In this document: one piece after another, positions 1 through 64,000 of the stretch
How positions within the stretch are numbered: the first letter of the stretch is position 1
Layout of the letters: every line of letters begins with the position of its first letter
DNA from: Escherichia phage AidaStucki_Bas93
Sequence record: PQ850593.1
DNA length: 64,000 nucleotides
Direction: 5' to 3' (one strand)
Made by a program: the position numbers and the translations under genes
The notes under the pieces: generated by a model
Told to the model about the DNA's origin: nothing
What the model saw: the letters and a program-made list of their open reading frames with translations, nothing else
Database searches by the model: none

Positions 1-2
1 TT

Positions 3-326
3 CTGAAACGTGAGATTCCAAATTGGGATGAAAACTTATATCAAAACTTAATGCAATACGCAATTGACTTAGGTGCTACTGAAGAAGAAGTATTGAAGGA
101 AAACCGTCCGTCTATTTTCCTAGCCCTTCACAAAGCATACCAATTTGATAAAGGTAAGCAGCAGGTGATGGCTAAGATTAAACGTCCCGGTGCTCCACGC
201 AAGGTTGTGAAGTCTGATGCTGCAAAGTCTCGCACTTCCAATAAGCCAGACAACGCTAAGGTTGCCAAGGCATTCGCAGAGGGTCGCGTTAGTCACGAAG
301 ACGCATTCAAATTCCTCGTAGATTAA
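3..326 (+). CDS. putative scaffolding protein, C-terminal fragment (frame open to window start)
   Basis: No stop in frame from position 3; Lys/Ala-rich tail; sits directly upstream of the major capsid gene. Function is positional inference only. Confidence 0.35.
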   Translation: MKREIPNWDENLYQNLMQYAIDLGATEEEVLKENRPSIFLALHKAYQFDKGKQQVMAKIKRPGAPRKVVKSDAAKSRTSNKPDNAKVAKAFAEGRVSHEDAFKFLVD

Positions 327-367
327 TCGACAAATTAATTATTTAATAGTATAGGAGCTAACATAAC

Positions 368-1429
368 ATGGCTAATCCAACTTTATTTGTATCGTATGAC
401 CAGAATGGTAAAAAACTTTCTTTTGCTAACTGGATTTCTGTTCTGTCCCCTCAGGATACCCCGTTCGTATCTATGACCGGTAAAGAGTCTATCAACCAGA
501 CTATCTTTAGCTGGCAGACCGATGCACTGGCAAGCGTTGACGGTAATAACGCACACGTCGAAGGCTCTCGTGCTGAAGACGGCGAAATGAAACCGACTGT
601 TATCAAATCTAACGTTACTCAGATTCTGCGTAAGGTTGTTCGTGTTTCTGATACTGCTAACACCACCGCTAACTACGGTCGTGGTCGTGAACTGATGTAT
701 CAGCTGGAGAAGAAAGGTAAAGAGATCAAGCGTGACCTCGAGAAAATCCTTCTGTCCGGTCAGGCTCGTACCGATGTTCTGGCTGACCAATACCTGACTA
801 ACTCCGCAACTGATCCTGCAGCTGTTGGTCTGAACGACACCCACGCAGCTCGTAAGACTGGTGCTTTCCAGTTCCTGTGTGCACACAACGGTGTTTCTGC
901 TGGTGTTGTTAAGAAAGAAAATGGCCCTGCTGATCCGGATACTGGTGCAGTAACTGTTAAAGTTGCACAGAATGCTTCTAACCCGACCACTAACGTTGGT
1001 TTTGATGAAGCTGATATCTTTGATATGACTCTGCAACTGTACACTGCTGGTTCTGAAGCAGATATCATCATGATCAACCCTGCTCATGCTAAGATCTTCG
1101 CTGGTCTGCAAGAAAACACTCAGGGTTCACGTAAGCGTATCTTTGAGAACACCAAGCAGTTCATCTACGAAGTTAACAGCATCACTGACCCGCTGGGCCA
1201 GAACTACAAAATCATCGTTAACCGTTGGATGCCTACCGATGCAGTTTACTTCTTCCGTAGCGCTGACTGGACTCAGATGGTCCTGCGTGCTCCGAAACGT
1301 ACTGAACTGGCAAAAGATGGTTCTTATGAGAAGTGGATGATTGAAATGGAAGTTGGTCTGCGTCACCGCAACCCTTATGCTTCCGGAGTTCTGTTCACTG
1401 CTGCGGGAAAGTTGGATCCGCAACAGTAG
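368..1429 (+). CDS. major capsid protein
   Basis: 353-aa ORF with strong SD (taGGAGctaacataacATG); sequence has the look of HK97-fold podophage capsid proteins; followed by a frameshift extension and a strong terminator, as expected for a highly expressed capsid gene. Confidence 0.7.
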   Translation: MANPTLFVSYDQNGKKLSFANWISVLSPQDTPFVSMTGKESINQTIFSWQTDALASVDGNNAHVEGSRAEDGEMKPTVIKSNVTQILRKVVRVSDTANTTANYGRGRELMYQLEKKGKEIKRDLEKILLSGQARTDVLADQYLTNSATDPAAVGLNDTHAARKTGAFQFLCAHNGVSAGVVKKENGPADPDTGAVTVKVAQNASNPTTNVGFDEADIFDMTLQLYTAGSEADIIMINPAHAKIFAGLQENTQGSRKRIFENTKQFIYEVNSITDPLGQNYKIIVNRWMPTDAVYFFRSADWTQMVLRAPKRTELAKDGSYEKWMIEMEVGLRHRNPYASGVLFTAAGKLDPQQ

Positions 1430-1947
1430 ACAGTGTGACTGTTAGCCCTGCGTCTGTAGAAAGTCTAGAGACAGGGGCTACTCAGCAGTTTACTGCAAGC
1501 GCTGAGAAGAGTGACGGCTCTACCGAAACAACTGGCTTTACTTGGTCAGTAACAGGAGGCGGTTCTATCACTCAGTCTGGTTTGTATACTGCTCCGAGTG
1601 CGGCTCAATCCACTGATGTATCCATTACTGCGACTTTAGAGGGTGTTTCTGGTACAGCAACCATTTCTGAAATTGTTGATCCTGCCCCTACTATTGTAGC
1701 TAAGGGTCCAATTACAGGTAAAACTGGTGGTTCTTCCACTAACTTCACTACCATGTTTACTGTAACTAATTCTACTGCTGCGGATTACACGTTTGTTGTA
1801 ACCCCTGCAGAAGCTGGTACAGTAAGCGCTGCTGGTGCGTTAACCTTAGATGATGCTGCAAGTGGCGAAGTTACTGTTCAAGCAAGTTTGACAGCTGACC
1901 CGTCCATCAATGCAACATGCACTTTTACTGGTGTAACACCTGCTTAA
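1405..1947 (+). CDS. Ig-like (BIG2-type) C-terminal capsid extension, translated in -1 frame after slippage at G_GGA_AAG (1405-1411)
   Basis: The -1 frame is open from 1345 to 1947 and overlaps the last 28 codons of the capsid ORF; heptamer GGGAAAG lies in the XXXYYYZ register of the capsid frame; product is Thr/Ser/Gly-rich with an Ig-like pattern (TQQFTASA...TWSVTGGGSIT). Confidence 0.5.
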   Translation, partial: GKVGSATVDSVTVSPASVESLETGATQQFTASAEKSDGSTETTGFTWSVTGGGSITQSGLYTAPSAAQSTDVSITATLEGVSGTATISEIVDPAPTIVAKGPITGKTGGSSTNFTTMFTVTNSTAADYTFVVTPAEAGTVSAAGALTLDDAASGEVTVQASLTADPSINATCTFTGVTPA

Positions 1948-1954
1948 AACTAGA

Positions 1955-1978
1955 CCCTGCCTTCGGGCGGGGTTTTTT
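1955..1978 (+). terminator. rho-independent terminator after capsid gene
   Basis: Hairpin CCCTGCC-TTCG-GGCGGGG followed by TTTTTT. Confidence 0.7.
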
Positions 1979-2048
1979 CGTTTTAAGACCTATACAAGCC
2001 AGCGTGTAATGTATATTCTTTGTCTACATATAACAAGGAGGACAACCT

Positions 2049-2801
2049 ATGGCAATGCCAGATGTTCAATACCCCATCAATACCTATGGGTGGCTAAAGA
2101 AGGCCGTGGCCCTCTGGGCAGATAGGGACGATGACGAATTTGTTAATCAAATTCCAAACTTTATTAACTTTGCAGAGAAAGAGATTTATCGTAACTTACG
2201 TATCCCTCCTCTGGAAAAAGAAGTGTACTTAGATATTAAAGATGGAGTAGCTTACATTCCTCCTGATTACTTAGAAGCTCAATGGATGATGAGAGCCAAA
2301 GATGGTACAATCTTCCAAGTAACATCTCCTGAAGAGATTAGCTATCGTAGACAGCATGGAACAATTAACCCATCTCATTGGAATAACCAACCTGTTAACT
2401 TTGCTCGTTTCGGTAGTCGTTTCATTTTCTACCCTAGCATCGAAGCAGACACTCCGTACTATCCTGATGATGGAAGTCCTTTGATTCCAGCAGAAAACTC
2501 AGTAATTCTTAGTTATTATGCAGACCCACCGGAATTTCATGAAGATACAGATACCAGTGCTATCCTTACTATTGCACCAGAACTTCTTCTGTATTTCACT
2601 CTACGTCATGCTTGCTTGTTTGTTCAAGATGATAATGGAGTTCAGAAATGGTCAGCATTAGGGAAAGCTATCCTTGATGAAATGGTAGAACAGAATAAGA
2701 AACAAGAGTACTCAGGTTCACCTATCGCAATTCCGAATAACATGACTCGACTTCAGAGCAGCTTGCCTGATATTTATGGTATTCGTACTTCTCGTGTATA
2801 A
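2049..2801 (+). CDS. hypothetical virion protein
   Basis: 250-aa ORF in the structural block with SD (AAGGAGGacaacctATG); no recognisable motif. Confidence 0.5.
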   Translation: MAMPDVQYPINTYGWLKKAVALWADRDDDEFVNQIPNFINFAEKEIYRNLRIPPLEKEVYLDIKDGVAYIPPDYLEAQWMMRAKDGTIFQVTSPEEISYRRQHGTINPSHWNNQPVNFARFGSRFIFYPSIEADTPYYPDDGSPLIPAENSVILSYYADPPEFHEDTDTSAILTIAPELLLYFTLRHACLFVQDDNGVQKWSALGKAILDEMVEQNKKQEYSGSPIAIPNNMTRLQSSLPDIYGIRTSRV

Positions 2802-2810
2802 GGAGATAAT

Positions 2811-5369
2811 ATGATCGTTTATAATAACCAAGCACCTGATGCAGTGAATAACGTTGGGCAGTTTGGTGCTACTGAAGGCTCTATCGGAGCTTACAAGCAA
2901 GCGGCAGAATATGCAGCTGATTCTAAGTATTGGTCACTGTTGGCAGAGGCTAAGTTTGGTACAGTTGATGACTTGATTGCTCAGGTTGAGATTCTATACA
3001 AACAAGGTGTTCTATTAAGAGAAGATATTGAAGACTTAAAACAAGACTTCATTGCACAAGATGCTCGTTTGATGAACCTCATTGCTCAAACTAACGCAGC
3101 TGTAGCTGATGCAAATAATGCAGTTGCTCTGATTAATCAGAAACTTGTAGAAGTTCAGAATCAACTCGACGTTCTGTTGGGAATGTCTGTTGACGTAACT
3201 ACACTTCCTCCGGGAACTCCGGCTACTGGCTCTTTTAATCCGAACACTGGTGTAATCTCTCTGGGTATCCCAGAAGGTGATCCCGGAAAGGATGGTTCTG
3301 TTACTGACCTATCTGCTGCTCCTACCGGTACACCGGAGCTGGGGGACATCGGTTTCTATGTTGACAAAGATGATAACATTGTTCACAAAACAACTCTCGA
3401 AGATATTGCAAACCTGATCCCATCTGTTCGTTCTGTTTCAGTTAACGATGGCCCTGCGCTTGATGGTGAAGTTGCTCTTACACTCAACAAAGAGACGGTA
3501 GGTCTTGGGAACGTTTTGAACGTGGCTCAGTACAGCCGCCAAGAGATTAATGATAAGTTTGACAAAACAACTAAAACCTACCAATCGAAAGCCGAAGCTG
3601 ATGCGGATGCTCAATACCGACAGGTAGGAGAAAAGGTTTTGGTGTGGGACTCAACGAAGTATGAATTCTATACTGTTGCAGCGAATAAAACCCTTACTCC
3701 GGTTAAAACAGAAGGTCGTATCCTAACTGTTAACTCCCGTGCTCCTGATTCAACTGGTAACATCGATATCGTAATCCCAACAGGAAACCCATCTTTGTAT
3801 TTAGGGGAGATGGTAATGTTCCCTTATGACCCAGCTAAAGCTGTCTCCTATCCGGGCATTCTTCCTGCGGACGGTCGTTTGGTGTCAAAAGAATCTGCTT
3901 TGGATTTAGGCCCATCCCTTATCAGTGGACAACTCCCTGTTGTTTCTGAAACAGAGTGGCAAGCTGGTGCTAAGCAGTATTTCTCTTGGGGTAAATTAGC
4001 CGATGGCATCACTGATGCAGATTCTACTAACTATATCAATATCCGTCTTCCTGATTGGACAGGCGGTGAGGCTATTCGATCCCCTGATTCTGTAAAAGAT
4101 AGTGCATATAAAGGTAATGTTCAAAGTCAGGTCCCTTATGTAGTCACTGTAAATAACCAAGCTCCTGATGAGATTACAGGTAACGTCAATATCTCCAGAT
4201 CTATCTTAGGTGCTGCTGCTGCTGGTGCAAACTCTGATATAACATCTCTCGCAGGGCTTACAACAGCGCTTTCTGTCACTCAGGGTGGAACAGGTGCAAA
4301 GAATTCCAATGATGCTAAGGTAAATTTAGATTTAGACAGAATAGAGCAAGGTTCTGGAGAGACTAAGATCCTATCTCCAAATAAAGAAACCTACATGTTT
4401 GTTGATAATGACGGGTGGGGTTGTTACCGTACCACGGCTGGGTTGGTCGGTACTGTAGCTTTGTCAGTTGAGAGAGGGGGCACTGGAGCAACAGATGTTG
4501 CTAGTGCAAGAGATAATCTAGGACTTAAATCTCTTTCTACATTAGATATTGTTCCAGTAACAAAAGGTGGTACAGGTGCTAGTGATGCTGCCGGTGCAAG
4601 GTTTAATTTGGGGTTGGGAAATGTTTCTACTCTGGACAACGTACCAATCGCTAGTGGTGGTACAGGTGCTAGTGATGCTGCCGGTGCCCGAAGCAACCTC
4701 GGAGCGCTGAGTAACACTCCAGCAAACACAGGTGCAGGTAATACTGGTGCGCGAGTCCAACATGCCACCGGAAGAGGTCTGTTTACTTTAGACATGTTTA
4801 ACTGCTACTGGTATATGCAGCCAGAGGATACTAACTTCTGGGTTGCCCACGGTGTGTCATATGCAGGGCCTAATGGCGAAGCCTCAGAGTATGGTCGTAT
4901 ATCTTACGCAATAAAGATTGCAGATGGAACAACAAAATATGTCCATTGTCTTACAAACAAAAACACCATCATTGATACAGGCGGATTTATCAAAGCGGCA
5001 TCTCCGGTAGTTAACATTTATGCCAACGGTCGGTATGAAACGAACGATGAGTCTGAGGGGGTTAGTGTCATCCGGCAGGGTATTGGTGAATATCTGATTA
5101 CCGGTTGCCTCGGTCTTAACTCTGATGCAAGATGGGGTGGGGTGGATGGGGGGTTTGAAATCCCAACAGATCGCAACAAGCAACCTAGGATTTGGCTGGA
5201 CTATGAGGTTAAAGAAGATGGTTCTATTTTAGTTAAAACCTATCACAGAACTCACCCAACCTCTCCAGTTTTTGCTAGAAACGAGATAGAAGGTTTTTCT
5301 GATGGGGACCCTATTGATATTCCAAGTGATGCTTTTATCTCAGTTCGTGTAGAGATGCCAGCTGAGTAA
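2811..5369 (+). CDS. tail fibre protein with collagen-like GGTGA repeats
   Basis: 852 aa; repeated GGTGA(S/T)DAAGAR.NLGL motifs typical of phage fibre proteins; N-terminal coiled-coil region. Confidence 0.65.
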   Translation: MIVYNNQAPDAVNNVGQFGATEGSIGAYKQAAEYAADSKYWSLLAEAKFGTVDDLIAQVEILYKQGVLLREDIEDLKQDFIAQDARLMNLIAQTNAAVADANNAVALINQKLVEVQNQLDVLLGMSVDVTTLPPGTPATGSFNPNTGVISLGIPEGDPGKDGSVTDLSAAPTGTPELGDIGFYVDKDDNIVHKTTLEDIANLIPSVRSVSVNDGPALDGEVALTLNKETVGLGNVLNVAQYSRQEINDKFDKTTKTYQSKAEADADAQYRQVGEKVLVWDSTKYEFYTVAANKTLTPVKTEGRILTVNSRAPDSTGNIDIVIPTGNPSLYLGEMVMFPYDPAKAVSYPGILPADGRLVSKESALDLGPSLISGQLPVVSETEWQAGAKQYFSWGKLADGITDADSTNYINIRLPDWTGGEAIRSPDSVKDSAYKGNVQSQVPYVVTVNNQAPDEITGNVNISRSILGAAAAGANSDITSLAGLTTALSVTQGGTGAKNSNDAKVNLDLDRIEQGSGETKILSPNKETYMFVDNDGWGCYRTTAGLVGTVALSVERGGTGATDVASARDNLGLKSLSTLDIVPVTKGGTGASDAAGARFNLGLGNVSTLDNVPIASGGTGASDAAGARSNLGALSNTPANTGAGNTGARVQHATGRGLFTLDMFNCYWYMQPEDTNFWVAHGVSYAGPNGEASEYGRISYAIKIADGTTKYVHCLTNKNTIIDTGGFIKAASPVVNIYANGRYETNDESEGVSVIRQGIGEYLITGCLGLNSDARWGGVDGGFEIPTDRNKQPRIWLDYEVKEDGSILVKTYHRTHPTSPVFARNEIEGFSDGDPIDIPSDAFISVRVEMPAE
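4566..4684 (+). repeat. perfect 32-bp direct repeat inside the tail fibre gene
   Basis: ggtggtacaggtgctagtgatgctgccggtgc occurs at 4566-4597 and 4653-4684, encoding the repeated GGTGASDAAGA peptide. Confidence 0.6.
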
Positions 5370-5378
5370 ATAAAACAT

Positions 5379-5399
5379 GCTCCCTTCGGGGAGCTTTAT
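5379..5399 (+). terminator. possible weak terminator after tail fibre gene
   Basis: Hairpin GCTCCC-TTCG-GGGAGC followed by TTTAT; the T-run is weak. Confidence 0.35.
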
Positions 5400-5411
5400 G
5401 GAGGATTATAA

Positions 5412-7289
5412 ATGTCTAGAGAATTAATGCCCAAATCTGGGATAATGATGCCTCATGTGGTAGTTACTAGAGATGCCGCAGTTGTGGGTGTGTCTACAGT
5501 TGATGGCGTGGCAGGTGCTGTTAATTTAACAGATAAATATCTACAAAAGTCTGATGCTGAAGCAACATATCAAACGAAAGCAGAAGGGGCTACTAAGCAA
5601 TATGTAACCGATGCTATTAACCCTATTATGACAAATGCTCTGTTTAAAGATGACCCTTTTGTCAATAATGATACACCTATCCGCTCTGGTGGCGGTAATG
5701 GTGTTGAATCAGTGGATATGATTAAAGTTACCCCCGAGAACTCTATCAAACTAGGGAGTTATGCTTCTTCTGTTCAGGGGGTTGAGATTCACTCTGCTGG
5801 TCGTGTTCAGGTTGTTGATCAGAATGATGGTGGAGTAGAAACTAAGTATCCTATCTATTCTAAAAGGTATCGTCCTGAGATTGAGGATTTGCCTTTCGCT
5901 GCAATTGGTTCTTATGTCAAGGATTCTCAAGGTCGTACTGTTGGTGTTACTCGTACAGGGATTAACTCTGATATCAAACAGCTTACTCAGAAGGTGACTT
6001 TCACTCAACCAGTTACTGTTCCTGATGCAGTTGGAGATTATGATGCAGTTACTTTGAGACAGCTTCGTAACAGTGGTGGTGGCTCTGGCGGTCCTACCAT
6101 GAGCGGTATTTCTAACTTTGGTATTGGTGATTTTCATTTACGTGACAGCCGTGCTTTCATTCCCGCTTTTGAAGTAACCTCTGATGGACAGCTTCTCAGT
6201 CGTTCAGAGTATCCAGACCTTTGGGCTTATGCTCAACTGTTGACACCTATCTCGGATGCTGATTGGTTGGCTGATCCTCAGAAACGTGGTAAATACTCAA
6301 CAGGTGATGGTTCTACTACTTTCCGTGTCCCTGACCGAAATGGTGTCCAATCAGGTTCAATTAAAGAGTTGTTTGGGAGAGGGGACGGAGGATCTTCCTC
6401 TAACAATGGTACAATCTACGAAGCAGCAGCGCCAGACATTGGAGGGGCAGCAGCTGGCGTATCTCAAGGTACTTATGCGCAAATTTTTGGTACAGCATCA
6501 AGAGGTGCGTTTTTCGCAGATAACGGTTTATATCCACAAGGTCAAGGTGAAACTATTCCGGGCGGAGCTGGTGCTACAGAAGGTCGTCAGAATACTCTGA
6601 ATTTCCTAGCAAGTAGATCTAATGCTACTTATGGGAGATACGGTGTTTCAGATAACATCCTCCCTCGTAACTTTATTGGTGTTTGGACTATCCGTGCGCA
6701 TGGTGGTTTTACGGCAGCTAACACTTCTTGGTCTGTGATTAATAGTGGCACTACTGTACCTCCACCTAACGCGGTTGTTTACGGCGGTCAAGTTTCCAGT
6801 GAGTACAGAGTCAACGGTGCACTACGTGTAGGCTCAAGCATCATGACGCGCTATACGGAAAATGGAGAAATTATCCCGATTGTTCGTGTTACTGATAACC
6901 GTACAGGTACGTCATCGTCTTATGACAGACCACTCCGTGATGCTTATCAGGTTACCAATACTGGAACAGGGGGTCGGTCACTTAACATCGTTAAAAACAA
7001 TACTCGCGGTTGGCAAACTATATCGTGCCGTTTTCCTGTAACATGCCCTCCTAACTCAGCTACAAACTGGAACTGGAATTTTGTAAGCGAAGGAGCAACA
7101 CCATTCGTCAACTATCCTGGGATATCGGCTAATGGGGAAAGTAGTAACTCTGCGGACTGGTTGGTTCAGGTGGAAGGTATTACAGGTAGTCAGTGTGCAG
7201 GCTTTATTCACAACAAATCATCAGCAACTTTGGTAGTATGGGTGATGTTAATCGCACACGGCATAATTGCCTCAACCTGGGAGGGATAA
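5412..7289 (+). CDS. tail fibre / tailspike-like protein
   Basis: 625-aa ORF in the structural block; Gly/Ser/Thr-rich; N-terminal region resembles fibre attachment domains; no catalytic motif recognised. Confidence 0.55.
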   Translation: MSRELMPKSGIMMPHVVVTRDAAVVGVSTVDGVAGAVNLTDKYLQKSDAEATYQTKAEGATKQYVTDAINPIMTNALFKDDPFVNNDTPIRSGGGNGVESVDMIKVTPENSIKLGSYASSVQGVEIHSAGRVQVVDQNDGGVETKYPIYSKRYRPEIEDLPFAAIGSYVKDSQGRTVGVTRTGINSDIKQLTQKVTFTQPVTVPDAVGDYDAVTLRQLRNSGGGSGGPTMSGISNFGIGDFHLRDSRAFIPAFEVTSDGQLLSRSEYPDLWAYAQLLTPISDADWLADPQKRGKYSTGDGSTTFRVPDRNGVQSGSIKELFGRGDGGSSSNNGTIYEAAAPDIGGAAAGVSQGTYAQIFGTASRGAFFADNGLYPQGQGETIPGGAGATEGRQNTLNFLASRSNATYGRYGVSDNILPRNFIGVWTIRAHGGFTAANTSWSVINSGTTVPPPNAVVYGGQVSSEYRVNGALRVGSSIMTRYTENGEIIPIVRVTDNRTGTSSSYDRPLRDAYQVTNTGTGGRSLNIVKNNTRGWQTISCRFPVTCPPNSATNWNWNFVSEGATPFVNYPGISANGESSNSADWLVQVEGITGSQCAGFIHNKSSATLVVWVMLIAHGIIASTWEG

Positions 7290-7290
7290 T

Positions 7291-7500
7291 ATGGTCACTA
7301 CAAATGTTAATTACGCTAAGACGGCTGAAATGAGACTTGCAACATGTGTAACTAAAATACAGGAATGCACAGCAATGGCGAGTTTCGTTGATGAATATAA
7401 GGACAAACTGGTCGAGTGGCAGAACTACTACATTGCTGCAAAACCTTTGAGTGATGCAGGAAAGTTTGAAGAGCTTTTCAACATCCCACTTCCCGACTAG
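7291..7500 (+). CDS. hypothetical protein
   Basis: ATG at 7291 with SD GGGAGGGA, one nt after the stop of the upstream gene; 69 aa. Track ORF begins at an upstream alternative start at 7267. Confidence 0.4.
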   Translation: MVTTNVNYAKTAEMRLATCVTKIQECTAMASFVDEYKDKLVEWQNYYIAAKPLSDAGKFEELFNIPLPD

Positions 7501-7556
7501 TCTGGCAAGTAATCTACAGTCCTGCTATGATGCTCTGATTAACGGAGGATGAAATC

Positions 7557-7715
7557 ATGGCAGGACGTCAAGTTACCTACACAACCCGTAGCTTAGGCGA
7601 GATTGTGAATCGCCTTGATCCTAAACGTTTAACGGAACCCAAAATAGTTTATATTCTGGATAACAGGAAGAGGGTCAAGAAGATTCTAATCTTTCTGATC
7701 CACGACTTTCGCTGA
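7557..7715 (+). CDS. small hypothetical protein (52 aa)
   Basis: ATG preceded by GGAGGAtgaaatc; below the 60-aa cut-off of the ORF track. Confidence 0.3.
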   Translation: MAGRQVTYTTRSLGEIVNRLDPKRLTEPKIVYILDNRKRVKKILIFLIHDFR

Positions 7716-7940
7716 ACAAAGGACTGGTGACCCCGGTTTAATCACAAACTGGAGGTGGTTTTAATAAGGGACTTGAACACTAATGGAGGTGTTAATATTT
7801 TTGTTAAAATTGCATCATCTATAGCAGAACTTAAGTCTGATAAATAGTCTACTGCCCCTTCGGGGGCTTTAGTAGTAAGTATGTTCAAGAGGTAATGAAA
7901 CTACTATATCACAAAAGGAATACACATAGGAGATACGAAG

Positions 7941-8159
7941 ATGAAAATGATGAAACAAATCAGTTATGGGCTAGCTTGCGTTGCTACCGGTTTTGTTGTG
8001 TCAGTGGCTGTTCCTGTTAACGCAGTGCATCCTCTGATAACACAGCCTGCACCAGTTGAGAAGTTAAGTGCATCTTGTAAGCAGCGTACAATTCAGAATA
8101 ATCTTGTGGTTATTTGTCCGGACTCTGATTCTAGTGCTCTGAGAAACATGCTTCAGTAA
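7941..8159 (+). CDS. small secreted or membrane-anchored protein, possibly lysis-associated
   Basis: 72 aa; N-terminal hydrophobic signal-like segment (MKMMKQISYGLACVATGFVVSVAVPVNA); directly upstream of the endolysin gene. Confidence 0.4.
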   Translation: MKMMKQISYGLACVATGFVVSVAVPVNAVHPLITQPAPVEKLSASCKQRTIQNNLVVICPDSDSSALRNMLQ

Positions 8160-8188
8160 TTTAGAGCTAACTGGAAGGGAGGTGAAAA

Positions 8189-8680
8189 ATGGATAATGTC
8201 GCATTGCCACCGATACAGCTGAGCTTAAGCCCAGACGGGATGGAATTCATCATGAAGCATGAAGGTATGAGAACTCGTGCTTACAAAGATTCCGCAGGTA
8301 TCTGGACGATATGTGTTGGGGCTACGCGCGATATGAATGGGTATCCAGTTAGACAGGGATTAACGTATTCTATAGAGGATTGTCTAGCTCTGCTAGATAG
8401 AGACACACAAGACTCTGTTCGTGCCACTCAGAAAAATATTAGGGTTCCTTTGTTAACCCACGAGTTTGATGCTCTCACCTCTTTCAACTTCAACGTTGGT
8501 GGTGAGGCTTTATCAACTTCTAAACTTAGGAAAGTTATTAACGGAGATGTGAAGGGTGATGTTTATTCCGAATTTCTTCGTTGGGATAAAATAACGGTAA
8601 GGGGAGAGAAGCAGAGAAGTCAGGGTCTTCATAACAGAAGGGTTGCAGAAGCTGATCTTTACACCGAAGGTAAATATTAA
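8189..8680 (+). CDS. endolysin, GH24 lysozyme (T4/lambda lysozyme family)
   Basis: Catalytic motif EG..TRAYKDSAGIWTICVGATRD (E-x8-D-x5-T pattern of GH24 lysozymes); 163 aa. Confidence 0.8.
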   Translation: MDNVALPPIQLSLSPDGMEFIMKHEGMRTRAYKDSAGIWTICVGATRDMNGYPVRQGLTYSIEDCLALLDRDTQDSVRATQKNIRVPLLTHEFDALTSFNFNVGGEALSTSKLRKVINGDVKGDVYSEFLRWDKITVRGEKQRSQGLHNRRVAEADLYTEGKY

Positions 8681-8692
8681 TGGAGGTGCCTT

Positions 8693-9496
8693 TTGGCTAT
8701 CGAAACTAATGCGGTAGTTGTTACCGATTTAAACCCGCTCTATCCTAGAGACAGGGATTACATCTACGAAGGGGCGGCTCAAATCCGCCTCATTAAACAA
8801 ACATTACAGAACACATTCCCAAATGTTACAGAGCCAGTTCAGTTGGACTCAGATTCTCTCAATATTCTGGCTAGCAAAGTTACCTTTACTGGTGACTCTA
8901 TGGATGTTGGTGGGTTGATGATCAAGAATGCCACTCCGGGTACAGGTGATAGCGATGTTGTCACTAAAGGCCAGATGGAAGCTTTCATGCAGAACTGGAT
9001 GGCTAATAAGCTTTACAGGATTGGCTCTTACTATATCACTGAAGAAGATATTAACCCCGGTGATAGTTCTTCTCTTGGTTTTGGCTCTTGGACTAAAGTG
9101 ACTGGTGTTATTATGGGTACTGGTGTAGTAAACCCTGATGGCTCTGTTCCTAATGCTCAGAGGGTTGAATTCCAAGCAGGTGGTACTGGTGGTCGTGTAT
9201 TCAATACCATTCGTACAGAGAACGTACCTTTGATGACAGTTAATGGCTCCAGCTTCTCTTTATCCAGCAACACCCACAGTCACAACATGGTATTTGGTCG
9301 TGGAGATGCTAGTGGTCATAACAGCTCACCTAACTGGTATAGTCCGGGTGGTGGTTACAGTCAGAGAACTGATAATGACACTCACACTCATACAATCTCT
9401 GGTAGTGTAAGTCTTGGTCGTGATGATATCTCTCGTCAACCTATTAACACTTTGCCACCATTCAGAGCGGCTCACATTTGGAGACGTATTAGTTAA
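8693..9496 (+). CDS. tail fibre-like structural protein
   Basis: 267-aa Gly/Ser/Thr-rich ORF in the structural block. Confidence 0.45.
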   Translation: MAIETNAVVVTDLNPLYPRDRDYIYEGAAQIRLIKQTLQNTFPNVTEPVQLDSDSLNILASKVTFTGDSMDVGGLMIKNATPGTGDSDVVTKGQMEAFMQNWMANKLYRIGSYYITEEDINPGDSSSLGFGSWTKVTGVIMGTGVVNPDGSVPNAQRVEFQAGGTGGRVFNTIRTENVPLMTVNGSSFSLSSNTHSHNMVFGRGDASGHNSSPNWYSPGGGYSQRTDNDTHTHTISGSVSLGRDDISRQPINTLPPFRAAHIWRRIS

Positions 9497-9505
9497 GGAG
9501 GAATT

Positions 9506-12500
9506 ATGGCGCTGTATCCAATAAAGTCACTAGGTGCTGTAGGCGTTATCGCTGATCAGGCTCCGACAGACTTAGCTCCTAATGCTTTCACTAATGCTAT
9601 AAATGCTCGATTTGTTGAGCAGAGAGTGTTTAAGACGGGGGGCAATGCCCCTCTTTCTTATGTAGATGAAGATAAGGATTTAACCCCTCTGTCTTTCGTG
9701 TCTATGCCTTTCGATTATTATAGCGCAGGTAATAGCTTTCTTGTTGTAGGTACGAATAAGAAGTTATATAAACTGACAGATGAAAGCTTGACTGACATTA
9801 GCCGTAAGGTTGCTACAGTCACTAAGAAGGCTTCTGCCTCAATTAAGATCTATCCAGTTGTTTCTCAAATCGTTCCTAAAGAATCAACTATTTCAATGAA
9901 CTTCAATCAGACTAAGAATCTAGAAGTTTCTCTTCTTCCTGCTGATGCTAACAATACCGACCTTGTTTGGGAGGTTAGTAATTCAACCTATGGAAGTATT
10001 GCAGTAGACCCTAATGATTCTAAACTTGCTACTCTAACATCTTTTGAGAGAGAGGGGAATCTTGTAGTAACCATCTCTACTGCTGATGATTCTGTAGTGG
10101 CTCAGATTGCTGTGAACATTATAGATGGTGATTCGGGAATCTTCTTGAGTCAGGACACTGTTACTATCCGTAAAGGAGGGACTACCACTCTTACGGCTGT
10201 TACTGGTAAAACCCCTGTTACTTGGTCTAGCAGTAATGCTTCTATTGTATCCGTAACCCCTAACGCTAATTCTCTAACTTCTGTTATTACTGCTAATGGT
10301 GAGGGCAACGTAACAATCACTGCCGATAATGGAACGAAGACTGCTTCTTGTGAGGTTGTTTCTATACCTCAGATTGATAGCATCTCTTTAAGCCAGTCGG
10401 ATGTTATTGTAAGCAGAGGTTCTCAGTACATCTTAACTGCTACCCTTTCTCCTGCTGATGCCCCTAATCAAAACATTACTTGGACCTCTTCTAATCCAAA
10501 TATTGCAACAGTATCAGGGACTAGTACACAAGGGACGATCAATGCCTTACTTGCTGGATTTACTGAGATTACGGCTACCACTGAAGAAGGTAACAGAGTT
10601 GCTGTCTGTACTGTACGAGTAGATTTAGCTGGAAGGGCGATGAGAACAAGTGCTATGGCATTTGCTGCACCTGCATCAGAACCAATTGAATCACAAGAGG
10701 AAGAAGTAGTAACTTCTCCTGAAAGTGAAGAGACGGTTTATTTTGCTGATCCTGTGTCTGGTATCGATACGTCAGGGATGTATGAAGGTAATAACTTCTA
10801 CGACTACTCTAACGTGAACGACATTGAAGGTTTTGCAAGAGCTTCTTTACTAGAAACCCCTTTGTCATCCGTAACCTTGGATGTTGTCAGTGCTTCTCTT
10901 GATGTTGGTGAGGAAATAGTTATTACAGCTACAGCTTCTCCAGAAGGTGAGTATTCCTATCAGTGGTCTGTCGATAAGACTGGTTATGTTTCTACAACTT
11001 CAGTTACTGGTAAATCTATCAAACTGGTTGCTCTTCGTAAAGGAGAGATTAACGTAACATGTACTGTCAGTCAGATGACCCAGAAAGATTACGATGCTTT
11101 TGATGACTACCCTTGGTATCACGCTGTTATCTCTAACTGTGCAGTTGCTACAACTCACTATGAAACTCCTCAGGTAAAAGAGTTCGAATCAGAATACTTT
11201 GTAGACCTTCCGGGGTGGGGTGAGCAAACAGTTGTTGATAGTGATGGAAACCCTTCAGTCAAAAAGTTTAACTGGAAATGTGAGAGAGTAAGATCTTTTA
11301 ACAACCGTCTTTTTGCTCTGAATATGAGAGAGGCTAATGCTTCTGGTGTTACCACTAACTACCCTCTTCGTCTTCGTTGGTCTAATTTTGCCAACGAGAA
11401 CAAAGCTCCTACTTTATGGGATGACTTTGCCTATGATCGAGTTGTGTCTTCGGACTTGGCTTCTAACATCGTAGGACAGACTCAGGCTTTAGAAAATGGA
11501 TATGCTGGTTACATCGACTTAGCTGACTCTAACGGCAGCTTGATTGATATCCTACCTCTTAAAGATTACTTGTTCGTTTATACAGAGTTTGAAACGTACA
11601 TTGGTTCTCCAACTAATAACACGTACCAACCTCTGATGTTCAAGAAACTCTTTAACGATTCCGGTATCCTTGCTCCTGAGTGTGTAGTAGAAGTTGAAGG
11701 TAGTCATTTCGTAGTTACTCAGAACGATGTAATCTTACACAATGGTGCAACTAAGAAGTCAATCGCTTCTAACCGTGTTAAGAATATGCTAATTAATGAG
11801 ATATGTCTGGTTAACCCTTTAGCTACTCGAGTACATTTGCATCAGGATAAGAAAGAAGTTTGGATTCTGTACGTAGGTCCGGGAGAACCAAAAGAAAGCT
11901 TCGCTTGTACTAAAGCTGCTGTATGGAACTACGAGTTTGATACTTGGTCCTTCCGTACTATTCCTTATGCTCAGTGTATCGGTCTAGTTGACCCTCCTGT
12001 TTTAGAGAGAGGTCCAATCTGGTCTGACTTCCAAGAGATCACTTGGGATGACCAATCTATCAAAGAACTCGTTTGGAGAAAGGATGCAACAAACTTTAGA
12101 CAGAGGGTTACGATAGTAGGTTCGTTCTTGAGGGGGTTCTATCAAGTGGATGTAGGTGCTCTTGATTATTTCTATGATAGGCTTAATGATAAGATTATAG
12201 AAAAACCACTGGAGATGAGGTTAGAGAGAACTGGCATTGATTTTGATAACATCACTAATGAGTGGAATCAAAAGCATATCAATAGGTTCAGACCTCAGAC
12301 GACAGGTTCTGGTACGTATACTTTTGAGGCGGGTGGTAGTCAATTCTCTAACGAGTATGGTCATCCACATACATCCAAGACGTATACGATTGGTGTTGAT
12401 AGGCATGTCTCGGTGAGACTGAACCATCCATACCTTTTCTATAATGTTATAGATAATGATGTTAACAGCAATGCTGCTATCAATGGATTAACGATAGAGT

Positions 12501-12523
12501 TTGCTGTTGGCGGGCGGAGATAA
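9506..12523 (+). CDS. large tail/structural protein with Ig-like (BIG2-type) repeats
   Basis: 1005 aa; several Ig-like segments (VTIRKGGTTTLTAVTGK..., ILTATLSPADAPNQNITWTSSNPNIATVSG); SD GGAGGaattATG. Confidence 0.55.
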   Translation: MALYPIKSLGAVGVIADQAPTDLAPNAFTNAINARFVEQRVFKTGGNAPLSYVDEDKDLTPLSFVSMPFDYYSAGNSFLVVGTNKKLYKLTDESLTDISRKVATVTKKASASIKIYPVVSQIVPKESTISMNFNQTKNLEVSLLPADANNTDLVWEVSNSTYGSIAVDPNDSKLATLTSFEREGNLVVTISTADDSVVAQIAVNIIDGDSGIFLSQDTVTIRKGGTTTLTAVTGKTPVTWSSSNASIVSVTPNANSLTSVITANGEGNVTITADNGTKTASCEVVSIPQIDSISLSQSDVIVSRGSQYILTATLSPADAPNQNITWTSSNPNIATVSGTSTQGTINALLAGFTEITATTEEGNRVAVCTVRVDLAGRAMRTSAMAFAAPASEPIESQEEEVVTSPESEETVYFADPVSGIDTSGMYEGNNFYDYSNVNDIEGFARASLLETPLSSVTLDVVSASLDVGEEIVITATASPEGEYSYQWSVDKTGYVSTTSVTGKSIKLVALRKGEINVTCTVSQMTQKDYDAFDDYPWYHAVISNCAVATTHYETPQVKEFESEYFVDLPGWGEQTVVDSDGNPSVKKFNWKCERVRSFNNRLFALNMREANASGVTTNYPLRLRWSNFANENKAPTLWDDFAYDRVVSSDLASNIVGQTQALENGYAGYIDLADSNGSLIDILPLKDYLFVYTEFETYIGSPTNNTYQPLMFKKLFNDSGILAPECVVEVEGSHFVVTQNDVILHNGATKKSIASNRVKNMLINEICLVNPLATRVHLHQDKKEVWILYVGPGEPKESFACTKAAVWNYEFDTWSFRTIPYAQCIGLVDPPVLERGPIWSDFQEITWDDQSIKELVWRKDATNFRQRVTIVGSFLRGFYQVDVGALDYFYDRLNDKIIEKPLEMRLERTGIDFDNITNEWNQKHINRFRPQTTGSGTYTFEAGGSQFSNEYGHPHTSKTYTIGVDRHVSVRLNHPYLFYNVIDNDVNSNAAINGLTIEFAVGGRR

Positions 12524-12529
12524 CAACAA

Positions 12530-12557
12530 GGGGCTTCGTGCCCCTTTTATTGTTTTT
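12530..12557 (+). terminator. rho-independent terminator
   Basis: Hairpin GGGGC-TTCGT-GCCCC followed by TTTTATTGTTTTT. Confidence 0.65.
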
Positions 12558-12567
12558 GGAGGAACTT

Positions 12568-13536
12568 ATGGGTGCAGGTGGTTTTCGTAAGAACACTGGT
12601 CGCAATAACACCACACTCCCGTACAACGTTGGGTTTCTCAATAATGTACAGGACACAGAAACTTATAACGTAGCCGTTTATGATGAACTACAGAAAGTCA
12701 GCACAGCTACTAACCAAATGTTCCAAGCTATAGATGAAATTCACGAAGAGATTGATGTTCGTATCAAAGCTCTTCATGCGATGAATCTACAATTTGATGA
12801 GCTTGAGAATAGAATTACTACAGAGATAGAAACAGCTATTGCAGACATTCAAACACAGATGGGGAACCTCTCCACTGATGATATTTGGGATAACTCTGTT
12901 CAACCTCCGGTAAAGCTAGAAAGCACAGTATCTGGCTTTAAGACAAGTATTGAAGGTAACACAACTAAAATACAGACTGTCGAAGGTATTGTTAATGATC
13001 AAGGTCAAGAGATTGCTTTAGTTCAGACAGAGATTCAAAACATTAATGGAAGCCTCTCTCAGTATATGAAGCTCTCTGAGTATGAAGCTACGTGGGGTGT
13101 TAACTCTACAGTCAACGGAAGATATGCTGGGGTCAAGTTAACTAACAACGGAACAAACAGCCAATTCCAAGTAACAGCTAACAAATTTATTGTTGGTGAT
13201 GGCAACTCTGGTAACACTCCCTTCGTGTTTGAAGGTGGGCGAGCTAGGATGGAATTCGCTGACATAAAGAACGTCAATATCACAACAGCTCAGATTGCTA
13301 ATGCTAGGATTCAGTGGGCACAGATTGATAACGTATCCATCTCCAACGCCCAAATTCAGAACTTGTCAGCGGATAAAATCACTGCTGGTTCTATGTGGGG
13401 TTCTAACTGGAGACTTACTGTTGGGGGTGACTTTGTTATGGGCGGCACAGGTGGGGCACAATTGTGGATGAATGGGAACAGGATAGACTTCTATGATGGA
13501 AGTGGTGCTCTGAGAATTAGGATAGGGAGTTGGTGA
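12568..13536 (+). CDS. structural protein with beta-helix-like repeats
   Basis: ATG at 12568 with SD GGAGGaactt (track ORF starts inside the terminator at 12538); repeats NVNITTAQIANARIQWAQIDNVSISNAQIQNLSA. Confidence 0.5.
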   Translation: MGAGGFRKNTGRNNTTLPYNVGFLNNVQDTETYNVAVYDELQKVSTATNQMFQAIDEIHEEIDVRIKALHAMNLQFDELENRITTEIETAIADIQTQMGNLSTDDIWDNSVQPPVKLESTVSGFKTSIEGNTTKIQTVEGIVNDQGQEIALVQTEIQNINGSLSQYMKLSEYEATWGVNSTVNGRYAGVKLTNNGTNSQFQVTANKFIVGDGNSGNTPFVFEGGRARMEFADIKNVNITTAQIANARIQWAQIDNVSISNAQIQNLSADKITAGSMWGSNWRLTVGGDFVMGGTGGAQLWMNGNRIDFYDGSGALRIRIGSW

Positions 13537-13537
13537 T

Positions 13538-14557
13538 ATGGCATATGGAATATGGTGTCAACCGGTAGGTCCGGGGCCAGCCGCCCCTGCCTCTCTTTTT
13601 ATAGATAGTAATTTAACATTTCCACAATATCTAGGAGCATACAATATATCTCCTTCGTGGAGTGCTAGAAATGCTTCTTTTAACGTAGGCTCTTTTGATG
13701 GTCAAGGTGAGTTATTAATTGTCCCGACTAGTAGACTTATTCAAGATTATTATGTAGGGACAGATTTAATGCCCAGTTTTAGTTATGTAACAGGTATAGG
13801 GACTTCTGGACAAACAGTAAATATTAACATAGAGCCTGCTGGAGCTAGTGGTAACAATAACAGAAACTTCCCAATGTCTTTCCAAGCATATAAACTCTGG
13901 CCTAGAGGTAATAGAAGCTACGGAATAACTTTCTCAAACTCAGCAGATTTCTTTTCTATCTCTGATAGTGGGGTTGTTGGTCAGTGTGTTTGGGCGTACA
14001 GAGGGGCTGTAGGAGACGGTTTTACTGTCCCTAATGCTGGCCCCAACGCTCTAGTATTTGCCAACTGGAATCAGGGTGGGGTGTGTGCTTCTTACAACGC
14101 AAGCAACGGTCAAATGATCATAACCCACGATAGATCAAACCAGTCTGGCAGTAACAGAGGTGCAGTAATATATGATATGAGAATTGCTGTTTTTGCTAGT
14201 GGTGTGGGTGTACCAGAACATAATGGAGGTCTGAATATATACTCTCCCGGAACTACAACTTGTGTATTCTCTACTTACAGGACTCCGTTTGCTATCAGCA
14301 GGTTCTTCCCATCTAGTGGGGGTTATACAGGTCTAGGCATTCCTATGATGTGTATGAATGTCACTAATGGAGCCATAACAGCGCAAGGTGGTGGATGGAT
14401 GTGGGTTCATGAAAGATCTCATACAATGAGTGGTACGTCAGTAGGAACAGGCTTTGGCCCACTCGTGGCTAACTGGACTGACCGATACCCAATCAACGTT
14501 AACATAAACCTAGGATTCAATTACCCAATGTTGGAAGGTTCTTTAATTTATGCATAA
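13538..14557 (+). CDS. hypothetical structural protein
   Basis: 339-aa Gly/Ser/Asn-rich ORF, abuts the preceding gene. Confidence 0.45.
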   Translation: MAYGIWCQPVGPGPAAPASLFIDSNLTFPQYLGAYNISPSWSARNASFNVGSFDGQGELLIVPTSRLIQDYYVGTDLMPSFSYVTGIGTSGQTVNINIEPAGASGNNNRNFPMSFQAYKLWPRGNRSYGITFSNSADFFSISDSGVVGQCVWAYRGAVGDGFTVPNAGPNALVFANWNQGGVCASYNASNGQMIITHDRSNQSGSNRGAVIYDMRIAVFASGVGVPEHNGGLNIYSPGTTTCVFSTYRTPFAISRFFPSSGGYTGLGIPMMCMNVTNGAITAQGGGWMWVHERSHTMSGTSVGTGFGPLVANWTDRYPINVNINLGFNYPMLEGSLIYA

Positions 14558-14566
14558 GGAGATATT

Positions 14567-15349
14567 ATGGCAATTAGAATGGGTATCGAAGAACTAGACC
14601 CAATGGTGCAACAGGCTTCAAAGAAGTATGGAATACCAGCTGCTTTGATTCATGCTGTAATCCAAAGGGAGTCTAGTGGTCGTCCTACGGTGGCCTCTGG
14701 AACTGGTCCTGTAGGTTTAATGCAGATCAGTAAAGGAGTAGCCAAAGATTATGGTTACAAACTAGAAGATAGACTTGACCCGGCAAAGAACATTGATATG
14801 GGTGCTCGTTACATCAGAGACAATCTGAAAGCTTTTAATGGTGATGTTAAGAAAGCGATGGTTGGTTATTCAGAAGGTATTAGTGGTGCTAAGCAGATGT
14901 TCGCTGGTAAAAGAGGTTTTACTTCTCAGGCTCTTGACTCAATGAATAACAAACACTTTCTCCCTTTCTATGGTGACGCATCTTCTCAGATTGCTAACCC
15001 TATTGGAGCTTTACAAGCTGTTCAGCCCGTCAACCAGTTCAGTTCGGGCTATTTAGATAGAGAGAAGGCTGCACAAGCTCCAACCCAGGCAGAGATTGCT
15101 GCTTCTAAGACAGGTGCTTTAGGCGGTAATCCTGTAGGGTTTTACTCTGATGAAGTGCAGGAAGGTGAAGACCAGAAGCCCCAACAGAACTTTGGTAATG
15201 CAGTATTAGGGTTGGCTGCTATGCTTGCTGGTAAACCTCCTACCTCTCAAACAGTTCAGAGGGCAAGTGCACCTCATGCAGCAGGTTCTCAGTACAGCCC
15301 ACAAACACAAGCAGTGCTTAGACGTCTGGCTAGCATTGGTGTTAAGTAA
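14567..15349 (+). CDS. lytic transglycosylase (SLT domain) virion protein
   Basis: SLT catalytic signature LIHAVIQRESSGRPTV...GPVGLMQI (Glu-Ser plus GLMQ). Confidence 0.7.
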   Translation: MAIRMGIEELDPMVQQASKKYGIPAALIHAVIQRESSGRPTVASGTGPVGLMQISKGVAKDYGYKLEDRLDPAKNIDMGARYIRDNLKAFNGDVKKAMVGYSEGISGAKQMFAGKRGFTSQALDSMNNKHFLPFYGDASSQIANPIGALQAVQPVNQFSSGYLDREKAAQAPTQAEIAASKTGALGGNPVGFYSDEVQEGEDQKPQQNFGNAVLGLAAMLAGKPPTSQTVQRASAPHAAGSQYSPQTQAVLRRLASIGVK

Positions 15350-15368
15350 TAATCGTTAAGGAGGACTT

Positions 15369-16421
15369 ATGTCTTTATTTGGAAAATCAGCTTCTAGCAA
15401 AACCACAGTGGCTCCTTCCTCTCAGGTTGATGCCCTGCTGAAGCAGATTGTTGCTAATGCTCAGAATATGCAGAACAACGATCAGGGATTCATTTCCCAA
15501 CAGCTGGCTGGGTTTAATGGCAACCAACAAGGTGCTCTGAACAACTTGGCAGCTTCTACTACTCAAAAGCAATTGGCTGATATGTACACACCTCGTACAC
15601 AGCAAGGGCTAGACCAACTGAATTCTCTTGCCCAGCAGTATCAGAATATTGTTAATGGTGGTGGCCTGACTGCTGACGGTGTTAATAACTTTAGTAGAGG
15701 TTTAAACAACTCAGCTCTTGCTCAAGCTACCAGTAAAGCAGCTTCCAATGTATCTCTTGGAAATGGTTCTGACTCAGGATCTCTTCGTAGAGCTGCTGCT
15801 CAGGGTGCTGCTCTTAATGGTGCTAATACAAATCTCTCTCGTACCATCAATGGTAAGAACATGGGAATTAGTGCTCTTCAACAAGATCAAAACTTCCAGA
15901 GAGGTTTGCTTGGTGCTCAGTCTGGTTTAGCTGGACAGAACCTCAATCTCGGTGCACAAGGTGTTCAGGCAACTCAGCAAGCTATCCAGAATCAACTCAT
16001 GGCTGGTAATTTACAACAGCAACAAGCTCAAGATCAAGCAGATATCAATTGGCAGAATACTATTGGTTCTCGGCAGTATGGGTGGAATCAGCTTAATAAT
16101 CAGCTTAATGTATTAAACAGTGTAAGCCCGATGGCTGGATATACGATTAAGAATGCTGCTCCGGGTATCAATACAGGACAACAGCTCCTAGGTGCTGGTA
16201 TTACTGGTTTAGGTATTGCAGGTCGTTTGGGTGCTTTCTCTCCTGACCAACAGACTCAGAATGCTTGGAGTTCCTATAACAATTCAGGCGGGCAATCTGG
16301 AATGGCTGGTCCTATGATTGGGGGTTCTAATCTTTCTCAACAGAAAGGTCAGTCTAACTGGTTATCCACAATGGGTAATAATATCTTAGGTGGTGTCTTA
16401 GGGGCATTCGGAGCAAACTAA
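15369..16421 (+). CDS. Gln/Asn/Gly-rich internal virion protein
   Basis: 350-aa low-complexity Q/N/G-rich protein in the structural block; SD AAGGAGGacttATG. Confidence 0.45.
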   Translation: MSLFGKSASSKTTVAPSSQVDALLKQIVANAQNMQNNDQGFISQQLAGFNGNQQGALNNLAASTTQKQLADMYTPRTQQGLDQLNSLAQQYQNIVNGGGLTADGVNNFSRGLNNSALAQATSKAASNVSLGNGSDSGSLRRAAAQGAALNGANTNLSRTINGKNMGISALQQDQNFQRGLLGAQSGLAGQNLNLGAQGVQATQQAIQNQLMAGNLQQQQAQDQADINWQNTIGSRQYGWNQLNNQLNVLNSVSPMAGYTIKNAAPGINTGQQLLGAGITGLGIAGRLGAFSPDQQTQNAWSSYNNSGGQSGMAGPMIGGSNLSQQKGQSNWLSTMGNNILGGVLGAFGAN

Positions 16422-16433
16422 AGGAGATTTGAT

Positions 16434-17402
16434 ATGGCTTTATTTGGAGGAGGGAATAGTAAAACTACTTCCCAAATGATTCGCCCTGAATACATTCAAC
16501 AGTATATTGACCAGCTTAACCAACTGATTGGTAATACTAGTTCAGGGGATTATGTTTATCGTGACAATGTAGGGTTTAATAATAACCAGACAGAAGCTCT
16601 TAACAACTTAGCACAATCTGGTGCTCTAGGGACTCTCTCGCAGCAATATATGGATGCAGCAGGTCAAGGGTTAGGTTATCTGGATAATGCCTATAAAGGT
16701 TATCAGAGCCTTTCTGGACAAGGCGGAGTTACTGGAGAACAGATTGGTGCTCTTGCTGGTCAACTATATGATGACGATGCTGTGCAAGCAGCTATTACAG
16801 CTAATAATGAACAAGTTCAACAAAACCTAGCACGTAATGCTCTTCCTCAGCTAGCTCAACAATATGCTGGTCAGCAGGGTTCAGGTGCTCGTATGGCTAA
16901 ATCTTTTGCTCAAGGCGATGCTCTGAATCAGATGCAAGGACAAGCAACAGATATTACCAACAGTGCCTATAATTCGGCTATCAGTCAAGCTGAAAGCATT
17001 CTCTCTGGTAATAGACAGAATCAGGCAGCTGCTCTCTCAGGTCTTTCCAATATTGGTTCTAACCTTTCTAACTTAGGTCAGCAAGGTGCTAATTTGTCTC
17101 AACAGCAAATGTTGAATCAATGGAATGCAGGGTTGCAGCAACAACAGCAACAACAGAATGAATATGATAATGCCTACCAGAATGCCCAGAATGCAGCTAA
17201 CTGGGGATGGCAGGATATCAATAACCAACTCGGTGCAGCAGGTGTACTTAACGGTGCTCTTGGACAAACTACAACTACCAAAACATCTGGTGGTGGCGGT
17301 GGCTTCTTAGGTGGAGCTATGAGTGGTGCAGCGGCAGGTTCTTCCTTTGGACCTTGGGGTGCATTGGCAGGGGGCGTAATCGGTGGGTTGGCTAGTAATT
17401 AA
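16434..17402 (+). CDS. Gln/Asn/Gly/Ala-rich internal virion protein
   Basis: 322 aa; same composition as the upstream gene; Gly-rich hydrophobic C-terminus. Confidence 0.45.
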   Translation: MALFGGGNSKTTSQMIRPEYIQQYIDQLNQLIGNTSSGDYVYRDNVGFNNNQTEALNNLAQSGALGTLSQQYMDAAGQGLGYLDNAYKGYQSLSGQGGVTGEQIGALAGQLYDDDAVQAAITANNEQVQQNLARNALPQLAQQYAGQQGSGARMAKSFAQGDALNQMQGQATDITNSAYNSAISQAESILSGNRQNQAAALSGLSNIGSNLSNLGQQGANLSQQQMLNQWNAGLQQQQQQQNEYDNAYQNAQNAANWGWQDINNQLGAAGVLNGALGQTTTTKTSGGGGGFLGGAMSGAAAGSSFGPWGALAGGVIGGLASN

Positions 17403-17415
17403 TTAGGAGACAAAT

Positions 17416-19071
17416 ATGCAACAGACAACTTACGCTCAGGTCAGAAGTCGTGACCCGAGAAATACTTTCTATGGTGTTAATCCGGGAGCGGCTTCGGCCT
17501 CTCCTTATATGGCTAGACCTATTCAGACAGCAGATGTTTCTATGTACCGACGTCCTTCTGTACCTCCATCTCTCGCAGGTCTTATCTCTCAGGCAGAAGA
17601 AGATCAGAATGCTATGGTGAATCCGGGATTCCAGCAACGTCTTATGGAACAACAGAATCGAGGAACCCCAACAAGTCTTCAGGGTATTGATATTGGAGCA
17701 CCAGCCCCTGTAGCAGCTAATCCTAATTTATCCACTGATCAGGGTTTACAAGATGCTGGACTTATGCCTAGCGACCCTCTTCCGGTAACGCCTCCTACTA
17801 AACCGCTAGAAGATGGCCCTATGGAGTTTACTCCTTCTCAAGTGGAACAGGCACAAGGTGTTGTTACTACTCTTGCTCAAGGTCAGGACACTGGAGACGG
17901 AATGGCTGGGGCTACTCGTATTAAAGATCAGGAACGTGTTAATAATGATATCATGCAAATTGCTAAAGCTAAAGACCCTTCCGAAGCTTGGAATAAACTA
18001 CAGAAAGAACCTTTCTATCAGAATTCCAGTTTCTATACAGGTTTGATGGGTGTAGGTCTTTCTATCATGTCAGGTAAATCTCCTATCGAAGCATTCCAAA
18101 TTGGTCAGGGAATGGCTAATCAAGATGAGACTAAGAAGCAACTAGAAGCTAACCGTGATGCTCTGATTGAACAAGGTTTCTCTCAAGATTCAATTGCAGC
18201 TGCTATTGCTAACGGAGATCCATCTCTTCTGAAGATGAAAGCTGTAGACCCTGCTCAGAAAGAAGCGTTGTATGCTGCTCGTGAAGAACGACAGAATGCT
18301 GAATGGGACAGACGTCAACAGATTCAAGAGCAGACTATGCGTGAGCGTGCTGAGGAAACTCGTCGTGCCGCTGAAGAAAGGGCTAATATGAACTTTGAAC
18401 GTCAGAAAGAGTTGATTGGATATCGTGATCAAGTTAAGGCTGAACGTGCCGAACAAGCTGCTCAGAGTTTTAACTTTAACCCGAAAGAAGTTCGTCTTGC
18501 TCAGAATACAGCTGAAGGTACGGTTGCTAAGCAGTGGGCAGAGAAAGGTGGCCTGTTTAACCAGTCTAACAAAGACTTGGATTTGGCTGACAAAGCAGTT
18601 AAAGATAAAGATTATCAGACAGCTCGTTCTGCTTACATGCAGGCTATTATGAACTCCGCAAGGGCTGAAATCGGTGCTACTCGTTCTCTTACCGAAGAAG
18701 ACTTGGGGCACTTTGCAGAAGACCCATCAATCTTCATTCGTGTTGGCAACAAGTTTGCACTGAAATCTGGATGGCGTCCTACTGATTCTGCTCTTGCTTA
18801 TGCTCGTAAGCAAGCTAACGTTGGTCACACCTCTGCAATGAAAGGTGTTGCTGATGCTAAGAGAGCTACGATTGAAGCTTACATCGGTTCTGGTATGGAT
18901 AAGAAGAGAGCTACTGCATTGGTTAACCGTGCAATCCCTTCTGGCGGTTTCTATGATCCTCTCGGTGTTTTCTCTGAGGAAGCAGAAGAGGCAGTTGGTG
19001 GTGCAGCAACCAATCCTAAACTGAATGGTGCTTTATCAGCTGTTGAAGACACTAGCTGGTTCACTGAGTAA
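17416..19071 (+). CDS. hypothetical virion protein
   Basis: 551-aa ORF with SD (TAGGAGacaaatATG); coiled-coil-rich centre. Confidence 0.5.
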   Translation: MQQTTYAQVRSRDPRNTFYGVNPGAASASPYMARPIQTADVSMYRRPSVPPSLAGLISQAEEDQNAMVNPGFQQRLMEQQNRGTPTSLQGIDIGAPAPVAANPNLSTDQGLQDAGLMPSDPLPVTPPTKPLEDGPMEFTPSQVEQAQGVVTTLAQGQDTGDGMAGATRIKDQERVNNDIMQIAKAKDPSEAWNKLQKEPFYQNSSFYTGLMGVGLSIMSGKSPIEAFQIGQGMANQDETKKQLEANRDALIEQGFSQDSIAAAIANGDPSLLKMKAVDPAQKEALYAAREERQNAEWDRRQQIQEQTMRERAEETRRAAEERANMNFERQKELIGYRDQVKAERAEQAAQSFNFNPKEVRLAQNTAEGTVAKQWAEKGGLFNQSNKDLDLADKAVKDKDYQTARSAYMQAIMNSARAEIGATRSLTEEDLGHFAEDPSIFIRVGNKFALKSGWRPTDSALAYARKQANVGHTSAMKGVADAKRATIEAYIGSGMDKKRATALVNRAIPSGGFYDPLGVFSEEAEEAVGGAATNPKLNGALSAVEDTSWFTE

Positions 19072-19138
19072 GACCTAAGTCCTGCCTTCCATAATGTATA
19101 TAGGAGGTAGGACATTTTTATTTATAAAAGGAGACGTT

Positions 19139-22100
19139 ATGGCTAACATTAAACCGTGGGAAGAAGCTTCCAAAGCTCCTGCGTATCTGAATGCCTCTCC
19201 GGAGCAACAGGCTCAAATGAGAGAACAATATAAGGCAGCAGGTGGCTTTATTCCTGAGGAACAACCAGTAGCACAACCACAACAAGAAGAACGTGGTGTT
19301 ATAGGTGAGTTTGCTCAAGGTGTGTCAAATGCTCTTCAATCTGGTGGTGCAAACATTGCAGCTAGTGCTGCTAAAGGTATTGGTGGTTTAGTTGAGATTG
19401 GTGAAGACCTAATTGGAGCACAAACTAGTTATGGTAAGCGTATCCAAGAGAACTCTCAGAACCTTCTGAAAGAACGTATGGATAAGATTGAGGATGGGAT
19501 TGGTAAAACTGCTGGGCAATATGCTGGGGTTGTTGGTGATATTGGTTTGACAGTTACTAATCCGTTAGCTGCCGCTGCTATCATCGCAGGTCGTGAGACA
19601 GGTCGTGCATATGCGGATCAAACCCCTGAAGAGGGAGAAGACAAGTCTGTTCTGGATGCAGCCTTAGTTGGTGGTGCTAACTATGCAGCTCAGAGAATTC
19701 TTCCGGGTGCTGTTGGTACAGCTGAATCTACACTTGGTCGTATCGGTCAGAACGTTGTTACTAACGCAGTGGCTGGTGCTAAAGGCGGTGCTCTTGTAGG
19801 TGCTGCTGAAGCTCAGAACAAATATGGTGATGACACAACCTTTGCTAATGTCTTAGAAGGCGCTATTGAAGAAGGTGCTATTGGTGCTGCATTCGGTGGT
19901 GCAGTGGGTGGTGTTCACGGTTTGATCAGCCGTCCAGATTCTGCTGTCTTCAAGAATACTCCAGAATATGCAAAGACTGACATTGCTGCTGACGATGAGC
20001 TGATTCGTAGTGCTAAGACTGTTGATGAACTGAAAGAAGCCTACTCTAAAGCTGAAACTGCTAACGCCGCTTCCGCTCTTAATCTTCTGGATGAGAATGG
20101 ATTCCGTATTACTGATGCTGTTGCTGTAGATTCTCCTGCTGCTCAGCGTATTCTTAATACAGACCAAGCTCGTGCTGAGAAAGCTGCTTCTGTTCAGAAA
20201 GAACATTCTAATATTCCGGGCCTTAATCCTTTGGCTTCTCCTGCTAAGACTCGTGGTAAAGCATTCGCTGATAATGAGCACAACCAGAAGCAAGCTGTTG
20301 CTATGAAAGATGCAATGGCTGACTACACCAAGGATAACACGAAAGCTCTTACAGATGTTCTAGATAACCTAGACCGTGAATTAACTGCTTACCGAGCTGC
20401 TGATGATTTTACTGGCAATCCACTTGATGTCAAGAATCGCACACAAGCTGACCGTGACTTCGTTGATGCTTATAAGACTTTCTATAATGAAGCAAATCGA
20501 TTCAAAGCTCGTGATGGTGAAGACTTTAACAACTTTGTAGAGAAAGCTACTGAGCTACGGAAGATGGCTGATAACGTTTCTCCAGAGATGAAGAAAGCTA
20601 TTAGTGGGTTGAAGAAACTGAAAGGTATGCCTGAAGGTTTTAACCCTATTCAAGATGCTTATACTCTGAACAATGCAGCTAAGTTCATGAGCAACCAAGA
20701 CCGTGGTTGGACTTCCCTGACCGATGATGGATTCCGTGAGGCTTCTTCTCCTAGTCTGGTTATGAACACACTCGGTGCTGCTAAGTATGCTCTGAATCGC
20801 TTCTCTTCTCAGCGTGCTCGCTCTCAACGTGTTAAGCAACAAGAAGCTAACAGCGAAGCTATCCGCTCTCTGGCTCGTGGTGATTTGGAAGTTGCTCGTG
20901 CTAAATCTACTGCTGATGAAGCTCGTGCTAAAATGGAAGAAGAACCAGTTGTTGATGACATTAAATTTAAGACGCAAAATGACGTGGAAACCGAACCGGT
21001 TCGGGAGCCTTCTTCTAGTACTGTGACGGAAGAAAATCTTCCTTCTTCCACTCCTCAAGAAGCCCCTCTTACAGCTCGCGATTTAGTTGCTCAAAGACGT
21101 GCAGTTAAGCAGGCAGAACAGCGTCGTGCTCAAGAAGAGGCCGCACAGGCTCCAGAACCCACTGTAGAGGAACCAACAGTCAAAGCCGAGCCATTACCTG
21201 CCCGTGCTCCTAAAGCTCCTAAGGAGTCTATACAGGACGTTAAACCGGCAAGTGGTGTAGAACGTTTAGCTGCCATGTCTAGTGCTGCTCGTCAGGCTAC
21301 TATAGATCGTGCAGAACGTTTTGCTCGTTCTCTGTACTCTCAGACTGCTAAGGCTAAGGCCACTGCTGAAAACTTCTTGGCTTACAAGGGAAGTTATAGG
21401 GAGTTGATGCGTCGGATTCGTCAGGAAGATAATGCTATCAACACTGAGCGTCATGAAGAGATGGCTCGTAATCAGCTAGCTTCTCAGCAAGGTATTGCTA
21501 CTGCTAAGAACAACACTGTACGAACTAACTTTGCTGAATGGGTTAAGGAACGTGGTCTGCCAGAAGACATTGCTACTAAGGCATTACGTGCTGAAGAGAA
21601 GGGTTTAGGTGGGAACGTGACTAACTTAGATAGTCTGAAACGTCGTGCTGAAAGGTTGTATCAGAAGCAGCGTGAGGATGAGTTTGATAGACTGTATCAA
21701 CAGGCTCTGGAAGAGAATAAAGCTTTTGATAAGAAGAATGCTCCTAAACTGGCTGACCAGAAGAAAGAGCTTCAATCTGAGATTGACACTTTGATTGATT
21801 CAGAACCTTTACGTCCTGCTCAGAAAGATGCTGTGCGTAAACTGATGAATGACTTTGTAGATGAGAAGTTTAAATCTTCAGAGAAGGCTGGTAGGGAAGA
21901 AGCTTTGGAAGTAGGTCAGATGAAGGATATTTGGGATGGGTTTATTAACACCTATAACAGAGAAGTGAATGCCTTCAACAAAGCTAACAAGAACTCTCAG
22001 TATGAGGCTGCTGCTAAACACTTGCAGGCTCGTGAGGAGCGTCTTATCTCTTTACGTAACAGAGCAGAAGCTCGTGCTCAAGCGAAAGCTACAGCAGAAG

Positions 22101-23446
22101 CTGAACGTCAGTTACTCGAAGCTATTGCTGGTCAGAAGACTGAGATAGAGAAGATGTTTGATGAGTTACCTAAACCTGTCCGCGAGGCTCAGGAAAGCCG
22201 TACTCTGAAACAGCTTGCAGCTCACCATGATAAGAACTCCCCTGTTCCTCCAGAACGTTTCCGTAGTATTATCGAACGTATCCACAACGCCGAGTCAGAT
22301 TACCTTGATCGTCAGCGTCGTTTAACTGATGCAGAAGAAGATGCTCGTCAGGCTAAGTGGAACAAAATGTATGAGCAAGCGGAAGAGATGGACCGTAAGT
22401 TTGAGATAGACAAAAGGGTTAAGCGCAGTGAAGAGCTTAAAGCGGCTCAGAAGCGTGAGAATGACCTTATGGCGGTACAACGTCAACGTGACGACATCCA
22501 TCGTCGCCTGATGCATACTTTGGAGGATAGGGGCATATCTAAAGAGGATGCTGAAGCATTTGCTGGTTCCTACATGGATAACCGTTATGCACTTCTTGAT
22601 AAGCCTATGACTCCTACTGAACATCAGAATGCTCGTTCTCGTATTGAGGCTGATGTTGAGAAGTTTGCTAAGAAGTACGAATCAATGACTCCTATTGAGA
22701 AAGAGATTGTTAAGGTTACTGGAGATACTGAAGGTAAGCTTGATAACTTGGATGCGGATACTAGGAAGGCTATTGAGGAGGCTCAGAAGGTGGACTCTGA
22801 TATTAAGAAACTGCAAGAGGAAGAGATGGAGATGGAGAAGATTCGTTCTGCTCTGCCTGATGATGAAAGATCTCAAGCAAATTCTGATATCTTGGAAAGC
22901 ATTAAACAGCAGGAAGAAGCCTTTGCTGATAAAGCAGAGAAAGCTTTCTTGAATGGGAAGAGCTTGGATGAGTTGGCTAGTGTGGCTGAAGTTTTAGACA
23001 GGGTTCATGGTGCAGACAAGGCTGGTAACAACCGTCGCTTTGTACGTGCATTGCAGACTGCTGCTGAAAACAAGAAGAAGTATGGTGATAATCCGGTAGC
23101 TTGGTTTAGTGCTGATGATTATTCTGCTATTGCTAAACTTGGTGCTTCTTCCGCAGGTGGTAACAAATCTAGAGCACTGGAGAAAATCTTTGGTTCTACA
23201 GCTGAACAAGCTAAGAGTAAGTTGCTTGGCAGGGATGATGTAGCGAAGATGAGACGTGTAATTGAAGAGAACCCTGATATTAAGATTCCTTCTTACAAGA
23301 CAACGAATCGTACTGAGTACTTGCAGTTCTTGGAGAAGTTTAATGACGAAGGGAAGCCGAAGATTAAACGTGGCTCATTGTCAGAGAAGCTTGAACGCAG
23401 TAAGCGTCAATCGAGACTCCGTGTAAGAGTTCGATCTAAGGAGTGA
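19139..23446 (+). CDS. very large internal virion / ejection protein (coiled-coil rich)
   Basis: Over 1400 aa, charged coiled-coil composition; start placed at the ATG after SD AAAGGAGAcgtt (track ORF starts at 19094). Confidence 0.55.
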   Translation: MANIKPWEEASKAPAYLNASPEQQAQMREQYKAAGGFIPEEQPVAQPQQEERGVIGEFAQGVSNALQSGGANIAASAAKGIGGLVEIGEDLIGAQTSYGKRIQENSQNLLKERMDKIEDGIGKTAGQYAGVVGDIGLTVTNPLAAAAIIAGRETGRAYADQTPEEGEDKSVLDAALVGGANYAAQRILPGAVGTAESTLGRIGQNVVTNAVAGAKGGALVGAAEAQNKYGDDTTFANVLEGAIEEGAIGAAFGGAVGGVHGLISRPDSAVFKNTPEYAKTDIAADDELIRSAKTVDELKEAYSKAETANAASALNLLDENGFRITDAVAVDSPAAQRILNTDQARAEKAASVQKEHSNIPGLNPLASPAKTRGKAFADNEHNQKQAVAMKDAMADYTKDNTKALTDVLDNLDRELTAYRAADDFTGNPLDVKNRTQADRDFVDAYKTFYNEANRFKARDGEDFNNFVEKATELRKMADNVSPEMKKAISGLKKLKGMPEGFNPIQDAYTLNNAAKFMSNQDRGWTSLTDDGFREASSPSLVMNTLGAAKYALNRFSSQRARSQRVKQQEANSEAIRSLARGDLEVARAKSTADEARAKMEEEPVVDDIKFKTQNDVETEPVREPSSSTVTEENLPSSTPQEAPLTARDLVAQRRAVKQAEQRRAQEEAAQAPEPTVEEPTVKAEPLPARAPKAPKESIQDVKPASGVERLAAMSSAARQATIDRAERFARSLYSQTAKAKATAENFLAYKGSYRELMRRIRQEDNAINTERHEEMARNQLASQQGIATAKNNTVRTNFAEWVKERGLPEDIATKALRAEEKGLGGNVTNLDSLKRRAERLYQKQREDEFDRLYQQALEENKAFDKKNAPKLADQKKELQSEIDTLIDSEPLRPAQKDAVRKLMNDFVDEKFKSSEKAGREEALEVGQMKDIWDGFINTYNREVNAFNKANKNSQYEAAAKHLQAREERLISLRNRAEARAQAKATAEAERQLLEAIAGQKTEIEKMFDELPKPVREAQESRTLKQLAAHHDKNSPVPPERFRSIIERIHNAESDYLDRQRRLTDAEEDARQAKWNKMYEQAEEMDRKFEIDKRVKRSEELKAAQKRENDLMAVQRQRDDIHRRLMHTLEDRGISKEDAEAFAGSYMDNRYALLDKPMTPTEHQNARSRIEADVEKFAKKYESMTPIEKEIVKVTGDTEGKLDNLDADTRKAIEEAQKVDSDIKKLQEEEMEMEKIRSALPDDERSQANSDILESIKQQEEAFADKAEKAFLNGKSLDELASVAEVLDRVHGADKAGNNRRFVRALQTAAENKKKYGDNPVAWFSADDYSAIAKLGASSAGGNKSRALEKIFGSTAEQAKSKLLGRDDVAKMRRVIEENPDIKIPSYKTTNRTEYLQFLEKFNDEGKPKIKRGSLSEKLERSKRQSRLRVRVRSKE

Positions 23447-23456
23447 TAAAAGAAAA

Positions 23457-23499
23457 GCCCTCAAGGAGAAAATCTCTTTGAGGGCTTTATTTGTTTTTA
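23457..23499. terminator. bidirectional terminator at the convergence of plus and minus transcription units
   Basis: Stem GCCCTCAA / TTGAGGGC with A-run on the 5' side and TTTATTTGTTTTT on the 3' side. Confidence 0.65.
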
Positions 23500-23751
23500 G
23501 ATTAAATCATAATACTGAATAATGTCAGAGAGTTTGAACTCTCGAATCTCATCTTTCTCTATATCTATCGCTGTCATAATCCAACAAGGTTTGCCACCGT
23601 TATGAAAACGGGAGCTAGCAACGGAGGTTCGGAGTGGAATAACGGACCGGTCAGCAACCTCGCCTCTCCAATTGCGATAGCGAAAGCGAAGCACTTGTTG
23701 CGTAGATTTTTGATCATCATTCATTTCCTTTCTTGAATTGTTTTCTTGCAT
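23497..23751 (-). CDS. hypothetical protein
   Basis: 84-aa ORF, last gene of the minus-strand unit. Confidence 0.35.
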   Translation of the reverse strand: MQENNSRKEMNDDQKSTQQVLRFRYRNWRGEVADRSVIPLRTSVASSRFHNGGKPCWIMTAIDIEKDEIREFKLSDIIQYYDLI

Positions 23752-24118
23752 CGTTTTCCATCTTTGTTTTTAGTTTATGACAAGGGTCTTTACACAGAAC
23801 CTGAAAACCTTCTTTCTCACACAGAGCACGAGAGATGATTTCATCCCAAGTTGCTTCATGGTCAAGAGGTACTATAGGCTCTATGTGGTCAATAGCCATA
23901 TCCTTTACAGGGTGGTCAGAACCACACATGGCACACCTAAAGTGCATTGCCAGTCTACCTGTCTTTGGATTAATCTTCTGCTCTGTCTTGGCTTCTGCTA
24001 GTGCATCGAACATGGGCTTCCACTTTCTAGTCAGAGAACGAATCCCTGACTTAATGAAAGAGTTGTAACGAGCTTCAGTCCAAGTTCCACTACAGCGTGT
24101 CTTCTCAGACTTCGCCAT
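23717..24118 (-). CDS. HNH endonuclease
   Basis: Cys pair and His-Asn-His core (CAMCGSDHPVKDMAIDHIEPI...CHKLKT). Confidence 0.55.
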   Translation of the reverse strand: MAKSEKTRCSGTWTEARYNSFIKSGIRSLTRKWKPMFDALAEAKTEQKINPKTGRLAMHFRCAMCGSDHPVKDMAIDHIEPIVPLDHEATWDEIISRALCEKEGFQVLCKDPCHKLKTKMENDARKQFKKGNE

Positions 24119-24297
24119 AATCAGCTTCTTCCCAAACTCGTTTGTTTACACGATGACTCACTTTGCCCTCACGAGGAATACGACCTGTCCTCTGATCAAA
24201 CAGTTGATGTTTAATCTTTTGATCTTTACGAGATTCACGATTGGAGGAGTTTTCATCATATGAACGATAATCAAATTTACCCATTATAATATCCTTA

Positions 24298-25116
24298 TTA
24301 CCAAGATTTATCTAACCATGTCCAGTCGAACAGGTCTTCCGGAGCCTGACCAACAAAGAGAAGCCGAGCATTCTCAAGCATTTTCTCTTCATCTTCAGTA
24401 TCGAACTTCTTATAATATTCCATTCGTACTATATGATACATGGTCCACTTATCTGTAACCCCAGCCAACAACTTAGCTGCTGCTTTCTTCCCTATCCCTT
24501 GACGTCGAAGCTGGAGCTTACCGCCCCACATCACTTCTTTACGTTCACCACATCCGGGAATATTATCTGTTCCATCTCCAATCAGCATCTGATAGAAGAA
24601 ATTTTGCCATGAAACTAAATCAGATACGTAGTGAGGAGGAACCTCTTTTTGTCTTTCTCCACAAGCCCAACGGTAATGCCATCCGGGAGTTATTAACAAA
24701 TCTTTGTCTCTAGTACAGATGATAGTGTTCTTATCTCTACGTTGCCTTTCAGCTAGTGCATCATCAGCCTCTCTCCCAAATACATCTATGTATTCATACT
24801 TACCTTTAATATAATCACCGACATTTTGCCAGTGAAAAGGTCTTTCTCCGGGAGGTCTGTTTGCTTTGTAGTCTTGCTGCTTAGCAACATCGAAACGGAA
24901 GTTACCGCCTTCGCTGAAGTAGAACACAACCTTACTGCAACCTGAGCGAGCAATGATAGTATCTATCTTGTACTGAAGTCGTTCAATCATGAAATTATAA
25001 TCAACTGGAACACGTCCTGTGTCAAGAAAGGGATGCTCCTGAGTAAGGGCACCCACTTCATATCGAAGAACATCTCCGTCCACAATCGCTACTTCTGGAT
25101 AAGATATATCACTCAT
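24298..25116 (-). CDS. 5'-3' exonuclease / flap endonuclease (FEN family)
   Basis: FEN motifs AIVDGD, YKANRP, EADDALA, TRDKDLL, GDGTDNIPG; start at ATG 25116 after SD GGAGGaaatc. Confidence 0.7.
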   Translation of the reverse strand: MSDISYPEVAIVDGDVLRYEVGALTQEHPFLDTGRVPVDYNFMIERLQYKIDTIIARSGCSKVVFYFSEGGNFRFDVAKQQDYKANRPPGERPFHWQNVGDYIKGKYEYIDVFGREADDALAERQRRDKNTIICTRDKDLLITPGWHYRWACGERQKEVPPHYVSDLVSWQNFFYQMLIGDGTDNIPGCGERKEVMWGGKLQLRRQGIGKKAAAKLLAGVTDKWTMYHIVRMEYYKKFDTEDEEKMLENARLLFVGQAPEDLFDWTWLDKSW

Positions 25117-25552
25117 GATTTCCTCCATGGTGTCGGATAAGGTGACAATTAGCACAGAGCATGACACATTTATCTAACTCTGCCTTAAGTTTAGGCCAGT
25201 ACCGATAGTATGAAGGGTTTTCGTCTTTTGTTTGTTCATCCAGATGATGGAACTGCATAACACAAGGTGGGTATTCTTTTTTACAATCTAAGCAAACACC
25301 TCCCATGTATTCTATTGCTTTTATCTTAAGATCTCTATTTGCCTTATTAGCAACCTCTTGCCGTCTTTTTCTATTGGCAGCATACCAAGCTCTTTTCTTT
25401 TCTGCGGTACAAATCCTACAAGTTCCAGTAACACCCTTAGTACACATCTTATTGGGGTGATATTCTGTTATGGCTTTTTCAACCCCACAAACGTTACACA
25501 CCTTAGTATCAGCATCCACTATAGCTACTTCAGGGAGCTTAACGTCTTCCAT
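25109..25552 (-). CDS. HNH homing endonuclease
   Basis: Zinc-binding Cys pairs and CANCHLIRHH; N-terminal 13 residues duplicate the FEN N-terminus (see findings). Confidence 0.65.
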   Translation of the reverse strand: MEDVKLPEVAIVDADTKVCNVCGVEKAITEYHPNKMCTKGVTGTCRICTAEKKRAWYAANRKRRQEVANKANRDLKIKAIEYMGGVCLDCKKEYPPCVMQFHHLDEQTKDENPSYYRYWPKLKAELDKCVMLCANCHLIRHHGGNHE

Positions 25553-25553
25553 A

Positions 25554-26077
25554 TTATTCTCCTAATAACTTACGAATTTCAATACGGAAATTATCATACT
25601 CTTCAGGGTATTCAAACCCACATTCAAGAAGAGCATAGTGAACAACCTTCAGCAAATCCTGAACCTTATTCTTATCTTTGTGTCGATAAGCATATTTGAT
25701 CATGTTGGTTTGTTGAAAGTTCAACTGAGGGTTTGCATGATAAAACTCGATAGGTTGAATCTTCTTGCTATCAGGGTTATAGTGGGAACCTCCCACCATA
25801 GAAACTAATGCTGGGTTACCTTGAGATGCCATTTCTAACTTCTCCGTGTGGTCATGTGAGTAGTCTACTGGAGAGGTTTTGTTACCAGTAATTTTAGGTA
25901 AAATCGCTCTAACTGTTTCTATGTACTTACCGCCATCAACATTAATTTGAAACTCCACAAGTTCATCCTGTAGTTCATACCCTGATAAGCTTGATAGTTC
26001 CTCTAGCTCGTCTCTGAGGAAGTTTGTGTGCTTTCTTTGGGTTGCAAGCGCTTTCTTTAAAAGAACTATTTCTTCAC

Positions 26078-26087
<10 letters not shown>
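25554..26087 (-). CDS. DUF3310-family phage protein with N-terminal coiled coil
   Basis: C-terminal pattern GGSHY...PIEF...NMIKYAYRHKDKN...DLLKVVHYAL matches my recollection of DUF3310. Confidence 0.5.
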
Positions 26088-27371
<1,284 letters not shown>

Positions 27372-27616
27372 AATGCATCTCTTTATAAATAGTTTCCGTG
27401 TTCTTCTTCCAGTTAGATAAACCGGTAAGAACCCTCTGAGCAACTTCATCAGCTGCCTTACTTCTTTCAATCTCTAACTCTTGTTGATGCTTTTCTTTAT
27501 CCAGATTGTTACTATCTGTTCTGTACTCATTAAACTTCATTCCGCCAAAGAACACCAGAGCAGAGAAGATAACAAATCCTAGATTATCACTTAAAGTGCT
27601 TTGCATATTGACCCCA

Positions 27617-27642
27617 ACGAAAAAAGCCACCCGAAGGTGGCT
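27617..27642 (-). terminator. rho-independent terminator downstream of SSB gene
   Basis: On the minus strand: AGCCACC-TTCG-GGTGGCT followed by TTTTTTCGTT. Confidence 0.6.
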
Positions 27643-27663
27643 AAGCTATAACAAGGAGAGTTA

Positions 27664-28410
27664 TCAGAAAGGCGAATCGTTATCGTCTTCATAAGTAGAA
27701 GCAGGTTCTTTATCAATCGTAGGGATCGAAGGGGTAGCTTCTTTCTGTTCTGTTTCAGAAGCACGAGTAATTTCACGACCAGCCAGAGGTATGTTCTTAG
27801 CGTCATTAGCTTGAGTAAGCAGGTTGCGCTGGAACGGGAACATCAGTTGATAAGATGCTACGTTCTCATCGGTTTCAGCATACGGTTCGAAGAATACCAG
27901 AGGACTACGAGCTTCACCAACTGCTGCACGATATTTGGTTGGGATTGGAGAAATGGTTTTGATGGAGTTTTTAACTTCACCAGCTTTGTTAGTGTAGGAG
28001 TTAACCAGAATGTTAACAGGCTGACCTAACAGCACATCCTTAAACCAAGACAGATCACCTTTCAGTGCTTGAATGCTTGGGTCAATCATCTTGCAAAGAT
28101 CAAGGATACCAGAGTTCTTAGCTCGTGGGTTTACATCATAACTCTTGAACTGGCAAGCAGGACGTGGTTCTAATGCCTTACCATCGGAATCTTTACCCGT
28201 AGCATCAACACCAATCAGCTCGAAAGCCAAATCCATACGGAAAGCTGGATTCTTAGGAGTTACTGCTTTGGTCTTCGGGTCAATCCAAGGGTCGCGATTG
28301 TGAACACCCAAACCTACTACACGAACAATACGTGCTTCGTATTCACCATCAGGGATTACATCGTAGTTAGATTTACGGGAAGAAGTTGCGATAGTTGGAA
28401 TCATGCTCAT
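27664..28410 (-). CDS. ssb: single-stranded DNA-binding protein
   Basis: 248 aa with an acidic C-terminal tail ending in Phe (YEDDNDSPF), as in T7 gp2.5 and bacterial SSBs; sits in the replication module. Confidence 0.5.
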   Translation of the reverse strand: MSMIPTIATSSRKSNYDVIPDGEYEARIVRVVGLGVHNRDPWIDPKTKAVTPKNPAFRMDLAFELIGVDATGKDSDGKALEPRPACQFKSYDVNPRAKNSGILDLCKMIDPSIQALKGDLSWFKDVLLGQPVNILVNSYTNKAGEVKNSIKTISPIPTKYRAAVGEARSPLVFFEPYAETDENVASYQLMFPFQRNLLTQANDAKNIPLAGREITRASETEQKEATPSIPTIDKEPASTYEDDNDSPF

Positions 28411-28830
28411 TGTTAATTTCCTTATTTAATTTGAAAGATTGTTGCTCTCTTTGAGCGGTTATGTATAATATACATTACGCTTATACCGATAAGAGTACTA
28501 TATAATATAAGTATCTTTGGTAGTAGATATAACACACTAGTAATGTATATATTGTATAGCTGATAAAGTTATTGCAGGCTTGTACATTGGGCAATTCATA
28601 GAATCCCTTGCAAGTACCGAAGGGCAGGAGCCACCTGCGAGATAAAAATAGAGAATTAAGGAATCCTTGATTTAGGTTGTAGGGACTCCTAGGGACTTTG
28701 ATTCTCTATTTAAAAGAATAAATAATTACTATATCTAATACTAAACAGACTGAAACAAAGATAAGAAACTTCTTATAAATACTCATTACTTATCATCTAA
28801 ATAGTTAACTAATCTCTGATATAAAGAAGT
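28411..28830 (-). promoter_or_regulatory. AT-rich intergenic region with repeated TGTATA-type elements (candidate promoter cluster)
   Basis: 420-bp non-coding gap upstream of ssb; three similar TA-rich elements at about 28455-28565 and a tandem AGGGACT(CCT)AGGGACT at about 28676-28695. Confidence 0.35.
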
Positions 28831-29019
28831 TTAAATCAAGCATCCATCACAAACATAGTCTCCACTAAGAGACTCTTGTAACAAACGATTTTGTTCCTCT
28901 GAATATAGAGAATTTACTAATTCTTTTAACTCTGAAAGAGTGATGAAATCAATAGTATTTCCATTATCTAAAATAGAAGAGTTAAGTAAATATTCATTGT
29001 CTTTAATTTTATTAATCAT
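28831..29019 (-). CDS. hypothetical small protein
   Basis: 62-aa ORF. Confidence 0.3.
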   Translation of the reverse strand: MINKIKDNEYLLNSSILDNGNTIDFITLSELKELVNSLYSEEQNRLLQESLSGDYVCDGCLI

Positions 29020-29316
29020 TCTTCATTTCCTTTTACTTCAGCGTAGACTTTGATAATGCCCTTAAGAACTTCCTTAGAAGCAATAGCACTTTCTTCAGAG
29101 GTGTGAATAGTAGAAAACTCTTTCTTTCCAATCTTGTAAGTGTGAACCCAAATCATACTTATTCCTCGTATTCCCAATTTCTTTCATAATATCCAGAGTT
29201 ATAATTTAGAGCGCATCTCTCAGCCTCCTCTATGTCATCAGTGTTTAGGATATTTACCCACCCACCAACTTCATCAAAACCTTCTTCTACTTCATTAAAC
29301 CATACGCTATACTTTT

Positions 29317-29709
29317 TCATCGAATCACCAAAGGCTCTTCAGAGTACACAGGAGCGGCTATTTCTACAGGAGGTGCTGCCCTAAGGTCATTAAGTCTTAC
29401 GCCCTTCAGCATTCCATCTAGGTGGTCCTTTTTGGGTATTCCAACAGGGAAGTCGTCAATCCAGATATCTACAAAGAAACCTAACTGGCGACATACGTCA
29501 TCTTTCTGAACACCATTGCAAAAGATGATAGGAATCTGCAAACGCTCTGCATCAATCTTAATGTCGTGATTATCATACCCATTAGGCTCTGCAAAGCGGT
29601 AAGTTACAAAACGTACATCATAACCTTTGGCTTGCATTAATGCCACCACAGATCGCCACAGCTCTTTATCTGAGGTGTAAGTATCATCGTAATCTAAACC
29701 AATATTCAT
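29317..29709 (-). CDS. hypothetical protein, possibly HAD-like phosphatase
   Basis: N-terminal GLDYDDT and later WIDDFP resemble HAD motifs I and IV; weak. Confidence 0.35.
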   Translation of the reverse strand: MNIGLDYDDTYTSDKELWRSVVALMQAKGYDVRFVTYRFAEPNGYDNHDIKIDAERLQIPIIFCNGVQKDDVCRQLGFFVDIWIDDFPVGIPKKDHLDGMLKGVRLNDLRAAPPVEIAAPVYSEEPLVIR

Positions 29710-29947
29710 GTTGAATCCTTTTAGACAAGAAAAGCCGCCCTAAGGCAGCTTCTTATTTAACTATTCACTTTAGCTTCAAGTGTTTCATTTTCAATACTCA
29801 AGTCAATCACTACGCCAGTAAGCTCAACGACTGCTTGGCGAAGGGCGTCTTTACCCATAGAATGTACTTGAGATAAGAAGAAAGCTTTACCTTCTTCCGT
29901 GGATAGGGTTTCTTTTAATTCAGAAGCAGTCATTGATATTCCTTATT

Positions 29948-30139
29948 TTACATTGTATAAATTCGCATGATTGTACCACCATCAGCTTCAATAGTAGAAA
30001 CAACTTCATCTCGTTCTTCATCCGTGTACACTAGTACACTTTTAAACGAGCCAGTCACATCTGTGTACAAAATGTTGTACTTGGGAGGTGGTTTACGGTA
30101 AATACCTTCCATCATTCTTTCTCCTCTCGTTCTTTCCAC
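29948..30139 (-). CDS. hypothetical small protein
   Basis: 63-aa ORF. Confidence 0.3.
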   Translation of the reverse strand: MERTRGERMMEGIYRKPPPKYNILYTDVTGSFKSVLVYTDEERDEVVSTIEADGGTIMRIYTM

Positions 30140-30309
30140 AGTTCAGCAAGCTCTAGGTAGAACTCAGCTTCATCAGGACGTCCTTGTTCATTACAGATGG
30201 CGCTTTGACGATAACACCAATCCGATGGCATCTCTTCCACTTCAATCTCCTTGTTATGAACTAATCAATAAGACTAGTTCATTTGTATTTCAATCTTTCA
30301 GTTCTGAAT

Positions 30310-30803
30310 TTAGTGTGTATGCATCCAATTTAACCCAATCTGACAATCAGAAGCCAGAGGACATTCCATGTTCAAGTACTCACCAGCCTTCTTAACACAA
30401 AGCTCGGTGTACTCTTTGAGTTTCTGTACATCATTACGGTTCACTGAGAACTGGCCCTCATCGTGCATATCAATTACCTTAGCACAACGAACTCCATCTT
30501 TCTCAATCCACTTGTTAAGGAACATCATAGCATATTTCATAACAACAGCACCAGCACATTGCAGGAGTGTGTTAAGGGCTTTATGAACCATAACCTTACC
30601 AGTGGCATCCCGTCTCATTGTAATCTTACGACCATCAACGCCAATCAAATACCCTTGAGCAGCTTTCTCTGTCATACGATCAATGAGGATTGCAATACAT
30701 GGGTTCTCTGCCAAGAAGCGTGCTCGCATCACTGAACCTTCGTCAGCTCCACCACCTACGATTGAACCAAGTTTAGCATCACCAGCACCATAGTTAAACG
30801 CAT
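30310..30803 (-). CDS. DNA polymerase (family A, T7-like), 3' exon; 5' boundary is approximate
   Basis: Translates to ...NYGAGDAKLGSIVGG...GVDGRKITMR...ALNTLLQCAG...MHDEGQF...NWMHTH, in line with the T7 gp5 C-terminus; the frame is open upstream of the track start to a TGA at 30805-30807. Confidence 0.6.
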
Positions 30804-31509
30804 CTCATATATTCGACAAGAGCCGCAACACTCTCGCCCGTTCTCTTATGAACTGCTACATGTCGCCATGTAGGATAGACTATATCATCACCCTCTATCG
30901 AGGGGTTGGGCGCTTCCACCGGCATTAGCTTCCGGCGTACTCCTTTCGGATAGTCGTTGCACCTTCAAGTATTCTATAGCTGTTTCTAATCGGCTAACAT
31001 CATCTTTCAATAGCCCTAAAGCTCTGTTGCAGTTGTGACACAACAGACCGCGTATTACTCCGGATTCATGGCAATGATCAACCACAAGTTTAATTCTGTG
31101 ATGTGTTGCCATTACAAACCCTTCGCCCTTACAGATAGCACACTTCCCATCCTGATCAGCGTACATCTTTTCGTAATCGCTGGCTGTGATTCCATAAATT
31201 CGTTTGAAGTAGGAATTTCTCCAGCCCCTATCTTTGCATTCATCAGAGCAATAATGTTCAGATGGTGCATTTGGTTGAAAATCTTTTGAGCAATTACGAC
31301 AAGGTTTTGGATTGAACCGACCTTGAGGGTATTTACTTGCCTCAGCAGTCTGTTCTTCTTTAGTTTTAGTTACAGTTGTATATTCCATAAGCACCTCCAT
31401 GTTGAGTTGCTATAGAATACTTGCTTGGCTCAGGATTGTCTACTAGAGAGTTTCCCTGAGTTCACCCAATTTAATCGACGAGATTACTCTCGAAGTATCC
31501 ATTTACGTC
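30804..31509 (-). mobile_element. putative group I intron in the DNA polymerase gene, carrying an HNH homing endonuclease ORF
   Basis: About 700 nt interrupt the polymerase frame inside motif B (KTFI | YAFNYGAG); upstream exon ends in U, insertion begins with in-frame UGA, candidate guide GGAUA can pair with exon UAUCU, last base is G. Confidence 0.5.
30888..31400 (-). CDS. intron-encoded HNH homing endonuclease
   Basis: HNH core DGKCAICKGEGFVMATHHRIKLVVDHCHESGVIRGLLCHNCNRALG. Confidence 0.7.
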   Translation of the reverse strand: MEVLMEYTTVTKTKEEQTAEASKYPQGRFNPKPCRNCSKDFQPNAPSEHYCSDECKDRGWRNSYFKRIYGITASDYEKMYADQDGKCAICKGEGFVMATHHRIKLVVDHCHESGVIRGLLCHNCNRALGLLKDDVSRLETAIEYLKVQRLSERSTPEANAGGSAQPLDRG

Positions 31510-32860
31510 AGATAAACGTTTTAGCGTTGTCACGAGTAGGAAGACCAGCAAGTTTCTGGTTGTGGGAGTGGATATCACCTTCAAGAAGGATATCACGATA
31601 CATAATAGCAGAAGCTAAACCACGTTCTGCCAGAGCTTTCTTAGCTGGATTATTCTCTTCGATTGCTTCAGCAAGCATATCCCTACACTCTTTAATGAGG
31701 TAGTGAGCGAGCATACGAAGTTCAAGTCCAGAACCATCATACCCTAAGAATACTTCTTTACCAGCGGGTATGTAATATTTGTAAGCACCTACAGGCTTAT
31801 CTTTCTTCCCCGGCTTACCTTTCTCGTAAATTACGTTAGTACCTTTTCGTATATAACAACCATCAGGAACAACGTTAGTAATAACGAAAGGACGAGAGTG
31901 ATCACTGTCTGAATTATAGTCAGACTCAAACAAACTGCGACACTCATGACCAAACAAACCACGAGAGGGAATATTAACCACGATACGATGTTTGAATCGA
32001 AAAGTTGGCGTAGCGCAGCTGTTAGCTTCTGCCGAAAGTTTACCATCTTCGCGTTCCTTTGCTATGAGTCCACTGATAAGACCTAGCCTGTGAGCCGCTA
32101 CAACGCGCCTCTTAAGCAAACTTCCAACACTCCCTAGCTCGCCCCCTAACCCTTCTTCAAGAGTCTCCTCGAGGTTTGTAGGAGCTGTAGGCCACTTGTT
32201 TGAGGTAGCTAGTGCTATCTTAATCTCATCAAACGTGATAGGTCTACGTCGGTTAGGGTTTAAACCTAAACCAAACACATAAGCCTTCATATAGTTCTTA
32301 GTCTTAAACCTAAAATGCTTCTCTAAGAACCTCCTAATATCTGCGTCAACCATCTCGGCTGTCTGCTTCTGTTTAGCATTACCTCGCATCCAAGCTGAAT
32401 ACCACGCTTGGTATGTTCCATACTTTCGTATATCTTTCTTGATTTCAAAAGTATTCCAAGGTTTCTTTGATACGTTAAACTCTGGAGGAAGAAAACCCTC
32501 ATCCATAAGGGCTTCTTTAACTCGTGCATCTTTCGATGGGTCAAAGTCCACGTATTCAACACAGGTGAATGCTCCACCAATGTCTTCTCTCTTAAGGCCA
32601 ACTCTATCACAATAGGCTTGAGGCCACTTCTGTAAAGCTCCAGACTTCTTAAATGGCTTCATATAAGTAGAGCCATCTAATCTCATCTTAGGTAAGAGAG
32701 GGATCAGTTCTTTGTCGATATTAACAATAATCTCTTTAAGGAGGTGAACATACCACCGAGCATTTCTTCGGTTGAAACTCACTCCGTGCTTCGCTTGCTT
32801 AGAGATTATATCAGCGACAGTCATCTCTGTCAAAAATGGGAGAGCGTCCGGGTTGCTCAC
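31510..32860 (-). CDS. DNA polymerase (family A, T7-like), 5' exon with motif A
   Basis: Motif A LGYDGSGLELRMLAHY and pre-motif-B LEGDIHSHNQKLAGLPTRDNAKTFI; ends at TGA immediately after KTFI. Confidence 0.75.
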
Positions 32861-32876
32861 TTTATACTCCTTTAAA

Positions 32877-33299
32877 TTATTGGTAAAGTAAATCTGTAAA
32901 TGCTTGGTTGTCTTCTACTACATCTAACAAGGTTGCTTCGTTACTATAAGACCTAACCGTCCCGTTGACAACTGTCCGAGTAGGAGAGGGAGGTGGTGTA
33001 TGGTTAGCCCTAGCTTCGCGAGGTTGCTCTCGTACTAAATGAGCCATAGCCATTTGGTTAGCGACTTCTTCTCTTTCTCGAATAGCTCTCTGAATATAAG
33101 CTAGCTTCATGCCCCAAGCTTCTTCAAATTCTTGAGGATGTTTGTCACTGATAACCACATATTGACGTTCAGGGATACCAGAGCGAATCTCTGATAAGAG
33201 TTCACAGAACAAATCCAGTTCGTGTTCAGTGAGATTCATTTCGATATCATCCCACTTGAGAACTAGGAAACGGTTTTGATATCTAGTCGGTAATGACAT
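32877..33299 (-). CDS. hypothetical protein
   Basis: 140-aa ORF with Pro-rich C-terminal segment. Confidence 0.4.
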   Translation of the reverse strand: MSLPTRYQNRFLVLKWDDIEMNLTEHELDLFCELLSEIRSGIPERQYVVISDKHPQEFEEAWGMKLAYIQRAIREREEVANQMAMAHLVREQPREARANHTPPPSPTRTVVNGTVRSYSNEATLLDVVEDNQAFTDLLYQ

Positions 33300-33302
33300 A
33301 GC

Positions 33303-33557
33303 TTAACCTTTAGGGAATGGGATGAGGTTTTCTACTGCAACACGGAATTCTTTCTCTACATCTTTATTCTTATAAGAAATGAATTTCCCATCAGTACCAC
33401 GGAGGATTACGTTAGTGCGAGCTGTTTTTGGGTTATGACTGATTTGGTTTGCAATGAGACTAATGTTGAGTTTAGTGTTGTGGTTATTGGTGAATTTCCA
33501 CTTAGCCAGACGATTAGTCATTACATCAATGATAGTTACAGTTTTTACAATAGACAT
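33303..33557 (-). CDS. hypothetical protein
   Basis: 84-aa ORF abutting the upstream gene. Confidence 0.35.
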   Translation of the reverse strand: MSIVKTVTIIDVMTNRLAKWKFTNNHNTKLNISLIANQISHNPKTARTNVILRGTDGKFISYKNKDVEKEFRVAVENLIPFPKG

Positions 33558-33591
33558 AGTTATTACCTAAGAAGTTTAGTTTGGTTTATAT

Positions 33592-33620
33592 AAAAGAAAA
33601 GGCCACCCATTTGGGTAGCC
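33592..33620 (-). terminator. rho-independent terminator
   Basis: On the minus strand: GGCTACCC-AAAT-GGGTGGCC followed by TTTTCTTTT. Confidence 0.55.
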
Positions 33621-33625
33621 TCATA

Positions 33626-33943
33626 TTACGATGAGCTTAAAGCTCCTTTGCGTGCTCCAGCTGCCTTCCCAGTTCGATCTCCACTTTTGCCGCCAGCTGA
33701 ACGATTTCCGCTGACTGTTTCAACACGTAAGTTGCTTGACGCATTAGAGCCTCCTGACTTGATAGCTCGTTTGTGTCCAACGTCTTTACCTCTGACAGCA
33801 GCTTTTCCATCGCGCTTTTCAACGATGCGACGTGCACGGTGGCGCTGAGCATCTCCGCTCTTGCTACCAATTCCCGTTTCACCCCTTGCGATGGCGGTAC
33901 GTCTTTCTTGTGCATAATCTCTCTTTCCTACATGGTCTGCCAT
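33626..33943 (-). CDS. highly basic Arg/Lys/Gly-rich protein
   Basis: 105 aa; strong SD (AAGGAGttctaaATG); preferred over the overlapping alternative-frame ORF 33637-33915. Confidence 0.4.
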   Translation of the reverse strand: MADHVGKRDYAQERRTAIARGETGIGSKSGDAQRHRARRIVEKRDGKAAVRGKDVGHKRAIKSGGSNASSNLRVETVSGNRSAGGKSGDRTGKAAGARKGALSSS

Positions 33944-34360
33944 TTAGAACTCCTTAATATATCAGTGTACACTAAGGAGTATACATTATGAATGATGTTA
34001 AAACTCTGCTAAGTATTTAATATCAGAGGCATATACCTCATCAAAGGAAATAACTTCTCCATTGTAAAGAAGTTCTATCTTCAATATACCAGAGCATTTG
34101 GTGTCTTTAGAATCAACCCTGATAGAGAGCTTATCAACTATCTGAGCTTTAATCTCTTCTATCATTAACTCTTGAGTGTTATTCACTCCACCCTCCCGGT
34201 GGTACAAAATCATCAGGAACGTCAATGATAGTAGGTTCTCCATTATTCATGCAGGTGTCTTCATTGAACTCTTCACACTCAAAGCATGCTCGTTCGATAT
34301 TTTTGTAGAAGTCGATGGTTGCTGAACCATCACCACAATCTCGGATAACTAGAGCTACTT

Positions 34361-35104
34361 TCATTTCTCTTGTCCTTTTTCCATTGCTTTAACAATAGCT
34401 TTACAGAAACCAGAACGAACAATGTCATCTGATTCACCATCTACAATCTCAGCGAACTCATACAGATCATGTTCATCAATAAAGTTAGTAGCCCAAGTAA
34501 GACCACTCTCACGACCACGCATGTCATGCTGGTTAGTATCACCCATGCAGAACAGTTGAGAGGTTTCTCCCAATCGAGTCATGATTGAGAAGGCTTCATC
34601 TTTAGTGGTGTTCTGGAATTCATCAACAATAACAACAGCATCATTGAAAGAACGACCACGGAGATATTCCAGAGGTACGAACTCAATATTACTGTTACCA
34701 AGCTGGCATTCATAGAACCCCTTACCATATCGCTGAGTAATAACATCGATGATAGGCATCAGGTATGGTTCAAACTTCTCACGCATCCCTCCCGGAAGTA
34801 ACCCAAGAGAGTTGCCCATACCAACTGAAGGACGGCTAAGAATGATCTTCTGAATCTTACCACTCTTCAGAGCATCGATAACTGTAGAAGTGATTACATA
34901 GGTCTTACCACAGCCCGCAGGAGCGTCTGTGAACACCACTTGTTTAGTCTTGATAGCATTGAGTAGCTCAGATTGAAACTGATTCTGAGGAACCACTGGC
35001 TTCGCTAAAACAACCTCTTCATACTCACGCTTACCTTTCTTAGTGACCAAGGCTTCACGACGTAAATCTTTACGAGATTCTCTACGGGACTGTCTACGGC
35101 TCAT
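34361..35104 (-). CDS. phoH: PhoH-like ATPase
   Basis: Walker A APAGCGKTYV plus PhoH signature LSRPSVGMGNSLGLLPGGMREKFEPYLMPI and VIVDEFQNTT. Confidence 0.85.
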   Translation of the reverse strand: MSRRQSRRESRKDLRREALVTKKGKREYEEVVLAKPVVPQNQFQSELLNAIKTKQVVFTDAPAGCGKTYVITSTVIDALKSGKIQKIILSRPSVGMGNSLGLLPGGMREKFEPYLMPIIDVITQRYGKGFYECQLGNSNIEFVPLEYLRGRSFNDAVVIVDEFQNTTKDEAFSIMTRLGETSQLFCMGDTNQHDMRGRESGLTWATNFIDEHDLYEFAEIVDGESDDIVRSGFCKAIVKAMEKGQEK

Positions 35105-35286
35105 TTGCGCTCTCCTAGCTCTTCGTAATTAAATACAGAGGTTCGACAATCTTTACATGTTGTTGTATAGACTCGAACATTAATGTACTTCTTGTTCTTC
35201 CCTTTGGTTGGAGAGCCTTTAGCAAGCTCTCTGATAACCTTGTTACTTGAGTGAAGGTTTGTGCCTTCGCATTTAGAGCACTTCAC
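35101..35286 (-). CDS. small zinc-ribbon protein
   Basis: 61 aa with CSKCEG ... CKDC pairs. Confidence 0.4.
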   Translation of the reverse strand: MKCSKCEGTNLHSSNKVIRELAKGSPTKGKNKKYINVRVYTTTCKDCRTSVFNYEELGERK

Positions 35287-35507
35287 TCAGGCTCACCAAC
35301 AGTAACTTCCCATACAACTTGAGAGATGATATTGTTGATCTGTTTGATTTGCTCGTAAGTCAGTTGCATACCTTTCATCTTCCGAGAGGCATTGCTTCGT
35401 GCTCTTCGCTGACGGTAGAAGTTATTCTTTTTAGTAGAGTGTAATCTACTCATTTCACAAGCTCCACTTCTTCAATACTGTACCCTTCAAAATACTCACC
35501 ATCTTGA

Positions 35508-35864
35508 TCATACTGGTTGATTGCTCTTGTTAGTACCCACACTTTCATTATTCTTCTCTTTATGAAGTCTATAAACAGCTGTCGCCATGCAAGCAACAGC
35601 TTCATTGTGTGGGAGATGCATCCCTGTAGAACCATCCCAATCTTTGAACTCATTGTCAAAGACTCCGGTAGGCTCTGGATACAGAGCTTGCAGCTCAACC
35701 AAATCATTAGCAACTTGTTGCCATTTATCATCAGACCAGATAGGGTCATCCAACCAGTAATACAAATAGGAATGGATGATTAATTGCCTTCTGTGCCGAT
35801 TAATTACTTCAGCGGGACTTATCTCACTTCCATTTGAAGTCCTAAATGTATTACTGTCAATCAT
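35508..35864 (-). CDS. small protein resembling NAD-dependent DNA ligase domain Ia
   Basis: HSYLYYWLDDPIWSDDKWQQVANDLVELQALYPEP parallels the LigA N-terminal Ia motif; only 118 aa, no adenylation domain. Confidence 0.45.
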   Translation of the reverse strand: MIDSNTFRTSNGSEISPAEVINRHRRQLIIHSYLYYWLDDPIWSDDKWQQVANDLVELQALYPEPTGVFDNEFKDWDGSTGMHLPHNEAVACMATAVYRLHKEKNNESVGTNKSNQPV

Positions 35865-35866
35865 GA

Positions 35867-36523
35867 TTAATTATTCCAAGTAGTTGATAAGGCTTTCCAA
35901 GAGATAGGATAAAGTTTCTTCATTTCTTCATCAATAGTTTGTGCAAACAGTCGGACCTCATACTGAGCGTGCTCTGACAGACGTTGACGGCACACATCTG
36001 ACCAGCCATATAGAGAGCCAGTCCACACCCACTCAGTGATCATCCCCTGAGGAAGAACAAATCGAGCTTGCTCTGGTGCAACAAATTCAATCAACTTATC
36101 ATATGCTGCTAGAGAGGATTCATATGCATCGTTAATCAGCATTAATGCTTCAGCTCGTTCTCCATCGATGAGTTGAATCCCTGAACCTGCATGGAGGTCC
36201 GAAGGTCTCGCAAAAATCTCTTTAGGGATGAAGACTTCAACTGCTCCATCTTTATACCGACGGGACATTTCGTTCCACGAGAATCCAACCTGATGCTTGC
36301 CCAGCTGTCTCGCAATTGCGATAGGTGCTTTGCATCGGAAACTGACTTGTGGGTGTCGGAATGGAGTAACATGCTTTTCTCTTGCGAGGAAGTTGATGAG
36401 ACGTTCATCACGTTCATTTAAATCACCTTCACGGGTTACGCCAAAGGAAACTCGAGCTGCGTTTACTACGCTACGATCACTTCCCATAGCTTCGATTAAT
36501 GTTGCTTGTAGTTGTTCATTCAT
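35867..36523 (-). CDS. thyX: ThyX-like (flavin-dependent) thymidylate synthase
   Basis: VVNAARVSFG and ...QLGKHQVGFSWNEMSRRY resemble the ThyX signature, but with K-H-Q where ThyX has RHR. Confidence 0.55.
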   Translation of the reverse strand: MNEQLQATLIEAMGSDRSVVNAARVSFGVTREGDLNERDERLINFLAREKHVTPFRHPQVSFRCKAPIAIARQLGKHQVGFSWNEMSRRYKDGAVEVFIPKEIFARPSDLHAGSGIQLIDGERAEALMLINDAYESSLAAYDKLIEFVAPEQARFVLPQGMITEWVWTGSLYGWSDVCRQRLSEHAQYEVRLFAQTIDEEMKKLYPISWKALSTTWNN

Positions 36524-36538
36524 CCGTGAATATCCTTA

Positions 36539-36814
36539 TTATTTATTGCTCAGTGCTGTGTCCAAAAATGCTTTCAGGTTTGCTTCAGTCTGCATACCAG
36601 AGAGGCTGTAATGTGCGCCACTATTCCGGTCAGGCACAACGAAAGCAGGAATGCTTCGTACACCATACTTAACAGCTTGTTCACGACCGTCACCCTCAAG
36701 GATATTAATCTCTTCCACTTCTACATCGAACTCCTTAACAACCTTCTCAAAGATAGGAGCCATTGCTTTACATGGAGCACACTGATCACTATAAAACTTA
36801 ATTACTTTAGACAT
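36539..36814 (-). CDS. thioredoxin-like protein
   Basis: CxxC active site in context FYSDQCAPCKAMAPIF and downstream IPAFVV (cis-Pro region). Confidence 0.7.
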   Translation of the reverse strand: MSKVIKFYSDQCAPCKAMAPIFEKVVKEFDVEVEEINILEGDGREQAVKYGVRSIPAFVVPDRNSGAHYSLSGMQTEANLKAFLDTALSNK

Positions 36815-36822
36815 GTAAATCC

Positions 36823-37002
36823 TTATGCAGTCAGGAGGTGAAGCAGGAATGGGATAACAACAGCTACGACAACCATGATAGTTGATGCTGTTTGAATCTC
36901 ACCTTTCTTGTCAGGGGTTTCTTCGATAAGCTTACCAGAAGCCCAATAGATACCACCACCAATAAAGATAGCCCAAATACCCCATACGATAGCTGATAAC
37001 AT
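36823..37002 (-). CDS. small membrane protein (59 aa, two hydrophobic segments)
   Basis: Below the track cut-off; ATG at 37002 with SD AAGGA; hydrophobic segments AIVWGIWAIFIGGGIYW and IMVVVAVVIPFLLHLL. Confidence 0.3.
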   Translation of the reverse strand: MLSAIVWGIWAIFIGGGIYWASGKLIEETPDKKGEIQTASTIMVVVAVVIPFLLHLLTA

Positions 37003-37023
37003 ATATCTATATCCTTATAAAGA

Positions 37024-37062
37024 GAAAACCCCGTCTATTCCTAGACAGGGCTTGAGTTTTTT
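37024..37062. terminator. hairpin terminator (possibly bidirectional)
   Basis: Stem CCCCGTCTA / TAGACAGGG with one mismatch; A-run on the 5' side, TTTTTT six nt after the 3' side. Confidence 0.4.
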
Positions 37063-37624
37063 AGTAAGACACATCACCACTTGAGTGGGACATGTTGCTC
37101 TTGACAAAGTAGCAATACTTGCCAAGACCTTCATTAATTTCTTGAAGCATACTTTGATCGACTGGATAAGTGGCTAAATCGCCATCAAACTCATCCATCT
37201 TCTCAATAATACACAACAAGGTCATGCACATATCAGAGAGCATACCGTCCATGTCTAGATCAGCGTTACCCTCTGAGAACCAAGCATGAGAGAGGTAGTT
37301 AGCTGCTGTAGCATCCACTTTAACACAGTGGTAACGCATACGTTCAGCAATACGATCTCCTACTTGTCGTGCGTAATCTTCCAGCTCGTCAAACATACCA
37401 TGAACACCCTGAAATCCTGCACCAGAGACGTTCCAGTGGTAGTTTTTAGCTTTGATGTGCAAGAGTTCCATATTAGCTTGTAAGCAGCTCAGGATGTGTT
37501 CTAGGCTGTTTCCGCTAATCATGCCTTGCATTGTTTCAAGGCGAGAGATTGAAAGCTCAGACCGGTCTAACATGCTGTAGCTGTCACGACCAATCTCAGG
37601 TAAATCAAAGACATTCTTATGCAT
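37061..37624 (-). CDS. Dps-like ferritin-fold protein
   Basis: KNYHWNVSGAGFQGVHGMFDELEDYARQVGDRIAER matches the Dps pattern; start placed at ATG 37624 after SD GGAG. Confidence 0.55.
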   Translation of the reverse strand: MHKNVFDLPEIGRDSYSMLDRSELSISRLETMQGMISGNSLEHILSCLQANMELLHIKAKNYHWNVSGAGFQGVHGMFDELEDYARQVGDRIAERMRYHCVKVDATAANYLSHAWFSEGNADLDMDGMLSDMCMTLLCIIEKMDEFDGDLATYPVDQSMLQEINEGLGKYCYFVKSNMSHSSGDVSY

Positions 37625-37946
37625 TTGGGTTTTCTCCATCAAGTTCAACTGAGTTAGCAACGTTACGTGCAATATTGTCCATTACCTGCTGGGTAATTAC
37701 GATGCAGTTCTGTGGGTCTACTGACTTAGAACGCCCCATTTCTGGGTCATACACCTTAACACGCTTAGCAGTTGAACCTGTAACCTGAAGAACCTTCAAC
37801 AGATATCCCTGATTACCGATAGACCAAGCAACAACATCACGATTCTTGATAAAGCGACCAAGCATATCACGATGATAAAACTGTTGCATCACCTTGGATT
37901 TTGTAATCTCTTCAGTGGGCGGGGCCACTTTACTCAAATCTAACAT
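37617..37946 (-). CDS. hypothetical protein
   Basis: 109-aa ORF overlapping the next gene start by 8 nt. Confidence 0.35.
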   Translation of the reverse strand: MLDLSKVAPPTEEITKSKVMQQFYHRDMLGRFIKNRDVVAWSIGNQGYLLKVLQVTGSTAKRVKVYDPEMGRSKSVDPQNCIVITQQVMDNIARNVANSVELDGENPNA

Positions 37947-38228
37947 AACTCTCTCCTGTAAAATACAAACTCTTATTGTACTCTATATACATTTGAGAGT
38001 TACCATATCTACTACCAATCAGTAGTGAACTTTTCCGCTAATATAAACACGACCAGAGGAATACTCTTTGGCCTTATGGATACTGATACTCTTAGTTAAA
38101 TCTGTATTGAACATAGACTTTTTAAAATCTCGAGCCTGTTGACGAGTAGGAAGTGCAGTCATGGTCATACCACCTGATGCCCACTTAATCTTTGCTAACC
38201 AAAACTGTCTCATAATGATTGGCCTCAT

Positions 38229-38762
38229 TTACACACCTTTAGATGCAACTACACCTTCAGAGTTATTATAACGACCCTTCACTGCATAGGAATGCTCCCC
38301 TGCATGAGAGTGCTCAAACATGACCATCTGACCAACACGCATACCAGCACGAACTCGTAAGCTGTGGTGCTTTGTTACGTTATGAAATTCAAATGTCAGC
38401 TTACTGCTATTAAATCCAGCGTCTGCCCACCCAGCGTGGAGGTGGTTCAAACCACAACGAGCCATAGATGAACGCAGGACAAACAGGCTTGAAATGTTAT
38501 CTGGAAGGTTAAACTCCTCCATAGAGTGAGCCAAGAAGAACTGACCCGGAGTGATAACCAAACCCTCTTCAGGAATTTTTACTTCCTTCCACTGAAGATT
38601 CTCTTTCGCATCAATATCAACGATGCCATCAGCCTGTTCTTCAACAAGGATAGTATCACCAATACGGATATCCACACTAGCAGCGTTAACATACTTATGC
38701 TCCGCATCCAGATAGCCATTGTCAATTACATCATGCAGTTCAATACTTCCTAGTAAACTCAT
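38229..38762 (-). CDS. dcd: dCTP deaminase
   Basis: RSSMARCGL, GWADAGF...EFHN and C-terminal KGRYNNSEGVVASK parallel the Dcd signatures. Confidence 0.8.
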   Translation of the reverse strand: MSLLGSIELHDVIDNGYLDAEHKYVNAASVDIRIGDTILVEEQADGIVDIDAKENLQWKEVKIPEEGLVITPGQFFLAHSMEEFNLPDNISSLFVLRSSMARCGLNHLHAGWADAGFNSSKLTFEFHNVTKHHSLRVRAGMRVGQMVMFEHSHAGEHSYAVKGRYNNSEGVVASKGV

Positions 38763-38771
38763 TCTTATTCC

Positions 38772-40019
38772 TTAGTTGTTTGTTTCTATGTCAAAAGAGA
38801 ATCCACGACCCGCTTCATCGGCAAACCGAGCTGTATGGGTTTGAGGCTCTAATACTTCAGGGTTGTTAGCAATAAAGCGAGCGGCGAGATTATCTTCCAC
38901 ATCTTGACTAGAGGGCTGACGTGCGCTAACAGTTAAACCATTTGGTCGACCATTAGAACGTCTAGACAACCACTGCTCAAATGAATCACTAGTAACACCA
39001 AGAGCCTCTTCAAAAGATGTTCTACGAGTAGGGCTTACTCTTCGTGACTCTTGTGCTCGACGCATTGCAGGGGCTACAAACACCCCTTCAATTGCATTAT
39101 GTCGATTAGGTTCATCTTCCCGACCAAGGAGATCACCTCCTGCATTAGTTGTTAAGTTTGTCAACCCTTCAGACCAATACGCACGAATCTGGCTAGAGCC
39201 ATAAATGCTTGACATTAACTGAATCTCTTCATAAGGTATATCAAAGAATCGACTCATATCTCGGTTAACACAATACTGAGCACTTGTTGTATCCTCAATA
39301 AGAGCAACCTGACCCCGTTCGTTGACCAGATGACTAACCGGCTGAGGTGTGGGAAGGTGTCGAGTTTGGGCCATGTATTGATATGCAGCTGCTGGAGAGG
39401 AAAATCTCAACACTTGCGAGTTAGGCCACTTCTTGTGAACATACCTGATTTCACGACTAGAAACAACCACTGGACAAGGGGCGGTCATAGCCAAGTATCC
39501 ATGAGGGGTCATGAATAAGTTATCAAGAGTCATCGCACCACGGCACATCATAGGAAAATTATCCAATACCTCTTCAATAGAAGTAGGATAATTAAACATG
39601 AATTGGATACGAACACCATTCCACTGAAACTCAATAATATCAGTGAATGTTAATTGAGAACCCCCAGCATATGATTCGTTCGTAGCTTCAACAAGAAGAG
39701 ATGAATACTCAATATCTTGTGATTCAAGCCATTCCTTCACATTACTTTCAATCTCCCGTCCAAGCATTTGCCACTGCTCGGCTGGGATAAAGGTATTTCG
39801 AGTTCTTGGTGTTTGTCCTCTGACAATAAAGATATCAATGTCATGTGGAGCTATGTTATTAAGAACAGCATCACGAATAGCTCCACCAGTAATGATAGGG
39901 CAAATACCATCTGGAATCAAGTTGTTGTTAATCAACTGTTCAATGAAGTGACGACCAACAGTGATATCAGGTTGTTGAGCAACCTTATCTTCAATTCGGT
40001 TAATCGGGATAACAATCAT
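38772..40019 (-). CDS. nucleotidyltransferase-superfamily protein (CCA-adding / poly(A) polymerase-like head motif)
   Basis: ITGGAIRDAVLNNIAPHDIDIFIV fits the GG.(V/I)RD...D.D signature; ATG at 40019 sits 2 nt after the exonuclease stop. Confidence 0.45.
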   Translation of the reverse strand: MIVIPINRIEDKVAQQPDITVGRHFIEQLINNNLIPDGICPIITGGAIRDAVLNNIAPHDIDIFIVRGQTPRTRNTFIPAEQWQMLGREIESNVKEWLESQDIEYSSLLVEATNESYAGGSQLTFTDIIEFQWNGVRIQFMFNYPTSIEEVLDNFPMMCRGAMTLDNLFMTPHGYLAMTAPCPVVVSSREIRYVHKKWPNSQVLRFSSPAAAYQYMAQTRHLPTPQPVSHLVNERGQVALIEDTTSAQYCVNRDMSRFFDIPYEEIQLMSSIYGSSQIRAYWSEGLTNLTTNAGGDLLGREDEPNRHNAIEGVFVAPAMRRAQESRRVSPTRRTSFEEALGVTSDSFEQWLSRRSNGRPNGLTVSARQPSSQDVEDNLAARFIANNPEVLEPQTHTARFADEAGRGFSFDIETNN

Positions 40020-40020
40020 T

Positions 40021-50761: not shown

Positions 50762-51958
50762 TTATTTTCCTAAAAATAATCCGCTCATAATACCATCCCA
50801 CTCAGAGGATGGAATCACTGAATACTCCGAACTTTGGTCCAGAGTTCCACTACTAAATCTCTGAACAATGTTATAGATGTTGAACAGGTCTTTAGCCTCA
50901 GTACGGATACCGTAGACTAATTTATCAGATGTTCTTTCATCTTTAGATACCCGACGAGCAAAATTAACCAGAAGGTTGTCACATTTAAGCGTTTCTGACC
51001 CACTCTCTACCAAATCAGGGTGCATCACAGGCAAGAACATCGAGTTATTGACTCGCAACTCTGCTGTTTCGTCATTCTCATAATGAATCCACTTAAAGTC
51101 TTCATCACGGAAGTGACCACAACCGTCTCTGTACGACTGCTGACGCCAAGGCACTTTAAATGCTTTAGCATACTTATCAGCCATGCCAACTGTAAACAAC
51201 GACGCTGGGAAGATGCAAGCATCCCAATCATTACCGACCAGAGTTGCTTTCGTTTCACCCAAGAGGTTAGTATAAGTGCTAATCATTCGGGAATAAATAT
51301 AAGCCTGAAGGATTGTCCAACCTTCAATCAACCATTTATGAAGGAAGGTTTCAACTTGACTCTCTTCGTCTTCGCAATAGAAGGTTCGGTCTAGCATTAA
51401 ATAGAACAGACAACGATCAGCAGGGATGTTCTCAGTTGCTACACCCATAAAACCTTTCTCGTGCCAGCGTAAACAGGAGGGACGATCTTTGTCCACAAAT
51501 GCTTCCATAGCTTCCAGTACAGCACGAGGTGAGGTTTGGTATTCAGGGTTTTTACTATTCCAACGATCAATGTTGTTCTTAGGAGGTGTGTCTTCATCTT
51601 CATACGAACACCAACTTAAAGCTTCAGATACGTGCTTTTCATCACACCAATGCCTAAAACCTAACATCTTCATGTGAGTTCCGGAGTTCCAGATATGCTT
51701 GATTTTACACATATCCATCTCTCGGCTTAACAGGAACTCTTCCCCATCAGCGCTACGAACGTTAGCTTCTTCATTCCACACTCGAACGTGCATATTCCAC
51801 CCATAAGTTGCCTCATACGTGTTAGGGTCGAAGTATTCATATTCGTCATCATCTTCATCAACGCCACCGTTATAGTTGCGGAGCTGAAGGAATCCATAGC
51901 AAGGAGGATAGACCGTTAAAACTCTACCTTCAATATCTTCTAATGTTACTGGAAACAT
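50762..51958 (-). CDS. hypothetical Trp/Cys/His-rich acidic protein (amidoligase island)
   Basis: 398-aa ORF, first gene of the tightly packed block. Confidence 0.45.
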   Translation of the reverse strand: MFPVTLEDIEGRVLTVYPPCYGFLQLRNYNGGVDEDDDEYEYFDPNTYEATYGWNMHVRVWNEEANVRSADGEEFLLSREMDMCKIKHIWNSGTHMKMLGFRHWCDEKHVSEALSWCSYEDEDTPPKNNIDRWNSKNPEYQTSPRAVLEAMEAFVDKDRPSCLRWHEKGFMGVATENIPADRCLFYLMLDRTFYCEDEESQVETFLHKWLIEGWTILQAYIYSRMISTYTNLLGETKATLVGNDWDACIFPASLFTVGMADKYAKAFKVPWRQQSYRDGCGHFRDEDFKWIHYENDETAELRVNNSMFLPVMHPDLVESGSETLKCDNLLVNFARRVSKDERTSDKLVYGIRTEAKDLFNIYNIVQRFSSGTLDQSSEYSVIPSSEWDGIMSGLFLGK

Positions 51959-51969
51959 TATACCAACCT

Positions 51970-52332
51970 CTATTGGTTTTTAATCAACTCAATAGACTTA
52001 CGGATATAAAGAATATCTCGGAAGTTTCTGTAGTTGTTCATAAATTGATGCTTCTGGAACTCAGCTTCTTCCAGAGCTTTCTTTGCGTCTGCATAGCCCT
52101 TACGAGCAAGATATACAACACGCTCTGGTAACATGTTTGCACGATGGATTAGATACTTGTGAGCTTTCATGTTGCTTTGCTCACGAGCAATCTTACCTTT
52201 AGCAACTTTGATACCATTTGCAATCCAAGCAAGTTCTTGCTCAAGCTCATCGTTGGACATTCCACCGAGGTTTGATGCAACCTTGTTCAGAGTTTCAATA
52301 TTAACGTTGCCCTTGATGGGACGTGTATTCAT
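51970..52332 (-). CDS. hypothetical protein
   Basis: 120-aa basic helical ORF. Confidence 0.4.
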   Translation of the reverse strand: MNTRPIKGNVNIETLNKVASNLGGMSNDELEQELAWIANGIKVAKGKIAREQSNMKAHKYLIHRANMLPERVVYLARKGYADAKKALEEAEFQKHQFMNNYRNFRDILYIRKSIELIKNQ

Positions 52333-52334
52333 AC

Positions 52335-52487
52335 TTACTCCTGTTGTTTACACTCGTCAATAACCCACTGATAAGTGGATTGCCCAGAAAAGAAACACTG
52401 AATAAATCCAGACGTTCTCTGCGTTACCAGTGCTAGTGCACAAATCACTACCGCTGCTGCTAGCAGTTTTAAATCTAATTTAGACAT
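52335..52487 (-). CDS. small secreted or membrane protein
   Basis: From ATG 52487 (SD GAGAGGAAAT): MSKLDLKLLAAAVVICALALVTQ signal/TM segment; 50 aa. Confidence 0.35.
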   Translation of the reverse strand: MSKLDLKLLAAAVVICALALVTQRTSGFIQCFFSGQSTYQWVIDECKQQE

Positions 52488-52717
52488 ATTTCCTCTCTTT
52501 GAATTTAAAAAAGGACTCTCCGAAAAGAGCCAAGCTTTAAATCCAAAAAAGATATTACCCAATATCTGTGGATAACCTGCTCTTAAAATATCTATCCGAC
52601 GGATGTTTGAGGAACACTCCTCGCCCTAGCATCGGCCCCATACGGGAAATAAATTAAGATTAGGTTAGTTGAGTCAGAATAACTCACATAGCCTTCTCCG
52701 GAAGAAGGCTATAGATG

Positions 52718-52951
52718 TTACTCGCCTTTCTTAGCACGATCTTTGGCAGTTTTGCCAGTGCGGATGCGGTGTGAAACGTTAACCAGAGTGCCGCCATCAA
52801 CTACGGTAACGCTCTTGTTTTTAGCCAGATCAAACACAGCCTTCTCTGTGCCACCCAAGCGAATTTGCTTAGGCTCACTGAAGGTTTGGGTTGATTTGGA
52901 TTGGAACTGGAACGGTTGACGGATTGCATCAATTGCACTTACTTTAGACAT
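52718..52951 (-). CDS. hypothetical protein
   Basis: 77-aa ORF with SD AAGGAA; a 10-bp stem hairpin (52692-52716) lies just downstream. Confidence 0.4.
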   Translation of the reverse strand: MSKVSAIDAIRQPFQFQSKSTQTFSEPKQIRLGGTEKAVFDLAKNKSVTVVDGGTLVNVSHRIRTGKTAKDRAKKGE

Positions 52952-53251
52952 AGGGGAAATTCCTTAAAAAGTCATGGCTGCGTAGAGGGAATTCCCTACG
53001 CAAATTGGGCCGCCTAAAAAGAGGCGTCATAGTACTAAAAGGAGGAGAGAAGAGGGCTTATTTAGCTACCTTTTTCTGACCATTTACGAACCAGATAATT
53101 GTGCCATCAGGCTGCCGTTGACCGAAGCCTTTAATAGTTAGCATGTCTTCCGAAAACTCTTTAAAAGTAATCATTTACTTATCCTTACATTAGAGTTAAT
53201 ATGATCTCTGCTTTGGCAAACTTCTCACCAACTTCGAGAGTATCAGCAATC

Positions 53252-53497
53252 CTACTCCTGAACCACAGACATACGAATCATTTCCACCGGAGTGTCACCC
53301 TTCATAACACCCAGCACACCAGACATAAGGTTAACTGTGGTAATCCAGTCTTTTTCTACAGAGATTTTGCTGGACACATTGGCAACACGCATATAATACT
53401 GAGGTGATGCTGAACCTCGCTGGACTACGAAAGGATTTCCGGGGATGATAGTATCCAGCGGATGTGTGTTATCTTTAATCTTAGGGATAATTTTCAT
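53252..53497 (-). CDS. hypothetical protein
   Basis: 81-aa ORF. Confidence 0.35.
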   Translation of the reverse strand: MKIIPKIKDNTHPLDTIIPGNPFVVQRGSASPQYYMRVANVSSKISVEKDWITTVNLMSGVLGVMKGDTPVEMIRMSVVQE

Positions 53498-53505
53498 CTT
53501 GATTC

Positions 53506-53817
53506 CTATTTAAGTTTGAGGCTGATATTAAGGTGCATACACGCCCTGTTCTGTACAGCGGCATAACTTCTGCCGAGCATGTCTGCCATTCTCTGAATAG
53601 GCATGAACCCAGCATTACGAATAACAAACTGATCTTCTTCTTCCGTCCACTTGACACGAAGAGTAGCTCTGGAAATTTTGAACTTGGTACAGGCTGTGTT
53701 AACAGCATTCTCTGTAACATTCATAATCTGAGCAACCTCTTGAACCGAGTACTCTTTGATCAGTCTCCGAAGATTTTCAATCTGCATCGGAGTCCATATA
53801 GTTCTTCGTGCTTTCAT
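53506..53817 (-). CDS. putative helix-turn-helix DNA-binding protein
   Basis: 103 aa; YSVQEVAQIMNVTENAVNTA and SYAAVQNR segments look like tandem HTH units. Confidence 0.4.
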   Translation of the reverse strand: MKARRTIWTPMQIENLRRLIKEYSVQEVAQIMNVTENAVNTACTKFKISRATLRVKWTEEEDQFVIRNAGFMPIQRMADMLGRSYAAVQNRACMHLNISLKLK

Positions 53818-53860
53818 ATACCCTCCAATTAAACATTTATATAAGACTTGCTTAGATAAA

Positions 53861-53896
53861 GATTCAATAAAATAGGGGGAGGGGACGAATCCTCCC
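53861..53896 (-). terminator. possible terminator
   Basis: Stem GGGAGG / CCTCCC with 8-nt loop; T-rich run on the minus strand after the hairpin. Confidence 0.35.
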
Positions 53897-54311
53897 TTAT
53901 CCTATTAATTAGTATTGCATGTAAGATCTAACAATCGGTTTCCTTTGTAGGAATAAGCGTTATGCTCATCCAGCACTAAACTCCCGCCCCCTTAGTGGGC
54001 TGGGTTATTAAAGGGTAACGCCCTTATGGGCTAGTTACGTGAATGTTAGTTTGATAGGAGATCTGAAGTCCTATCTCAAAGGACTCTCGTAAGAATCCTT
54101 CACGATAAGCTCTTAATATACTAATCCGTGTAAGAGAAACACTCTCTTAGTTAACTCTGCTTTAGCTCTGTAATAAGCCGTAGAACCTAACAGGCGGCTC
54201 TTAACAAAGAACTTGATGTCATTGCTTACGTCTTGTATTAAACGCTCCTGTACAGCTTCTGAGGAGCTATTAATTGAATCAATTAACACCTTTGTAGATG
54301 TGTAATTCACA

Positions 54312-54593
54312 TCACCACTCCTTACCGGTTGTAGTTGTAGAGCCACCACACCACTGTGCATTAGATAAGGTTTTAGTCTCCTCATCCATTGCTGCACCAT
54401 TCATGCATGAGATACCATTGTAACGCATATCAATTTCGCCAGAAGGAACCTTCTCACCTTTATGCCAGCGAGATACACAAATACCTTCCACTGCTACTGC
54501 ACACCATCCATCAGGACGGCTCTGTACACAGCCTGTAAGGGCCACACAGACAAGGAAGATACAGATTAAGGATATTACACCACCCCAACTCAT
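54312..54593 (-). CDS. putative lipoprotein
   Basis: From ATG 54593 (SD GGAGG): MSWGGVISLICIFLVCVALTGC has a signal peptide plus lipobox LTGC; Cys-rich mature part. Confidence 0.45.
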   Translation of the reverse strand: MSWGGVISLICIFLVCVALTGCVQSRPDGWCAVAVEGICVSRWHKGEKVPSGEIDMRYNGISCMNGAAMDEETKTLSNAQWCGGSTTTTGKEW

Positions 54594-54604
54594 AACACAC
54601 CTCC

Positions 54605-54708
54605 AAGAGCTTCTAGCGAGGATGACAGGGTTCGAACCTGCATACTCCAATTACTTCTTTAACGACCGCTTAGAAGGCGGGGAAGATACATCCTCGCTAG
54701 AAGCTCTT
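54605..54708. repeat. 20-bp perfect inverted repeat enclosing a 64-bp structured core
   Basis: AAGAGCTTCTAGCGAGGATG (54605-54624) is the exact reverse complement of 54689-54708; the core holds two short hairpins including the palindromic GGTTCGAACC. Confidence 0.6.
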
Positions 54709-55213
54709 ATTTATTATTGAAACCCTTGCTCCAGTAATACTTACCATTGCAAGACCTACTACAAAAATGATTTTGGTTTTCTTTGTGGACCTTGTTACTC
54801 CTTCTCTCAAAAGATGTGCCACAATTACTGCAAACCAAAGTTATGACCACACCCTTAGGTCTGTTCTCTAAGGTCTTCTTTAAGTGATCATTTGTGCTTA
54901 GAATCTGAAGGTTAGATATCTCATCATTGGTTGGATTTTGATCAACATGATCTACCTCTTCCTCTGTAGTGAGATATCTTCCTATGTGGCAGGACATTAA
55001 GTACCTAGCATAAGAAACAGTAGACCTGTCTTTATCAGAGTTGTAAAGATCTACAACCCTTCTCCCCTCTCGATTTTGACGAAGATATCCCCACCTCCAG
55101 TCATTGCAGTAGGGATAATCTAATTGTATTTTCAAATTACCTCCTGCTCTATCCATTGAGCTAAGAGCGCTTAATTTATTTAGATCATATCTCGCTTGGT
55201 GATAGGACCACAC
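54707..55213 (-). CDS. HNH homing endonuclease with C-terminal zinc ribbon
   Basis: EVDHVDQNPTNDEISNLQILSTNDH HNH core plus CSNCG...CSRSC. Confidence 0.65.
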   Translation of the reverse strand: MWSYHQARYDLNKLSALSSMDRAGGNLKIQLDYPYCNDWRWGYLRQNREGRRVVDLYNSDKDRSTVSYARYLMSCHIGRYLTTEEEVDHVDQNPTNDEISNLQILSTNDHLKKTLENRPKGVVITLVCSNCGTSFERRSNKVHKENQNHFCSRSCNGKYYWSKGFNNK

Positions 55214-55233
55214 ACTTTACATTCATACCAACC

Positions 55234-55485
55234 TTAAGCACATGCAGGGAGTGTGATGATTTCAGGTTTACCTTCGAACTCTTCAAACAAACCCAAGAAT
55301 GTAGGGCTATACGTACCAGTACAAACAAACTCATCAAAGAGTTCATTGTATGAGGGCTTAATCTTCCAAGCCCACACATAGCCCATCTTATCAATTGCAA
55401 TGTAACGAGTGTTTAGAGGAACAGTCATCATCACACCATCAACTTCGACCACTTTAGTGATTGGTGCAGCTTGGAAGTTTTTCAT
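55234..55485 (-). CDS. hypothetical protein
   Basis: 83-aa ORF. Confidence 0.4.
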   Translation of the reverse strand: MKNFQAAPITKVVEVDGVMMTVPLNTRYIAIDKMGYVWAWKIKPSYNELFDEFVCTGTYSPTFLGLFEEFEGKPEIITLPACA

Positions 55486-55500
55486 ACTTTACCCTTAATT

Positions 55501-55540
55501 AAAACAACAAAGGCCACCCGATTGGGCAGCCTTTTTTATT
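55501..55540. terminator. hairpin terminator, same GGCCACCC family as 33592-33620
   Basis: GGCCACCC-GATT-GGGCAGCC flanked by an A-run upstream and TTTTTTATTT downstream. Confidence 0.5.
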
Positions 55541-55984
55541 TGTTAACTGTTATAGATCCAATTACCTTGCTTGTTACGGATAGTGGACATTGCATGAACC
55601 CAGAAGCCTTCCAGTTTCAGAGCACCATTAGTTACTGCATCCATACGTTCAGGGCGGTTCATACGTTTGGTTGATACTTTCATACCTATCTCTCTCTTTG
55701 TTAGTGGAGGCATTATTGCCAGTTGATATAGCAGATAACCCTATTAAAAGGACTACCGACTATCTAAACTGGTGAAGACTCCCTACCCCTAGAGAGTCTC
55801 CTGAATCCCAAACCAATATGTACCCCTACATATCGGAAAGTCTACCGAAAATTAACAGGTTTTAGTCTAACACCGGATGTTCGAGCAAGCTCTCCCTAGC
55901 GGTGTGGCATATGCCTGATTTAATAAGTTAATGAGGAACACCCTCACATAGCCCTCTGATAAGCACAAGGGCTATAAGTCGGTG

Positions 55985-56281
55985 TTACTTGTCGGCTTCA
56001 ATCTCTTGATGCTTAGCTATAGCTACTCTCAAGTCCTCATTAGCACGAGTAAGGCGTAATACTTCATGGTTGAGATTCTGAAGACGCTTGTTTCTATCTT
56101 CAACTTGCGTAATAAGATCATTAAGAGTTTCTTTAACTTTCTCACTATACATCTCATCCACTCGGACTAGAGATTTGTACATTCTCTCCCAGCTTGCTGC
56201 TTTGTTCCTAAGGATAATAAATCCTATAACGCTGATAGTTAAACAGCTTACAAAAAGGAATTTATATATCTCTAAAGTCAT
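55985..56281 (-). CDS. membrane-anchored coiled-coil protein
   Basis: N-terminal TM segment (FLFVSCLTISVIGFIIL) followed by a charged heptad-like region. Confidence 0.4.
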   Translation of the reverse strand: MTLEIYKFLFVSCLTISVIGFIILRNKAASWERMYKSLVRVDEMYSEKVKETLNDLITQVEDRNKRLQNLNHEVLRLTRANEDLRVAIAKHQEIEADK

Positions 56282-56480
56282 ATTATTTACCCTTTATCAG
56301 AGATTAAAAGTAATATTATTTAAGTAAGTTATATTTAGTAAACTTATTTTCTAAGAAATTTTCAAAGGGTCTATATACAGAGCATTACCCATAGTCCCAG
56401 AACACTACCATCTTTTTCAATAAATTTACTAAGTGGTTGGTTTATAAAGGAATTTAGTTTGTCAAATCTGGCACTAGAGA

Positions 56481-56870
56481 TTATTCCCTAGAGCTATTAT
56501 CGAACACTAAATCACCACAATACATAGGATTGGCATACCATTTTGGCACCCCTTCGCTCTTACTCTGAAAGTAAGTCCCACTATACAGCGGAACATAATT
56601 CTTCTTAAGGGCACGTTTAGCAAGTCGCTCGCTTTCTCCAATGGCTTGCTTAGTCATCGGATTTTTATCACGAATCAGCTTTACATAACGTTTATAAGGT
56701 TTCTCCTGTTTTAATAGTACCGGAATCCACTCAAACTGGTTCTTTTGTCTTATCACCTGTTCAGCGGTCAGTTTTCGTTGGGCCATTCTATTTATCACGG
56801 TATCCGCAACTAAAGCCTTACATGCGGTTGGCTGATTCCCTGCCTCATAATAAATAGTCAATGTCAACAT
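56481..56870 (-). CDS. cell wall hydrolase (SleB / Hydrolase_2-like)
   Basis: IYYEAGNQPTACKALVADTVINR and QFEWI fit the SleB-type hydrolase pattern. Confidence 0.5.
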   Translation of the reverse strand: MLTLTIYYEAGNQPTACKALVADTVINRMAQRKLTAEQVIRQKNQFEWIPVLLKQEKPYKRYVKLIRDKNPMTKQAIGESERLAKRALKKNYVPLYSGTYFQSKSEGVPKWYANPMYCGDLVFDNSSRE

Positions 56871-57110
56871 TAGCTGGGCCGTTGTTATCAGAACTTGCTA
56901 CCTCCTGTTTTACGGGCATAAAAAAGCCCCAGCCGTAGCCGGGGCAAACCTGAAAGCAACGCATGACCATTGCTATAAATACACTCGCAAATGCACTTAC
57001 AGCAACGCAAAAAGCCGCTCAAAGGCGGCTATGTGGAAGCTTCAAATGGGGAGAGGGCACGACGCGGCAGAAAGAGCGTCATAGTACTAAAAGAGGGGGC
57101 TGCATTCCTA

Positions 57111-57554
57111 CTACTTAACCCTTGCTTCTTTGATGGGGTCAATGTATTTTTCAACTCCCCACTTGCGTTTACTGTCAGCGTAGAAAACATCAGGTGCACA
57201 CTGGCTTGTCTTAGGAAATGCTTGCGGGTCTTTCGTGCTACCTTTAAACTTCTGTTTACCACGGGTGCGACCATTACAGAAGATCTCTAACTTCTTCTCT
57301 TCTTCTGTTTTAGCTCCACCGCTCCGTAATAAAGAGCGTTTATGATCGGCTAACAATAACGCATCAGCACGATGGACACGATGACCTAAACGTTTTGCCA
57401 CACTGGAAGGAATAGGAGATTCAGCTTCAGCCTTTGCAGCACGACGTTTTAAACTACGCTTGCTAATGTGATTAGTTGCCTTTGGTTTCTCTTTCTCCAA
57501 TTCAGAAATAGAAAAACAACGCCCGCCCTTCATGCTGATTTTAGATTTAGCCAT
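57111..57554 (-). CDS. hypothetical basic protein
   Basis: 147-aa Lys/Arg-rich ORF. Confidence 0.4.
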   Translation of the reverse strand: MAKSKISMKGGRCFSISELEKEKPKATNHISKRSLKRRAAKAEAESPIPSSVAKRLGHRVHRADALLLADHKRSLLRSGGAKTEEEKKLEIFCNGRTRGKQKFKGSTKDPQAFPKTSQCAPDVFYADSKRKWGVEKYIDPIKEARVK

Positions 57555-58378
57555 TATCTTATTCCTTTCAGTGATAAGTTATATCGGGCAAGCCCATCAA
57601 GGCGATAGGCTTGAACAAATAACTCAACCAAGTAAACCAAATGATTTCCAACTACGCAGTAAGATCGTACCATCATCCATAGTTACGCATAATTTTAGTA
57701 GTCGCTTACTGGTACTGCTCACCGTTGTGATTCGTCCGGTTGTGCATTTACCTTTATTGCTATAAAGATATATAACACGATGGCCTAACAAGCGGGAAGG
57801 AGCTTTCTTAAATTCTGAGATGTTAGTGATCATTATCCATATACCTTAACATGATTGATTCGACGTGAATGATGATAAGAAGACTCAACAGCCATTGCCT
57901 TTAATTCTTCTTTTCGTTGGTTAGTGTGTACAATATCCCAATGATTATGATCGTGTTGGCGCTGTAATATCTTACTACATTTGCGATGGTTTCCCGTGCT
58001 GCGACGTTTCTCACAAATAGGACACTTGCCAAAATTATTACTGAATATCATTTTCTCAATCCTAACTTTCTTAAGACACGGCCTAACGTTGTTTCTTGGG
58101 TGATAGTATACCTGACCGCTTCACGTTCCAACGTTTCAATCTTCATTGGCGACGGATACCATTCACCGGTAAGCATACACCTATACTCAACGCCATACTT
58201 TTTAGATAGGCGGTAATGTTGACCGTTGACAAGATTCCTATAAATCGTGGTATGCGTCGTTAACATAATCGTCACCTTTGATTAGATTCTTTGATTAGTA
58301 CACTGAATCAATGCACTGATAAAAGAAAAGGCGCTACCCGTTAAAGATAGCGCCTTATGTTTATTTAGATTGTCTTAC

Positions 58379-59287
58379 TTATGCCGCCTGACGTGCCGCC
58401 ATAATTTCAGCCGCTTTGCGCAATACTTCTTCTTCTTCTGCTTTCGCCGCTTGTTCGGTACGGGTAGCAACCGTTGAAGAGATACGACCGCGCAGATTAT
58501 CTAACTTCTCTTGCATAGCTGCGATGGTCTTTTCCATTTCATCAGCGTATGAGTCCAGTGATTCTAGTTCCTTGCTCGATGCGTTCATCAGATAATCATC
58601 CGAGATCGCTACCGTCGAGGCCGTGACTTTCTTGATCAGTGAGTCAAAGGATTTTTTAACCTTCCCTACTTCTTCACTTAAGGCAATAGTGTTATCACTG
58701 GTAGCGCCGTTGCGCTCGTCAGCCAGCAATTTAGCTTCAATACGGATTGCATTCAAGCGGTCAACTAAAGCGTAAATATCCTGATTAAAATCTTCCTTGT
58801 TTTTCGCCGGGATTTGCAGGTGTGCCGCCACGTTGTCATTGCAACCTTTATAGAAGTTAGGATTATCTACTTCAATTGCACGACCTAACGCAAAGTTTTC
58901 GAAAGCATTTGACCAGCGAGCGCGGTTTTGTTCCATTTTGGCCTTAATTTGCGCTTCTTTCGCATCTTCTTTCGCTTTCGCTTCACCTTCCAGATTAATC
59001 CATTTTTTACGACCGTTTGCCGCACCAGTATTAAACTTGATTGGAGTTAAGAAAGTAATTGCAGTGGCAATAACATCCATATCGCGGAAACGTTCAGTTA
59101 ACAGAAAATCGACCGCCGCTTGCAATACATCTAACTTTTTACCGTTGCTGCGAAAGTGCTGCAAATGCCCTAAAAGGAAGTTAGAAACATCTTGTTTAAT
59201 CGCCGCGTTATTATTGCGGATGTTGTTTGCCAGCGCGTTAAAACCGGATTCTTTTACCAGATTAAAAACTTTAGCCATGATATTCAC
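58379..59287 (-). CDS. hypothetical coiled-coil protein, compositionally atypical (CpG-rich codons)
   Basis: 302-aa ORF; GCG/CGN-rich codon usage unlike the rest of the window. Confidence 0.5.
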   Translation of the reverse strand: MNIMAKVFNLVKESGFNALANNIRNNNAAIKQDVSNFLLGHLQHFRSNGKKLDVLQAAVDFLLTERFRDMDVIATAITFLTPIKFNTGAANGRKKWINLEGEAKAKEDAKEAQIKAKMEQNRARWSNAFENFALGRAIEVDNPNFYKGCNDNVAAHLQIPAKNKEDFNQDIYALVDRLNAIRIEAKLLADERNGATSDNTIALSEEVGKVKKSFDSLIKKVTASTVAISDDYLMNASSKELESLDSYADEMEKTIAAMQEKLDNLRGRISSTVATRTEQAAKAEEEEVLRKAAEIMAARQAA

Positions 59288-61230
59288 CTTTCAATTATAA
59301 GGGCACTATTGCCCCGCTCGCTATGAGCTTTTAAGCCACTATTGACTTAACTATAAACGCTCACTATAAACGCTTATAGGTAAGCGGAGCGGTCTTATCA
59401 GGAGTTAACCTTGCCGCTCCCTTATCCGTGATGTTTCATCTGGTATCTTTAATTAGTCGCTATAAATAAAGCCGACTTGATAGCGATGATCAATCATCAC
59501 AATAAGGCCAGTGTGTCCGACTCAATTTAATTACATTACTGTAACCGTCGGCAATATCGTTTACTCTGCTTTCGCTCCCGCCTATCCTTTTGTATCAGCT
59601 CTTTATCGCTAGTCATCGCCCACTACGGGATACTATTGCGAAAAAGTCACTAACCGCCTAATATTCCGGCGTTTTATATCTTTCGGCAAGTTTACTACAC
59701 AACACGACTATGTACTTTCATCATAAGACGAATATCAAGCCGCTCACGTCGTAAACGTTCACACTAAAACCTTATTGTTAAATAGCAATTTGCCACTTTT
59801 TAACCATTTTCCGCCGCCCGCGATTGGGCGTTAATTCGTCGGGATTGTCTACCCTGATCAACTTCATTCATTGTAGCGCCTTTTTAGCAAGGCCGCCGCT
59901 ACCCATTAACCGTGGGCGATTAGTTTTAGCCTTTGCGTGCACTCAATGATTCCGCTTATCAGTGGGGACTTTTCCAGTAAGGGATCGTAAAACCGTTTTC
60001 CCTGATATTCTAGGGAGTTTTACGCCGTTTTATCTGGTATGCTTTCCGATGGTTATTATCATCCAGCATATTTAACCGATATATGAAAATGTTTAAATTA
60101 TTAAAGAGCGGTAAATCTATCGGACGTGTTTTCTCACGTCATGCAACTGTTAGCCGTTGTGTCGCTTTTTCACTGAAGCGGTGATTTGCTTAGTGACTTG
60201 TGCTCATTATGAATCATTTTGCTTCCGCCGTCAATCACTTTTTTAATCTTTTTTCATCGTTCCCGCTGTTGGGAAGATATATCAATCAGCTGTATTTGAT
60301 TGAAGATCAAGCGATCAGGCTTGAACTTATGATTCATATTTTTAAAGAGCGGTTTTTCTGACTTGTGACCAGTATGAACTTACTTTCTCACGTTGTCAAT
60401 CTCTTTTTTATCATCTTTTTTCATTCTCTTCCCTTATCTCGCGTGCAACTATGCGAAAGGGCAAGATGATAAGTCTGATTTGTCTTTTTGGAATCTAGTA
60501 CGCTTTCAAGCATCAATCTTTTGAAAGTATCGAACAAATAAGGCTTATTGATATTGCTTATTGTCCGCCCGCTTCACGTATGAATCAGGAATCAATTCTA
60601 CCGATCAACTAAGCGCCTTGTAGTAATGACGTCACCGCCACCTAAAAGACAAATCATATTTTTAAAGAGCTGGATTTTTCACGTCATCGCTGACTTGTGC
60701 TCATTATGATTCAGGCTTTTTCCGGTGTCAAATACTTTTTCAAGTATTTTTTCACTTTCTAGCCTGATTTTTAAAGAGCGTTTAAAATTGTATGGCTCCC
60801 ATAACACCATTTGATGACCAGTTAACCTACGATCATTTAGGACTATAGTACCCGCTTAGCTGCGTCTGACTTGCTTCACTCACTAGGGAGTTACTTGAGC
60901 GGTCATCTTGTCTTTCTAAGCTCATTATAGGTTAGGCTTTTCAGTTGTCAAATACTTTTTCAAGTATTTTTTCACTTTCTAGCCTACTTTTTAAAGAGCG
61001 GGGCAATTTCTTGCCTTGTATGTTTTTCATCGTACCCGATGGAAATGAGTATACGCGAGCCTTCAGAAAGTGCAATAGGGATAAGCAAATTATTTTAAAT
61101 TTTTCACTGTAGGGAAGATAGAAGGGCGGGCTAACGTGGTACACCATAGAAAACGGCTTGTAAAGCGATAAGAAACGGCCTTAAACGCGCTACAGCGAGC
61201 TAAAAGGGAGTAAGGAATACAATCCCCTTA
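59288..61230. repeat. ORF-free region with degenerate direct repeats (candidate origin / terminus / promoter array)
   Basis: About 2 kb with no ORF of 60 aa or more; TTTAAAGAGCGG-type motif five times (60101, 60341, 60661, 60771, 60991); a 55-bp unit with palindrome AATACTT-TTTC-AAGTATT repeated exactly at 60726-60780 and 60945-61000. Confidence 0.55.
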
Positions 61231-61259
61231 GAAAAGAAAAAGCGCCTTTATTGGCGCTT
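61231..61259 (-). terminator. rho-independent terminator
   Basis: On the minus strand: AAGCGCC-AATAAA-GGCGCTT followed by TTTTTCTTTTC. Confidence 0.45.
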
Positions 61260-61280
61260 ATAGGGATGATTTAAAGTTTT

Positions 61281-61532
61281 TCACCATTTAGGCAAATCTG
61301 CATCAAGCAGGCCAGCAAGTGACAATTCACCGTCAACATATATCGATCTGAAATCATCTCGATTGATATCGATGCGCACCATTTGCAGCCATTTTTTGGC
61401 CTCATTAAAGCTCATTGAGCAAAAGGCAACCGTGGGCAATATTACGTCACCATTTTGCAAGCTGAACGCTATAAAAGTATCACACACACAACACGAAAGA
61501 CCGTTCGACAATTTAATCACTTTGATACTCAT
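61281..61532 (-). CDS. hypothetical protein
   Basis: 83-aa ORF. Confidence 0.35.
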   Translation of the reverse strand: MSIKVIKLSNGLSCCVCDTFIAFSLQNGDVILPTVAFCSMSFNEAKKWLQMVRIDINRDDFRSIYVDGELSLAGLLDADLPKW

Positions 61533-62392
61533 GTTTTTACACTCCCAAAGATAGGTTATTTATTTGCTGAATTTAGCGCCATAAAACTTACTAATCTTGT
61601 TTTTCGGGCTTAACTTGCTATCAGTGAGCGCTTCAATCACTTCACAAACGATCAGAACAAGTAAAGGAAAGACTACAGCCAGAAACATCATTACCAGAAC
61701 TATCATTTCTATTACTCCAATCAATCAATCAAGAGCCTTCACTTTACTATTGCCTATAAAGGAAAGCAAGTACCACGGGAACAAACAACCGCATAACAGA
61801 CCACGGGAAAACATCGCCAGATAATGCGGTGATATTATTCCACTTAAATAATTAGTTGACTCAAACATCAAACGTTAAAAGAAAAGAATAACAGAACGCT
61901 GAAAAAGAAAAGAATAAAAAGAATATAATAAACATCAAACATAATCTTTCCACTTAATTAATGCATATATCATTATTGCACTCATAATTATCACCATTGA
62001 AACTATTTACACTCAAACTATGGGGAGCTGCGACTGTTACATGACGGTACGACGCGATCGCTGATCGCCTTAAACTATCGGTACAGTGAAAGATCCATAC
62101 AATGGCTAGCCTTTCCCATACTCTTTTAAGGGGCACTAAATAAACGGGTATTAAATGAATAGGATGTTATACACGGGGCAATAACTGCACGGGATAGGGC
62201 ACGGGAAAAGTGGAACGTTGAAAAAGAAGGTAAAGGCATTGCCAATACCCATTTTTTAAATGAGGACTCCCCCTTTTTAACAATTCGTCGCGGAGCGCCT
62301 AGCCCCACTCGGTCAAATCAGAATTTTAAACCCTTATATATAAGCATATGCCCCAACTTTATGTTGTGGATTTAAGCTTGAGGAACTATTTA

Positions 62393-62557
62393 ATGAATCT
62401 AATTAAAGTGTTTAGACGGATGAAATGTAAACACGATTACTATCTTCTTCGTAAAGCTTACGGGGATGAAAGAATACACGGTCTCTATCTATCAACATGG
62501 AAATGTAGGGAATGTGGTAAGTTAAAGTTTAGTGAATGGATAGACAGACCGGGATGA
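62393..62557 (+). CDS. small zinc-finger-like protein
   Basis: ATG at 62393 after GAGGAActattta; CKHD...CRECG pairs; track ORF starts further upstream at 62348. Confidence 0.35.
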   Translation: MNLIKVFRRMKCKHDYYLLRKAYGDERIHGLYLSTWKCRECGKLKFSEWIDRPG

Positions 62558-62564
62558 TAGTGCC

Positions 62565-62710
62565 TTAACGTGACATAGCCTTTATGAAGTCCCCTTTATG
62601 ACATGCCCTTTACTTCAGCGTACACGGGTTGTTAGTATGAGGGTAGTCATCAGAGATGACATGGCCTTTACGGGTAGGTCTTATGATGTGCCCTTTATAC
62701 TTCAGAGACA
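62565..62710 (+). repeat. four degenerate direct repeats TGACAT(R)GCCTTTA upstream of a plus-strand gene
   Basis: Copies at about 62571, 62599, 62657 and 62684 (last variant TGATGTGCCCTTTA). Confidence 0.5.
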
Positions 62711-62746
62711 GCTACTACGTAGCGTCGTATTCAGAGGAGAAGAATT

Positions 62747-62968
62747 ATGAATTTAGTATTAGACTTTTTATCAGAGGTTGTGCCTCGCTTTCGTACGGAG
62801 ACTTGTGCCTTCGTTAAAATATCCCCTGAAGAATTAGAATGCATTGGTCGTCTGGTTGACTTGGATGACGATGAAGAATTTGATGCAACGATGGAAGTTA
62901 GTAGCCTAGGATGGTTATTCTTCCGAGCGTTCACCACTATCAAACCACACACTTATAAGGAATACTAA
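62747..62968 (+). CDS. hypothetical acidic protein
   Basis: 73 aa; SD GAGGAGAAGAAtt before the ATG. Confidence 0.45.
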   Translation: MNLVLDFLSEVVPRFRTETCAFVKISPEELECIGRLVDLDDDEEFDATMEVSSLGWLFFRAFTTIKPHTYKEY

Positions 62969-62971
62969 TTT

Positions 62972-63403
62972 ATGTTAGATTGTAAATATCAAGGAGATGA
63001 TATGTTAGATTTAATCCACACTACTCGCCCTAATTCTAAAACTAAAACACAACCATCTACTCTGGAAGTAATTGAATACGAATCTACTAAACATGATCAC
63101 CTCCCTGACTATGCTCGTGCAATGATTGAGATGATTGAAGAAGCTGAATATGAAATGCTCCATGATTACATCACCTCCAAAGATGAATGGCATCGTGATG
63201 TTCGAATCGAAGAAGATGGTACAGAAATAATTACGTGGGTTCACAAGAGTGAGTTAGTAGACGACGCACTGCGAGACTACGAAAAATTTTTGGTCGACGG
63301 CTCTATTCTTTTAGAGGAAGAGAAGGGTGTAGAACTTCCGTGGGAGGGTGAGACAGTTGCTTTAGGTAAGATGTTTAACCTGTCCGTTGGTGATTGTAAG
63401 TAA
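62972..63403 (+). CDS. hypothetical acidic protein
   Basis: 143 aa; alternative start at 63002 has the stronger SD (AAGGAGAtgat). Confidence 0.5.
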   Translation: MLDCKYQGDDMLDLIHTTRPNSKTKTQPSTLEVIEYESTKHDHLPDYARAMIEMIEEAEYEMLHDYITSKDEWHRDVRIEEDGTEIITWVHKSELVDDALRDYEKFLVDGSILLEEEKGVELPWEGETVALGKMFNLSVGDCK

Positions 63404-63408
63404 TGTTT

Positions 63409-63430
63409 GCCTCCTTTGGGAGGCTTTTTG
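63409..63430 (+). terminator. rho-independent terminator
   Basis: GCCTCC-TTTG-GGAGGC followed by TTTTTGTGTT. Confidence 0.6.
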
Positions 63431-63459
63431 TGTTGTTGATAATGTAGAAGGAGTATAAA

Positions 63460-63930
63460 ATGTTTGGAGAAAAAGGAGAACTCACACCTGCACAGGTAGC
63501 TGAGATTACAGGAAGATTACCCGGAGTAACGGAAGAACTTGAATCCAAGGGTATGAACCCAAGCAATGGGAAGTTTCAAAAGGGAAATAAATTCGGACGA
63601 CCCAAAGGTAGTAGAGGTAAACTGACACAATTAATGTTGGACCGTGTTGCTGCAAGTCATTTGTCTCCTGATGAAGTGTTAATTCAAATTTACGAAGATC
63701 CTAATATTCCACCTGATCTTAGATTCAAGGCTGCATCAAAAGTTGCAGATCTGGTATATCCTAAGGCGGCCTCTGTTGAAGTTAAGATTGAGGAAGAGAA
63801 TGTAGTCAACGAAGAATCACTGAATGCACAAATCAAGGACTTCTTGACTGGAGCACTTGGTATCGACGTTATGCCTCCAGAAGACAACTCCGAGGACGCT
63901 GAAAAGGGGGAGGAAGCGGACGAGAGTTAA
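63460..63930 (+). CDS. hypothetical protein
   Basis: 156 aa; SD GAAGGAGtataaaATG; basic N-terminus, acidic C-terminus. Confidence 0.5.
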   Translation: MFGEKGELTPAQVAEITGRLPGVTEELESKGMNPSNGKFQKGNKFGRPKGSRGKLTQLMLDRVAASHLSPDEVLIQIYEDPNIPPDLRFKAASKVADLVYPKAASVEVKIEEENVVNEESLNAQIKDFLTGALGIDVMPPEDNSEDAEKGEEADES

Positions 63931-63960
63931 GTAAAGGAAAGAAGGGGAGGTTCTTTGACG

Positions 63961-63987
63961 AAGGGACTTTCCCTTTTCTATTTTTTA
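63961..63987 (+). terminator. possible terminator
   Basis: AAGGGA-CTT-TCCCTT followed by a T-rich run. Confidence 0.4.
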
Positions 63988-64000
63988 AACTGGAGGAAGT

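Follow-up and report, generated by a model that had tools for sequence, protein, structure and literature searches.

The capsid frameshift of coliphage phiEco32 was reportedly published in 2008, by Savalia, and the further publications on this group of phages concern SU10 (2014), Privateer (2021) and YF01 (2023). Phage YF01 and other Kuravirus-like phages make two forms of the capsid protein by slippage at the sequence GGGAAAG, which adds an Ig-like domain to the longer form, and phage LAMP is included in the table of group members (PMC9965538). The slip site has been described in SU10 "as in phage phiEco32" (PMC4281155), and Privateer possesses the same heptamer, two capsid bands in SDS-PAGE and a minor form that was detected by mass spectrometry (PMC7881722); its RefSeq record contains a joined CDS. 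In these Kuravirus and Privateervirus systems (phiEco32 gp11/gp12, YF01 gp8, Privateer gp005/gp006), as in the DNA analyzed here, a homologous capsid gene carries GGGAAAG at the homologous position, and the Ig-like extension in the -1 frame is followed by a terminator. The extension is variable within the group, comprising 178 aa at our locus, contributing to 892-aa isoforms in YF01 and Paul, and consisting of an I-set and a Big_2 domain in Privateer. The linker also differs, reading KLDPQQ-stop and VGSATVD in LAMP, Bas92 and the DNA analyzed here, and KVAA-stop and GGGVTVD elsewhere in the group.

Ig-like extensions delivered by frameshifting are recurrent on phage capsids, with examples in T3, A2 and Listeria phages (PMC5009743, a review). 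In the 10A/10B pairs of T3 and T7, as at our locus, a -1 frameshift lies near the end of the capsid gene, and the long form amounts to about 10% (PMC5009743, PMC9965538). Both differ from our locus in capsid sequence family and in heptamer, which in T7 is G_GUU_UUC, and T7 frameshifting relies on sequence over 200 nt further downstream (PMC5009743). The initial annotation of the locus invoked T7 gp10B; the analogy is apt as regards a frameshifted minor capsid form, but T3 10A/10B is the closer parallel, since of the two extensions only that of T3 is Ig-like (PMC5009743).

By the window we mean the whole 64,000-nucleotide stretch of Escherichia phage AidaStucki_Bas93 that was analyzed (PQ850593.1). 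A sequence search with its bases 300-2050 matched 125 phage records, led by Escherichia phages LAMP and JacquesWildberger_Bas92 with 98.7% identity, while phiEco32, SU10 and other Kuraviruses came next with 94-96%; by sequence similarity, the window is a Kuravirus genome. The feature described here is the already published frameshift of the phiEco32/SU10-type (Kuravirus) coliphages, LAMP included, and its initial identification was correct, not new. The major capsid protein gene extends from 368 to 1429 on the plus strand, as do all frameshift features described below, and is preceded by the end of a scaffolding gene; an ORF for an SU10-type adaptor (2049..2801) lies 3' of the capsid region. 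The ORF listing confirms the annotated end at 1429, with a TAG stop at 1427-1429. The zero-frame product, a 353-aa HK97-fold protein, belongs to the SU10_MCP family (Pfam E 6e-78, 262.7 bits against a cut-off of 24.1) and is near-identical to the solved SU10 major head protein gp9 (7z45; E 1e-227, residues 1-349). Elsewhere in the window, at 54617-54695 on the minus strand, an Rfam tRNA match lies barely at threshold (29.7 against 29 bits) and has no ARAGORN call; LAMP-like phages are listed with one tRNA in published tables (PMC9965538).

Near the 3' end of the capsid gene, GGGAAAG occupies positions 1405..1411. The GGA codon starts at 1406 (368 + 3 x 346), so that the sequence is read as G_GGA_AAG, a slippery heptamer whose X_XXY_YYZ register matches the capsid frame, and its AAG is the sixth codon before the capsid stop; the register arithmetic agrees with the annotated position. 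The -1 frame is open from 1345 to 1947 and runs 172 codons past the zero-frame stop. As annotated, it has no start codon or SD of its own at its beginning, the earliest ATG, GTG or TTG being a GTG at 1435, upstream of which no SD-like motif was found. The part that would be read after slippage, 1411..1947, comprises 178 codons and a TAA stop, and no start codon of its own precedes 1435. Bare GGGAAAG is not enriched in the window (5 occurrences against 7.5 expected), and the significance of the site therefore rests on its register, position and conservation. An in-register X_XXA_AAG is expected by chance about 0.004 times in the 27-codon overlap of the two frames. Among the 55 in-register heptamers found in window ORFs of at least 100 aa (73 ORFs), the capsid site is the sole genuine case that enters a long -1 frame, defined as at least 50 codons. 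The heptamer of the lambda G/GT frameshift is likewise G_GGA_AAG, but that system serves a tail assembly chaperone rather than a capsid protein and its product lies outside the virion. Among the -1 motifs whose efficiency has been determined in E. coli, G_GGA_AAG ranks in the top three (PMC4066793). The 3' end of the capsid gene carries all the sequence-level requirements for a programmed -1 frameshift.

The calculated product of slippage is a protein of 526 aa and 55.7 kDa, close to the roughly 55-kDa variant anticipated by the initial annotation, and the short form is 353 aa and 39.0 kDa. The predicted junction reads ...FTAAGK|VGSATVDSVTVSPASV..., and Thr, Ala, Ser and Gly are abundant in the 178-aa extension. 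Because trypsin would cleave exactly at the junction Lys, the predicted tryptic peptide VGSATVDSVTVSPASVESLETGATQQFTASAEK, whose first eight residues are encoded 5' of GTG 1435, is diagnostic for the long form. Digestion with chymotrypsin or Glu-C is predicted to yield a peptide that spans the junction, ...FTAAGKVGSATVD..., and LDPQQ would identify the short form.

The extension had been annotated as a 170-aa Ig-like domain. The Ig-like fold is borne out, but the length is 178 aa and the model indicates two tandem domains rather than one. The first (approximately residues 6-87 of the extension; 1426..1671) is Big_2-like by AlphaFold2 and Foldseek; its Pfam match (PF02368, residues 6-82) scores 18.6 bits, under the cut-off of 22.8. 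The homologue L005 passes this cut-off with 28.3 bits, and homologues P0004 and P0007 also carry PF02368. The second (approximately residues 92-178; 1684..1944) is a beta-sandwich by AlphaFold2 and Foldseek that has no Pfam match and for which an hhalign comparison with Big_2 domains gave a probability of just 20%. The AlphaFold2 model of the extension, built from a 31-sequence alignment, is all-beta with two beta-sandwich domains (pLDDT 96.7, pTM 0.77), and the strands of domain 2 (94-176) have pLDDT above 95; a single-sequence run reached only pLDDT 48.8 and was unusable. In Foldseek the top match is to the tandem Big_2 domains of LigA (8gyr; E 4e-11, TM 0.54), and invasin, pairs of NCAM Ig domains and the SU10 nozzle protein, through its Ig-like domains, are matched as well. 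A sequence search of the PDB gave at best a marginal match (E 0.03). The model and these two-domain matches thus argue for two Ig-like domains instead of one. A database search with the extension returned 33 homologues, and in none of the 33 is a fusion of about 526 aa recorded. In homologues P0004, P0008-P0010, P0013 and P0014 the two domains are separated by an extra Big_2 domain, or a third domain follows at the C-terminus. Judged from such sequences, the extension appears to be modular.

A separate "Ig domain containing protein" is annotated in the records of LAMP, phiEco32 and ShigP1 and in RefSeq records, and Siborova et al. considered that gp10 of SU10 might be a minor capsid protein. 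Both would fit an independent gene that starts at GTG 1435 and encodes a free 170-aa Ig-like decoration protein, bound to the capsid non-covalently. We regard this reading as highly improbable. Besides the lack of an SD-like motif upstream, the GTG itself is lost in three homologous loci, where it is replaced by ATA (L005) or GTA (L006 and L007), and the first in-frame start codons of these loci fall at residues 34-47, inside domain 1. In Privateer the extension has no start codon until residue 61. The Big_2 match begins at residue 6 of the extension, and GTG 1435 corresponds to residue 9, further downstream. The residues encoded 5' of the GTG (TVD S/T) are conserved as codons of the -1 frame. 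Finally, the separate annotations are automatic gene calls with inconsistent starts. Gene callers begin the homologous ORFs at four internal Met residues (MTVSPA, MASLLT, MSDGST and MYTAPS), and these differing positions indicate that the extension ORF has no conserved start.

Conservation of the heptamer also favors translation of the extension as a continuation of the capsid protein. The motif is invariant in eight Kuravirus loci and is present in the two Privateervirus loci, Privateer and vB_CsaP_009. A close relative that kept the extension ORF and had lost the slip site would have spoken for an independent gene; we found none, since all eight Kuravirus loci keep the heptamer, seven of them together with the extension and SU10 being the exception. 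Between the heptamer and the capsid stop the linker is variable among Kuraviruses, and this variation includes a 3-nt indel that preserves both frames.

We also considered elements that might stimulate slippage. The initial annotation had pointed to positions 1412-1480 as a place for a stimulatory structure, and none is evident there. This segment folds at -24.4 kcal/mol (z -2.45), but the first 52 nt after the heptamer alone are no better than shuffles (z -0.37). The two predicted RNA hairpins (1429..1479) have their starts 17 and 32 nt downstream of the heptamer, a spacing too long for a canonical stimulator, and what they do is uncertain. In the window we found no convincing hairpin or pseudoknot at the canonical 5-9 nt downstream of the heptamer and no SD-like element 10-14 nt upstream of it. 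A stimulator is not obligatory for -1 frameshifting, and the lack of a convincing one 5-9 nt downstream suggests that efficiency may be low. In a consensus fold of the eight Kuraviruses, a long hairpin appears about 20 nt past the heptamer; it has three compensatory pairs, its covariation term is only -0.89, and we do not claim so weak a signal as a stimulator. The hairpin of Mirzaei et al., which places the heptamer in its loop, was not adopted because its 3' arm (GCGGCGG) is replaced in the lineage of the window. A GGAG at 1385-1388, 16 nt upstream of the heptamer, occurs only in the LAMP/Bas92/window lineage (among the aligned loci only in the window, LAMP sharing the 30 bases upstream of the heptamer), and is GGCG or GGTG in other Kuraviruses; from its sequence, it could be a weak SD-like stimulator. 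Downstream of the extension, an intrinsic terminator (1952..1985) closes the capsid transcription unit. Its hairpin, a ten-pair stem with six G-C pairs and a UUCG loop, lies at 1952-1975 and is followed by a T-run, only slightly displaced from the 1955-1978 initially given, and SU10 has an annotated terminator at the same place.

SU10, the exception among the Kuraviruses, has retained the heptamer, yet in its -1 frame a stop follows 11 codons after the slip. The SU10 record (L002, KM044272) has a one-base insertion at 1609-1660 relative to all other Kuraviruses, reading GACACTGTCTACTG where these read GACAGTGTGACTG. This insertion shifts the Ig ORF into the zero frame of the capsid gene, where TAA and TAG stops precede it. 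From the sequence, it could reflect either a genuine loss or a mistake in sequencing. SU10 has been described as the only member of the group without the long form (PMC9965538), and its capsids, with 715 subunits per head, are normal and have no extra density (Siborova et al.), so that under laboratory conditions the extension can be dispensed with. The "9+10" fusion of SU10 was listed with 50.3% coverage and 22 peptides, and gp9 with 78.1% and 23 peptides (Table 2 of PMC4281155). By our own arithmetic these values correspond to about 264 residues of the approximately 525-aa fusion and about 275 residues of the 352-aa short form. As the former number does not exceed the latter, all of the "9+10" peptides could be shared with the short form, and the fusion is not proven by them.

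The state of SU10, in which the heptamer persists, the Ig ORF is unreachable and the capsids are normal, raises the prospect that in the window too the slip site is an evolutionary leftover and that the long form is not meaningfully made or assembled; the lack of a strong stimulator nearby would accord with this. We assign it a very slim chance. The extension is intact in the window, shares 92% identity with its homologues from many phages and is predicted to fold with very high confidence (pLDDT 96.7). It is open in every examined Kuravirus locus save SU10, whose loss is unique in the group (PMC9965538).

In more distant relatives with 42-66% capsid identity, those that have an extension also have a slip motif in register. 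Privateer and vB_CsaP_009 (57% capsid identity) have G_GGA_AAG directly before a TAA stop and a 169-aa extension of I-set and Big_2 domains; PJNS034 (42%) has C_CCA_AAA in register and an Ig-like extension of 132 aa; and the Aeromonas-type loci (L009-L012, including LAh_8; 58-66%) have G_GUA_AAG and Ig-like extensions of 90-171 aa. Vp_R1, GAP52 gp010 and 7-11 gp008 (56-59%) have no motif and no extension, the terminator following directly. Such joint presence and joint absence of motif and extension is the mark of a frameshift site in use. Together with the literature, it supports the initial proposal that slippage would generate a minor capsid species with a C-terminal domain. A different arrangement is found in Salmonella phage 7-11 (L018, 1982-4758) and GAP52 (L019, 2992-5129), each of which has two tandem capsid paralogues. 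As in the window, 7-11 gp008/gp009 and GAP52 gp010/gp011 provide short and long forms of the same capsid family, with C-terminal Big_2 domains on the long form. Unlike the window, they do so from two paralogous genes: the short gene lacks a slip motif and a terminator comes directly after it, and the second paralogue (7-11 gp009, GAP52 gp011; 56% capsid identity) carries its Big_2 extension in frame, also with no motif. These paralogue pairs are an alternative route to a two-form capsid, and the capsid family as a whole alternates among four slip motifs, paralogue duplication and the absence of a long form.

Several of these loci have individual features. The Aeromonas-type heptamer (approximately 4412-4418 in L009-L012) is non-canonical, combining A_AAG with G_GU as in T7 gene 10, and in L009-L011 a GC-rich hairpin begins 6 nt 3' of it; by sequence, the site looks like an unannotated frameshift. 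In Aeromonas phage LAh_8 (L021) the extension ORF is annotated as a separate 74-aa "tail protein". In Escherichia phage PJNS034 (L020) the motif lies at 3885-3891, 3 nt before the capsid stop, and a strong hairpin (z -4.7) lies 15 nt 3' of it; the two genes are annotated separately. An IMG/VR contig of 124.9 kb (L014, 4421-4555) has A_AAA_AAG 3 nt before the capsid stop, followed by a Pro-, Val- and Lys-rich -1 extension of just 42 aa, which lacks an Ig domain and precedes a terminator; this extension may be decayed or of a different kind.

The same long protein could arise if RNA polymerase, rather than the ribosome, slipped at GGGAAAG. Transcriptional slippage requires long homopolymer runs, typically of seven or more A or T, whereas this site offers only G3 and A3, and the dependence on X_XXY_YYZ register across relatives is a signature of ribosomal slippage. 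We consider the probability of a transcriptional frameshift to be close to nil. Ribosomal -1 slippage at G_GGA_AAG, yielding a minority 526-aa capsid protein that bears two Ig-like domains and is co-assembled with the short form, is very probably what occurs in this phage. A minority of the ribosomes on the capsid mRNA would shift back by one base at 1405-1411, the tRNAs re-pairing from GGA and AAG to GGG and AAA. These ribosomes would bypass the TAG at 1427 and translate 178 more codons, and the resulting protein would consist of capsid residues 1-348 followed by the two tandem Ig-like domains. It would be present in the capsid at low copy number beside the 353-aa form, with its Ig-like domains presumably on the outside of the prolate head. 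The efficiency of slippage is likely to be a few percent. For the lambda G/GT frameshift a value of about 3.5% has been cited (PMC9965538), and applied to the 715 subunits of an SU10 head, a lambda-like efficiency would give roughly 25 long ones.

Weak binding to carbohydrates or mucus is the role discussed for Ig-like domains on phage capsids (PMC9965538 and the paper on Kuravirus ES17), and those described here would probably serve as weak adhesins for glycans or surfaces. Mucin and heparan sulfate are both bound by ES17, which its authors credit to the tail fibre alone, and in its passages on Ig-like domains and the capsid the ES17 paper makes no mention of a capsid extension. The frameshift-delivered domains might constitute a capsid-borne adhesin of gut Kuraviruses for glycans or mucus and contribute to the mucin binding of ES17, a notion that we hold as speculative and rather unlikely.

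The frameshift mechanism itself is textbook, and the main value of the finding lies in annotation. With few exceptions, database records of these phages present the one frameshifted capsid gene as two, for a "major head protein" and an "Ig domain containing protein", and the covalent place of the Ig-like domains in the capsid is thereby hidden. The varied routes taken by this capsid family represent a natural experiment in dosing a capsid surface domain. Furthermore, Kuraviruses are under development for gut decolonisation, so that a capsid adhesin, if real, could matter in practice.

Follow-up and report, generated by a model that had tools for sequence, protein, structure and literature searches.

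We analysed a 64,000-nucleotide stretch (the window) of Escherichia phage AidaStucki_Bas93 (PQ850593.1), a phiEco32-like podophage (Kuravirus, Gordonclarkvirinae) whose best nucleotide matches are ~93% identical. Within it, an HNH endonuclease gene and a FEN (5'-3' exonuclease) gene lie side by side among genes that are on the minus strand throughout, as are all features described below. The FEN gene (24298..25116) was listed among the open reading frames as encoding a protein of 272 aa that starts MSDISYPEVAIVDGD followed by VLRYEVG. It is as long as the FEN of HNH-less relatives and ~93% identical to kuravirus FEN genes at the nucleotide level. The HNH ORF (25109..25552) encodes 147 aa starting MEDVKLPEVAIVDAD followed by TKVCNVCG, of which residues 1-15 form a leader and residues 16-147 the HNH core. 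Upstream of the pair is a gene for a 177-aa protein matching Pfam DUF3310 (25554..26087), which serves as context only and is outside the element discussed here. Upstream modules differ among relatives, with a dNMP-kinase fusion in phiEco32 and the kinase alone in ECBP2.

The first 15 codons of the HNH ORF (L1; 25508..25552) read MEDVKLPEVAIVDAD, and those of the FEN gene (L2; 25072..25116), which provide its start codon and DxD motif, read MSDISYPEVAIVDGD. A 436-nt segment downstream of L1 (25072..25507) comprises HNH core codons 16-147, the stop codon, an internal Shine-Dalgarno sequence, an ATG and L2. This segment has no start signal of its own, and its 5' end continues the L1 reading frame. 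Near its 3' end, the sequence GGAGGA (25121..25126), formed by Gly-Gly codons close to the HNH C terminus, reads as the FEN Shine-Dalgarno, with GGAGG 5 nt upstream of the FEN ATG; the same internal arrangement is present in ECBP2, Salmonella phage PKM.Hi.22.6 and loci L016 and L263. The FEN ATG and HNH TGA stop share an 8-nt overlap, ATGAGTGA (25109..25116), likewise read from the sequence. The stop codon (25109-25111) is created by L2 codons 2-3 (AGT GAT), and the overlap mirrors the native one by which Suseptimavirus phages such as SU7 (ATGTCTGA) join the upstream gene to FEN. L2 leads in frame into the resident FEN body; thus, a full-length FEN of 272 aa is still encoded. The HNH ATG (25550-25552) is itself preceded by AGGAG (25559..25563), which reads as the native FEN Shine-Dalgarno now serving the HNH ORF. 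Phage Paul has the same upstream sequence before its FEN ATG, where it is annotated as a ribosome-binding site (RBS). Conservation of frame and the lack of an internal RBS suggest that the HNH protein is made from the FEN RBS and ATG with a 15-residue FEN-derived tail.

The HNH protein belongs to phrog_2255 (HNH endonuclease; PHROG, E = 1.1e-39), had no significant match in Pfam, and is modelled by AlphaFold (mean pLDDT 91.6) with a beta-beta-alpha-Me fold that begins at residue 16. It has the catalytic His/Asn/His and zinc-binding Cys pairs of HNH (His-Me finger) enzymes, and the HNH and zinc ligands are invariant across 70 homologues. FelixO1-type phage HNH endonucleases are of the same family (phrog_2255), with two CxxC zinc ribbons, a helical linker and an HNH motif; the distant family members checked (35-41% identical) have other surroundings, in Pectobacterium phage P7_Pc for instance a cluster of tRNA genes. 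Residues 1-15 are without secondary structure in the model (pLDDT ~60 for residues 1-10), and L1 is predicted to be an unstructured tail of the HNH protein.

The FEN protein was assigned to the exonuclease family phrog_107 (PHROG, E = 2.9e-64), with weak Pfam matches to 5_3_exonuc_N and 5_3_exonuc. Neither the FEN protein on its own nor an HNH profile gave a significant match in sequence searches of the PDB. A FEN profile (A2) matched the Taq polymerase 5' nuclease (1TAQ, E = 9e-4), Xni and 9l56 (5'-3' exonuclease family), in alignments covering the EADD, DKD and GD..DN motifs, which are invariant in A2. The N-terminal D, EADD, DKD, GD.TDN and H3TH region place the protein in the PIN-like, Pol I 5' nuclease family. 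Judging from motifs, I-V-D-x-D-V-L-x-Y in FEN appears to resemble the strand on which Pol I-type 5' nucleases have their first catalytic Asp, and FEN Asp13 would correspond to Taq Asp18 (L-V-D-G-x-x-L-x-Y).

Origin of the two leaders

A first-pass annotation of the window had noticed that the HNH ORF begins with a duplicate of the FEN N terminus, and alignment bears this out. L1 and L2 are identical at 10 of 15 residues and 27 of 45 nt. The local BLOSUM62 score of HNH against FEN was 60 versus 29.5 +/- 4.4 for the shuffled HNH protein, and none of 2000 shuffles reached 60. The identity given earlier, about 73% over 30 nt with differences mostly at third positions, was a fair description: across the nine PEVAIVD(A/G)D codons, 21 of 27 nt match, and all but one of the six differences fall at third positions. 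The longest exact match between the leaders is only 8 nt; therefore, clean excision by recombination is unlikely.

Approximately 100 related Gordonclarkvirinae records match the region and nearly all are without a counterpart of the 436 nt, which agrees with the proposal that a homing-type HNH gene was inserted into the 5' end of FEN. In these HNH-less records, FEN starts MEDVKLPEVAIVDAD followed by VLRYEVG. Paul, phiEco32 and MN03 have FEN directly after the upstream gene, starting ME(D/E)VKLPEVAIVDAD followed by VLRYEVG. Between the window and such naive genomes, homology extends through codon 15, is then lost, and is regained beyond L2 at GTTCTTCG; these limits define 25072-25507 as the foreign segment. 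Comparison with the FEN loci of HNH-less relatives, the approach suggested by the annotation, thus puts the insertion point after FEN codon 15, where the catalytic-site motif IVDxD ends. When 25100-25560 was used in a sensitive search, more than 20 kuraviruses without HNH matched positions 25509-25560 (L1 plus 8 upstream bases) at 100% in their FEN start region, with the matches falling exactly at the upstream-gene/exonuclease junction. The only match to the HNH body in this search was ECBP2 (97.9%), and among cultured Gordonclarkvirinae the element is rare, with ECBP2 the sole carrier among ~100 records.

L1 is the resident FEN start, as its RBS, ATG and 15 codons are identical to those of HNH-less relatives; compared with the native leader of phage Paul, 42 of 45 nt are identical. 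L2 agrees with native kuravirus leaders at only 25-27 of 45 nt, and in the 27 bases that precede the junction it departs from the Paul leader at 7, including a change of Ala14 to Gly. The native leader closest to L2 is that of SU7 (37/45 nt, 13/15 aa), one change being a Ser codon switch from TCT to AGT; no exact match was found among native leaders. Hence, the earlier reading that HNH is translated from a copy of the FEN initiation region is half right. The initiation region is indeed that of FEN, but it is HNH that has the resident original and FEN that has the imported copy.

The cassette occurs at the same codon in ECBP2, a Suseptimavirus whose whole genome is ~61% similar to that of phiEco32 (PMC9965538). 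The ECBP2 gene upstream is a dNMP kinase and not a DUF3310 gene. Window and ECBP2 cassettes are identical at 430 of 436 positions (98.6%), including 45 of 45 in L2, as opposed to 76.3% identity in the FEN body and ~65% over the first 18 nt of L1. TH42 and TH34, which lack HNH, have a FEN start identical to L1 of ECBP2 (MPDVIYPEVAIVDAD; 45/45) and to the 30 bases upstream of it. The cassette is also present in two kuravirus contigs from metagenomes, L261 and L262 (426/436, 97.7%), with 45/45 identity to the window in L1 and 44/45 in L2. No co-conversion tract was found downstream of L2 in the window, where kuravirus-type sequence is back within 5 nt. Because L2 is common to genera and L1 is local, the leader duplication was not made at the insertion site; rather, the element imports its own copy. 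The suggestion that insertion had partially duplicated its target must consequently be abandoned, L2 being part of the cassette and L1 lineage-specific. Presence or absence at one precise site among close relatives and an element more similar between genomes than its flanks (98.6 versus 76.3%) are both attributes of a free-standing homing endonuclease gene (HEG). We take these alignments to show that the cassette has moved between genera.

Recurrence of the design and interrupted FEN genes

A search of 5.8 billion proteins returned 229 HNH homologues at E <= 1e-10, and N termini were classed in the best 111 of the 229. A FEN-type leader (M..LIDxD) precedes the first CxxC in 66 of these 111, with more than 50 different junction sequences, while 31 have a short N terminus of their own and 14 belong to neither class. 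Shorter leader remnants, such as MQAL joined to TKV, are apparent in several of the 14 unclassed and 31 leaderless proteins. Junction position varies over ~8 codons among homologues. In all genomic contexts examined, a FEN gene follows HNH directly, and in most the HNH stop overlaps the FEN start codon. The annotation had named relatives with a leaderless HNH protein and no duplication signature in FEN as evidence against its reading. Such relatives exist (31/111), but they are a minority and their HNH genes are also directly upstream of FEN.

Individual loci illustrate the diversity of leaders. In a kuravirus-like contig (L016), the same site is occupied by a second HNH allele, 59% identical, with MEEVKLPEVALVDAVI as L1 followed by TKIC and a FEN that starts ..PPEIAIIDSDVLRY. 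L263 has MEDITLPTLAMIDAD as L1 and MSDITLPKIATIDGD as L2 and keeps the ATGAGTGA overlap; the middle of its L2 resembles its own L1 more than the window L2 does. Salmonella phage PKM.Hi.22.6 encodes MRILID followed by TKTC, then a FEN starting MRILLDAD, and in Aeromonas phage BUCT695 an internal deletion has left 75 aa of HNH. The design is the same in L017, L037 and L249, which, like L263, PKM.Hi.22.6 and BUCT695, each have a leader of their own. HNH of ECBP2 carries C129Y. Part of the leader pattern may reflect old vertical co-divergence or gene conversion between L1 and L2 and not repeated homing. A further IMG/VR scan and a metagenome scan with HNH alignment A3 added almost nothing among the matches listed.

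In 14 related HNH-carrying loci, the FEN ORF is broken 0-3 codons after DxD by an insertion of 4-8 nt that opens with a stop codon in 13 of the 14. Insertions consist of TAGAT between GAT and AT(T/C) (L159, L250, L251 and L259), TAGGT (L164), TAGTC (L160 and L255), TGACTA after CTG (L007 and L018), TAGC between CG(T/A) and TAT (L253 and L254), CGACC between TTA and CGC (L252), and TGAAGGTC (L019); the sequence in the cultured Vibrio phage Phriendly (L008) is ATT CTT TGA C CTA. L160 has a different upstream ORF with a C-terminal sequence that looks AP2-like. These micro-insertions and the HNH-FEN junction are alike grouped 0-3 codons past DxD. In the 13 interrupted loci checked (all but L259), a complete ORF of 251-285 codons remains for the FEN body downstream, and the L259 body has 255 codons. 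Synonymous sites are saturated in interrupted FEN bodies, with dN/dS of 0.07-0.24 where computable. No such insertion was present in ~73 HNH-less FEN loci from IMG/VR, in the HNH-less relatives of Phriendly (IME271 and KIT05), or in FEN of the window phage. L1/L2 pairs of micro-insertion loci were not less diverged, with 71-79% identity versus 60-78% in loci without insertion. A DNA pattern scan for the TAGAT insertion produced one new locus (L259) and four chance matches and missed the known locus L159; thus, the scans are not exhaustive.

In roughly half of cases, the codon before the insertion is identical to or synonymous with the codon just before coding resumes. Take-off and landing pairs include GAU-UA-GAU, CUG-UGA-CUA, CUU-UGA-C-CUA and CGA-CC-CGC, and with codons so matched a hop would restore the exact wild-type protein. 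CUG-UGA-CUA is the 'stop-hop' configuration of synthetic constructs, for which a 2016 review knew of no natural occurrence (PMC5009743). We consider the 14 interrupted loci candidates for natural ribosomal hops, with recurrent FEN inactivation a possible alternative. For loci with TAG+2 insertions, readthrough of the HNH stop to yield an HNH-FEN fusion was rejected, as the product would be without the first catalytic Asp.

Competing explanations

Our analysis indicates that the region probably holds an HNH homing endonuclease gene of the free-standing type, set in frame into its own target, FEN, right after codon 15. The repeat is short (15 codons), and similarity of the two N termini might be ascribed to chance or convergence; the shuffling result, the identity of L1 with native FEN starts and the occurrence of the pattern in many lineages leave this a negligible probability. 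A local origin, in which the FEN 5' end was duplicated in tandem or as a staggered-cut target-site duplication and the copies then diverged, would accommodate two related copies flanking the HNH core and the L263 leader, whose L2 middle is closer to its own L1 than the window L2 is. It is at odds with an L2 that is 45/45 in ECBP2 and 44/45 in L261 and L262 while L1 follows each host lineage. Moreover, the asymmetry of an L1 that is 100% identical to naive kuravirus leaders and an L2 only 60% identical to L1 is unfit for divergence in place. Duplication in situ is largely refuted by these comparisons, and we hold it to be quite unlikely. Transposon-type target-site duplication was likewise dismissed: the repeats are 45 nt long and 60% identical, with the downstream copy the same between genera and the upstream copy local.

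The in-frame position at a catalytic-site codon is typical of introns and inteins, and in organelles intron-encoded endonuclease ORFs are fused to the upstream exon. Both points would suit a locus left behind by a group I intron or intein that had housed the HNH gene within FEN. However, the ORF and L2 fill the 436-nt insert, HNH ends in a stop codon (TGA, 25109-25111), FEN restarts at its own Shine-Dalgarno and ATG (25116), and intein blocks are absent, making such a remnant very improbable. An Rfam search of 24200-26200 (E <= 1) gave no intron match, only a weak match to Alpha_RBS that was taken as chance (19.5 bits versus a gathering score of 38). The locus has neither the ribozyme core and splicing of a group I intron with an encoded endonuclease nor the stop-free, in-frame insert and splicing blocks of an intein. 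A domesticated function, whereby HNH with its FEN-derived peptide works with FEN, for example during replication or recombination, and the leader serves as a functional module, draws on the wide distribution of the fused architecture (66 of the 111 best homologues) and on a gene that is always directly upstream of FEN in the contexts examined and translationally coupled to it. We nonetheless judge it unlikely. The gene is sporadically present among near-identical genomes, its leader sequence tracks the host FEN and not HNH phylogeny, the junction shifts over ~8 codons, and 31 of the 111 best homologues have no leader. In addition, the leader is predicted to be disordered and copies have decayed, as in BUCT695 (75 aa left) and ECBP2 (C129Y).

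Proposed homing mechanism and known elements

As an embedded HEG, the element would act during mixed infection, when HNH would cut or nick HEG-less FEN alleles near codons 13-18, at the DxD/VLRY codons. Repair of the double-strand break from the HEG+ genome would then copy the cassette. A left crossover within the leader would render L1 recipient-derived, and homology arms that are both inside conserved FEN would allow movement between phages with different upstream genes. The HEG+ allele would be immune, with L1 separated from the FEN body and an L2-body junction unlike the naive site. Retention would be favoured because imprecise deletion of the cassette would remove the FEN start. We infer homing, target site and immunity mechanism from sequence comparison.

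This proposal fits the known pattern of free-standing endonucleases in T-even phages, whose cassettes have no promoter, have overlapping ORFs and contain host signals within the endonuclease gene (PMC2988022). T-even HNH and GIY-YIG HEGs (mobA-E and segA-G; 'intronless homing') are, like the window element, promoter-less, situated beside or in a conserved DNA-metabolism gene, and sporadic among relatives. They also have overlapping start and stop codons, for which translational coupling has been suggested, and embedded host-gene expression signals favouring retention (PMC2988022). T-even HEGs are either intergenic or divide a gene so that it yields two polypeptides, whereas here the HEG is fused in frame to 15 codons of the target; unlike them, the window cassette carries a replacement leader and the target protein stays in one piece. 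The string 'duplicat' is absent from the text of the T-even HEG review (PMC2988022). MobE of Aeromonas phage Aeh1 is an HNH gene that occupies a functionally critical site in nrdA, an essential gene of nucleotide metabolism (PMC2988022). It is similarly inside the coding region of its target, but Aeh1 nrdA is split into two polypeptides that reassemble, whereas the window FEN is unsplit and 15 codons are supplied twice. In the T4 mobA and gene 60 bypass system, an HNH HEG travels with a protective sequence in the adjacent target gene (PMC5009743; bioRxiv 10.1101/2022.08.31.505936). Again, a sequence is thought to protect against the element's own cleavage, and the target protein is still made. 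The T4 protection is a 50-nt untranslated gap bypassed by ribosomes in a gene that is also split, whereas in the window it would be a recoded duplicate leader that is read normally. Related marine loci with 4-8 nt stop-initiated insertions would be nearer to the T4 gene 60 case.

Endonuclease ORFs of organellar group I introns are translated from the host-gene start as a fusion with host-exon residues. In that setting the host gene is restored by RNA splicing, whereas the window has no ribozyme but a second leader and start at the DNA level. Phage 21 and e14 at icd, and phages and islands that integrate at tRNA genes, restore the target with a diverged duplicate of the displaced segment. These integrative elements involve integrases, att sites and 3' ends, in contrast to the putatively nuclease-driven cassette of the window, which involves a 5' end and a translation start.

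Literature searches retrieved no description of a leader-duplication design (takeover plus replacement) or of interrupted phage FEN genes, and the feature is apparently a new, widespread and undescribed architectural form of homing endonuclease gene. It would constitute a third way for a homing endonuclease to reside inside coding sequence without destroying the gene, the known ways being self-splicing (introns and inteins) and gene splitting. By this design, the element takes the target's translation start and supplies a replacement N terminus. Location of both homology arms in one conserved gene may explain the cross-genus move despite different upstream genes, and dependence of host-gene expression on the element would favour its retention. 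For annotation, the shared N terminus is a marker of the element, and leader-fused 'HNH endonuclease' genes are best not taken for packaging HNH proteins. More tentatively, HNH-FEN cassettes may represent a large undescribed homing family in the first codons of its target that has its own self-protection device, a recoded leader in the window and stop-initiated FEN inserts in many marine relatives. The interrupted FEN genes, including that of Vibrio phage Phriendly, are directly testable stop-hop candidates for recoding research. If ribosomes do hop or shift across the inserts, these would amount to short, naturally occurring 'stop-hops' linked to a homing endonuclease, and to a second, independent counterpart of the T4 mobA/gene 60 bypass cassette.

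Codon choice and origin of the FEN leader copies

Comparison of L1, the resident first 15 FEN codons that now form the HNH leader, with L2, the imported copy at the current FEN start, revealed that amino acids are kept and that the codon family of six-fold degenerate residues is often switched (the window, L017 and PKM.Hi.22.6). Codon-family switches between the copies comprise Arg CGT/AGG, Leu CTT/TTA and Leu CTC/TTG; because of such switches at kept amino acids, nucleotide identity of L1 and L2 is 60–79%. Ser2 is encoded by AGT in L2 versus TCT in native Suseptimavirus leaders. Codon-family switching could result from selection, whether to prevent recombination between L1 and L2 or to avoid being recognized by the nuclease, or could simply record different lineage origins of the two copies. 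Compared with L2 (window 25072–25116), the FEN leader of the HNH-less phage SU7 (MSDVIYPEVAIVDGD) ends in 12 nt (GTGGACGGAGAT) that match L2 exactly, and the closest SU7 relatives carry GTGGATGCAGAT (DAD) instead. SU7-like phages may be the source of L2. Alternatively, the end of the SU7 leader may be a ‘hit-and-run’ repair footprint, with L2 as template and no gain of the HNH gene.

Genes neighboring FEN and decay of HNH

The gene upstream of FEN (window 25554–26087, minus strand) was compared with its counterparts in L002 (2043–2936) and ECBP2 (L004, 1946–2545). The window and Paul encode a common N-terminal part fused to a DUF3310 C-terminus (175–177 aa, annotated ‘nucleotide kinase’), the phiEco32 protein (297 aa) combines that N-terminal part with a P-loop dNMP kinase, and ECBP2 has the kinase alone. 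This gene is modular in makeup, and the upstream flank of FEN is therefore not conserved among phages sharing the cassette of HNH core plus L2.

HNH of Aeromonas phage BUCT695 (L005 2001–2228) is only 75 aa long, lacking the second zinc ribbon and helical linker and retaining the FEN-like leader. In ECBP2, HNH residue 129 is Tyr, a position at which Cys is invariant in 70 other homologues. Both are decaying copies.

A second gene for an HNH endonuclease (phrog_3106, E = 2e-38; 133 aa) lies at window 23717–24118 on the minus strand and is conserved in all three relatives with annotation examined; phiEco32 has a further HNH gene, phi32_31, inserted beside its counterpart. Some matching records carry a ‘terminase small subunit’ annotation within this region. 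A weak Alpha_RBS (Rfam) match across the HNH start (window 25529–25630, minus strand; E = 0.11) reached 19.5 bits, below the gathering score of 38, and was taken as chance.

Interrupted FEN reading frames

In 14 related loci, the window not among them, the FEN ORF is interrupted 0–3 codons past the DxD motif at the leader end by a 4–8 nt insertion: L007 (~1905–1950), Vibrio phage Phriendly (L008, ~1912–1960), L159, L164 and L160 (~1470–1510), L250–L255 (~1950–2010), L259 (~6320–6360, reverse strand), L018/L148 and L019/L176. Inserted sequences are TAGAT, TAGGT, TAGTC, TAGC, TGACTA, TCTTTGA, TGAAGGTC and CGACC, and a stop codon opens all but one of the 14. No such insertion was found in about 73 HNH-less FEN loci, or in HNH-less relatives of Phriendly.

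The ORF ahead of FEN in L160 (~1381–1470) had no match to HNH queries, yet it finishes in the same tail, which overlaps the FEN leader, and is followed by a TAGTC insertion identical to that of L255. Its C-terminal residues (..FKTKQEAKDVAIKARKLYHGSFAYIG) by eye resemble an AP2-type DNA-binding end, and one endonuclease may have been replaced by another at this site.

Downstream of the insertions, the FEN body is unbroken for 251–285 codons; it is under purifying selection in each of the 13 loci tested. Because matching codons flank many inserts, the interrupted FEN loci are candidates for ribosomal hopping or frameshifting that occurs naturally and is tied to a homing endonuclease.

Follow-up and report, generated by a model that had tools for sequence, protein, structure and literature searches.

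A probable group I intron with an endonuclease VII-like gene splits motif B of the DNA polymerase gene in Escherichia phage AidaStucki_Bas93

The family A DNA polymerase gene of Escherichia phage AidaStucki_Bas93 (PQ850593.1, of which a window of 64,000 nucleotides was analysed) is broken within motif B by a 706-nt insertion on the minus strand (31509..30804), which is with high probability a subgroup IA2 group I intron capable of self-splicing and of mobility; both activities, splicing and homing, are proposed on the grounds of homology to characterised phage introns of the IA2 type and to homing endonucleases of the DHHRN family. Established are the boundaries of the insertion, its conserved RNA structure, the family of the encoded protein and the presence/absence polymorphism. 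The element as such is already known, as the GenBank record of a 99.6%-identical phage annotates it and the class to which it belongs is abundant and well understood; the sole mildly new angle is a tentative one, the family-level staggering of ribozyme and endonuclease modules over 17 nt of motif B.

A preliminary description of this DNA had proposed a split DNA polymerase gene with the break in motif B and a join of base 31510 to 30803. Exon 1 (31510..32860, minus strand) starts with GTG at 32860 after AAAGGAG and has the 3' end AAA ACG TTT ATC T, and its reading frame (32860..31508) closes with LPTRDNAKTFI followed by an in-frame UGA (31508..31510, minus strand) which, as read from the sequence, spans the junction and consists of the last exon U and the first two intron bases. 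Exon 2 (30310..30803, minus strand, stop codon included) opens with AT GCG TTT AAC TAT GGT and finishes motif B. Joining 31510 to 30803 gives KTFIYAFNYGAGDAKLG and restores an open frame of 1845 nt (614 aa plus stop), which reads ...RDNAKTFIYAFNYGAGDAKLG... and ends at 30310. The joined 614-aa protein matches the Pfam family DNA_pol_A with 82 bits, and its C-terminal 194 residues align with T7 gp5 496-704 (E ~1e-29). As this alignment is ungapped through motif B, the interrupted Tyr codon is the equivalent of T7 gp5 Tyr526, and the insertion point lies after its first base. The residue, the homologue of which in E. coli Pol I is Phe762, controls the discrimination against dideoxynucleotides and serves for the classification of family A polymerases of viruses; because the split falls in its codon, unrecognised introns at this position can corrupt surveys based on Tyr526/Phe762.

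The exact boundaries derive from the intron-less allele of Escherichia phage JacquesWildberger_Bas92, a sister phage from the same river, the polymerase gene of which is uninterrupted with 1845 nt. At the junction, Bas92 reads TTTATCTACGCGTTT and Bas93 reads TTTATCT / 706 nt / ATGCGTTT; since this comparison leaves no bases shared across the junction, the insertion is exactly 31509..30804, and the postulated join is confirmed to the base. The exons of the two phages are 99.3% identical and the joined proteins differ by one residue, with one silent C-to-T change at +2.

Further features of a group I intron named in the preliminary description, a 5' exon ending in U (U31510), a stop codon at the start of the insertion (the UGA at 31510-31508) and a final G (G30804), are all present, the intron having G31509 as its first and G30804 (omega-G) as its last base. 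Equally, the candidate guide GGAUA (31500-31496) pairs with the exon sequence UAUCU (31514-31510) to form P1 (31496..31514, minus strand), with U31510·G31500 as the splice-site pair. The helices from P1 to P9.2 were assigned by inspection of the Bas93 sequence, all on the minus strand. The 5' half of the ribozyme (31409..31495), for which the MFE fold of an ORF-deleted construct and compensatory changes provide the evidence, comprises P2 (31492-31488/31483-31479), the 5' strand of P3 (31469-31463), P4 (31459-31454/31435-31430), P5 (31449-31447/31441-31439) and the 5' strands of P6 (31429-31428) and P6a (31423-31409). P6a, with its 3' strand at 30966..30980, is a perfect 15-bp stem read from the sequence and confirmed in the fold, and closes a 424-nt loop which contains most of the ORF. 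The 3' half (30804..30965), assigned by Rfam alignment and covariation, continues with P6' (30962-30961), P7 (30955-30951), which pairs as GACUA/UAGUC with P7' (30882-30878), P7.1 (30950-30948/30943-30941), a GUA linker, P7.2 (30937-30932/30922-30917), P3' (30912-30906), P8 (30904-30900/30895-30891) and J8/7 (UGAUGAUA), followed by P9 (30873-30867/30862-30856), P9.1 (30853-30850/30843-30840) and P9.2 (30838-30831/30822-30815).

Subgroup IA2 is recognised by two additional helices, P7.1 and P7.2, which lie between P7 and P3' and are joined by G-U-A (PMC3428280), and Bas93 displays UCC-GAAA-GGA, GUA and CGCCGG...CCGGUG at this place (30950-30917). When the ORF-deleted RNA is folded without constraints, the MFE structure contains P2-P9.2 except for the P7 pseudoknot, with -103 kcal/mol and z=-5.1 versus shuffles. 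A convincing P10 was not found by inspection, which gave A+1-U and U+2-A, 2-3 contiguous pairs or a bulged 6-bp alternative; P10 pairing is, again by inspection, not conserved across the intron family. A GACG/CGUC pairing of the P1 loop with J2/3 was dropped as it clashes with P2, and a group II intron reading was rejected on reading frame and structure.

The group I architecture is borne out by covariation in two alignments. Among seven homologues at different sites and in different genes (Bas93, MQM1, Vi06, HP1, LAMP, Berlin and RCIP0053, aligned with MAFFT after removal of the ORFs), 91.2% of the cells were paired versus 35-43% in controls with the partners slid by 1-3 columns, and among 17 introns at the same site (Bas93, MQM1 and 15 IMG/VR introns, with 8 nt of the 5' exon included in the alignment) 97.5% versus 36-42% in slid controls, whereby the percent-paired figure is somewhat favoured by the derivation of the structure from Bas93, a bias of which the compensatory counts and the slid controls are free. 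Compensatory changes on both sides were found in 51/76 pairs in the first alignment, with 0/500 shuffles as high, and in 47/73 pairs in the second, where the observed values were likewise reached by 0/500 shuffles. In the same-site introns, the splice-site U·G is kept in 17/17, and the pair of exon position -5 with the guide is C-G in 13 and U-A in 3, which covariation indicates that the guide follows the wobble base of the exon Phe codon. In their core, P7 (GACUA/UAGUC) is invariant and fully paired, and compensatory changes affect 5/7 pairs of P3, 6/6 of P7.2 and 2/3 of P7.1; P4, P5, P6a, P8 and P9 covary too, including all of the outer 6 pairs of P6a. A natural variant at 30936, G in Bas93 and A in Bas94, turns a G·U of P7.2 into A-U and keeps the pair. 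A terminal G is found in 24/24 same-site IMG/VR introns, a count which is not independent as the choice of the boundary itself required G; the terminal G30804 of Bas93 is fixed by the intron-less allele.

A covariance-model search of the minus strand, as suggested beforehand, gave upon scanning of the whole 64-kb window in E-value mode a match to RF00028 (43.9 bits, E=6.7e-8) over 30856-31524, which stays below the gathering threshold of 50 bits, but is the only intron match in the window and the only Rfam match on this stretch. In a 1.7-kb scan, the 3' half of the Bas93 intron scored 32.1 bits (E=6e-6) and the 5' half 18.5 bits. The score below 50 bits is explained by the 424-nt ORF segment which occupies the P6a hairpin loop; the ORF-less homologues of phage LAMP, Pseudoalteromonas phage HP1 and MQM1 (intron 1, same site) reach 100.8, 75.5 and 75.1 bits, respectively. 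The RF00028 match is not due to chance. With the gathering threshold applied to the whole 64 kb, no intron match and only a borderline tRNA match were retrieved, and the Rfam default threshold thus misses the Bas93 intron.

The insertion was said to carry an HNH ORF at 30888-31400. An endonuclease ORF is indeed present, but its family is Endonuclease_7 (PF02945; 83 bits versus a cut-off of 23.6, E=1.4e-23, residues 61-142), the one family reported by Pfam at E<=0.01, where no HNH profile matched. The ORF list gives 30888-31400 with 170 aa; the start is, judged from the sequence, probably the ATG at 31388, giving a homing-endonuclease ORF of the Endo VII-motif/DHHRN type at 30888..31388 (minus strand; 166 aa plus stop) with an alternative in-frame ATG at 31400. 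The shorter version is the likelier one because ATG 31388, which sits 5 nt past the RBS GGAGG (31398-31394), fits this RBS, the annotation of Bas94 and the N-terminus of the Berlin homologue. Residues D104, H105, H107, R113 and N121 align with the catalytic residues D40, H41, H43, R54 and N62 of T4 endonuclease VII, and C83, C86, C117 and C120 with its zinc ligands C23, C26, C58 and C61. The best matches among solved structures are the restriction enzyme Hpy99I and T4 endonuclease VII, and the protein is 58% identical to gp19 of Yersinia phage Berlin. The DHHRN homing-endonuclease family, in which the motif occupies the C-terminal half, as it does in Bas93, has been defined by Fang et al. 2018 (PMC6083498), where Endo VII-motif proteins without the HNH central Asn are argued to form a separate family of the same beta-beta-alpha-metal (His-Me finger) fold and the proteins of Berlin, YpP-G and LUZ24 are listed as intron-encoded in DNA polymerase genes.

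From the P6a loop, the ORF runs through P6a', P6', J6/7, P7, P7.1, P7.2, P3' and P8 and ends with a UGA that constitutes the first bases of J8/7, so that its last 23 codons (144-166) overlap the ribozyme core. The ORFs of Berlin and RCIP0053 end at a UAA just before P7, where Bas93 has CAA, which makes the Bas93 ORF 23 residues longer. The ORF of Vi06, which is unrelated and without Pfam match, has an analogous ribozyme-encoded tail ...STSEANADGSAQPLETE.

In the proposed mechanism, the pre-mRNA would fold into P1-P9.2, an external guanosine would attack after U31510, held in the U·G pair by the guide GGAUA, and the freed exon would attack after G30804, whereby ...AUCU would be joined to AUGCG..., restoring KTFIYAFNYGAG in a ligated mRNA with the junction UUUAUCU/AUGCGUUU. 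The UGA across the 5' splice site would halt exon-translating ribosomes and thereby spare the ribozyme. The product of the endonuclease gene, which is located in the P6a loop with its own RBS, presumably cuts intron-less polymerase alleles of co-infecting relatives in the vicinity of the insertion site, which in Bas92 would be around TTTATCTACGCG; repair templated by the copy with the intron would then spread the element by homing. Guanosine-dependent self-splicing is suggested by the intact structure and by Bas94 being an isolated, propagated phage; cleavage specificity of the endonuclease and a coupling of translation with splicing are what we infer. As the last 23 codons run through P7-P8, translation of the endonuclease and folding of the ribozyme would be mutually exclusive per transcript; similar overlaps of ORF and ribozyme have been reported for Pf-WMP3 (PMC3428280).

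The alternative that survives best, though we consider it unlikely, is an intron that still splices in a fixed element, while the ORF has lost its homing-endonuclease activity and encodes a decaying passenger or a co-opted protein, for instance a helper of splicing. The 23-aa tail, which the ribozyme sequence dictates owing to CAA in place of the UAA of Berlin and RCIP0053, would agree with this, as would the existence of ORF-less derivatives of the same intron in MQM1 and LAMP, the annotation of the homologous region of RCIP0053 as two overlapping CDSs (2922-3152 and 3091-3357) and the exon flanks, in which no clear co-conversion tract, as a recent homing event would leave it, is visible. However, the Bas93 ORF is of full length and equipped with a good RBS, its zinc ligands and D104/H105/H107/R113/N121 are all intact, and the read-through tail is tolerated, as such tails are also present on the Vi06 ORF and on several homologues in IMG/VR, which match residues 151-166. 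Moreover, the presence and absence of the element among 99.3%-identical phages argues for recent mobility. A TAT at +2 in intron-bearing versus TAC in intron-less Kuravirus genomes was considered as a mark of endonuclease immunity or co-conversion, but is not informative, as TAT occurs in T7-like alleles without an intron at this position as well (exon 2 of Vi06).

That the gene is truly split, with a free-standing endonuclease gene between two polymerase genes the products of which assemble without RNA splicing, is very improbable. Phages do have split genes with intervening homing-endonuclease genes, and many IMG/VR relatives of the endonuclease, in which no group I core could be detected, probably stand on their own. 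At the junction, however, exon 2 of Bas93 offers neither a start codon nor an RBS; translation could begin in frame no earlier than GTG 30732, 24 codons further downstream, and would then lack YAFNYGAG of motif B. Furthermore, the interruption lies within a codon, and the approximately 280 nt of non-ORF flanks form a covariation-supported ribozyme. An intein or another in-frame insertion at the protein level, for which the conserved polymerase motifs as frequent intein targets might speak, has a negligible probability and is refuted by the reading frames, with the in-frame UGA at the junction, more stops beyond it in the polymerase frame, the ORF in a different frame with its own RBS and no intein/Hint domain recognised by Pfam.

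The group I intron is shared with Escherichia phage ManiMatter_Bas94 (PQ850617.1), which is 99.6% identical to 30200-33000 of Bas93 over 2801 nt and has the same element with 12 point differences, 3 of them in the intron, among which is the one that preserves the P7.2 pair. In the Bas94 record, the polymerase CDS Bas94_0038 ('DNA polymerase I') is a two-piece join with a span of 2551 nt (1845 + 706) with the 'endonuclease VII' Bas94_0039 inside; for this near-identical phage, the annotation as a split gene is already realised. RNA class and structure are absent from the record, and the word intron does not occur in the text of the BASEL paper, which mentions only 'homing endonuclease insertions'. 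Gene callers give a truncated 450-aa polymerase ORF, an 'endonuclease VII' and a leftover fragment. Only 1/110 related phage records, that of Bas94, carries the insertion, the nearest intron relatives besides Bas94 are 67-79% identical on the DNA level, and the exact 22-nt string of the 5' junction had no match in IMG/VR; beyond Bas94, no close copy of the Bas93 intron is known. For the study of homing in E. coli, the intron-bearing Bas94 and the intron-less Bas92 make a convenient matched pair, with 99.3% identity over the compared polymerase region.

The closest ribozyme core, with approximately 79% identity, is that of the first polymerase intron of Aeromonas phage vB_AsaP_MQM1 (OQ628262.1), a different host phage, in which the insertion point (TTTATCT/AT) and the P1 guide are identical and all helices are conserved with compensatory changes. 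This intron has 289 nt and no endonuclease gene, only a remnant of the 3' end of the ORF in P6a, and has been named merely 'putative intron' (PMC10410586). In the T7-like phages Berlin and YpP-G (Yersinia), Vi06 (Salmonella) and RCIP0053 (Klebsiella), an IA2 intron with an ORF in P6a resides in polymerase motif B as in Bas93, but is inserted 5 nt upstream (ACGTT/TATC, inside the Phe codon), with a guide, GGCGUC or GACGUC, that matches its own site, and without P2. Escherichia phage LAMP (Kuravirus) has the same polymerase gene, with exons 99% identical, and a homologous IA2 intron of 304 nt without ORF, which is located 12 nt downstream of the Bas93 site (AACT/ATGG) and uses the guide GGUU; between the two sites, the exons have diverged in sequence. 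In several further Kuravirus records, the polymerase gene likewise contains insertions, which differ in length. In the literature search, which was of partial coverage, no paper linking Kuravirus/phiEco32 to introns was found.

The remark that similar introns occur in polymerase genes of the T7 group holds in that the finding is expected biology, but the classic example, the PhiI/W31 intron, lies elsewhere in the gene and the true relatives are Berlin, Vi06 and MQM1. The PhiI/W31 polymerase intron with I-TslI was reportedly described by Bonocora and Shub in 2004. A self-splicing intron, it resembles the Bas93 element in its IA2 subgroup, in its location in the family A polymerase gene of a coliphage and in the endonuclease ORF within P6a, but it is inserted at E. 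coli Pol I position 881 in motif C instead of motif B and its endonuclease belongs to the HNH family (PMC3428280). Phage PE006, from the same phage group as Bas93, carries a different intron at CAT/GAT of the HDE motif (28.7 bits on RF00028), a site which matches PhiI/W31 position 881 and is empty in Bas93. The introns of T4 td, nrdB and nrdD (sunY), which also belong to subgroup IA2 and have their ORFs looped out from peripheral helices, are the paradigm of homing; they differ from Bas93 in their host genes and in their endonuclease families (GIY-YIG; HNH in I-TevIII). The element of Bas93 would be a further example of a mobile intron whose target is the best-conserved DNA within an essential gene.

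Uncultured phages commonly carry homologous modules of intron and endonuclease. In IMG/VR, 290 relatives of the endonuclease were retrieved, and the best 80 of the 290 loci were examined, 49 of which are in polymerase motif B: 14 at TT/T of the Phe codon, the T7-like site of Berlin and Vi06, 26 at T/AT of the first Tyr codon, the site of Bas93, and 9 between the Leu/Asn codon and the second Tyr codon. Another 11 of the best 80 have a group I core motif in another context and 20 have no such motif; of 12 loci sampled among the latter, 10 were negative for a group I signal and probably represent free-standing genes. A fourth position, T/AT of the second Tyr codon, one base beyond the third, is occupied by the ORF-less intron of LAMP. 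Each intron has a guide that matches its own exon, GGCGUC for GACGUU in Berlin, GGAUA for UAUCU in Bas93, GGAGGAA for UUCCUU in locus L014 and GGUU for AACU in LAMP. These introns may possibly, which we put forward with considerable reserve, represent a large, apparently undescribed family of homologous IA2 ribozymes and Endo VII-motif endonucleases that occupy no fewer than four staggered positions in a 17-nt stretch of motif B, with P1 guides retuned per site; no description of staggered motif-B modules was found in the literature searched, with many relevant papers outside its coverage. If true, the family would provide a natural series of re-targeting of ribozyme and endonuclease by a few bases around one conserved sequence, and the codon used for PolA typing (position 762) would often be split by an intron in uncultured phages.

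The ribozyme of the AidaStucki_Bas93 intron has a homologue in Salmonella phage Vi06 (positions 2545-3021), where it is associated with an ORF that is unrelated to the endonuclease ORF of the window and finds no match in Pfam. Even so, the ribozyme encodes the same tail in both ORFs: EGATTISKESTSEANADGSAQPLETE at the C-terminus of the Vi06 ORF and KVQRLSERSTPEANAGGSAQPLDRG in the window ORF. As two unrelated ORFs share this tail, two different endonuclease genes have been fused to the same ribozyme core in the same frame.

The endonuclease of the window itself carries in its N-terminal half, outside the Pfam domain, a CX2C...CX3C motif (C30, C33, C47 and C51; residues 30-51, window 31232-31301 on the minus strand), which is invariant in the intron-encoded homologue of Yersinia phage Berlin and may represent a zinc-ribbon DNA-binding module. 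The closest protein relative, with 68% identity, is encoded by the IMG/VR locus L011. No group I signal surrounds the endonuclease gene at this locus, nor at nine of the 11 other sampled loci (among them L024, L041 and L045, likewise from IMG/VR), and these genes are probably free-standing versions of the endonuclease family.

Homologous ribozymes also reside in other phages and in another host gene. In Pseudoalteromonas phage HP1, a close homologue without an ORF (2457-2773; 75.5 bits with the Rfam model RF00028) interrupts not a polymerase but a primase-helicase-like gene, splitting its Walker A motif at GSGV|GKS, and a second group I match (about 3220-3501; 57.9 bits) follows approximately 450 nt downstream of the first. 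Klebsiella phage RCIP0053 displays three separate group I signals (2281-2533, 2821-3495 and 3850-4496) that fall within or next to a single polymerase gene, for which the annotation gives nothing more than 'hypothetical proteins'. In the middle RCIP0053 intron, the Endo VII-type ORF may be frameshifted, as its region is annotated as two overlapping CDSs.

Within Kuravirus, the polymerase gene that hosts the intron of the window looks like an intron hot spot. In phage LAMP, this gene contains a group I intron of 304 nt without an ORF (3004-3307; 100.8 bits with RF00028), inserted at AACT|ATGG, 12 nt downstream of the insertion site in the window, and the 17-nt exon stretch between the two sites shows several silent differences in LAMP compared to the window and the intron-less sister phage Bas92. 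The polymerase gene of phage PE006 is interrupted by an intron distinct from that of the window, which carries its own homing-endonuclease gene and splits the HDE motif C at CAT|GAT (about 3361-3937, equivalent to about position 30463 of the window). In many further Kuravirus records, insertions of varying length are present in this polymerase gene, as judged from match spans of 2279-2885 nt with an insertion versus 2095 nt without.

Two further observations concern other features of the window. At 54617-54695 on the minus strand, Rfam reports a tRNA match that scores 29.7 bits, only just over the cut-off of 29 bits (E=0.038); ARAGORN found no tRNA in the whole window. The Rfam match is probably either a false positive or a tRNA-like element that has degenerated. 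A sigma-70 promoter of perfect consensus (TTGACA, 17 nt, TG-n-TATAAT; 12 of 12 consensus matches plus the extended -10) is located at 32805-32833 on the minus strand, within codons 1-20 of the polymerase ORF; the two annotated start codons, GTG 32860 and ATG 32824, both lie upstream of it. This promoter might give rise to an internal or N-terminally shorter transcript; alternatively, it may just be a strong early promoter that overlaps the polymerase coding sequence.

Follow-up and report, generated by a model that had tools for sequence, protein, structure and literature searches.

A divergent Dps-family mini-ferritin encoded in the middle gene cluster of a phiEco32-like coliphage

The 64,000-nucleotide stretch of Escherichia phage AidaStucki_Bas93 analysed here (PQ850593.1, referred to below as the window) carries on its minus strand, at positions 37061..37624, a gene for a 187-amino-acid protein of the Dps (mini-ferritin) family that is the orthologue of gp67 of phage phiEco32. 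This assignment was made from the open reading frame list and from Pfam, PHROG, PDB and fold matches, and we regard membership of the Dps family as close to certain. A Dps-like ferritin-fold protein had been proposed at the same place in the initial annotation, and the proposal is borne out by profile searches, by the predicted fold and by full conservation of the ferroxidase ligands. The identification is right but already known, as both the family and its conservation in prolate podophages can be found in GenBank and in print. The phiEco32 record of 2008 (EU330206) describes phi32_67 (ABY52868.1) as a 'DNA-binding protein' and notes that it is a 'member of the Dps family'; the SU10 paper lists a DPS-domain protein among the approximately eight CDSs common to all sequenced C3 (prolate) podophages, and the Privateer paper calls the function of its homologue unverified. 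Biochemical or genetic tests of any phage Dps were not found in the searchable literature.

The additions made here are modest and comprise the clade-wide integrity of the ferroxidase ligands, the loss of a cationic tail and of two of three pore acids, a coupled partner gene, and the placement of the gene pair behind the middle promoter P68. That a strictly lytic lineage of prolate-headed podophages keeps a mini-ferritin with intact catalytic ligands, under strong purifying selection and under a phage-sigma promoter, implies that phage DNA synthesis, or the survival of particles, is constrained by iron and peroxide chemistry to a degree that merits a gene. No new category of biology is opened by these observations, and widespread database mislabels ('DNA binding protein', 'integrase') are corrected.

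Gene model, family membership and fold

The window belongs to a phiEco32-like (Kuravirus-type) coliphage. A megablast search with positions 30000..45000 matched 134 phage records, the closest of which were ManiMatter_Bas94, JacquesWildberger_Bas92 and LAMP (98-99% identity), followed by phiEco32 and other Kuravirus-like phages at approximately 92-93%. The interval 37061..37624 corresponds exactly to one minus-strand open reading frame of 187 codons, which begins with an ATG at 37624 and ends with a stop codon at 37063..37061. The ATG is supported as the start because orthologues begin with MH(K/N)N at the same position, and a ribosome-binding site (GGAG, 37634..37637, minus strand) was read from the sequence 9 nt 5′ of it, within the end of the upstream gp68 open reading frame. 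A longer version starting from a TTG at 37672 (203 aa) was rejected, since the N-termini of orthologues, the ribosome-binding site and the coupling to gp68 all favour the ATG at 37624. The product is 98.9% identical to phiEco32 gp67 over all 187 residues, with two amino-acid changes, and orthologues were found in 136 phage records. Pairwise dN/dS of the gene was 0.02 against phiEco32 and approximately 0.05 against ECBP2, where dS is saturated, and such values indicate strong purifying selection.

The profile search for Dps or ferritin that had been suggested as a check placed the protein above the gathering score of Pfam PF00210 (Ferritin; 31 bits vs 24.5, E 2.8e-7), the match covering residues 55-107 only, and PHROG 3636 was matched with an E value of 1.7e-54. 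When all PDB chains were searched with phmmer, 59 distinct sequences were retrieved at E<=1, almost all of them from the Dps family; the best E value was 2.8e-9, and the best matches, with E values of about 3e-9 to 2e-8, were Mycobacterium smegmatis Dps2, Bacillus subtilis MrgA and Bacillus anthracis Dlp-2. A profile built from the phage clade retrieved 7,879 proteins at E<=0.001, and PF00210 was present in all 120 of the 120 among the matches listed. Judged by these searches, the similarity to Dps is far beyond chance. The cut-offs of the NCBIfam equivalog models NF006975 (Dps), NF041388 and NF052461 (DpsA) were all missed, with scores of 34.5, 31.7 and 17.6 vs 114, 170 and 300 bits, respectively, and the protein would therefore be placed within the Dps family but not as an equivalog of any curated bacterial Dps.

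An AlphaFold2 monomer model built from an alignment of 64 sequences had a mean pLDDT of 88.7, with values of 57-73 in the N-terminal extension. The model contains helices at residues 41-65 (A), 71-98 (B), 107-112 (BC), 125-146 (C) and 154-176 (D), as well as an additional helix at 22-37 of lower confidence; the short helix in the BC loop is typical of Dps, and there is no fifth, E helix after helix D. The best 50 Foldseek matches in the PDB were all Dps proteins, with rmsd values of 1.1-1.6 A over about 135 residues and TM-target values of up to 0.92. A classical ferritin or bacterioferritin (24-mer) and other four-helix families were rejected on this basis, that is, the exclusively Dps matches among the best 50 and the lack of a helix after D. 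Orthologues in IME267, DE5, YW01 and other phages carry the label 'integrase', which we consider an annotation error because the only Pfam match is Ferritin and the fold is that of Dps.

The phage protein is clearly separated from its cellular relatives. With the phage-clade profile, phage-type proteins score at least 125 bits vs at most 82 bits for cellular Dps, and in a representative library of 1.84 billion proteins only 7 clusters fell below 1e-30 vs 3,417 at E<=0.001. The phmmer match to Escherichia coli Dps itself reached merely E 0.1-0.2, and the GC content of the gene equals that of the phage genome. The gap in scores, the small number of close clusters, the weak match to E. coli Dps, the failure of the equivalog models and the matching GC content together exclude a recent capture of the host dps gene, and the protein belongs to a divergent, phage-specific Dps subfamily.

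Ferroxidase site, pore residues and surface charge

Residues 58-97 (KAKNYHWNVSGAGFQGVHGMFDELEDYARQVGDRIAERMR), which include the end of helix A and helix B and are encoded at 37334..37453 (minus strand), hold the ferroxidase ligands together with W64, as delimited by conservation; the ferroxidase motif quoted in the initial annotation was found at precisely these residues. H63, W64, H75, D79, D90 and E94 are invariant in 35 phage-clade homologues that diverge to approximately 36% identity, so that a check of the ferroxidase His, Asp and Glu residues, which had been recommended, returned all five ligands unchanged throughout. They align with H51/H63/D67/D78/E82 of E. coli Dps and H31/H43/D47/D58/E62 of Listeria innocua Dps, in what we take to be the reference sequences of these two proteins, whose ligand numbering checks out. 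Because the ligands are invariant and the best fold matches are Dps proteins, neither a missing ligand nor a better match to another four-helix family, either of which had been named as grounds for abandoning the assignment, was encountered. An intrasubunit di-iron site of the ferritin kind was also rejected, as the ligand pattern is that of the intersubunit Dps type.

Outside the ferroxidase site, several positions have changed. The equivalents of D121, D126 and D130, which line the three-fold iron-entry pore of L. innocua Dps, are D149, P154 and S158, as located by alignment and on the monomer only; of the three classically acidic sites, two thus appear to be lost. In addition, a position occupied by Asp in 29 of 29 aligned cellular relatives is Y153 in the phage protein, and D156 has been gained in the Kuravirus-like subclade. 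With Y153, P154 and S158 in place of the usual residues, iron uptake could be slow or differently routed. Further replacements include Y172 at the site of the invariant helix-D Trp, a W115-F116 pair specific to the phage clade and a Cys/Met-rich helix C (D131-M132-C133-M134).

The first 120 nucleotides of the gene (37505..37624, minus strand) encode a 40-residue N-terminal extension, which was defined by alignment and on the model. It begins with a conserved MHNNxFDLP, and residues 22-37, which include the invariant R28, are predicted to form a helix. The protein as a whole is acidic (pI 4.7, net charge -15); the N-terminal tail has a net charge of -2 with a single Lys, the C-terminal tail has -1, and tails across the Kuravirus-like clade range from -2 to +1. 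The flexible terminal tail rich in Lys and Arg that characterizes DNA-binding Dps of the E. coli type is absent from both termini.

These features bear on the suggestion that the protein binds and compacts DNA, coating phage DNA or condensing the host nucleoid in the manner of Dps in stationary-phase E. coli. Family membership and the position of the gene among DNA-metabolism genes are in its favour, and the predicted N-terminal helix with the invariant R28 recalls that of Lactococcus lactis Dps, whose N-terminal helix is reportedly necessary for DNA binding; this helix was, however, modelled at low confidence in the phage protein. In E. coli-type Dps it is the lysine-rich tail that mediates DNA binding, and DNA binding is absent from several well-studied Dps proteins whose tails are not cationic, which, together with the pI of 4.7, the overall charge of -15 and the tail charges given above for this protein and its clade, weighs against such an activity. 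Without a cationic tail, direct coating of DNA is unlikely, and the analogy with a host protein that coats DNA, which had accompanied the initial annotation, is not supported for a protein of this charge with neither tail lysine-rich. DNA binding or compaction as the function of the protein is accordingly considered quite improbable, and the label 'DNA-binding protein' in the databases is an inherited family name that finds no support in the sequence of this protein.

The gp68-Dps gene pair and the middle gene cluster

Directly upstream of the Dps gene, at 37617..37946 on the minus strand, lies a gene for a 109-residue gp68-like protein (phrog_10984, assigned from the open reading frame list and from homologues), whose stop codon lies in an 8-nt overlap with the start of the Dps gene. 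The Dps gene is translationally coupled to this conserved small basic protein. The core of gp68 (residues 23-97) has a pI of 9.8, whereas its C-terminal 12 residues have a pI of 4.0. Homologues with 31-37% identity (pairwise E 3e-16 to 2e-18) occur in Proteus phage P59 (Privateervirus) and Aeromonas phage LAh_9 (Lahexavirus), in both of which gp68 is found directly 5′ of the Dps gene with a start/stop overlap; hit coordinates also place the two genes side by side in GAP52, in BUCT695 and in the LAh phages, and in Salmonella phage 7-11 they are separated by 1.35 kb. By tblastn, gp68 was detected in 130 phage records, whose host distribution matches that of the Dps gene.

Profile and sequence searches of Pfam, NCBIfam and the PDB with gp68 gave no significant match. 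Its AlphaFold2 model (pLDDT 68) consists of five short strands with flanking helices, and Foldseek returned nothing below E 0.016 for it; the weak fold matches were all SH3-like barrels, namely KOW ribosomal proteins, PWWP and Tudor domains and the C-terminal domain of retroviral integrase.

A promoter element is located just 5′ of this gene pair. The sequence AAATGTATA (37986..37994, minus strand), found by pattern match 40 nt 5′ of the gp68 ATG, corresponds to the phiEco32 middle promoter P68 and is predicted to be a P68 element dependent on the phage sigma factor gp36. The consensus used (tAATGTAtA, with AATGTA centred near -11.5) and the activity of P68 are taken from PMC8948821 and PMC12276001. 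Six promoters recognised by gp36 have been located by experiment, P68 among them (PMC8948821), and P68 is activated approximately 3-fold by gp79 in vitro and was used for the cryo-EM structure of an open complex (PMC12276001). The element and the surrounding core are identical in phiEco32, and the 121-nt stretches compared differ at only 2 of about 95 aligned positions. A scan for sigma-70 promoters around the Dps gene gave matches no more frequent than in shuffled sequence. As the P68 element lies just 5′ of gp68, the gp68-Dps pair opens the P68 middle transcription unit.

At the other end, a 12-bp hairpin followed by UUUUCUCUUU starts 8 nt past the Dps stop (37026..37053, minus strand; consensus scan), with a predicted dG of -17.8 kcal/mol and a z score of -3.6. 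In our reading of the alignment, phiEco32 and ECBP2 have inverted-repeat arms at the same place despite differences in sequence, with a weaker U-tract. The hairpin resembles a terminator or a 3′ element that stabilises or attenuates, and it may act in the attenuation of transcription or the stabilisation of RNA rather than in full termination.

The gene pair lies among genes of DNA and nucleotide metabolism. Downstream of the Dps gene are genes for a 59-residue membrane protein, thioredoxin and ThyX, and upstream are those for dCTP deaminase, a nucleotidyltransferase, a polymerase exonuclease subunit and a primase/helicase. The setting had initially been called a replication module, which is correct insofar as this middle cluster does hold replication genes, although its nucleotide-metabolism genes describe it more precisely. 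The Dps gene is found among dNTP-metabolism genes in four distant genera: it directly follows ThyX in 7-11, is flanked in LAh_9 by NrdG and an ATP-cone protein and is next to an NrdD-like fragment in P59. The genes around it include those for ThyX, dCTP deaminase and thioredoxin, to which NrdD, NrdG and an ATP-cone protein are added in Aeromonas and Proteus phages. The SU10 paper and PMC8948821 assign the cluster that contains Dps to the middle class.

The coupling of the two genes raises the idea of a two-component module specific to prolate podophages, in which the basic gp68, as a small beta-barrel protein with an acidic tail, would dock on the Dps shell and supply the targeting that a tail-less Dps does not have, tethering the scavenging shell to DNA, to the replication or dNTP machinery, to another phage machine or to the capsid. 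It is because of the gene coupling alone that such a partnership is suggested. The overlap of start and stop is retained in Kuravirus, Privateervirus and Lahexavirus although their Dps proteins share only 31-41% identity; the number of phage records with gp68 and their host spectrum, the P68 promoter common to both genes, the opposite charges of core and C-terminal tail, and the weak likeness to SH3-like barrels, a fold with many nucleic-acid-binding members, are all consistent with it. On the other hand, the genes are separated in the 7-11 group, co-occurrence could simply mean that the core gene set of the lineage includes both, and the gp68 model is of low confidence, with no significant match of fold or sequence. 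We consider such a module unlikely, though still worth bearing in mind; if real, it would mean that a bacterial stress protein has been adapted to a use specific to the virus and is not a plain antioxidant.

Proposed function and relation to known systems

The account that we find somewhat more probable than all others combined is that the protein sequesters Fe2+ and consumes H2O2 during phage DNA synthesis. By homology, gp67 would assemble as a hollow, 23-symmetric shell of 12 subunits with ferroxidase centres at the subunit interfaces, in which H63, H75 and D79 would come from one chain and D90 and E94 from its partner. These centres would be expected to oxidise Fe2+, with Fe3+ being stored within the shell. 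The oxidant favoured by Dps proteins is characteristically H2O2; oxidation of Fe2+ with H2O2 and storage of Fe3+ would therefore remove both Fenton reagents and suppress the formation of hydroxyl radicals. If P68 drives middle expression as predicted, production of the protein would coincide with the synthesis of phage DNA and dNTPs, and the protein could protect both the replicating phage DNA and the redox-sensitive enzymes of dNTP supply, including ThyX, thioredoxin and, in relatives, anaerobic ribonucleotide reductase (RNR). ThyX, a flavoenzyme and a neighbour of the Dps gene, is a plausible local source of peroxide.

A need for a protein of this kind could arise from the infection itself. 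When YerA41 infects lytically, the host genes induced most strongly include dps, catalase and peroxiredoxin, which suggests that infection imposes oxidative stress. In phiEco32, gp79 shuts off host sigma-70 transcription (PMC8948821, PMC12276001), and this would presumably block the OxyR-dependent induction of host Dps and of the oxidative-stress response, for which the phage protein might substitute. However, phage 7-11 does not shut off its host and yet keeps the Dps gene (PMC8948821), so that replacement of a silenced host response is not a general explanation.

The steady linkage of the Dps gene to nucleotide-metabolism genes, as in LAh_9 with its position between NrdG and the ATP-cone protein, could also be read as a sign that the protein is an iron reservoir or donor for the enzymes of dNTP synthesis (the di-iron site of host class I RNR, or the 4Fe-4S cluster of NrdG in relatives) and not an antioxidant. 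No annotated RNR was present in the window phage or its nearest relative within the 50 kb examined, and the linkage may reflect only a common timing of expression. Dps proteins are not known to act as iron donors to RNR, and we regard this explanation as highly improbable.

Proteomic data raise the further question of whether the protein is part of the virion, in or on the prolate capsid, where it might shield packaged DNA from extracellular iron damage or have a part to play soon after ejection. The homologue of phage Privateer was detected by mass spectrometry in CsCl-purified particles, which hints at a role different from protection during DNA synthesis; targeting of the shell to the capsid by gp68 would explain this detection. 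The membership of the gene in the small set common to all C3 podophages would fit a virion function as well, and BFVD contains larger proteins of some uncultured phages, annotated as prohead protease, that include Dps-fold domains, so that capsid-targeted ferritin-like proteins may exist elsewhere.

Other observations point away from the particle. The gene is a middle gene in a nucleotide-metabolism cluster, outside the late structural module. In SU10, the Dps homologue was detected by mass spectrometry of a lysate with 35.8% coverage, but the sample had been prepared by PEG precipitation only, DNA polymerase and thioredoxin were present in it as well, and the authors themselves warned of products of middle genes; given this impurity, the data show expression and not incorporation, and they were rejected as evidence for a structural role. 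A study of purified SU10 virions by cryo-EM and mass spectrometry, in which only major bands were analysed, names gp20-24 as internal ejection proteins and does not mention Dps. Moreover, a 12-mer of about 9 nm would presumably be unable to traverse the tail channel, and a dense, iron-loaded shell could band together with phage in CsCl. A structural role of the window protein is unlikely, and association with the virion as its main function seems very unlikely to us; scavenging of iron and peroxide during DNA synthesis is preferred.

Among known systems, phiEco32 gp67 and its Kuravirus-like orthologues (SU10 CDS67 and those of Bas92, LAMP and Paul) are the closest counterparts of the window protein, and they share with it the neighbouring genes, the P68 element and the overlap with gene 68; the hairpin after the gene has a poorer U-tract in phiEco32 than in the window. 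The other prolate podophages that carry the gene (Salmonella 7-11, Proteus Privateer and P59, Cronobacter GAP52 and the Aeromonas LAh phages) belong to the same phage clade and have the same ligands, a nucleotide-metabolism neighbourhood and a gp68 homologue in common with the window, whereas their Dps proteins are only 31-45% identical to it and shorter (approximately 146-156 aa). In the 7-11 group, the N-terminal tails comprise about 10 residues with a net charge of approximately +3.

Phage-borne Dps or ferritin-like genes near DNA-metabolism genes are also found in Lactobacillus plantarum myophages and in gut 'Gratiaviridae' phages, where they were proposed by the respective authors to curb damage by iron and peroxide. 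These are, however, unrelated lineages with other Dps subfamilies, and the corresponding BFVD matches have only 17-22% identity.

Compared with cellular Dps proteins, including M. smegmatis Dps2 (2z90/4m35), B. subtilis MrgA (2chp), B. anthracis Dlp-2 (1jig), L. innocua Dps (1qgh) and E. coli Dps (1dps), the window protein has the four-helix bundle and the BC helix in common (rmsd 1.1-1.6 A), together with an identical set of intersubunit ferroxidase ligands and the neighbouring Trp, but it differs from them in its low sequence identity of 20-27% and in its 40-residue, non-cationic N-terminal extension.

Database labels and gene neighbours of the phage Dps gene

The gene for the Dps-family mini-ferritin (37061-37624, minus strand) has orthologues in GenBank records such as those of IME267, DE5, YW01, EcoN5, 172-1 and KBNP1711. 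Their product is labelled an 'integrase' in many Kuravirus-like genomes and a 'ferric iron binding protein' in a few. The name 'integrase' is a mistake that has spread between records, and it could make Kuravirus-like phages that are candidates for therapy wrongly look temperate.

The Dps gene is translationally coupled to a gene (37617-37946, minus strand) encoding a gp68-like protein of 109 aa (phrog_10984), whose core is basic and whose C-terminal tail is acidic. The two genes are conserved side by side in three distant phage genera. Family searches and fold comparison of the gp68-like protein revealed no detectable family and no significant fold match. Between the hairpin that follows the Dps gene (37026-37053, minus strand) and the thioredoxin gene lies a 59-aa ORF (36823-37002, minus strand; phrog_9296), whose product appears hydrophobic by eye and which is kept in phiEco32 (as gp66) and ECBP2.

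Two further genes are located in the vicinity on the minus strand. A 118-aa protein (35508-35864) consists solely of domain Ia, the NAD+-binding N-terminal domain, of NAD-dependent DNA ligase (PF22745, E 2.5e-35); relatives carry it under the annotation 'DNA ligase', but its length falls far below that of a ligase, and it may serve as a modulator of host LigA or as an NAD+ sensor. A 434-aa nucleotidyltransferase (38772-40076; phrog_12715) within the phage replication cluster had no match in a Pfam search, and was described in the SU10 paper as a class II CCA-adding-enzyme-like domain.

Prolate podophages that are more distantly related (Aeromonas phage LAh_9: L005, 1-4701; Proteus phage P59: L004, 4359-4694) carry genes for anaerobic ribonucleotide reductase (NrdD and NrdG) and for small stand-alone ATP-cone proteins on the flanks of the Dps gene. 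None of these genes is seen near the Dps gene in the Kuravirus-like window, and the annotation of the first 50 kb of Bas92, the nearest relative of the window phage, lists none either.

Dps-type matches in other proteins

Matching of the AF2 model of the Dps protein against BFVD, a viral structure-model database, detected a Dps-fold domain in three proteins from uncultured Caudovirales (A0A6J7XDU5, A0A6J7WPK9 and A0A6J7WIS1; E 1e-5 to 8e-4), which are 333-763 aa long and bear the annotation 'prohead protease'. These model-based matches suggest fusions that would bring a ferritin-like domain into procapsids. A metagenomic protein of 1156 aa (P0124) matched the ferroxidase-motif part of the phage-clade profile in 20 stretches (E 2e-24); it is built from a 58-aa unit repeated about 20 times in tandem and was set aside as probably a repeat or assembly artefact rather than a Dps.

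Candidate promoter elements of the gp36 type

Pattern matching identified five exact copies of TAATGTATA in the window, at 2007, 19092 and 28541 on the plus strand and at 28469 and 33980 on the minus strand. When one mismatch was also counted, the total of 17 did not exceed that in shuffled sequence, a figure that does not apply to the exact copies alone. The copies at 28469 and 28541 are divergently oriented at the boundary between the late and middle clusters. [quoted passage not shown]

Follow-up and report, generated by a model that had tools for sequence, protein, structure and literature searches.

A conserved nucleotidyltransferase of phiEco32-like coliphages with a class II-like head and remote similarity to the Gabija anti-defence protein Gad2

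The minus-strand gene at positions 38772-40019 of Escherichia phage AidaStucki_Bas93 (sequence record PQ850593.1; the window analysed here is a stretch of 64,000 nucleotides) is a real gene that is strongly conserved in phages. Its product combines a nucleotidyltransferase (NTase) fold and a conserved metal-binding DxD motif with purifying selection, strict synteny and remote homology to the podophage family phrog_1614 and to Gad2, the Gabija anti-defence protein 2 of Bacillus phage SPbetaL7 (WIT28108.1; Pfam PF26128). Judging from sequence comparison, we tentatively propose that it may be a Gad2-like, template-independent nucleotidyltransferase in counter-defence or DNA-end protection, a reading to which we give somewhat less than an even chance.

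The phage is a phiEco32-like Kuravirus whose DNA is 98% identical to that of phage Bas92. The gene is a minus-strand open reading frame of 415 codons, and the motif quoted in the initial annotation, GGAIRD…HDIDIF, stands at residues 45-64 of its product; it runs from an ATG at 40019 to a TAA stop at 38772-38774. An alternative GTG start at 40076 would lengthen it; all orthologues start with MIVIP at the ATG. These orthologues from Gordonclarkvirinae, which belong to PHROG 12715, include phiEco32 gp73 (YP_001671818; 80.5% amino acid identity to the window protein), Bas92_0055 (94.5%) and SU10 CDS74, and 'nucleotidyltransferase' is the existing annotation of the gene. The presence of the gene in 97 phage records, a dN/dS of 0.10 in the core (0.35-0.44 in the tail) and the detection of one peptide of the SU10 orthologue by mass spectrometry (PMC4281155) place the reading frame far above chance. 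Two opposite-strand reading frames within the gene (39330-39518 and 39768-40070) are unsupported. Promoter and terminator scans around the gene returned nothing beyond shuffled expectation; the first convincing terminator on its strand lies at 37026-37053. The family is tiny, with 34 matches and about 29 clusters among 1.84 billion representatives, and no match bridges it to the canonical CCA or PAP families. Word-index homologue searches returned kuravirus proteins only, an NCBIfam search gave no family, and we found no biochemical study of any family member in the literature.

The gene and its immediate neighbours are arranged as follows:

40021..40575, minus strand: upstream gene for the DNA polymerase 3'-5' exonuclease subunit (Pfam DNA_pol_A_exo1, E 2.8e-9)
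38772..40019, minus strand: nucleotidyltransferase gene, 415 aa plus stop (open reading frame and translation; phrog_12715, E 1e-227)
38229..38762, minus strand: downstream gene for dCTP deaminase, the invariant 3' neighbour (Pfam DCD, E 3.6e-34; synteny)

The polymerase exonuclease gene, correctly named as the adjoining gene in the initial annotation, is one base away: the junction reads TAA-A-ATG, and this gap between stop and start suggests translational coupling. The two genes are adjacent in all relatives examined, with a spacing that varies from a 4-nt overlap to a 21-nt gap, and in all contexts examined the NTase gene is flanked by the exonuclease and dCTP deaminase genes. Further neighbours encode ThyX and thioredoxin, with NrdD/G in relatives (nucleotide salvage and dNTP synthesis), and genes for an amidotransferase, an ATP-grasp protein and GGACT are conserved nearby; in distant relatives, RtcB RNA ligase and a Macro domain are encoded about 3 kb downstream. 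The NTase gene is a fixed core gene across the subfamily, inside a replication and nucleotide-metabolism operon.

Based on family alignments and profile comparisons, we divided the protein into the following parts:

39375..40019, minus strand: aa 1-215, conserved catalytic core made up of a class II-like NTase head and a single helix after it
39828..39887, minus strand: motif A, G45 G46 A I R49 D50 ... H59 D60 I D62 I F64
39591..39641, minus strand: beta-hairpin, aa 127-143 (D127 ... V-R-I-Q139-F-M-F-N)
39552..39557, minus strand: F155-P156, remnant of motif B (RRD-F in class II), from hhalign column mapping
39423..39473, minus strand: helix motif P183 ... R189-E-I-R192-Y193-V-H-K196-K197-W-P199, from the motif table and hhalign
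38775..39374, minus strand: lineage-specific linker, aa 216-272, and C-terminal tail, aa 273-415, rich in indels and predicted to be disordered

The core displays the features of the Pol-beta-like superfamily (an alpha-beta-alpha-beta core with hG[GS] and [DE]h[DE]h motifs), and motif A carries both metal-binding carboxylates. G45, G46, R49, D50, D60, D62 and F64 are invariant in both family alignments (A5 and A6), and the first six of these residues stay unchanged even where identity to the window protein drops to 23-34%. Q139 would occupy the position held in relatives by the third carboxylate: hhalign pairs it with the phrog_1614 strand 'DVD' and with the 'hQhI' strand conserved in Gad2, and strand order suggests the E of 'EVTTFR' as the class II counterpart. 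In all 25 family sequences Q139 is invariant and residue 127, on the strand paired with the Q139 strand, is D or E. P156, which stands where motif B has its Asp, does not vary in A5 and hardly varies in A6, with F or M at residue 155, and the combination of Gln at the third carboxylate and Pro in motif B could mean reduced or different chemistry. Within the helix motif, A5 shows no variation at Y193 or K197; the motif pairs by eye, without gaps, with 'PIVSLLRVQKYTDKEY' of Gad2, the hhalign register being off by one residue. When Gad2 is aligned with class II by hhalign, its helix motif, which lacks the templating residues ED..R, falls on the LRAxRF portion of the motif-D helix; the route through phrog_1614 disagrees and maps the window helix to the motif C region. 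An assignment of R189-D190..Y193 to motif D 'EDxxR' is therefore not upheld as such by the two routes.

Only about 215 residues of the protein are conserved and folded. From residue 273 onwards the pLDDT falls below 50 (predicted disorder), and kuravirus orthologues range from 392 to 456 aa with indels in the tail, the window protein being a short-tail variant (415 aa versus 437-456 aa in orthologues) that lacks the 'GFAVGDINAPVRAVWTDEG' block. In kuraviruses, the final ~20 residues (RFADEAGRGFSFDIETNN) are conserved. Family members of 274-320 aa have no C-terminal tail, which is missing in half of the family, so that the length of 415 aa, used in the initial annotation as an argument for a CCA-type enzyme, carries no weight. 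The conserved C-terminal peptide, the apparent translational coupling to the polymerase exonuclease subunit, Gln139 and Pro156 would all suit a replisome component with impaired catalysis that binds nucleotides or serves as a scaffold and is tethered by its disordered tail. We regard such a role as highly improbable, however, as the invariance of the GG..RD..DxD signature across such divergent sequences points to retained catalysis, half of the family does without the tail, and Gad2 shares the Gln and yet is a functional anti-Gabija protein (its NTase activity is predicted).

Next, we compared the protein with class II CCA-adding enzymes and poly(A) polymerases (PF01743; PDB 1miv, 3h37, 1ou5, 3aql and 4wby), the group in which the initial annotation had placed it. 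Motif A of class II, GGxVRD(x)n DxD, is kept as GGAIRD..HDIDIF, and the assignment to a CCA/poly(A) polymerase head holds to that extent; nothing beyond motif A aligns with class II. In hhalign, the family matched the five-sequence class II alignment over motif A only (probability 91%, E 1e-6), as it did Cca and PcnB of E. coli taken singly, and a forced global alignment to class II was meaningless. PDB searches with the protein and two profiles likewise recovered only the motif-A stretch of ~22-27 aa, and the profile match to the Planococcus CCA enzyme (E 0.006) was limited to 27 motif-A residues. Profile search, which had been suggested as a check on the CCA assignment, gave the window protein 16.6 bits against PF01743 (PolyA_pol), below the gathering threshold of 23; 17 of the 25 family members matched this model (best E 0.0012), all bit scores among the matches listed being below 23. 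Beyond motif A, the class II motif B RRD (ribose 2'-OH recognition) is replaced by x-F155-P156 (transitive hhalign via phrog_1614 and Gad2), motif D EDxxR (the C/A amino-acid template) was not found in the core, and the helical neck, body and tail that bind tRNA in class II are absent. Loss of catalytic carboxylates, which the initial annotation had itself named as evidence against its proposal, is indicated at the third-carboxylate position, where transitive profile alignment places the invariant Gln139.

These differences weigh on the proposal that the protein is a tRNA CCA-adding or repair enzyme that restores the 3' CCA on host or phage tRNAs after damage by defence nucleases or matures a CCA-less phage tRNA. 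A possible substrate of the latter kind lies in the window, in which the initial annotation had seen no evident tRNA gene; ARAGORN indeed found none, whereas Rfam reports a borderline element:

54617-54695: D-arm-less tRNA-Arg(UCU)-like element (Rfam 29.7 bits versus a gathering score of 29)

This element has no encoded CCA and sits at the slot of the canonical tRNA-Arg of Bas92, which already encodes CCA. The nearest solved folds are CCA-adding enzymes, class II typically has motif A in the form GGAVRD..DxD, homologues appear in some records as 'class II CCA-adding enzyme-like', and the RtcB and Macro-domain genes of distant relatives would suit RNA repair. Against this stand the absence of both RRD and ED..R, PF01743 scores below the cut-off in family members, and the lack of a helical body and tail for the tRNA elbow, the ~280-aa family members and the 180-200-aa proteins of phrog_1614 being too small to hold one. 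Moreover, the sister family occurs in Autographiviridae, with ARAGORN finding 0 tRNAs in the first 25 kb of LKD16, and group members prove toxic when produced on their own, a property that a repair enzyme should not have. The links to Gad2 and phrog_1614 point to biology other than CCA repair, and we consider the tRNA enzyme reading distinctly unlikely.

The family is remotely linked to the podophage NTases of phrog_1614, whose members include phiKMV/LKD16 ORF16, TbilisiM32 gp16, a gh-1-like gene product encoded beside the primase/helicase gene and Yersinia phi80-18 g27. The phrog_1614 profile matched the window protein with E 7.5e-8 over aa 35-216 and was matched by 25/25 family members (best E 3.5e-11), and hhalign linked the two families over 163 columns (probability 90.5%, E 1.3e-6). 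The best PHROG of the window protein is 12715, which makes phrog_1614 a sister family and not the same one. Two further proteins, fHe-Kpn01 Gp22 and Emajogi gp22, probably belong to the phrog_1614 group; both are toxic when expressed (PMC7291057 for fHe-Kpn01 Gp22), and homologues of Emajogi gp22 are annotated as Gad2 family. The toxicity of relatives would fit an abundant cellular substrate, and the protein might, like poly(A) polymerase or MenT, be a general enzyme for RNA 3' tailing that acts on host mRNAs, tRNAs or rRNA, either for faster RNA decay that feeds the nucleotide pool or for host shut-off. The neighbouring genes for dCTP deaminase, ThyX and thioredoxin, and for NrdD/G in relatives, are consistent with this reading, and the Arg-rich disordered tail could bind RNA. 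Yet the ribose-2'-OH motif RRD is absent, the gene has no tie to RNA-decay genes, and PADLOC models (CD-NTase, AbiEii/MenT and MNT) gave no match to the window family, nor did any other defence-type NTase model. RNA tailing also overlaps the Gad2-like reading, and as a separate explanation we hold it to be unlikely.

The surroundings of the gene also bear on covalent DNA modification, an idea put forward for Gordonclarkvirinae by Humolli et al. Members of this subfamily resist the restriction-modification systems tested, with no known modification pathway present, and are almost insensitive to the other defences tested (PMC11990801). An enzyme that acts with the dCTP deaminase to make a modified base or unusual nucleotide could explain the restriction resistance: adjacency to the dCTP deaminase gene is invariant, the amidotransferase, ATP-grasp and GGACT genes could be further components, and loss of RRD might admit dNTP substrates. 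On the other hand, dCTP deaminase, ThyX and thioredoxin make up an ordinary dTTP-supply set, and phrog_1614 genes lie beside helicase, ligase or primase genes without a dCTP deaminase. We know of no DNA-modification pathway with a class II-type head, these phages are not known to carry modified bases, and this explanation is in our view very unlikely.

We then turned to Gad2, the nearest characterised relative by function. Knockout of gad2 renders SPbetaL7 sensitive to Gabija, and a Gad2 homologue blocks Gabija; Gad2 has a predicted NTase domain and is toxic on expression (10.1101/2023.05.01.538930). Precomputed PF26128 'Gad2' matches, marked weak, are present on 30 of 45 kuravirus homologues, and hhalign of alignment A6 against an 8-sequence profile of the Gad2 N-terminal domain gave a probability of 77.5% (E 1.9e-5, 163 columns). 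Gad2 in turn matches phrog_1614 (8e-6) and phrog_4400 (8e-27), the latter also matched by 6 of the 25 family members, and hhalign of phrog_1614 against class II gave a probability of 97% (E 4e-11). Comparison with the Gad2 family motifs (hGG, DxD-h-[YF]F, hQh[IM], FDF and PIxSxLRxxKYxxKGY) revealed GG, DxDIF, IQxM and P183..R189..R192-Y193..K196 in the window protein. A tblastn search of Gad2 against the 64-kb window gave no match and no second Gad2-like gene, and a Gad2 match in Escherichia phage 19-1-2 proved to be a Vequintavirinae fragment and not a kuravirus sequence. The window protein thus looks like a distant Gad2 relative, by a link that is weak and remote.

According to the Gad2-like reading that we prefer, the protein would belong to a phage-restricted NTase group derived from a class II head that has lost the elements for tRNA and C/A specificity, with Gad2, which cancels Gabija immunity in SPbeta-like phages, as the closest relative whose function is characterised. 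It would be co-produced with the replication proteins, its translation apparently coupled to that of the polymerase exonuclease subunit, and would transfer a (d)NMP from a (d)NTP to a nucleic-acid 3' end or another host-accessible acceptor, this transfer being the counter-defence or genome-end protection step. We infer that the enzyme is active despite the Gln at the third-carboxylate position, where D/E127 from the adjacent strand may stand in, that without RRD the enzyme distinguishes less strictly between NTP and dNTP, and that its biological role resembles that of Gad2. The remote nature of the link, the weak Pfam matches, the hhalign probability of 77% and the blank tblastn search count against such a role. 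Anti-defence genes are usually accessory and mobile; the NTase gene is a fixed core gene of a replication operon, so a housekeeping role in replication fits as well or better. The mechanism of Gad2 is still unexplained (PMC12904381), so to say that the protein works like Gad2 says little. As regards Gabija, the papers examined contain no report on the sensitivity of these phages, and the BASEL paper is silent on this system.

A more specific form of the proposal, which we consider quite unlikely, would make the protein a terminal (deoxy)nucleotidyltransferase coupled to the replisome; by tailing or capping 3' ends, it would hide the DNA from end-sensing immunity. The ends concerned would belong either to the phage genome, which is linear and terminally redundant, or to replication intermediates, and the systems evaded would be Gabija and possibly RecBCD-linked or Shedu/Lamassu-type immunity. 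If true, the same chemistry would explain how Gad2 defeats Gabija, why two unrelated podophage lineages have head-only class II-like NTases fixed beside helicase, primase, ligase or polymerase genes, and why the enzymes tolerate both the Glu-to-Gln change and the absence of the RRD ribose sensor.

Few anti-defence proteins are, like Gad2, predicted to act as enzymes. Our comparisons suggest that a core gene of all phiEco32-like coliphages and the widespread NTases of T7-/phiKMV-like phages fall into the same broad, stripped-down class II group. BASEL Kuravirus isolates plate on K-12 (PMC11990801) and offer a genetically tractable E. coli model, and the group provides natural active-site variants (third ligand E, D or Q; motif B RRD, FD or FP) as a means of learning what these enzymes modify. 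Should the gene help to evade defences, this would bear on the low sensitivity to immunity of Gordonclarkvirinae, which are phage-therapy candidates; if the protein is merely a housekeeping accessory, the outcome is a routine refinement of annotation.

Among known systems, the minimal NTase toxins MenT and AbiEii and the stand-alone head-domain protein 2la3 show no sequence relation to the window family, with LKD16 ORF16 reaching no better than E 0.012 in PADLOC, and all of them score lower than class II in structural comparison. The phrog_1614 proteins resemble the window protein in being head-only and class II-like with a GGxARD..DxD motif A, and their genes are embedded in, and often overlap, replication genes (helicase, ligase, primase/helicase and DNA polymerase). 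Unlike the window protein, however, they measure 180-255 aa without a long tail, keep an Asp on the third-carboxylate strand ('DVD') and F-D in motif B, and show a clear hhalign link to class II that has no parallel in the window family. Gad2 and the window protein are both phage-restricted proteins of ~400 aa with an N-terminal NTase domain (~200 aa in Gad2) that carries hGG..DxD, and the two families share the hQh strand, an F-[DP] pair 16-17 residues later and the P..R..[KR]Y..K helix with matching spacing. They differ in motif A, which reads GGAITS in Gad2 and GGAxRD in the window protein, class II and phrog_1614; in motif B, where Gad2 retains the Asp of F-D and the window protein has F-P; and in their C-terminal halves, as residues 200-400 of Gad2 do not align with the predicted disordered tail. 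Finally, Gad2 is encoded in a variable anti-defence locus, whereas the window protein is encoded by a core gene in a fixed position of the replication operon.

The window phage is a phiEco32-like podophage (Kuravirus, Gordonclarkvirinae), and its DNA at positions 38000-41000 matches that of the Escherichia phages Bas92, Bas94 and LAMP at 98% identity and that of many kuraviruses of 75-78 kb at about 92-94%. The nucleotidyltransferase (NTase) gene and the motif from which the initial annotation suggested a possible CCA-type tRNA repair enzyme, present as quoted, are placed as follows.

ATG at 40019 to TAA at 38772-38774, minus strand: NTase open reading frame, 415 aa
Residues 45-50 of the product: GGAIRD
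Residues 59-64 of the product: HDIDIF

One base separates the ATG from the stop of the gene before it (...TGG AAA ATG TAA A ATG ATT...), which, as first noted, is a polymerase exonuclease gene, encoding the 3'-5' exonuclease subunit of a split family-A DNA polymerase; the downstream neighbour encodes a dCTP deaminase. An alternative in-frame GTG occurs at 40076, and orthologues and distant homologues all begin MI.IP. Several measures show the gene to be genuine, among them its presence in 97 phage records and a dN/dS against phiEco32 of 0.10 for residues 1-215 and 0.35-0.37 for the remainder. It was already in public annotation (phiEco32 gp73, Bas92_0055) before the initial annotation; of its core-gene status, altered active site and likely kinship with the anti-Gabija protein Gad2 we found no published description. 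In the kuravirus records XT32 (OR757435) and myPSH2311 (MG976803) the gene appears in two pieces, and the called XT32 product (P0043) begins at residue 94, without motif A; the split is either a sequencing error or a natural disruption, the latter of which would bear on essentiality.

AlphaFold2 modeled the full-length protein poorly (pLDDT 53.8, below 50 for residues 273-415) and residues 1-250, given a diverse alignment, confidently (pLDDT 87.1, pTM 0.85). The best structural matches, covering 156-167 residues, were all to class II (CCA-adding/poly(A) polymerase) nucleotidyltransferases or related enzymes:

3h37, T. maritima CCA-adding enzyme: 11.1
3aql, E. coli poly(A) polymerase I: 11.1
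1ou5, human CCA enzyme: 10.7
1miv, B. stearothermophilus CCA enzyme: 10.2
4wby, poly A polymerase/tRNA-processing enzyme, which we take to be the Aquifex A-adding enzyme: 10.2

The next-ranked fold families were TENT5 (8.7) and TUTases, CD-NTases, Pol X and MenT1 (6-8), a ranking unchanged in Foldseek with a weaker model. Sequence likeness to class II was detectable in motif A only: the window protein scores 16.6 bits against PF01743 (gathering score 23), 17 of the 25 family members give sub-threshold matches, and hhalign of the family with a class II alignment spans 20 columns (probability 91%). Since the closest folds are class II and motif A is similar in sequence, the fold-level assignment was right.

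An exhaustive search of 1.84 billion representative proteins with the family HMM returned 34 matches at E <= 0.001, about 29 of them genuine relatives, and no bridge to the very large canonical CCA/PAP families. Long forms (367-482 aa; Kuravirus- and Suseptimavirus-like phages) and short forms (274-321 aa; metagenomic phage contigs) have only the first ~215 residues in common. In the 25-sequence family alignment (20-34% identity to the window protein), M1, G45, G46, R49, D50, D60, D62, F64, Y117, I128, Q139, P156, Y193 and K197 are invariant, and residue 127 is D or E throughout. On this evidence and that of the models, the C-terminal ~200 residues form an indel-rich, lineage-specific extension that is probably disordered, and the apparent fit of 415 aa to CCA enzymes is a coincidence produced by this tail. 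Among kuravirus NTases the extension is conserved only in its last ~20 residues, ending in a mildly acidic peptide (FADEAGRGFSFDIETNN). Three very large proteins (P0073, P0074 and P0076; 1512-4243 aa) carry 4-10 repeats matching family profile residues ~37-128, and giant-virus proteins in BFVD (Pithovirus, Bodo saltans virus, Hokovirus) fuse a similar head domain to ankyrin or BTB repeats.

Five features define a class II CCA enzyme: motif A; motif B, with its ribose-sensing RRD; motif D, whose EDxxR acts as protein template for C and A; a third carboxylate; and the tRNA-holding helical domains, namely neck, body and tail. We mapped the region past motif A through two intermediate families, the podophage family phrog_1614 (LKD16 ORF16 plus seven relatives) and a Gad2 N-terminal-domain profile. 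By hhalign, phrog_1614 matches class II (probability 97%, E 4e-11) and the NTase family (90.5%, E 1.3e-6, 163 columns), and the Gad2 profile matches the NTase family (77.5%, E 1.9e-5, 163 columns). Both routes place invariant Gln139 (V-R-I-Q-F-M) on the 'DVD' strand of phrog_1614, which from strand order would be the class II 'EVTTFR' strand, and F155-P156 on the F-D of 'FD[YF]T' (class II RRD-F). Neither revealed an ED..R motif in the NTase, and the class II body and tail domains are missing, so that several defining features are absent. Loss of catalytic carboxylates, which the initial annotation had named as telling against it, thus applies, by remote alignment only, to the third carboxylate, whose role may be taken by D/E127 on the paired strand. 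A non-catalytic scaffold is very unlikely given the invariant GG..RD..DxD motif, and canonical tRNA CCA repair is distinctly unlikely without ED..R or body and tail domains and with F-P at the RRD-F site.

ARAGORN found no tRNA in the window, as first remarked, but Rfam reports a borderline tRNA-like element:

54606-54707 (core 54617-54695), minus strand: tRNA-Arg(UCU)-like element, RF00005, 29.7 bits (gathering 29)

It has an anticodon loop CTTCTAA (Arg UCU) and a good T-arm, a D-arm down to 4 nt, and a variable region of 20 nt. A perfect 12-bp helix lengthens its acceptor helix to 19 bp, and it does not encode CCA. Bas94, 1-6af, 1-6bf and FH3 share this variant; Bas92 carries at this slot an unrelated, canonical tRNA-Arg(TCT) with CCA encoded, and in most kuraviruses homology ends at the element's edge. 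General RNA tailing is unlikely.

Every context examined (phiEco32, Bas92, Bas89, ECBP2 and metagenomic contigs) has these genes in one order, primase/helicase, Pol exonuclease subunit, NTase and dCTP deaminase, even where, as in some metagenomic contigs, NTase identity to the window protein falls to 25-28% in the family alignment; in one further contig it is 86%. At its start the NTase gene either overlaps the exonuclease gene or lies <=21 nt from it, and no convincing terminator was found between the primase/helicase and dCTP deaminase genes. A structure search of viral proteins found many podophage proteins of 165-230 aa resembling the sister family phrog_1614, whose genes also sit inside replication modules, those of Autographiviridae:

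phiKMV-like phages: helicase, NTase, ligase
gh-1-like phages: lysozyme, NTase, primase/helicase
phi80-18: ligase, NTase, DNA polymerase

That the NTase gene belongs to the fixed core and is not accessory is the main argument against a purely anti-defence role and the ground for proposing DNA-end tailing that would serve both replication and immunity evasion, an unlikely reading. A DNA-modification pathway with the adjacent dCTP deaminase, as speculated (PMC11990801), is very unlikely.

Several neighbors deserve mention. The primase/helicase (40569-42359, minus strand) has an acidic C-terminal tail whose last residue is aromatic, reminiscent of the polymerase-binding tails of T7 gp4 and gp2.5, and a thioredoxin is encoded at 36539-36814. 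Upstream of the replication genes, a conserved block (42579-46835, minus strand, on to about 51958) encodes a gamma-glutamyl cyclotransferase-like protein (GGACT), a 'RimK/ATP-grasp-like' protein (no Pfam match in the window), a glutamine amidotransferase, an amidoligase and a COOH-NH2 ligase, which could form a peptide or amino-acid ligation pathway; GGACT and amidotransferase are retained even in contigs whose NTase is ~25% identical. In two distant metagenomic relatives (L008 12001-16796, L010 8413-10166) the same module holds, downstream of ThyX, RtcB RNA ligase, a Macro-domain protein and NrdD/NrdG (anaerobic ribonucleotide reductase), where the window has only a small ORF annotated 'DNA ligase'. 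The family-A polymerase gene (30313-32860, minus strand) is interrupted relative to Bas92:

32860-31511, minus strand: Pol residues 1-450
30888-31400: Endonuclease VII ORF, 170 aa (PF02945, E 1.5e-23), in the ~0.7 kb between the Pol pieces
30801-30313, minus strand, different frame: Pol residues 452-614

The Endonuclease VII ORF is a homing-endonuclease-type insertion; Rfam called no group I intron. Counting the exonuclease subunit, the polymerase comprises three coding pieces.

Gad2 is a 400-aa anti-Gabija protein of SPbetaL6 and SPbetaL7, a predicted nucleotidyltransferase that is toxic when expressed, whose knockout sensitizes phage to Gabija and whose Brevibacillus homologue also blocks Gabija (10.1101/2023.05.01.538930). 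Expression of fHe-Kpn01 Gp22 (PMC7291057) and of Emajogi gp22, both from the wider group, is likewise toxic. According to a 2026 review, which lists the mechanism of Gad2 as unknown, Gabija senses DNA ends and RecBCD inhibition (PMC12904381). We tentatively favor, at a little short of an even chance, the reading that the nucleotidyltransferase is active and template-independent and belongs to a Gad2/phrog_1614-like group, restricted to phages and descended from the class II head; it would be made together with the replication proteins and act in counter-defence or genome-end protection.

A weak precomputed Pfam label, PF26128 (Gad2), is carried by 30 of 45 close homologues. Gad2 (OQ921347.1 109563-110765), profiled with seven homologues, matches phrog_4400 (8e-27) and phrog_1614 (8e-6); the NTase family matches phrog_1614 in 25/25 members and phrog_4400 in 6/25. 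Gad2 tblastn gave no match in the window. From the alignments, Gln at the third-carboxylate position appears to be a derived character common to both families, phrog_1614 having Asp there, class II (by strand order) Glu, and a Streptococcus phage homologue of Gad2 also Glu. Gad2 and the NTase further share, at matching spacing, D.D-I-[FY]F, h-Q-h-[IM], an F-[DP] motif (F155 16 residues past Q139; F105 17 past the Gln in Gad2) and a helix (P183..R189..R192-Y193..K196 versus P-I-V-S-L-L-R-V-Q-K-Y-T-D-K). They differ in that Gad2 has GGAITS and keeps the Asp of F-D, whereas the NTase family has a class II-like GGAxRD and Pro.

Follow-up and report, generated by a model that had tools for sequence, protein, structure and literature searches.

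According to a 2024 paper (PMC11551756), all known bacterial tRNAs are cloverleaves, and the diversity of cytosolic tRNAs is limited to the size of the arms. tRNAs that work without a conventional D-arm include metazoan mt-tRNA-Ser(AGY), nematode armless tRNAs and the engineered E. coli 'mini HisT' (PMC7609411 for mitochondrial tRNAs; PMC11551756 for 'mini HisT'). In these the arm is simply lost, leaving about 54-62 nt, and the contact between D-loop and T-loop is lost with it. Phage tRNA genes are also associated with endonucleases: the genes for SegB of T4 and F-Tfl of T5 lie in or near tRNA genes and are co-inherited with the flanking tRNA genes, and SegB, a GIY-YIG enzyme that recognises a T-arm motif, has its recognition sequence inside a tRNA gene (PMC2330249). 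Such endonuclease genes are present in some close relatives and absent from others.

Duplexes of about 20 bp formed by the flanks of a structured RNA, as in the leader-trailer stems of 16S and 23S rRNA, serve as RNase III processing stems, and roughly two helical turns of duplex are the minimum substrate of the enzyme. To our knowledge, no leader-trailer stem of this type surrounds a bacterial or phage tRNA. Precursors of T4 tRNAs that lack an encoded CCA are matured by RNase BN and the CCA-adding enzyme, and a long leader-trailer duplex has not been described for them. In YrlA, a Y RNA-like RNA of bacteria and phages, pairing between the 5' and 3' ends makes a long stem, with a tRNA-like domain at its tip.

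The element described here lies in Escherichia phage AidaStucki_Bas93 (PQ850593.1), within a stretch of 64,000 nt that we refer to as the window. The original prediction, made from the sequence alone, was of a 20-bp perfect inverted repeat around 64 bp with two small hairpins, and named an RNase III processing site, a miniature inverted-repeat mobile element and a homing-endonuclease-associated site as possible identities. A repeat search returned the same arms (54605-54624 and 54689-54708; 20 nt, 100% complementary, 64 nt apart), and a scan of the window for the arm sequence with up to 3 mismatches gave 2 matches, which were the two arms themselves (0.03 expected from shuffles). The predicted position between the genes was also borne out. 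The repeat shares 2 nt with the TAA stop codon of the HNH gene (54709-54707), the final two bases of which are the first two of the leader arm, and it ends 1 nt ahead of the Shine-Dalgarno sequence of the lipoprotein gene (GGAGG, 54604-54600). Folding of the minus-strand RNA, the check that had been suggested, gave a structure well beyond that of shuffled sequence (z = -5.8); for the plus strand, z was -7.9. The duplex of the 104-bp element consists of 20 Watson-Crick pairs and one U-G pair.

We conclude that the 104-bp inverted repeat is probably the minus-strand gene for a structurally non-canonical tRNA-Arg(UCU), with the parts listed in Table 1. The earlier reading is partly supported, in that the structure had been seen correctly and the tRNA gene had not been recognised. 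Both small hairpins in the core are real and correspond to the anticodon arm and the T-arm of a minus-strand tRNA-like RNA.

Table 1. Features of the candidate tRNA gene and its neighbours in the window, in the order of minus-strand transcription.
Feature	Coordinates	Strand	Basis or details
5' fragment of resident canonical tRNA-Arg, 27 nt, GCGCUCUUAGCUCAAUGGAUAGAGCAG	55144..55170	(-)	Equals first 27 nt of LAMP tRNA-Arg
HNH homing-endonuclease gene (putative), 142 aa	54707..55135	(-)	TTG 55135; Shine-Dalgarno GGAGG 55144-55140
Leader arm (5') of stem extension, AAGAGCUUCUAGC	54696..54708	(-)	Perfect pairing with 54617-54605
Candidate non-canonical tRNA-Arg(UCU) body, 78 nt plus discriminator G73 (54617)	54617..54695	(-)	Rfam tRNA model and family covariance model R1
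Acceptor stem 5' strand, GAGGAUG	54689..54695	(-)	Pairs with 54624-54618; inner 7 bp of the repeat
U8-A9-U10, then core-helix 5' strand CUUC	54682..54688	(-)	Invariance and helix covariation
Anticodon arm: stem CCCGC/GCGGU, loop CUUCUAA, anticodon UCU at 54674-54672	54665..54681	(-)	Covarying stem
Bulge CGUUAAA, then core-helix 3' strand GAAG	54654..54664	(-)	Alignment and covariation
D-loop-like single-stranded connector, UAAUUGGAGUAU, 12 nt	54642..54653	(-)	UAAYUGGA conservation
T-arm, GCAGG UUCGAAC CCUGU	54625..54641	(-)	Canonical GTTCRA T-loop; covarying stem
Trailer arm (3') of stem extension, G73 plus CUAGAAGCUCUU	54605..54617	(-)	Pairs with leader arm
Phage lipoprotein gene, downstream	54312..54604	(-)	ATG 54593; Pfam PF24052 'Phage lipoprotein family', E = 9e-36

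The core has a 7-bp acceptor stem, a 5-bp anticodon stem with a 7-nt loop (U33 and purine 37), and a 5-bp T-stem with GTTCRA. The resemblance to canonical tRNA-Arg(UCU), as represented by those of phage LAMP, E. coli argU and T4, extends to the lengths of the acceptor and anticodon stems, the loop CUUCUAA, a T-arm with GUUCRAA, a discriminator that is G or A, and a CCA that is encoded in most relatives of the element. The LAMP tRNA-Arg in addition occupies the same Kuravirus genomic slot, and its D-loop, AAUGGA, resembles the connector of the family, UAAUUGGA. Whereas the canonical tRNAs have a D stem-loop and a four-way junction, the family has an enclosing helix and a three-way junction. The D stem-loop expected between positions 10 and 25 of a cloverleaf is absent; instead, a helix of 3-4 bp encloses the anticodon arm, and a D-loop-like strand leads into the T-arm. 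Because the 3' strand of this helix passes via the 12-nt connector directly into the T-stem, the core is a three-way junction. We infer that the connector GG (54648-54647) and the following A (54646) are equivalent to G18, G19 and A20. In the window copy, the fourth pair of the short helix forms, the first pair of the anticodon stem is C-U, and the minimum free energy fold of the isolated core favours another inner pairing by about 1.6 kcal/mol. We also considered a cloverleaf interrupted by an intron or bearing an oversized D-loop, and abandoned it: the 12-nt connector is unable to make an arm, and the three-way junction is the only arrangement that covariation supports.

The family differs from the tRNAs that have lost the D-arm in being 77-80 nt long, with a covarying D-stem-like helix, a GG-containing D-loop-like strand and a permuted order of these parts. 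Unlike the mitochondrial examples, it occurs in bacteriophages and has a fully canonical T-arm. It shares with YrlA an overall plan of a long terminal stem and a tRNA-like module, but the family RNA has a full anticodon arm, amino-acid-specific anticodons and, in most relatives, an encoded CCA.

The Rfam tRNA model RF00005 gave 54617-54695 on the minus strand a marginal 29.7 bits, 0.7 bit above the gathering score of 29, and did so by deleting the D-arm, with 4 nt in place of the 15 expected, and inserting 20 nt. A covariance model built for the family (R1) gave the window copy 94 bits, within the range of other members (46-103 bits) and above canonical tRNAs (at most 36 bits); the LAMP cloverleaf tRNA-Arg scored 20.9 bits. 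A permissive Rfam scan of the element (six matches up to E = 10) produced no credible family besides tRNA, and none of the Y RNA or YrlA type. ARAGORN called no tRNA in the 64-kb window, the element included.

By sequence comparison, the element belongs to a large family that is nearly exclusive to phages and largely missed by standard tRNA finders. BLAST matched the core to about 145 phage records from unrelated groups, at 76-82% identity, and pattern scans yielded 115 distinct cores. In database records these genes appear as tRNA-OTHER, tRNA-Undet or tRNA-Val, or have no annotation. There was no match to the element in 5,426 complete E. coli genomes. Among the genomes of 185,579 species there were 48 matches to the motif, of which about 3-4 had the full architecture and the remainder look like chance; cellular genomes are almost entirely without the family.

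We analyzed covariation in an alignment (A1) of 62 relatives, in which all four helices (acceptor, short core, anticodon and T) covary. Overall, 94.5% of cells were paired, compared with 64% in shuffles, and 19 of 21 pairs had double changes. All 7 acceptor pairs and all 5 anticodon-stem pairs covary; the acceptor, anticodon and T stems had 99%, 95% and 99% of cells paired, respectively, with double changes in 16 of their 17 pairs. The short core helix (columns 11-13 with 40-42) was never unpaired and had compensatory changes in 22 and 12 sequences. T8, A9, T10 and C11 were invariant. In the first set of members, CGUUAA and GGAGUAUG were invariant because the search pattern required them, and a second scan showed that both segments vary. 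The bulge differs by sub-family (CGUUAA, CAUUAA, WGAAA or shorter) while the helix stays, and UAAYUGGA is kept also in members found with a pattern that left the connector free.

The first search pattern left the anticodon free, and the anticodons recovered were UCU, CCU, UCG, ACG and GCG, with rare UAU and CAU. The two relatives with UAU and CAU indicate that the fold is not strictly bound to arginine. Most copies (62 of 88) have other tRNAs on the same strand no more than 600 nt away. A canonical Arg(UCU) was called in 4 of 72 arrays with at least 5 conventional tRNAs, a complementary distribution that is drawn from partial loci of about 8.5 kb. AGA and AGG make up 26% of the arginine codons in the long ORFs of the window.

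CCA is encoded right after the 7-bp stem and discriminator in 71 of the 115 distinct cores. The window copy has CUA after G73 and no encoded CCA, and the outer 13 bp of its repeat form a leader-trailer extension of the acceptor stem. Such extensions were found only in CCA-less copies of the family, 12 further examples of which have equivalent extensions of other sequence. Leader-trailer pairing was bimodal: 10-13 of 13 positions paired in 13 CCA-less cores, as opposed to 8 or fewer in all 71 CCA cores (random expectation, 5.1 ± 1.8). In the long-stem relatives the extension is 12-17 bp, which together with the 7-bp acceptor stem gives a total of about 19-24 bp, and C74 is retained. In phage FH3 an A-to-G change in the trailer arm gives a G-U pair on the minus strand. 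Because the extension is kept by compensatory changes and by G-U changes on the sense strand, it appears to act at the level of RNA, although the members with extensions were picked for pairing and the statistics of extension covariation overstate their independence. The role of the extension is probably RNA processing, as judged from these patterns. Like the T4 precursors, the window copy would be a phage tRNA gene without CCA that relies on host 3' processing and CCA addition; the difference is the long duplex, which here occurs only in the CCA-less copies. The duplex of the window reaches roughly two helical turns, and RNase III may act on the outer 13 bp of the repeat. Two other accounts of the long stem were rejected. 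It is not specific to solitary tRNAs among protein genes, since 10 of the 15 long-stem copies sit within tRNA arrays, and it is not a footprint of an adjacent HNH gene, since HNH genes flank about 16% of CCA copies and long-stem copies alike, as counted by phmmer with three queries and limited sensitivity.

The HNH gene upstream of the element had been predicted to start at 55213. That start is wrong: a frame opened by the GTG there would run through 27 nt left over from a broken tRNA gene, and the PHROG profile starts at TTG 55135. The shorter protein matches phrog_14913 'HNH endonuclease' from residue 1 (E = 3e-54) and contains the HNH catalytic-region motif DHVDQNPTNDEISNLQILSTNDH; its score against Pfam HNH_3 was 21.5 bits, under the cutoff of 24.8. 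The spacer upstream of the 27-nt fragment is identical to that of phage LAMP, a Kuravirus that has an intact cloverleaf tRNA-Arg(UCU) at exactly the same position and no HNH gene. Bas94 has the non-canonical tRNA at the locus, also with no HNH gene. An HNH gene together with tRNA fragments is present in the window and in FH3, YF01, O18-011 and Bas92, and YF01, O18-011, FH3, Bas92 and TH42 show the same cassette theme with other replacement tRNAs and leftover fragments. The breakpoints within the tRNA-Arg genes fall at tRNA positions 20-31. The locus combines an ORF from a homing family, a fixed site at which otherwise collinear relatives differ in having or lacking the insertion, and an interrupted target gene. 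As read from these sequences, an HNH cassette is inserted in the resident tRNA-Arg gene and brings the non-canonical tRNA as a replacement. The predicted association with a homing endonuclease is upheld to this extent. Presence/absence polymorphism among close relatives is shared with SegB and F-Tfl. In contrast to the SegB arrangement, the Kuravirus cassettes have an HNH gene, encoding a putative endonuclease, inside a broken tRNA-Arg gene and bring a complete replacement tRNA-Arg.

These results suggest how the element might work. The tRNA probably shares one transcript with the HNH gene before it and the lipoprotein gene after it. In the RNA, the short helix would stack on the anticodon stem in the manner of a D-stem, and the connector GG would dock on the T-loop, preserving the L-shape. 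The identity elements for ArgRS would be the A after the connector GG, C35, U36 and G73, and the arginine-charged RNA would read AGA (and AGG), codons that are heavily used in Bas93. Pairing of leader and trailer would produce a pre-tRNA helix of about 20-21 bp that directs maturation of the ends, either through cutting of the duplex by RNase III or through RNase P and RNase BN/Z by way of the 12-bp rule, and the host CCA-adding enzyme would then finish the 3' end. The non-canonical gene should resist cleavage by the cassette, because the part of the canonical gene in which cassettes of this kind have their breakpoints is missing from its rearranged sequence. An engineered D-arm-less tRNA is accepted by the E. 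coli translation machinery with no adaptation needed, and it is degraded by PNPase in E. coli (PMC11551756). The latter finding means that stability of the family RNA in vivo is not assured.

With a little less than even confidence, we propose that phages of many bacterial phyla carry a natural class of decoding, non-cloverleaf tRNA that is nearly absent from cells, in which the strands of the D-stem are permuted around the anticodon arm, the L-shape is kept and ArgRS charges the RNA, and that this class has been overlooked because tRNA finders reject it. The rearrangement may evade nucleases, and a sub-class would be matured via a duplex of two turns. The nucleases possibly evaded are homing endonucleases at the DNA level and host tRNA-cleaving defences at the RNA level, with the canonical D-arm/anticodon-stem segment as the target.

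Several other explanations have to be weighed against a decoding tRNA. The RNA could be a tRNA mimic that is not used in decoding and instead sequesters, as a decoy or sponge, a defence nuclease of the host that targets tRNAs, or is some other regulatory RNA; we regard this as unlikely, though it deserves to be taken seriously. It would account for a window copy that has no CCA and has its ends sealed within a 20-bp duplex, for a fold unlike any known cytosolic tRNA, and for the strong conservation of the anticodon loop, which would be apt for luring an anticodon nuclease. Cleavage of tRNAs by host defences is documented, as are phage tRNAs that counteract it. However, CCA stands at the exact canonical position in most relatives (71 of 115), and one fold is found with five arginine anticodons, which fits amino-acid identity better than mimicry of a single target. 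The RNA also takes the place of a canonical tRNA-Arg(UCU) at the same locus in Kuraviruses, and in arrays it occupies the UCU slot. AGA and AGG are common in Bas93. For a mimic, the duplex of the window copy and of other long-stem copies would keep the 3' end buried.

It is distinctly improbable that the main role of the duplex is to be cut by RNase III so that the HNH and lipoprotein messages come apart, as happens between T7 genes, with the tRNA-like core incidental. In favour of such a site, acceptor stem and extension together make a helix whose length, about 20-22 bp, is conserved in the long-stem relatives and matches the minimum for RNase III, the element is flanked by two coding genes and adjoins a Shine-Dalgarno sequence, and retention of C74 in long-stem copies is expected for a 2-nt 3' overhang (N73-C74) before CCA repair. 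Against a primary function of this kind, most family members keep the core without any extension, the majority of long-stem copies are in tRNA arrays and not between protein-coding genes, and the inner 7 bp belong, as the acceptor stem, to a tRNA structure that covaries. The duplex resembles the T7 intergenic and rRNA stems in being about 20 bp formed by sequences flanking a structured RNA; the T7 sites have an internal loop, whereas the predicted site in the window is a perfect duplex. RNase III cutting is compatible with a decoding tRNA as a sub-step of its maturation and incompatible as the primary function. There is very little to recommend the idea that the long stem terminates or attenuates transcription where the tRNA ends. 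Several long-stem relatives do have a U-run in the 3' arm (UCUUUUG, AUUUUAA, AUUUUUGG) and an A/G-rich start of the 5' arm, but the tail in the window (CUCUUGGAGG) has only CUCUU, followed directly by the Shine-Dalgarno sequence of the next gene, and in L006, L016 and L050 the next tRNA begins within about 20 nt of the end of the element. A terminator scan likewise found no site at 54605-54708, yet did find sites at 55534-55509 and 53896-53877, on either side of the HNH/tRNA/lipoprotein operon. Finally, we find it scarcely credible that the element is a decaying pseudogene, a recombination scar of repeated HNH invasions at the tRNA-Arg locus, or the miniature inverted-repeat mobile element of the original prediction. 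tRNA fragments are strewn over the locus in several Kuraviruses, and ARAGORN does not recognise the element; against decay or scarring, unrelated phages show the same architecture in over 115 distinct sequences, with compensatory changes in all helices. A mobile element fares no better: the repeat is single-copy in the window, the repeat search found no flanking direct repeat or target-site duplication around it, its relatives are genes of tRNA arrays with differing extensions, and the extensions lack the sequence conservation expected of an end bound by a transposase.

A covarying and widespread arginine tRNA family with a rewired core would be a natural counter-example to the cloverleaf on bacterial ribosomes, and would allow the core requirements of ArgRS, EF-Tu, RNase P, modification enzymes and the ribosome to be tested. 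Phage tRNA inventories are undercounted, ARAGORN having called 2 of 88 copies and missed 86, and codon-supply analyses of such phages will falsely infer that a decoder of AGA is absent. The Kuravirus locus would be a clear case of selfish endonuclease cassettes, each supplying a substitute for the gene that it destroys, and the strict link between a missing CCA and the leader-trailer duplex suggests that such pre-tRNAs mature by a route not yet described. In the openly available full-text literature that we searched, a review of non-canonical tRNAs included, the fold was not described. A catalogue of viral structured RNAs contains a candidate, DNAVirus_2961, that overlaps a tRNA-Arg call.

We found that the minus strand of the element, which is the coding strand in this region, aligned to the Rfam tRNA model from 54617 to 54695 with 29.7 bits (gathering score, 29). 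In this alignment 4 nt stand in place of the 15-nt D-arm, the variable region carries a 20-nt insertion, and the anticodon loop is CUUCUAA with the anticodon UCU (Arg). The core contains the T-arm signature GGTTCGAACC. ARAGORN called no tRNAs in the entire 64-kb window, and a permissive Rfam scan of the element yielded no credible rival family. Judged from its sequence, we take the element to be a tRNA-Arg(UCU) gene whose product lacks the cloverleaf and has an extended acceptor stem. Its membership among tRNAs is partial: the probable function and several features fit, and the defining feature, the cloverleaf, fails. Its family is large, almost exclusively phage-borne and apparently undescribed; no description of the fold was found in the non-subscription full-text literature and reviews searched.

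The 20-bp inverted repeat is perfect, as originally predicted, with 100% complementary arms (54605-54624 and 54689-54708) separated by 64 nt. As a single-site pair in the window, the arm sequence had 2 matches (both arms) at up to 3 mismatches, compared with 0.03 expected. Both strands folded far more stably than shuffled controls. The overlap of the repeat with the stop codon of the upstream HNH ORF (2 nt) and its contact with the GGAGG of the downstream gene were likewise confirmed. This Shine-Dalgarno sequence, that of the lipoprotein gene, begins 1 nt past the stem, so tRNA processing would give the lipoprotein mRNA a very short 5' leader. Terminator-like hairpins bracket a block comprising a small gene, a tRNA fragment, the HNH gene, the tRNA, the lipoprotein gene and downstream genes, which suggests that the block is one transcription unit. 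No sigma-70-like promoter was found beside the tRNA.

Features of the locus and structural parts of the non-canonical tRNA
Feature	Position	Strand	Description
Terminator-like hairpin with U-tract	55509-55534	-	Flanks the block from small gene to downstream genes
5' fragment of resident cloverleaf tRNA-Arg gene	55144-55170	-	27 nt; just upstream of HNH ORF
Lipoprotein gene	54312-54593	-	Pfam PF24052 'Phage lipoprotein family'; lipobox LTGC
Terminator-like hairpin with U-tract	53877-53896	-	Flanks the same block
Acceptor stem			7 bp
U8-A9-U10-C11			Invariant in the alignment
Short core helix			3 bp, never broken in 62 sequences; 4th pair in window
Anticodon arm			5-bp stem, 7-nt loop
Bulge			2-8 nt; core helix 3' strand next
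Connector			UAAYUGGA, conserved
T-arm			Canonical

BLAST with the core detected approximately 145 phage records (76-82% identity) from unrelated groups, including Justusliebigvirus (phi92), Vequintavirinae, Mydovirus, Ounavirinae, Asteriusvirus jumbo phages, T5-like Klebsiella phages, Vibrio phages and Streptomyces phages. These copies were without annotation or were named tRNA-OTHER, tRNA-Undet or tRNA-Val, and the gene is treated inconsistently across phage tRNA inventories. The copy in Streptomyces phage Yaboi (locus L014, 395-473) is listed as tRNA-Val(aac); those in phi92 (locus L004, 1499-1577) and Enygma are unannotated. In IMG/VR, a motif scan picked out 76 contigs, approximately 72 of them with the full architecture. 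The identical motif had 48 hits in the genomes of 185,579 species, of which only 3-4 were genuine, and no copy was found in 5,426 complete E. coli genomes. When a second scan fixed just the 5' half and the T-loop, the matches listed included additional sub-families, whose bulges and connectors differ. In all, at least 115 distinct cores were counted; because members were collected by pattern search, some of the motif invariance was imposed by the search. Family members scored 46-103 bits on a covariance model (the window copy, 94), compared with at most 36 for ordinary tRNAs of the same loci and 20.9 for the tRNA-Arg of the related Kuravirus LAMP; the E-values of this model are rough. Four 146-kb 'Campylobacter phage' records (MG065639, MG065645, MG065656 and MG065689) had query-match statistics identical to those of phi92-like coliphages, and the copy in OK283618 ('Listeria phage LPML1', Ounavirinae) lies within a Felix-O1-like genome; these host labels look doubtful.

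In 62 distinct sequences, 94.5% of the cells of the proposed structure were paired, compared with 64% after shuffling and 33-47% with slid partners, and double changes occurred in 19 of the 21 pairs. Core helix pair 12:41, for example, was UA in 40 sequences, GC in 12, AU in 9 and CG in 1, and pair 13:40 was CG in 50, GC in 6 and UA in 6. The order and pairing of the covarying helices thus indicate a three-way junction. In the window copy, this consensus structure was energetically level with the minimum free energy fold for the whole 104-nt element, and approximately 1.6 kcal/mol worse for the isolated core. Stacked together, the core helix and anticodon stem would have about the layer count of a D-stem, position 26 and an anticodon stem. 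In sequence the connector is similar to a D-loop (A14, R15, Y16, Y17, G18, G19, A20), one that would be placed after the 3' strand of the helix and not between its two strands; therefore U8-A14, G18-Psi55 and G19-C56 could all be retained, as could A20, the ArgRS determinant. Unlike mitochondrial D-arm-less tRNAs, the RNA is full length and keeps a permuted D-stem and D-loop (PMC7609411).

The evidence that the non-canonical RNA is a working tRNA is indirect but consistent. Other tRNAs lie within 600 nt on the same strand in 62 of 88 copies, and CCA exactly follows the 7-bp stem and discriminator in 71 of 115 distinct cores among the matches listed. Although the first pattern and model search left the anticodon unconstrained, five arginine anticodons were found (UCU, CCU, UCG, ACG and GCG), and the only departures from these were UAU in L019 and CAU in L192. 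The UAU anticodon corresponds to Ile AUA. Some uncultivated phage contigs (L054, L145, L164 and L192) have two or three non-canonical copies, in the anticodon combinations UCG+UCU, UCU+ACG, UCU+GCG+UCG and UCU+CAU. Canonical Arg(UCU) was called in just 4 of 72 arrays with at least five conventional tRNAs, the array contents being those of partial loci, and the non-canonical RNA is allelic with cloverleaf tRNA-Arg(UCU) in Kuraviruses. In L050, a 154-kb IMG/VR contig, a conventional tRNA-Arg(UCU) follows a long-stem non-canonical one by a few nucleotides; therefore the two forms can coexist. In the window's long ORFs (an uncurated set), 26% of arginine codons are AGA or AGG, and the usage of these two codons in E. 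coli is several-fold lower. An engineered D-arm-less tRNA is tolerated by the E. coli machinery without adaptation, PNPase decay being limiting (PMC11551756).

Pairing of leader and trailer beyond the acceptor stem was bimodal among the matches listed: 13 distinct cores had 10-13 of 13 positions paired and none of these encoded CCA, and all 71 CCA-encoding cores had at most 8 paired (random expectation, 5.1 ± 1.8). The extensions are 12-17 bp long (approximately 19-24 bp with the acceptor stem), and among these members, selected for pairing, the pairing is kept while the sequence varies by lineage. G-U pairs on the tRNA-sense strand, as in the Kuravirus FH3, point to selection on the RNA and not on a DNA cruciform. 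All long-stem copies keep C74, all but one have A or U at position 75, and most have A at position 76. The extension was not explained as a footprint of HNH adjacency, nor by a solitary as opposed to an array position. We propose that it has a role in tRNA maturation. A cut by RNase III might produce a 5' phosphate at +1 and an N73-C74 overhang, to be completed by the CCA-adding enzyme. In a second possible route, RNase P and RNase BN/Z would act according to the 12-bp rule, and the 13-bp duplex left behind would shield the flanking mRNA ends. A role for RNase III at the repeat is possible, and the duplex is closer to rRNA processing stems than to T7 RNase III sites.

The window phage belongs to the Kuraviruses (phiEco32-like coliphages) and shares 99.9% identity with its relative Bas92 outside the element's locus. 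At exactly the same position, LAMP has an ordinary 76-nt tRNA-Arg(UCU) between the preceding small gene and the lipoprotein gene, and Bas94 has the D-arm-less RNA of the window without any HNH gene. In the window the upstream spacer of LAMP type is preserved, as are the first 27 nt of that tRNA; a Shine-Dalgarno sequence and the HNH ORF come next, and then the non-canonical tRNA. FH3 and 1-6af/bf are arranged likewise. In YF01 and O18-011, a 5' tRNA fragment is accompanied by a related HNH gene, whose stop codon is overlapped by a replacement tRNA-Arg of cloverleaf type. The HNH gene of Bas92 is a different one and lies on the opposite strand; it comes with a new tRNA-Arg, and 5' and 3' remnants of the old tRNA-Arg lie on either side. 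In TH42 the YF01-type tRNA is represented by a 3' fragment, which follows a long-stem non-canonical tRNA. Breakpoints fall at tRNA positions 20-31, and with every cassette comes a spare tRNA-Arg(UCU). The tRNA-Arg gene of Kuraviruses is therefore a hotspot that HNH genes have invaded in succession, and on sequence grounds we interpret the element as belonging to an HNH cassette whose insertion disrupted the resident gene. The original prediction was right to raise a homing-endonuclease association and missed the tRNA. In YF01 (locus L206, ~1290-1420), more tRNA 3' remnants, such as ...CTTCTGGTTCGATTCCAGATAGTCCACCA, separate the replacement tRNA-Arg from the lipoprotein gene and look like a graveyard of earlier cassette invasions.

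The HNH start originally placed at GTG 55213 (54707-55213, minus strand) is too far upstream, because the PHROGs match (phrog_14913, E = 3e-54) begins at residue 1 of the protein starting at TTG 55135; the longer ORF runs through the tRNA fragment. The TTG start is also backed by relatives and has a Shine-Dalgarno sequence, GGAGG, at 55144-55140. The Pfam HNH_3 match was sub-threshold. An in-frame ATG at 55156-55154, inside the D-loop of the fragment, is the protein start in some relatives' annotations, and the ATG start of O18-011 is ATA in the window.

HNH_3-type ORFs adjoining non-canonical tRNAs in quite different phage types are related to the window's HNH gene, and the tRNA and HNH gene may move as a module. 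The cassette would work like free-standing homing endonucleases of phage tRNA clusters, for example T4 SegB (PMC2330249), although the window enzyme is an HNH protein, its gene lies inside the putative target tRNA gene and it supplies a complete replacement gene. At L005, L011/L042, L027, L064 and L134, an HNH gene lies at most 20 nt downstream of the non-canonical tRNA, and at L052 an HNH match overlaps it.
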